14,076 nucleotides of DNA from Nitrosopumilaceae archaeon (GTDB taxonomy: Archaea > Thermoproteota > Nitrososphaeria > Nitrososphaerales > Nitrosopumilaceae). Numbering within the stretch: position 1 is the stretch's first letter; each line of letters starts with the position of its first letter. The notes below the pieces were generated by a model. It was not told where the DNA came from, made no database searches, and worked only from the letters and a program-made list of their open reading frames with translations. The translations under genes and the position numbers were made by a program. Positions 1 through 14,076 of the stretch are shown in pieces. The stretch lies in the NCBI GenBank assembly GCA_965200155.1, contig CBDATR010000046.1, forward strand, positions 1 through 14,076. Reading direction: 5' to 3'.

Positions 1-1
1 T

Positions 2-2746
2 TGTACAAAGTCCCTACAAAGGGGAGTGGTTCCAGATGCCGCGATCATATCACGTATAGTATCCAGCATGGCAGCAGCGGCGCCCGTCCTGTTGGTGATA
101 GACGAGTTCGGCAAGAATGTTGAGTATTTTGCTAATGGTGGCAGTGATGGAGATTTGTTTCTGTTGCAGGAACTAGCGGAGATGACCGGTACGCGCGCCG
201 TGCGCCTACACATAGTGACCATGCAACATATGGCACTTGGCGAGTATATGGCAGGATCCTCGGCCACACGTATCAAAGAGTGGGCCAAAATACAGGGTCG
301 TTTCGATAGTATTCATTTTACCAACACACTGGAACATACAAGGGCGCTTCTCTCCTCATTCCTGAAGCACGGCATCAAACAATCCAGTCACATATTAGAG
401 TGGGCCGATGGGCATGCCAAGATGATTGCCGAAGAGGCAGGCATGGGCATACCAACCAATATTGCAGCATCTTGCTATCCGCTTCATCCCTTGGCTGTTG
501 AGGCACTACCGGAATTGTGTTCTAGATATGGCCAGAATGACCGCACGCTACTTTCTTTTGTGTTTGGAAGTGGACCGGGTACTGTCGCAAGGTTTGTCGA
601 GAATACGCGGTGGGATGGGCAGGGTGCTCTGCCGACCATAGGAGCAGACCAACTGTATGATTATTTCATATCTGGATCTGCTCCTGCCGGGGCAGCGGCC
701 TCATCATCCAGACTAATTGAGATTGACACGATAGTGCGTGACACGCGCGCTTCAGATAAGACGGAGATGAGTGTCCTCAAGGCCATAGGCCTGATGAATC
801 TTATAGGCCGCTCCGGTCGTCTACGCGCCTCCATGGGAATTATACGGTGCATGGTGGGACATGGGGCTGAGCAGGCCGTCAGGAGTTTGGAATCCAGATC
901 CATCATAACCTACAGGGTGCACGCCGACGAGTATCGCATATGGCATGGAACAGATGTGAATGTAGCGGCCAAGGTGGACGCCGTGAGGAATATGATAAAG
1001 AGCAGGCCCTTCCCGGACTTGATGAAGACGACAATGGATCCTGAACCCATCATAGCTGCTAGGCATAGTCTAGAAGCCGGTACACTACGGGTGTTTGCAT
1101 CTCTCTTTGAAATGCCAGATGGTGGGATAGGCCCCGAGTATGATGGCGCGGCGATATATGGTACTAACGATACAAGGGTGCCAGCATCTGACAAACCGGT
1201 GCTGGTATCAAGATGCAAGGATGTCTCAGACTTGGTGGATGCTGCTGCCGATGTTACTGCGTTGCGCACCGCCCTGTCAGACAGCGAGGTTGCCAATGAC
1301 TGGGTGGCCAAGACGGAAGTAGGTGAAAGGCTGGCCGTCGCCAAGAATGTGCTTAAGACCAAGTTTGCCAAGGCTTATGGCTTTGGTGCCACCTGGACAT
1401 ATGAGGTTGGCGGTGAGGAACATACAGTCAGCGGTACGGCAAGCTCTGCCGCCTCCGCGATCAGTGATATTGTGTACCATGACGCCCCCACCATATACAA
1501 TGAGATGATAAACCGTAACCGTCTGACTGCCCAAGGATCCACAGCACTCAACAAATTGATGCATGCAATGATCATAAATGAGGGGGATGAACGATTGGGG
1601 TTGGAAGGCTGGAAGCCAGAGCGTGCCATATACGAGGCAATCATGAGGGAGCACAGCATCCATAAGCAAAGTGAGGATAGATTCCGCTTTTTGCAGCCCA
1701 CCGGCAAGCTCAAACGTTCATGGAGTGTGGCTCTACGCAAGATCCGTAAATCCCGCACGACGGTAACCCTGACAGAGATATATGATATTTGGAAGATGCC
1801 CCCATACGGCATCAAGAATGGCATAATGCCAATACTCGCACTCCATATCCTACTGGCCAGACGCGGAACCGTGGCCGTGTATGAGCATGGCACATACATA
1901 CCGCGCTTCAACTCCAGTATGGCTGAGCGGCTGGTAAAGAATCCAGCACACTTTTCACTCAAATACCATCACATGCCTAAACACCGCGTCACGCTAATCC
2001 AAAGTGTAGCAGAGTCTTTGGGAACAGATCCTGAAAACGGTCTGCTTGGAATAGTAGGCCACGTGGTCAGTGTGGTGCGTGCATTGCCCAACTACACCAA
2101 AAAGACCAAGAACCTTGACAAAAAGACGCTGGCAGTCAGGAACATGATACAGAGTGCCGTGGAGCCAGATACGCTGCTCTTTGAGTCACTCCCGGATGCT
2201 TTGGGCATGGACCCGCTTGGACACGATACAAACGAACGCATAACAAGGAAATTTGCCAGGAACCTTACGCGCACCATCGGTAAGATGCAGTCAGCATTTG
2301 ATTCAATGTTGACGCGCATGATTGAAATGCTGCTCAGGGAGACCAACATGCCTGACAGGGCCTCTTTGTCCAAGACGGCGTCCAAGATTCTACAGGATGC
2401 CTCAGACCAGCGGATGAGTGTATTTCTTGGTGCTGCCTCGGCGGAAATACCCGATGACAAGGCATGGATAACCTATGTGGGGCTTGCATTAACAGATGCC
2501 CCGCCTGCGGATTGGAGTGATGAGCAAGAAAAGACGTTCACAAATGCCCTTAGAAACATCATACCGGTTTTCAGGCGATTGGTGGCGCTACGGTTTGGAA
2601 CAGTTTCAAACAACTTTGAGAGGCAGTCGGTCATGGTTACGATAACCCATCCAGACGGGAGGGAAGAGCAAGCCATACTGCCGGCCGATGACAAAAGGGT
2701 GGCAGAGCTAACTGACTTATACAGGGCAGATACACCATGCGTATGA
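2..2746 (+). CDS. sspC: SspC-like (BrxC-related) large P-loop ATPase of an Ssp-type phosphorothioation module; 5'-partial
   Basis: The frame is open from position 2 (no stop before the GTG at 26), so the gene starts upstream of the window. Walker B LLVIDEFGK, EWAKIQGRF, CYPLHP and QNDRTLLSF motifs are typical of the ATPase found with DUF4007/PAPS reductase. Walker A is not in the window. The stop overlaps the PAPS reductase start. Confidence 0.75.
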   Translation, partial: CTKSLQRGVVPDAAIISRIVSSMAAAAPVLLVIDEFGKNVEYFANGGSDGDLFLLQELAEMTGTRAVRLHIVTMQHMALGEYMAGSSATRIKEWAKIQGRFDSIHFTNTLEHTRALLSSFLKHGIKQSSHILEWADGHAKMIAEEAGMGIPTNIAASCYPLHPLAVEALPELCSRYGQNDRTLLSFVFGSGPGTVARFVENTRWDGQGALPTIGADQLYDYFISGSAPAGAAASSSRLIEIDTIVRDTRASDKTEMSVLKAIGLMNLIGRSGRLRASMGIIRCMVGHGAEQAVRSLESRSIITYRVHADEYRIWHGTDVNVAAKVDAVRNMIKSRPFPDLMKTTMDPEPIIAARHSLEAGTLRVFASLFEMPDGGIGPEYDGAAIYGTNDTRVPASDKPVLVSRCKDVSDLVDAAADVTALRTALSDSEVANDWVAKTEVGERLAVAKNVLKTKFAKAYGFGATWTYEVGGEEHTVSGTASSAASAISDIVYHDAPTIYNEMINRNRLTAQGSTALNKLMHAMIINEGDERLGLEGWKPERAIYEAIMREHSIHKQSEDRFRFLQPTGKLKRSWSVALRKIRKSRTTVTLTEIYDIWKMPPYGIKNGIMPILALHILLARRGTVAVYEHGTYIPRFNSSMAERLVKNPAHFSLKYHHMPKHRVTLIQSVAESLGTDPENGLLGIVGHVVSVVRALPNYTKKTKNLDKKTLAVRNMIQSAVEPDTLLFESLPDALGMDPLGHDTNERITRKFARNLTRTIGKMQSAFDSMLTRMIEMLLRETNMPDRASLSKTASKILQDASDQRMSVFLGAASAEIPDDKAWITYVGLALTDAPPADWSDEQEKTFTNALRNIIPVFRRLVALRFGTVSNNFERQSVMVTITHPDGREEQAILPADDKRVAELTDLYRADTPCV

Positions 2747-3579
2747 GGCACATCTGCGGCATATCCGGTGGAAAAGACTCTAGCGCCCTCGCCATATACA
2801 TGCGTGACCAAGTACCAGACATGGAATACTTTTTTTGCGACACTGGTGCCGAGCTGCCTGAAACATACAAGTATCTGTCAAAACTAGAGGTGGCATTGGG
2901 CAAGCCCATAGCGCGCCTTAATTCAGATCGTGACTTTGCCCACTATTTTGAGATATTCCGTGGAACGCTGCCGTCACCTCAGATGAGATGGTGCACCAGC
3001 CTACTGAAGATAAAGCCGCTGGAGGAGTGGATAGGGAACGACGATACCATATCGTATGTGGCCATACGTGCAGATGAGTCCAATCGCAAGGGATACGTAT
3101 CCACCAAGCCAAACATACAGACACGTTTTCCATTCGTTGAGGATAACGTAGATCACGACGGCGTCATACAAATACTGGAGGATGCAGGGATAAGCCTGCC
3201 CGAATACTACGAGTGGCGAACCAGATCGGGATGCTACTTTTGCTTTTTCCAGAGAAAGGCCGAATGGGTTGGACTGGCGGACAAACACCCGGATCTGTTC
3301 CAAAAGGCGATCGCCATTGAACAAAAGACACTCAAGGATGCTGGGTTGGATGGCGATGTATCGTTTGCAGCCAGTGGCATGAAAGGCAGGCAGTACACTT
3401 GGTCTGATGGTGAAACATTAACCGAACTGCTTGGGCGCCGTGATGACATAATGAAACGTCATGCCCAGAATGTTGAACGTATCAAGAAGAGACGCAAGAA
3501 TCTACCACTTATTGATGTGTTGTCCGATGCACTTGACGAGGATGATGAGACGACACCGTGTACCGTCTGCCACCTGTGA
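2737..3579 (+). CDS. sspD: SspD-like phosphoadenosine phosphosulfate reductase family (PP-loop, Fe-S) protein
   Basis: PP-loop GISGGKDSSAL, RWCTSLLKI, RSGCYFCFFQ and a C-terminal CTVCHL; 280 aa, shorter than DndC. Alternative start ATG 2743 gives an ATGA overlap with the upstream stop. Confidence 0.8.
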   Translation: MRMRHICGISGGKDSSALAIYMRDQVPDMEYFFCDTGAELPETYKYLSKLEVALGKPIARLNSDRDFAHYFEIFRGTLPSPQMRWCTSLLKIKPLEEWIGNDDTISYVAIRADESNRKGYVSTKPNIQTRFPFVEDNVDHDGVIQILEDAGISLPEYYEWRTRSGCYFCFFQRKAEWVGLADKHPDLFQKAIAIEQKTLKDAGLDGDVSFAASGMKGRQYTWSDGETLTELLGRRDDIMKRHAQNVERIKKRRKNLPLIDVLSDALDEDDETTPCTVCHL

Positions 3580-3591
3580 GGTTGAAGTTGT

Positions 3592-5694
3592 CTGACTGAA
3601 CACGGTTTTGAGCCAAAGCCTGGATGGAACTCTGCCACAGACAACATAGTAGATGATTTTTACCGTCCCGCCCTCAAGGGGAGTGTCAAATATGATCGAC
3701 TTGCAGGATTTTTCGATTCGAACACTTTTGCTGCGGTGCTTCGGGAGGCCATAGATTTTGCAGAGCGCGGGGGCAGGATGCGACTTATAACAAGTGCAAA
3801 GTTCTCACAAGCCGACCTTGATGTGATCCGAAAAAGCATGGATGACCGACTGCTTGAGGATGTGTCAGCCATAATGAAGGATGACATTGGCAAAAAATGC
3901 ATCAGATTGTTTGCACACATGCTGGCAAAAAAAATCGATACCAAGCCACAGCTTGATATTCGGATATGGATACCGCGAGACGGCATTTTCCACGCCAAAG
4001 TTGGAGTATTCACCATGCATAACGGCGATGTTGTCTCGTTTTCCGGCTCCGTTAATGAGACGGGGCAGGGATGGACTGGAAACATAGAAGAGTTCAAGGT
4101 GTTTTGTAGTTGGATTGACAAAAAGTTTGTCGATTGGGATATTGATCTCTTCAATAAGTTTTGGGGTGGGCTCAATACAGACATACGGTGTTTTACCCTG
4201 CCTCAGGCGGTACGTGAAAAGATACTAAGTGTCAGACCTGAATCGGATATGGAATACCGACAACTAGTAAAAGAGTTGAAGGTTATGTTTAGAGGTCATG
4301 ATCGCGTGGAACACACCAAACTAGAACTGCGTGACTACCAAAAGGATGCAATAGAGGCATGGTTCTCGAGCAGGTGCAATGGCATACTTGAAATGCCTAC
4401 GGCAACCGGCAAGACATTCACTGCCATGGGTTGCATCAACCGCATGCAGGGTGATGTGGAGCGCCTGTTTACCGTGATAGCCGTGCCATATACCCACCTT
4501 ATCCAGCAGTGGAAAGACAATGTGAACAAATGGAACCAGCTGGCAAAACCAGATCAAAAAATATCTTCCAACATATTTGTCACATCAGGAACCCCATCAT
4601 GGAAGTCTAAACTAAAGCGGGTAGTGAATGAGTTTAACATGACAAAGTTGGGTGGGGAATATATCACCAACGACTACATAGTATGTACTACATACGATAC
4701 ACTGGCCTCAAAACCATTCATTGAACGGATTCAAGAGGTCAAAGGCAGCATGCTTTTGATAGCGGATGAGGCACACCACGCGGGCTCCAAAAAAAGAAGG
4801 AACGGCCTGCTGGATGTGTATTCTGGCCGTCTTGCACTCACGGCCACACCGGAGCGGTACTTTGATGATGAGGGAAGCGAGCTGATTCGCTCATATTTTG
4901 TTCACACCGCCTTTTCTATGGGAATAAAAGACGCCATTCGTGACGGATACCTTGTACCGTACGACTATAAGCCAAGGTTGGTTGAATTGAACGCAGAAGA
5001 GGTAGTTGAGTACACAAAACTGACGCGTGCCATAGCCGTAAAAATGTTAAAGAACAAGGGAAAAGTGTCTCAAGATGACGAAAAAAACACGCCAGAGAAC
5101 AAGCGCGCAAGGCTTGTGGCAAAAATGGAAGGGAAGTATAATGAACTTTCCACCATTCTTGATGAGCATGGCAATGAATTGGAGAACGCCCTAATCTACT
5201 GCCACGACACCGAGCAGATGGAAAAAGTCGAGTCGATACTTTCGGAGCGGAACATCAACTTTGAAGAGATTACCAGTGCCGACAACATGATTGAGCGACG
5301 AAACACAATACGCAGTCTTGAAGAAAAAAATCACCAATGTATAGTGTCAATGAAATGCCTTGATGAGGGAGTGGACATACCATCTGCGCGCCTTGGCATT
5401 ATACTTGCCAGCTCACGCAACACCCGTCAGTATATACAGAGGCGCGGACGCCTCCTGCGTGGTTTTGACGGCAAAGATCATGCGGAAATATACGACTTGC
5501 TGGCAACGGCGGTGCCAGAGGTTGACTGTGAACCATTTGTCAGAAAACTGTTTGCCAGGGAGCTTTTGAGGCATAAGGAATTCGCCGAGGAGGCCCGCAA
5601 CCGGCAGGAGGCACTTGAAAAGATTCGCCCGGTCGCAGAACGACACGGTGTAGATTTGGACAGGCTTAACCACGACTACATCTTGAACTTATGA
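3592..5694 (+). CDS. pbeA: PbeA-like phospholipase-D-fold nuclease + SF2 DEAH helicase; start uncertain
   Basis: PLD motif FHAKVG...FSGSVNET. Helicase motifs LRDYQ, MPTATGKT, DEAHH, LTATP, CLDEGVDIP, QYIQRRGRLLR. The family-typical N-terminus (NIVDDFYRPAL...YDRLAGFFDS) is encoded in frame at about 3643-3720, upstream of the track's GTG 3736. The frame is open from 3586; CTG 3592 is taken as a provisional start. Confidence 0.75.
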   Translation: MTEHGFEPKPGWNSATDNIVDDFYRPALKGSVKYDRLAGFFDSNTFAAVLREAIDFAERGGRMRLITSAKFSQADLDVIRKSMDDRLLEDVSAIMKDDIGKKCIRLFAHMLAKKIDTKPQLDIRIWIPRDGIFHAKVGVFTMHNGDVVSFSGSVNETGQGWTGNIEEFKVFCSWIDKKFVDWDIDLFNKFWGGLNTDIRCFTLPQAVREKILSVRPESDMEYRQLVKELKVMFRGHDRVEHTKLELRDYQKDAIEAWFSSRCNGILEMPTATGKTFTAMGCINRMQGDVERLFTVIAVPYTHLIQQWKDNVNKWNQLAKPDQKISSNIFVTSGTPSWKSKLKRVVNEFNMTKLGGEYITNDYIVCTTYDTLASKPFIERIQEVKGSMLLIADEAHHAGSKKRRNGLLDVYSGRLALTATPERYFDDEGSELIRSYFVHTAFSMGIKDAIRDGYLVPYDYKPRLVELNAEEVVEYTKLTRAIAVKMLKNKGKVSQDDEKNTPENKRARLVAKMEGKYNELSTILDEHGNELENALIYCHDTEQMEKVESILSERNINFEEITSADNMIERRNTIRSLEEKNHQCIVSMKCLDEGVDIPSARLGIILASSRNTRQYIQRRGRLLRGFDGKDHAEIYDLLATAVPEVDCEPFVRKLFARELLRHKEFAEEARNRQEALEKIRPVAERHGVDLDRLNHDYILNL

Positions 5695-6099
5695 CTGGAT
5701 AAGTTTCAGTAATATGTCATCGGGGTAGTTTCCACCCTTCATCATCTTAACCTTGCTGTGCAACTCATCAATGCCAGCATTGGCATATCCTTCACACATG
5801 TGGCGCAGTTTAGTATTATCCCTTATAGCATAAACATCACTGTCTTCATCAATCATAATCGAGCGCATGAGTATCCTCATCCTCGTGTTGAATGCGGATC
5901 CGGGCAATTTAGTTTGCTTTCCAAGTTTCTTTGGGGTAATCTGGTGTCTTTTAGCATAGGCCATTGCAAAAAGAAACACCTCGGCGCGCGTTCGCTTGTA
6001 GAACGGAGAATATGGATCATCCTCAAGTTCAGTGTACTTCTCAGCTTTTGTTCCATCATACATTATCTCCGAAAGCTTAATGTCAAGGTCGTCTGTCAT
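5689..6099 (-). CDS. Small DndE/PbeB-like phosphorothioation-associated protein
   Basis: 136 aa from ATG 6099 (ATGA overlap with the ATPase stop at 6096). RAEVFLFAMAYA and CEGYANAGIDEL segments resemble the small partner of DndD-like ATPases. Its stop overlaps the helicase stop convergently (5689-5694). Confidence 0.6.
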   Translation of the reverse strand: MTDDLDIKLSEIMYDGTKAEKYTELEDDPYSPFYKRTRAEVFLFAMAYAKRHQITPKKLGKQTKLPGSAFNTRMRILMRSIMIDEDSDVYAIRDNTKLRHMCEGYANAGIDELHSKVKMMKGGNYPDDILLKLIQS

Positions 6100-8240
6100 T
6101 GCTGTGTTACCCAACCTTCTAATATTTTGGTTTTCCCACTTTCCTTGTCATGTTGCACCGTATATTCCTGTATGGTGGCTTTTTCCTTCAAAAGATCTAT
6201 CAATGATGACTCCTTACCACCATCCTCCGGACGTAGCGGATCATGGCTGTACTCGGTGTTGGTCACAAGCATGATCAGTTGAGAGCCGTCTAATAACTCG
6301 GGCATATGTTTTCCAAAACGAATCCTTAGGTTACCACCGGTCTTTCCAAGTGGGCTGTCTATGACAAACGGAAATTTGTACTTGGTGACGCGCTTCAGCG
6401 CCATAATAAACGACAGGGCCAAAAACAGCTTTTCGCCAGCTGACATGCCTCCTACCACATCTAGCCCCTCATCGTCAATGACTCGTATGTGGTACTTGTC
6501 GTCGATCCTCATGTCGGTGTAGTTTTTCTTCCAACTCAGATTGTTGTATATCTCAAGTGTTTCTTTTGAGACATCGTTCTTGATAAACTCTTCAACAGTA
6601 TTTTTTATATTGCGTATGTTATCTTTTATGACATCTGATTTATCAAGTAACAGATCCGCTTTCCTTTCAACCTCTGACCGGTTTTTTATTGCATTAAGTG
6701 CGCGCTGCTGGTTGCCTTTTTCTTGTTTCAATCTTTCTATTTCGCTTTTTACACGTCCAATTTCCTGTTGGCAATTGTTATGATCCTGTCTCAAATCATC
6801 ACACTTGCTTATGAGGCCGCCATAATCTGTGTCTGTCTTACCTACTTGGTTCTTGAGTGTACTTATGGTATCTTCAATTTTCTTCAAAGATTTACGTATA
6901 TAATTTATATCGCTCTTTTCCTCATTTATTCGCTTTACCGTTATGTTATATTCTTTGAGAAACGACTCATTGTGTTGTAAAATATCATTCGCTAGGTCAT
7001 ATTGAGATTCATCAACAACCCGATCCAACTCCTCTTTTACAAACTTTCTGGCATCCGTTCCTTCATCTAATCGTGTGTGGCACAAGCACTCACGTTTATC
7101 TAGCAGCTCGTTGACAAGTGTACGTTTTGGGTTGTTGGGGAGTTTTCCTTTTCTCACCTCTGTGCGTATCAATTTAGCGGCACACTCAATTGATGGTTTG
7201 CACATTATAAACGGCCCATCAGTCATCAACCTCTCCAAGTGTGTATTAAGTAGTTCATCACGCCGCTCTGTCGTGTTCGTTCTTTCTTCACGTTTATTAC
7301 GGTAGTCCTGCTCCAATTGTGTTTTTTTGTATGCGTTCGACTCATTGATTTTCCGCTCTAAATCGTTGATATCATCTTGCATTACAAGGGCCGACTTATT
7401 CAAGTCTTCCAAGCGGGGTTCGCCACTTACATGTATTGGGTTATCGGTTCCATGAATAAATTCGGTTGAACTAGTTTCTACGGCTCCGTGACGATTCTCG
7501 GAGCGGAGTTTCTGCTCTATTTCCGTTATCTTTGCATGGATGGGTTTTGTGTTCCCGATGCCTTTGGGTCGTTGGAAACGGACTTTTGTCACAAAATCTA
7601 AGGCATCATCTAGAATAGGTATCTGGGAGATCTGGCCTATGCCTGATTTAACATCCTCAAACTTATCAAACAGTTTCTGCAAGAATTCCCCATCTAGTAT
7701 GAAGAAATGCGACAGGTGTTCTGGGATTATGCGCTCATTCACCAAGGTGGCAAAATGATTACGATCATCATTGAGTGTTTCCCAACGCCTAGAATTTTGC
7801 GATATTTGAAATAGTGTTGACTTGTCTCTATTAATGATCTCCACGCCGCGTGGAACAGGATCAGCAGCGAATAAAATCAGTGTGCCGTGGTCTGTACGCT
7901 CAAGACGGTGTAATTGTCCCTCTATCTTACGTCGTATGAGATATTTTGTGTCCCCCTCATGCATTATGATTTGTACATATGTGTCAACCTTTCTAACATC
8001 CTGACTTTTCTCTACCTCATACAGATGTGACATGTTGATTATTGGTGTGGCACTTTCATGAGGTTCGTTCCCAAACAGGCACCAATGAATAGCATTCCAA
8101 AAATTTGACTTGCCAGCCCCATTCGCCCCGATCAAAACGGCGAGCGTGTTTTCATCGGTAGGAAATTTAACATCTACAGTACCGTAATATTGTCGATAGT
8201 TATGTAATTTGATCTCTAATATTCGGAAATCGTCATCCAT
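6096..8240 (-). CDS. pbeC: PbeC/DndD-like SMC/Rad50-type coiled-coil ATPase with CxC hook
   Basis: N-terminal IKLHNYRQYYG, Walker A GANGAGKS, FFILDGE, long coiled coils with central ECLCHT (CxC), signature MSAGE, Walker B FVIDSPLGK. Start ATG 8240 (alternative TTG 8246). Confidence 0.75.
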   Translation of the reverse strand: MDDDFRILEIKLHNYRQYYGTVDVKFPTDENTLAVLIGANGAGKSNFWNAIHWCLFGNEPHESATPIINMSHLYEVEKSQDVRKVDTYVQIIMHEGDTKYLIRRKIEGQLHRLERTDHGTLILFAADPVPRGVEIINRDKSTLFQISQNSRRWETLNDDRNHFATLVNERIIPEHLSHFFILDGEFLQKLFDKFEDVKSGIGQISQIPILDDALDFVTKVRFQRPKGIGNTKPIHAKITEIEQKLRSENRHGAVETSSTEFIHGTDNPIHVSGEPRLEDLNKSALVMQDDINDLERKINESNAYKKTQLEQDYRNKREERTNTTERRDELLNTHLERLMTDGPFIMCKPSIECAAKLIRTEVRKGKLPNNPKRTLVNELLDKRECLCHTRLDEGTDARKFVKEELDRVVDESQYDLANDILQHNESFLKEYNITVKRINEEKSDINYIRKSLKKIEDTISTLKNQVGKTDTDYGGLISKCDDLRQDHNNCQQEIGRVKSEIERLKQEKGNQQRALNAIKNRSEVERKADLLLDKSDVIKDNIRNIKNTVEEFIKNDVSKETLEIYNNLSWKKNYTDMRIDDKYHIRVIDDEGLDVVGGMSAGEKLFLALSFIMALKRVTKYKFPFVIDSPLGKTGGNLRIRFGKHMPELLDGSQLIMLVTNTEYSHDPLRPEDGGKESSLIDLLKEKATIQEYTVQHDKESGKTKILEGWVTQQ

Positions 8241-8436
8241 TTCCAACTTCCTTAAAATTATGCAATATCAGCTCCTTGTAACGCGCTTTGAATAACTTCT
8301 CATCTAGTTTCCCATCCCGCTGGCGCATTTGGATTACCTCACGCAACATATCTACAATGACACGAGCAACCCGTTCATCTTCACACTTCTCATGTATGGT
8401 TTTGAGTATTAGTGGATTGATGTCGGTACTATGCAC
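8233..8436 (-). CDS. Small helical protein heading the CxC-ATPase operon (PbeD-like)
   Basis: 67 aa ORF (GTG start) overlapping the ATPase start, with a TATA box ~25 nt upstream. Size and position match the small proteins that accompany DndD-like ATPases. Confidence 0.55.
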   Translation of the reverse strand: MHSTDINPLILKTIHEKCEDERVARVIVDMLREVIQMRQRDGKLDEKLFKARYKELILHNFKEVGNG

Positions 8437-8456
8437 TCATAGGCTAATTCATTGGG

Positions 8457-8466
8457 GTTTATAAAC
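8457..8466 (-). promoter_or_regulatory. Archaeal TATA box (TTTATAAA) of the minus-strand small-protein/ATPase/DndE-like operon
   Basis: Palindromic GTTTATAAAC centred ~25 nt upstream of GTG 8436, the spacing expected for a leaderless archaeal transcript. Confidence 0.65.
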
Positions 8467-8565
8467 ATATGAGTTCACGTCTTCCGGAATCTTATGCACA
8501 AATCACATTAACTGGTAACCGGTTCTATCAGTTATGCGTAAATTTAGACACAGGTGAACTCATAC
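8467..8565. mobile_element. MITE copy A (99 bp), IS66-like TIRs, inverted relative to copies B and C
   Basis: aTATGAGTTCAC...GTGAACTCATAC. Its reverse complement matches copy C except for the terminal base and a 12-bp centre (AGAACCGGTTAC) in place of CGCGA. No flanking direct repeat (TTATAAAC vs CAAATCTT). Confidence 0.85.
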
Positions 8566-8722
8566 CAAATCTTTCTCTTCATTGATCTTGGTGTTTCTTT
8601 CGTATTCAGCCATGACCTTGGCTAACTTGTCCCGTAGAATCTCAACCTCGGGGTCTTCCATATGTCGTGTATTGGACTAATCAGAATATATGGTTAAGTC
8701 ATGGTGAGACCTAAACGGTTAC
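8566..8722 (-). mobile_element. Probable left-end remnant of a second IS66-type element with a truncated coiled-coil ORF
   Basis: The minus strand begins GTAACCGTTTAG at 8722 (IS66-like GTAnnnGTTYA end). A TATA-like CATATATT follows, then ATG 8661 encoding MEDPEVEILRDKLAKVMAEYERNTKINEEKDL, which stops inside the MITE TIR (8560). Confidence 0.5.
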
Positions 8723-8786
8723 GTATGGACAATCATAATTCCAGCAAGCACATTAATGTGGGTATCAAAATTCAAAATGTACCATC

Positions 8787-9704
8787 ATGTCCAACCCCGA
8801 CAACGCATATGATGTAATAATCATAGGGGCGGGACCCGCGGGATATACCGCAGGCATATACTGCTCAAGAGCCGGTCATCGCACAGTACTGCTCTCAGGA
8901 ATACTGCCAGGCGGACAGCTAGTCAATACCACCGACGTCGAGAATTATCCCGGTTTTGAGGATGGTATAATGGGCCCGGATCTCATGATAGAAATGAGAA
9001 AGCAGGCCGCCCGCATGGGCACCAACATAATAGATGATATGGCTACAGCGGTGGACTTTGCCGGTCCCCTGCAAGTTCAAAGCCACGATAAAACGTATCA
9101 GGGGCGCGCCGTTATAGTAGCAACTGGCGCGGATCCACGCAAGCTGGGACTGGATGGCGAGCAGACCCTGGGAGGAAAGGGCGTATCATACTGTGCTACC
9201 TGCGATGGCCCATTCTTCCGGAACCAAGAGATAGCGGTTGTAGGGGGCGGTGACACCGCCATGGAAGAGGCCACATTTCTAACAAAGTTTGCCAGTAAGG
9301 TGCACGTAATACACCGGCGGGACAAATTACGAGCAAGTCAGGCCATGCAGGAGCGCGCCATGGCAAATGACAAGATACAGTTCCACTGGAACTCGGTAAT
9401 AGCCAGAATATACGGCGATACAAGAGTGGAAGGCGTTACCATCCAGGATACAACAGGCAGTCACGAAATGGCCGTCGGTGCAGTCTTTGTAGCCATAGGG
9501 CACAACCCCAACACGACGCTATTCCAGGATCACTTAAAGCTGGACCCTGAGGGATACATAGTAGTGGACGGCACGTCAACCAGCGTAACCGGTGTGTTTG
9601 CGGCCGGTGACGTACACGACAAGCGGTACCGACAGGCGGTGACTGCGGCAGGATTTGGGTGCCAAGCGGCCATCGACGTGGACAAGTACCTGGAGACACA
9701 CTGA
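8787..9704 (+). CDS. trxB: Thioredoxin-disulfide reductase
   Basis: FAD motif IIGAGPAG, GGQL..TTDVENYPG, redox CATCDG, NADPH motif VVGGGDTA, HRRDKLRA, GVFAAGDV..RYRQAVTAAG. Confidence 0.96.
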   Translation: MSNPDNAYDVIIIGAGPAGYTAGIYCSRAGHRTVLLSGILPGGQLVNTTDVENYPGFEDGIMGPDLMIEMRKQAARMGTNIIDDMATAVDFAGPLQVQSHDKTYQGRAVIVATGADPRKLGLDGEQTLGGKGVSYCATCDGPFFRNQEIAVVGGGDTAMEEATFLTKFASKVHVIHRRDKLRASQAMQERAMANDKIQFHWNSVIARIYGDTRVEGVTIQDTTGSHEMAVGAVFVAIGHNPNTTLFQDHLKLDPEGYIVVDGTSTSVTGVFAAGDVHDKRYRQAVTAAGFGCQAAIDVDKYLETH

Positions 9705-9718
9705 TCTGGAAACATGCA

Positions 9719-10492
9719 ATGATGAGCGTCCGTGCCCTGGGCGTATCCCCAAAACGGGGCACATTCAACTTGTATGATGCCCTGCATGACGCACTGGACA
9801 GCAATGATGCAACACTGGAATCAGGAGACGTAATCGTGATTTCCACAAAATTTGTATCTGTCTCCCAGGGCAGAATCATTCGCCTGAGTAAGACGGCAGT
9901 ATCCCGGGATGCAGATAGCATGGCATCCAGATTCCGGCTCAGGCCACAATTGGCCGAGATCATACTGCGGGAATCCGATTACATACTGGGAGGTATGCCG
10001 GGGTTTGTGCTAGCATATGCCGGGGGAGTAATGTCCCCCAACGCGGGCATAGACGCATCTAATGCCGGTCATGATACCGTAATCATATATCCGACAGAGC
10101 CAACACGGACGGCAGAGAACCTGCGGCGGCACATATTCCTGGACACGGGTATTACGGTAGGCATAATTCTGGCAGACAGCCGTCTAATGCCCGGCAGGGT
10201 GGGTACGACTGGTATCGCGGTGGCATGCGCCGGCATAGAGCCGGTACAGGATATGCGCGGAGACAAAGACCTGGAGGGAAAACCACTCAGGGTCACTTTT
10301 CAGGCCATTGCCGATGGCTTGGCATCGGCAGGGAATCATGTCATGAGCGAGGGGGGCCAGGCCAGGCCCTTTGCACTCATAAGAGGATCCGGAGCTGTCG
10401 CCGCCCACAGAATGATATCACCGGAGGAATGCAACGTATCCCCCTCACAATGTGTCTATGTTCGTGGCCTTGCAAAGTTATCAACTGAATAA
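9719..10492 (+). CDS. cofE: Coenzyme F420-0:L-glutamate ligase paralog 1
   Basis: GDVIVISTKFVSVSQGR, PNAGIDASNA, GIILADSR, DLEGKPLRVT..AIADGLASA, MSEG...PFALIRG. Start moved to ATG 9719 (or 9722), downstream of the trxB stop. Confidence 0.88.
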   Translation: MMSVRALGVSPKRGTFNLYDALHDALDSNDATLESGDVIVISTKFVSVSQGRIIRLSKTAVSRDADSMASRFRLRPQLAEIILRESDYILGGMPGFVLAYAGGVMSPNAGIDASNAGHDTVIIYPTEPTRTAENLRRHIFLDTGITVGIILADSRLMPGRVGTTGIAVACAGIEPVQDMRGDKDLEGKPLRVTFQAIADGLASAGNHVMSEGGQARPFALIRGSGAVAAHRMISPEECNVSPSQCVYVRGLAKLSTE

Positions 10493-11200
10493 GTCCCCCT
10501 GACGCCGTATCATATCCTGGCCCAGGCCATCACCTTCCACATCTAGTCCCCGTATCACCGCAGCAGGACACCCCGTACTCTTTTGCATGACAAGCTCCGC
10601 GGCCCCGGCCAGCTGGTCCGCTGTCGCAGCGACACTAACCCGCAGCGTGCGACCGAACATATCAGTTGTCCCCACATAATCCCTTAATGCCGGTACGCCA
10701 GAGCACCCCAGACAGATATCAGTCTGGCCATTCCGAAATGGACGGCCGGCAGTATCAGATATAATCACCCCCACCGATACGCCCGTAATTCGTTGTAGCG
10801 AGCGCCGTATGCCCAGGGCCGATGCGTCACTATTAACAGGCAATAACAGGGCATAACCTAGCGGAACGTTACTCTGATCCACACCGGAGTTGGCGCATAC
10901 ATGACCCTGTGGCGTGCGGGTTATTATGATACCGTTACCCATTCGAACTATCTCCGAGGCTTCTTGTAGTACAAGCTCCACTACTCTGGAATCCTTGCCA
11001 TACTGATCCGCTATCCCCTGTGCCAGGAGTGACGGCTTTATGGAGTCCAGTCGCATCATGCGACCCTCTGCCTTGGAGACCGCCTTTTGTGCAATCACGA
11101 TAATGTCCCCATCACACAGCTGAAACGATTTGGCTAGCATATGAGCCAGGTCGCTACCAGGCGCCACCTCCCCGTCCACCGACACAGGCATTACCCTCAT
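10481..11200 (-). CDS. cofE: Coenzyme F420-0:L-glutamate ligase paralog 2
   Basis: DGDIIVIAQKAVSKAEGR, VCANSGVDQSNV, VIISDTAGRPFRNGQTD, DMFGRTLRVS..ATADQLA, PAAVIRG, C-terminal DLF. ATG 11200 preferred over TTG 11224. Confidence 0.92.
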   Translation of the reverse strand: MRVMPVSVDGEVAPGSDLAHMLAKSFQLCDGDIIVIAQKAVSKAEGRMMRLDSIKPSLLAQGIADQYGKDSRVVELVLQEASEIVRMGNGIIITRTPQGHVCANSGVDQSNVPLGYALLLPVNSDASALGIRRSLQRITGVSVGVIISDTAGRPFRNGQTDICLGCSGVPALRDYVGTTDMFGRTLRVSVAATADQLAGAAELVMQKSTGCPAAVIRGLDVEGDGLGQDMIRRQGDLFS

Positions 11201-11272
11201 ACGCGTATACGCAGGGTTACGCAAAATATGGGTTGTGACTGCATAGACTTGACTATACGAAAATTATTCCAC

Positions 11273-11593
11273 TTAGTCATTGGCATCCCGCTCCATCCAT
11301 TTTGTATCATTTGCCCTAATTGTCTGGGTCACCTTTTTATTCCTGGAGTGGTGTTTCGGCGTTATCTATCCAGTGAGAAGTGCAACCTTCTCTCATTATA
11401 GTAGTCCACATAATCCCGGAGACGGTCATAATGCCATATCTCATCCTCAATCATTCCATGGAAGCGCTCCAGTTTGCCATTTGTCTGTGGATGATATGGT
11501 CTGGAATTGATTAGTATGATATCTTGATCCAGCAGTTCTTCCTAGAATAGTGGGTTTCCAGTTCTTTTTGCCCTTTTATTGTCCTATGAAACA
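11273..11593 (-). pseudogene. IS481-family (rve integrase core) transposase, 3' fragment with stops and frameshifts
   Basis: Manual minus-strand translation: CFIG*..WKPT / F*EELLDQDIILINSRPYHPQTNGKLERFHGMIEDEIWHYDRLRDYVDYYNERRLHFSLD / NKKVTQTIRANDTKWMERDAND*. PxTNGKxERF and YNxxRxHxSL are rve-core hallmarks. It is cut at 11593 by the IS66 end. Possible element end TGACTATACGAAAA at ~11250. Confidence 0.85.
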
Positions 11594-12955
11594 GTATGAG
11601 TTCACGTGTTTTGATCACATAATAAGATAGAATGCATCCCAGTTTTTTAATTATAACTGCATTCTGGCAGCAACCTCGTTCATTACAGAAAGGCCCTGAG
11701 CCCTCCATGTCTGAACACATGATACAAATGTAGACATGCGGCGCATTGCCCTTTCGCCACCCTTTATCTGACCACTGATCTTGCGGAATACCACTGCGTA
11801 TCGCAAAGCCTGCTCCGCTGGATTGTTGGTGGGCTCTACACTGTCATATTCTAAGAATACGAACATGCCTGGTATGGCCTTATTCAATCCTTTTACCTTC
11901 TTTTGTAGTTCAGTATCATCAACATCACAGTACTGATGCAGAATGGATTCTGCTCCTGTCTCAAATGAGTGTCGTAATTGCGCGGACGGCCCGCAGTGAT
12001 TCAGGGATTCACGTGCGCTCCGGAACAATCCTTTCAGGTCGTTGTCAAGTTTGATCCGGGCGTCCTGAGCACCGGGATCGATATAGAATCCTGCATGTAA
12101 TGCCTGGGTATCGCGCAATAAATGCGCCCAACACAACTGGTGCTTCCCACCGTCATCAAACCGGCGGTACACAACGTACCTGTCCGTTACTATCGCTCCC
12201 TGGTAACCGTTCAGGTATTTGTTCACTACATTTGAACTCCTACTTTTGTCATATATGGACATCATCCACTCTTCGGCTCGCATCCCCCATACCCAGCCAC
12301 GCCTACCCGCCAGTGATATACCAGTTTCGTCCACATGAATGCTGGGTGATTTTATTATATTTTCATGAATTGTTTCCATAAATGATTCACATGCATCGGC
12401 GGCCCTGGCAATTATGTTGTTTACCGCACCCACAGATATATTCAGGCCGAAGAGATCCTTCGAAATTACAGGTATGCGTTTTATTGGAATCTTTTCCGCA
12501 CGCAATGCAGTGATGGCACCGCATAATTGAACCCCAAAACTACCACTCTTTGGGACGCCCGCTGCTGGGGCCAGTTGTTTTTTGCCGCACTTGCATGCAG
12601 CCATTTCTATCACATGAAGGGTCTCCTCTATTTTGGCTGGTATTAATTCCGTTATGTGTCGTTGTTTCCAACCAATTTTTGTCATCATATTGCCGCACTC
12701 ACATATTGGTGTGTACTCAAAGGTGTGATGCACTACTCTGCCGGGGTTGTGGGAACGAGAAACCCCCTTGTGTCCCTTTTGCGCGCCAGCCTTTTTGGCT
12801 GATTTCGTACTGGCTTCTTTCTGTTGCTTATTATCTCCCTGTTTTCGCTTCTGCTCCTCCTGTTTTCGCTTCTTGTACTGGAGGGATTGAAGGGATGGTG
12901 GCGAGTGAGCATTCTCATAATATTTAAGTCGCGTTGTGATTACCGCAATTTTCCT
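11594..12955 (-). mobile_element. IS66-family element (single-ORF type), right end intact, left end replaced by MITE B
   Basis: TIR GTATGAGTTCACGT at 11594, 57 bp past the transposase stop. The 5' side runs directly into MITE B at 12956. Confidence 0.85.
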
Positions 12956-12967
12956 GTATGAGTTCAC
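11651..12967 (-). CDS. IS66-family DDE transposase, probably N-terminally truncated
   Basis: ENAHSPPS, KKAGAQKGHKG, zinc finger CECG...CKCG, HVDETG, VTDRY, HQLCWAHLLRD, PTNNPAEQALR..VVFRKIS. The GTG start and first four codons come from the MITE TIR. Confidence 0.9.
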   Translation of the reverse strand: MNSYRKIAVITTRLKYYENAHSPPSLQSLQYKKRKQEEQKRKQGDNKQQKEASTKSAKKAGAQKGHKGVSRSHNPGRVVHHTFEYTPICECGNMMTKIGWKQRHITELIPAKIEETLHVIEMAACKCGKKQLAPAAGVPKSGSFGVQLCGAITALRAEKIPIKRIPVISKDLFGLNISVGAVNNIIARAADACESFMETIHENIIKSPSIHVDETGISLAGRRGWVWGMRAEEWMMSIYDKSRSSNVVNKYLNGYQGAIVTDRYVVYRRFDDGGKHQLCWAHLLRDTQALHAGFYIDPGAQDARIKLDNDLKGLFRSARESLNHCGPSAQLRHSFETGAESILHQYCDVDDTELQKKVKGLNKAIPGMFVFLEYDSVEPTNNPAEQALRYAVVFRKISGQIKGGERAMRRMSTFVSCVQTWRAQGLSVMNEVAARMQL

Positions 12968-13047
12968 CTGTGTCTAAATTTACGCACAACTGATCGCGAC
13001 AGTTAATGTGATTTGTGCACAAGATTCCGGAAGACGTGAACTCATAC
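12956..13047. mobile_element. MITE copy B (92 bp)
   Basis: Perfect 12-bp TIR GTATGAGTTCAC/GTGAACTCATAC; differs from copy C at 2 positions; no TSD (ATTTTCCT vs TATGATAT). Confidence 0.88.
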
Positions 13048-13138
13048 TATGATATATGTAATCAAGATCCGGTCACCCCACTACACGACATTTGCAATCA
13101 CGGCATACGTTAGTGCTGACTGGTGTCACTCACATTGG

Positions 13139-13196
13139 GTATGAGTTCACGTGTTTTGATCATTCACTAAGATATAGATTGGTATGACAATATTTT
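13139..13196. mobile_element. Solo IS66 right-end fragment
   Basis: The first 24 bp GTATGAGTTCACGTGTTTTGATCA are identical to 11594-11617, and TAAGATA recurs at the same offset. Cut after 58 bp by MITE C. Confidence 0.8.
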
Positions 13197-13288
13197 GTAT
13201 GAGTTCACCTGTGTCTAAATTTACGCATAACTGATCGCGACAGTTAATGTGATTTGTGCATAAGATTCCGGAAGACGTGAACTCATAC
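13197..13288. mobile_element. MITE copy C (92 bp)
   Basis: Perfect 12-bp TIRs; direct repeat of 12956-13047; no TSD (AATATTTT vs GGGAATGA). Confidence 0.88.
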
Positions 13289-13447
13289 GGGAATGAAGCT
13301 GATCCTTGCGTTCTATGATGTCATCGAGATTTGAAACGAGGGCATTCTTTGTTTGAGCTTCAAGTTTGCCACGCAGGTTTGTTACTTCGGCCTCGGTGCG
13401 TAGACGGTTGTACTATTCTGCTCCTTGGTGAGTTCTGCTTTTAGCAT
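13289..13447 (-). pseudogene. Frameshifted coiled-coil ORF fragment truncated by MITE C
   Basis: ATG 13447 gives MLKAELTKEQ; after a frameshift NRLRTEAEVTNLRGKLEAQTKNALVSNLDDIIERKDQLHS runs into the MITE. Heptad-like pattern. Confidence 0.4.
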
Positions 13448-13592
13448 ACCTGGTATTACAAAATTAGGTCTTAACTTTTCTGTTTCACATGAGTCTGTGT
13501 GTGAAAACCCATGATACTAGGTCAATTGTTCGTATCTAATAACTTGGTTTAGACGTGCAGGGTGGGAGAAGTGATTCTGCGCATACGGTCTA

Positions 13593-13604
13593 TTATATTT
13601 ATTA
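13593..13604 (+). promoter_or_regulatory. Putative archaeal TATA box
   Basis: TTATATTTATTA ~25-35 nt upstream of GTG 13628. Confidence 0.45.
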
Positions 13605-13627
13605 GCAATCTGTTGGTTAAAATATTA

Positions 13628-14076
13628 GTGAATAAAACTTACTTCTTAGCATTACTCGCGATTATCCCTATCGCCGGAACTGCGTTGGCTGACGCTAACA
13701 ATACTATAACATACGATGATCGGATCATATATAATTTACAGAAACTAATAGATGAGGAATCATATACAACATCAAGTGATTTTTCAACACACCAATTTCA
13801 CACTCGCCTTCAAAGTGATGGATGGTATAATTCAACTATTAACGTAATTCCTAAATCAGGACTTGAGGAATCTAGAACTATCTCATTCAAATTTAGAGAA
13901 AATTCAGATAATACATATACAATCATAGCACCCGAAGTCGGCATTCGTGGTAAATTTACTACAGAAGAATTTACTCCAGATCGTAGGATACGACCACCAG
14001 GTGATCATTCTATATCACTATCTGACAGAGCAGACCACTCAGCTTATGATTTAAACAAAAGCAGATCTGATTGGTG
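13628..14076 (+). CDS. Secreted hypothetical protein, 3'-partial
   Basis: Stop-free frame from GTG 13628 to the window end (~149 codons): MNKTYFLALLAIIPIAGTALA|DANNTITYDDRIIYNLQ... It has a Sec-type signal peptide (basic n-region, hydrophobic core, ALA cleavage site). Absent from the ORF track because there is no stop. Confidence 0.8.
   Translation, partial: MNKTYFLALLAIIPIAGTALADANNTITYDDRIIYNLQKLIDEESYTTSSDFSTHQFHTRLQSDGWYNSTINVIPKSGLEESRTISFKFRENSDNTYTIIAPEVGIRGKFTTEEFTPDRRIRPPGDHSISLSDRADHSAYDLNKSRSDW

Follow-up and report, generated by a model that had tools for sequence, protein, structure and literature searches.

The 14,076-nucleotide window analyzed here comes from a sponge-dwelling archaeon whose genome contains amoA, in agreement with the ammonia-oxidizing host that an earlier note on this DNA had named as probable. 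At its left end the window carries part of an eight-gene locus, in which sspA-sspB-sspC-sspD-pbeA lie on one strand, convergent with pbeB-pbeC-pbeD. Base 1 of the window is the end of contig C46, where sspC is open at its 5' end and represented by its C-terminal 914 codons (2-2746, + strand); contig C43 holds its first 167 codons as well as sspB and sspA. As positions 1-1249 of C43, read on the reverse strand, match window positions 1-1249 at 100% identity, and it is on this 1249-base overlap that the join rests, sspAB and the window genes form a single locus. Within the window sspC is followed by sspD (2737-3579, + strand; 280 aa), which it overlaps by 10 bases, and by pbeA (3592-5694, + strand), whose stop codon shares six bases (5689-5694) with that of the oppositely oriented pbeD (5689-6114, - strand). 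The latter is the last gene of a pbeB-pbeC-pbeD operon that also comprises pbeC (6096-8246, - strand) and the first gene, a pbeB candidate (8233-8436, - strand). All the frames and coordinates previously claimed for the window are present, including the convergent three-gene operon coding for a small protein, a CxC SMC ATPase and a DndE-like protein (67, 716 and 141 aa).

The proteins encoded upstream of pbeA belong to the Ssp family of phosphorothioate (PT) modification systems, in which SspABCD places a single-strand PT mark at a short motif such as CCA. PADLOC profile searches recovered the window ATPase as SspC (PDLC02781; E 1.9e-237, 788.9 bits) and the PAPS reductase as SspD (E 7.4e-109, 361.7 bits), in line with the claims made for both from the sequence. 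The SspD match spans profile positions 1-276 of 277, and the protein has a Pfam PAPS_reduct domain (E 1.4e-11) and the PP-loop SGGKDS. The Walker A motif of SspC, GPYGSGKS, lies in the N-terminal 167 codons on C43. The upstream flank, where the earlier note had recommended looking for a DUF4007/SspB protein and a cysteine desulfurase, contains both on the overlapping C43: sspB directly upstream of sspC (L003:1749-2669, - strand; PADLOC SspB E 6.5e-86, DUF4007 E 3.6e-77), and a class-V desulfurase inside the cluster, sspA (L003:2670-3821, - strand; Aminotran_5), which fits the PADLOC SspA and DndA profiles (E 7.2e-130 and 2.9e-127) without these separating the two. Two other identities, which the note had named as those that would count against its reading, were rejected. 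BREX type 4 combines BrxP and BrxC with PglZ and BrxL; here the BrxC (229.8 bits, E 1.2e-68) and BrxP (44 bits, E 2.2e-12) profiles score far below SspC and SspD, and no match to PglZ or BrxL was found among the locus proteins in profile searches. Likewise, the PAPS reductase reaches only 23.8 bits (E 4.8e-6) as DndC.

The remaining four genes correspond to a Pbe-type effector module. PbeA, which combines an HKD (PLD-type) nuclease domain with an SF2 helicase, matches PADLOC PDLC02707 over profile positions 9-671 of 672 (654.1 bits, E 6.9e-197) and TIGR04095 (E 1.1e-112), and its domains include ResIII, Helicase_C and PLDc_2, the last narrowly missing the cut-off of 27 at 26.2 bits. The 716-aa PbeC, a CxC-type coiled-coil ABC ATPase, was recovered by the PADLOC PbeC profile PDLC02723 (262.5 bits, E 1.9e-78), by DndD (E 1.2e-34) and, below the cut-off, by TIGR03185 (E 4.2e-33); its CxC motif (residues 387-389) is kept in a congener. 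The 141-aa ORF is identified as PbeD, a small DndE-like DNA-binding protein, on the basis of structural rank, hhalign probability and VIA Z-scores. It matches TIGR04062 (dnd_assoc_4) below the cut-off (E 1.8e-4), a profile made from this ORF picks up 43 ORFs situated after PbeC in other loci, and this profile aligns with DndE at an hhalign probability of 64.6% (E 6.2e-5). The three best structural matches of its AlphaFold2 model (pLDDT 90.4) are all DndE entries (Z 10.2, rmsd 3.5 over 107 aligned residues; Z 9.7, rmsd 2.9 over 95; Z 9.5, rmsd 3.0 over 98), the next family following at Z 7.7; a Foldseek search returned no match at E up to 0.001. The 67-aa ORF had no match in PADLOC, Pfam or TIGR profile searches and is a candidate pbeB by its slot and size (66 aa in the published protein); it shows 46% identity to an ORF in the equivalent place of a congener.

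A 98-nt repeat with 11-nt terminal inverted repeats (8468-8565) lies 32 bases beyond the pbeB start, and another copy precedes sspA on C43 by 14 bases, the two together bracketing the eight genes. Since the core contigs hold all 572 of the genome's copies that reach 85 nt or more, about one per 4 kb, this bracketing can be due to chance. The contigs of four public runs break at the copy at 8468-8565.

The same eight genes occur in identical order in a congener, G328, at 46-88% identity, with pbeA overlapping the end of sspD and likewise separated from pbeBCD by strand. We found no flanking genes common to this island and that of the present genome (G000); moreover, ArgRS, as one housekeeping protein, shows 54% identity between the two genomes compared with 66-88% for SspA-D and PbeA. 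Together these observations point to a mobile cassette that moved as a unit between genomes. G328 is the one genome in which the context of the window's nearest PbeA subfamily was read; the contigs of two others (G142 and G145) stop at or just after sspD, with the partner genes off-contig. A protein search recovered 36 PbeA clusters at 54-76% identity, a genome-contig scan gave relatives at 25-36% identity among the matches listed, and a JGI metagenome scan gave seven PbeA loci, none of them close. An order-wide PbeA profile search at a loose E-value, with two candidates scored per genome, matched 243 of 401 genomes through the helicase half alone and provided the 15 full-length matches that were used.

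Beyond the order, nine of the 80 listed PbeA loci from species-representative genomes of other phyla (eight from Bacteroidota, one from a MAG labelled Woesearchaeota) have SspB/C/D beside a PbeA whose gene abuts or overlaps sspD or sspA. Thus, the adjacency of ssp and pbe genes, whose recurrence the earlier note had left to be checked, is repeated both in the congener and in other phyla. The PbeA proteins of these nine loci form a clade separate from that of the window, which implies that the pairing arose at least twice. The Bacteroidota subfamily (L092, L097, L099, L100, L102-L106) resembles the window in having SspA/B/C/D beside PbeA, but its PbeA is 26-30% identical to that of the window and is followed by a coiled-coil ATPase with CxxC rather than CxC and then by an ORF of about 170 aa; its SspD is longer (~370 aa) and all its Pbe genes lie on one strand. 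Neither module requires the other: within the order, 12 of the 17 sspD loci have a different partner, a helicase with a GHKL ATPase, which indicates that Ssp does not need Pbe, and 25 of the 80 PbeA loci with enough flank have neither Ssp nor Dnd, which indicates that Pbe does not need Ssp.

The SspABCD-SspE system was reportedly described by Xiong in 2020. In published schemes the partner of Dnd is DndFGH or PbeABCD and that of Ssp is SspE or SspFGH, and the table of a December 2025 review lists only these. The locus is a recombination of known modules in which the Pbe partner so far described is Dnd. According to the part of the account available for the DndCDEA-PbeABCD system of Haloterrigena/Natrinema jeotgali A29 (PMC6459918), that system has the same four effector types beside PT-writing genes in an archaeon, with PbeB of 66 aa and PbeD of 152 aa against 67 and 141 aa here. 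In contrast, the writer in A29 is DndCDE, whereas here it is SspABCD with a DUF4007 protein, a BrxC-like ATPase and a short PAPS reductase. Further, A29 has one pbeABCD transcript, while here pbeA adjoins the writer operon and converges with pbeBCD rather than forming one co-directional unit. With SspABCD-SspE and SspBCD-SspFGH, as far as the descriptions at hand extend, the locus shares the writer module and the layout in which effector genes come after the writer operon, but it has neither a DUF262/DUF1524 protein nor SspFGH as its effector, and the systems characterized in those descriptions are bacterial. The CxC ABC ATPase-DndE systems have a common core of HKD-SF2 protein, small protein, CxC ATPase and DndE cognate, and in the portion of PMC10853773 covered they are coupled to DndD-DndE systems and cytosine methylases, as against Ssp here. 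The worry raised earlier, that genomic surveys might already list the pairing, holds insofar as one of the PADLOC profiles for PbeA, PDLC02706, corresponds exactly to the Ssp-linked subfamily of Bacteroidota; however, our literature search found no paper naming an Ssp-Pbe pairing, although supplementary tables and Krishnan 2020, outside its scope, may list it.

Gene identities, gene order and recurrence support the earlier proposal that Ssp-type modification genes are joined here to a Pbe-type effector, and the eight genes, sspABCD-pbeA/pbeBCD, probably constitute one composite PT restriction-modification system. By analogy with characterized families, the locus itself being known from its genes, SspA would take sulfur from cysteine, and SspD (PP-loop), SspC (ATPase) and SspB (DUF4007 DNA-binding nickase) would place PT on one strand at a short motif in host DNA. 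The PbeC-PbeD pair of CxC ABC ATPase and DndE-like protein would then scan DNA, and PbeA, with its HKD nuclease and SF2 translocase, would block or cut DNA without marks, while the small PbeB might regulate the module. Pbe would thus read Ssp-type marks in this locus. In this family the region 3' of sspD carries several kinds of effector cassette, Pbe among them. According to the available part of Xiong 2019 (PMC6459918), protection by PbeABCD is PT-dependent and a PT-marked virus escapes it.

It is unlikely, on our assessment, that the two halves are merely adjacent, with an orphan sspABCD serving an epigenetic or redox role or an unseen effector, beside a self-contained CxC/Pbe module that ignores PT. 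This explanation can draw on the PbeA loci free of both Ssp and Dnd and on the differing GC of the halves within the same genome (ssp genes 0.49-0.52, pbeBCD 0.42-0.43). Likewise, in the sections available of the respective papers, 320 of 553 PbeAC pairs are reported without dndCD nearby (Xiong 2019, PMC6459918), 2211 of 2678 sspBCD without a known effector (Wang 2021, PMC8092258), and the CxC/Pbe module is argued to be able to act alone with no requirement to read PT, its association with modification modules being termed 'mix and match' (Rakesh 2024, PMC10853773). Against it, the sspD-pbeA junction is operon-like, with 12 bases between the genes here, an overlap in G328 and abutting or overlapping genes in the Bacteroidota loci; the eight genes travel together between genomes without shared flanks; and the pairing has two origins, in separate clades of PbeA.

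From the start region of pbeA it might be argued that the locus is a decaying remnant that has lost the pbeA start codon and no longer restricts. The pbeA frame is open from 3586 and has no ATG, GTG or TTG before GTG 3736, the next canonical start after that being ATG 3778. Were translation to begin at either of these, PbeA would lose 50 to 64 residues, seven invariant positions among them. The conserved N-terminus falls at codon 3592-3594, a CTG that aligns to the ATG of homologs, with an in-frame TGA three codons upstream. The public gene call, P0001 (638 aa), begins 64 codons downstream of the first codon of the frame. In addition, sspD of G328 is disrupted by an IS630-type insertion, because of which that copy may be decaying. 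We regard decay of the present locus as quite improbable. None of its eight genes has a frameshift or internal stop, and its catalytic and ATPase motifs are intact. PbeA keeps every invariant column of a 44-sequence alignment and retains H136, K138 and the GSxNE motif. Both the frame and its CTG recur without change in contigs from four runs (three studies) that elsewhere carry up to 25 substitutions relative to the window. A GAGGT lies 9 bases upstream of the CTG and is a candidate ribosome-binding site. The locus is also covered by contigs from two RNA libraries, one contig spanning the convergent operons, with DNA carry-over possible. The PLD-SF2 helicase frame, which had been placed within 12 bp of sspD, has the first codon of its conserved N-terminus 12 bases past the sspD stop, and translation of pbeA is probably coupled to sspD from this CTG.

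As part of the composite-system reading, the earlier note had recommended a search of the genome for dndCDE and sspE, a separate dnd cluster being a possible source of marks. Such a cluster does exist: contig C48 of the same bin carries dndB-C-D-E and dndA (DndC 632.6 bits, DndD 573.4 bits), including the only dndC of this genome, which is 87.6% complete, so that a native dnd cluster could be missing from the assembly. The SspE part found no counterpart, there being no GmrSD_N match to an SspE-type DUF262 protein in the genome while seven of 14 control genomes matched; TIGR03237 gave no match to a DndH-like protein in the genome or in the controls. Beside its dnd genes C48 has a complete pbe module of its own (PbeA, a 67-aa ORF at the equivalent place, PbeC and PbeD), whose PbeA and PbeC are 32% and 22% identical to those of the window. 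Its PbeC scores 984 bits on the PADLOC PbeC profiles, against which the 262 bits of the window PbeC are a moderate fit. The contig looks foreign to the core genome: its GC is 0.409, its tetranucleotide correlation 0.38 compared with >0.9 for core contigs, none of the 572 repeat copies lies on it, its PbeA groups with alphaproteobacterial ones in the tree, and its flank gave no match in four congeners in a search run without a positive control. That the window Pbe reads double-strand PT made by the C48 genes, with the Ssp genes incidental, is thus highly improbable even though DndC occurs in three of the four congeners, since a contig with its own pbe module, deviating composition and no repeat is a poor candidate supplier of marks.

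A wider and more tentative proposal, to which we give a little less than even chances, is that Pbe (CxC) modules can recognize both kinds of mark, the single-strand one of Ssp and the double-strand one of Dnd. Ssp writers would then have recruited Pbe independently at least twice, in sponge-associated ammonia-oxidizing archaea and in Bacteroidota, and the 3' side of sspD would be a docking site exchanging unrelated effector cassettes; those found there comprise PbeABCD, the pair of SF2 helicase and GHKL ATPase, and GmrSD-type proteins.

A working Ssp-Pbe system would add a defense system to the sponge-symbiotic ammonia oxidizers, for which our literature search returned dnd genes only. It would also mean that Pbe is independent of the bistranded Dnd mark and of DndDE-type site recognition, which would constrain how Pbe tells self from non-self. 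Finally, it would supply a partner for some 'orphan' sspBCD and 'solitary' pbeAC loci, and the reading of both mark types by Pbe would explain part of the sspBCD reported as orphan (84%) and of the pbeAC reported as solitary (58%).

Six ORFs with hardly any intergenic space fill positions 2-8436 of the window, which makes up the entire left part of contig C46 in a 2.38-Mb Nitrosopumilaceae bin (51 contigs, 87.6% complete), and they join genes of Ssp, the single-strand phosphorothioate (PT) writer, to those of the Pbe effector module, as an earlier note had observed. On the forward strand, sspC (2-2746), a 5'-open frame of 914 codons, is matched by the PADLOC SspC profile with an e-value of 1.9e-237 against 1.2e-68 for the rival BrxC, and sspD (2737-3579; 280 codons), which codes for a PAPS_reduct domain, is matched over its full length by SspD (7.4e-109) against 2.2e-12 for BrxP and 4.8e-6 for DndC. 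The reading of this ATPase and PAPS reductase as SspC-like and SspD-like thus holds over BREX type 4 or Dnd. The pbeA frame (+, open 3586-5694) is recovered by PbeA (6.9e-197), and its product combines ResIII, Helicase_C and PLDc_2 (26.2 bits) domains and matches TIGR04095, 'DNA phosphorothioation system restriction enzyme' (1.1e-112).

Three reverse-strand ORFs of 67, 716 and 141 residues converge on sspC-sspD-pbeA. The longest, pbeC (6096-8246), is matched by PbeC (1.9e-78; rival DndD 1.2e-34) and carries a CxC motif (residues 387-389) in the middle of its coiled coil, which is kept in the congener G328. The 67-residue ORF (8233-8436) has no profile match and is a pbeB candidate by size and position: the published PbeB has 66 residues (Xiong 2019, PMC6459918), and a 46%-identical ORF occupies the same place in G328. 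The sole profile match of the 141-residue ORF (5689-6114) is TIGR04062 (dnd_assoc_4; 1.8e-4). A profile seeded from it collects 43 ORFs that come after PbeC in other loci, and aligns to 11 DndE sequences with a probability of 64.6% (e-value 6.2e-5). Its AlphaFold2 model (pLDDT 90.4) recovers DndE as all ten best PDB chains with Foldseek (probability 0.84-0.98, but e-values of 0.17-0.93), and VIA Z-scores against DndE are 10.2, 9.7 and 9.5, the next family reaching 7.7. We accordingly assign it as a DndE-like PbeD, in agreement with the earlier proposal of a convergent operon of a small protein, a CxC ATPase and a DndE-like protein.

The upstream flank, where the earlier note suggested looking for a DUF4007/SspB protein and a cysteine desulfurase, lies on contig C43 of the same bin, whose end shares 1249 identical bases with the window start. 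Beyond this overlap C43 codes for the first 167 codons of sspC, with the Walker A motif GPYGSGKS, followed by a DUF4007 protein matched by SspB (6.5e-86) and a class-V cysteine desulfurase (SspA 7.2e-130; DndA 2.9e-127). As contigs of four public runs also span the window's left end, the full locus is sspA-B-C-D-pbeA, convergent with pbeB-C-D. A 141-residue RmuC fragment is encoded just upstream of the ssp operon (C43 locus L003, 4221-4646, +).

The start of pbeA is questionable. The gene shares its reading frame with sspD: after the sspD stop TGA come an in-frame GGT, a second TGA and two sense codons, leading to a CTG at 3592-3594 (the whole interval being 3577-3594), and the frame holds no ATG, GTG or TTG ahead of GTG 3736. 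In G328 pbeA begins at an upstream GTG overlapping sspD, where the window has 7 more bases. Contigs from the four runs (three studies) show no alternative letter at the pbeA start and no indel within 1-8600, although elsewhere they carry up to 25 differences from the window; the CTG is therefore a stable feature and not an assembly slip. Loss of the start codon is one possible reading of this arrangement. The CTG occupies the position of the first methionine in most of 33 aligned homologues, the alignment carries on both sides of it (…TEH.FEPKPGWNS…), and a GAGGT motif precedes it by 9 bases; a non-canonical, coupled start is probable.

Searching 401 sampled genomes of the order with an SspD cut-off of e-value <=1e-20 we obtained matches in 25, a tally that includes one genome flagged as unpublished (G271), whose match is weak; at the family level, 20 of the 112 sampled genomes have a match, the window's own not being counted. 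When the 17 sspD loci with strong matches (16 genomes) were searched with the window's proteins (two of these loci are truncated by contig ends), the whole arrangement was repeated solely in G328, a congeneric genome assembled in two contigs. Identities to the window are 71% for SspA and SspB, 66% for SspC, 87-89% for SspD, 67% for PbeA, 46% for PbeB, 54% for PbeC and 58% for PbeD. The G328 sspD is broken behind codon 89, where an insertion of 1.6 kb (locus L027, 8076-9681) encodes a 409-residue, IS630-like DDE_3/HTH transposase. We found no flanking genes shared between the two islands, and the ArgRS adjoining the window's island is 54% identical to that of G328, which sits far from the island there; this suggests that the ssp-pbe cassette moved as a unit, the housekeeping comparison being limited to this one gene. 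In 12 of the 17 loci (L012-L014, L016-L021 and L024-L026) sspD is accompanied by another pair, an SF2 helicase of ~535 residues lacking the PLD domain and a GHKL (HATPase_c_3) ATPase of ~600 residues with a weak MzaB match (e.g. L020 6147-9559 and L025 6173-9581). One of these is in G226, of the same genus, with an SspD 86% identical to the window's; three of the 12 also encode a GmrSD-type protein, and L014, L016 and L019 have no sspA, sspB or sspC within 10 kb. The helicase-GHKL pair could represent an Ssp-associated effector that has yet to be described.

Using an alignment of 44 PbeA sequences to scan species-representative genomes, we obtained at least 80 loci at 25-36% identity. Among the 80 matches listed, TBLASTN placed SspB, SspC or SspD beside PbeA in nine and DndC in 24, while 25 with sufficient flank had neither and 22 were too short to judge. 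The adjacency is hence repeated both in G328 and in nine of these 80. PADLOC, applied to 76 of the 84 listed ORFs of the nine loci (eight peripheral ones being dropped), confirmed SspA/B/C/D, and PDLC02706 fits all nine PbeA proteins with over 1000 bits each. PbeA abuts sspD or sspA. In seven loci the next gene encodes an ATPase of ~715 residues, weakly similar to PbeC and bearing a CxxC motif, and the one after it is an ORF of ~170 residues; in the remaining two, L099 and L104, the contig ends after PbeA. A tenth locus of the same clade (L093) has SspA beside PbeA. A rapidly built maximum-likelihood tree covers the 59 of 83 PbeA rows that reach 600 residues, the 24 shorter and mostly helicase-only rows being left out. 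In it the window's PbeA pairs with that of G328, and their clade also contains sequences from Methanobrevibacter, proteobacteria and Prevotella. The Ssp-linked PbeA proteins of Bacteroidota group in a clade of their own that falls within Dnd-linked ones from the same phylum, and the Ssp label needs at least three changes. The tree thus indicates that the Ssp-Pbe pairing arose at least twice.

A separate dnd cluster, which could itself supply (double-strand) marks, had also been considered, and the bin does contain one. Its single DndC match (632.6 bits) and DndD (573.4 bits) lie on the 20.7-kb contig C48, where L009 3675-18940 codes for a pbe module of its own, pbeD included (PbeA, 708.6 bits; a 67-residue ORF; PbeC, 984.2 bits; a 126-residue ORF), a 934-residue protein with HARE-HTH, RNA-polymerase alpha-CTD and sigma-70 region 4 domains, and a canonical set of dndE-D-C-B and dndA. 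Identity to the window's proteins is 32% for the C48 PbeA and 22% for the C48 PbeC. A 98-nt repeat, bounded by 11-nt terminal inverted repeats and looking like a very successful MITE, helps to tell whether C48 belongs to this organism: its 572 copies (at least 85 nt each; about one per 4 kb) occur in core contigs only, making it usable as a marker for contigs of this genome. Copies at window positions 8468-8565, 12956-13046 and 13197-13287 and at 3835-3932 of the C43 locus bracket the ssp-pbe island and flank the IS66 gene, and contigs of the four public runs break at the repeat. The bin comprises three compositional populations, a split missed by the marker-based contamination of 0.39%: core contigs (GC 0.45-0.49, tetranucleotide correlation >0.9), about 30 small contigs of 2-11 kb (e.g. 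C2-C4, C6, C8, C14-C18; GC 0.36-0.42, correlation ~0.5), and C19, C20, C30, C36 and C37 (GC ~0.5, correlation ~0.2), neither non-core group carrying the repeat. The GC of C48 is 0.409 (0.466 across the bin), its tetranucleotide correlation is 0.38 (>0.9 for large contigs; C46 0.865, C43 0.98), and it has none of the 572 copies where ~5 would be expected. Its flank found no match in four congeners (a search run without a positive control), and its PbeA groups with alphaproteobacterial PbeA. We therefore question whether C48 comes from this organism; its composition and missing repeat suggest that it is mis-binned or very recently acquired. Evidence on the other side is that three of four congeners carry DndC elsewhere in their genomes. 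The 12% of the genome that is unassembled may include a native dnd cluster.

To the right of the ssp-pbe genes the window codes for a thioredoxin-reductase-like flavoprotein (by profile match), two convergent, overlapping F420-0:gamma-glutamyl ligase paralogues of the CofE family (9659-10492, +; 10481-11224, -) and the IS66-family transposase (11651-12967, -; DDE_Tnp_IS66 and zf-IS66), whose 438-residue frame is apparently intact. Because amoA lies on a core contig and the stretch is present in sponge metagenomes, the host fits a sponge-associated ammonia-oxidising archaeon. L003 also encodes a eukaryote-like 932-residue protein, largely of collagen triple-helix repeats (11863-14661, -), in keeping with a sponge symbiont.

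SspABCD writes single-strand PT. Protection by PbeABCD depends on PT and requires all four genes, blocks virus DNA replication without visible cleavage, and is escaped by virus carrying PT marks (Xiong 2019, PMC6459918). In the scheme of Rakesh 2024 (PMC10853773), PbeC-PbeD would scan DNA as a pair of CxC ATPase and DndE, PbeA is an HKD-SF2 enzyme and PbeB may have a regulatory role. In the main-text passages retrieved on Ssp with Pbe or CxC we found no Ssp-Pbe pairing, and the table of a December 2025 review gives only DndCDEA-PbeABCD, SspBCDE and SspBCDFGH. The earlier proposal that Pbe reads Ssp marks stands at the genomic level, where we observe the gene content, intact motifs, operon-like junctions, apparent mobility of the cassette as a unit, and recurrence; its functional core is an inference. 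Judged from sequence, two known modules appear to be newly combined in this locus, which has an independent archaeal origin and a doubtful pbeA start, and in which the Ssp mark would be what licenses self DNA.
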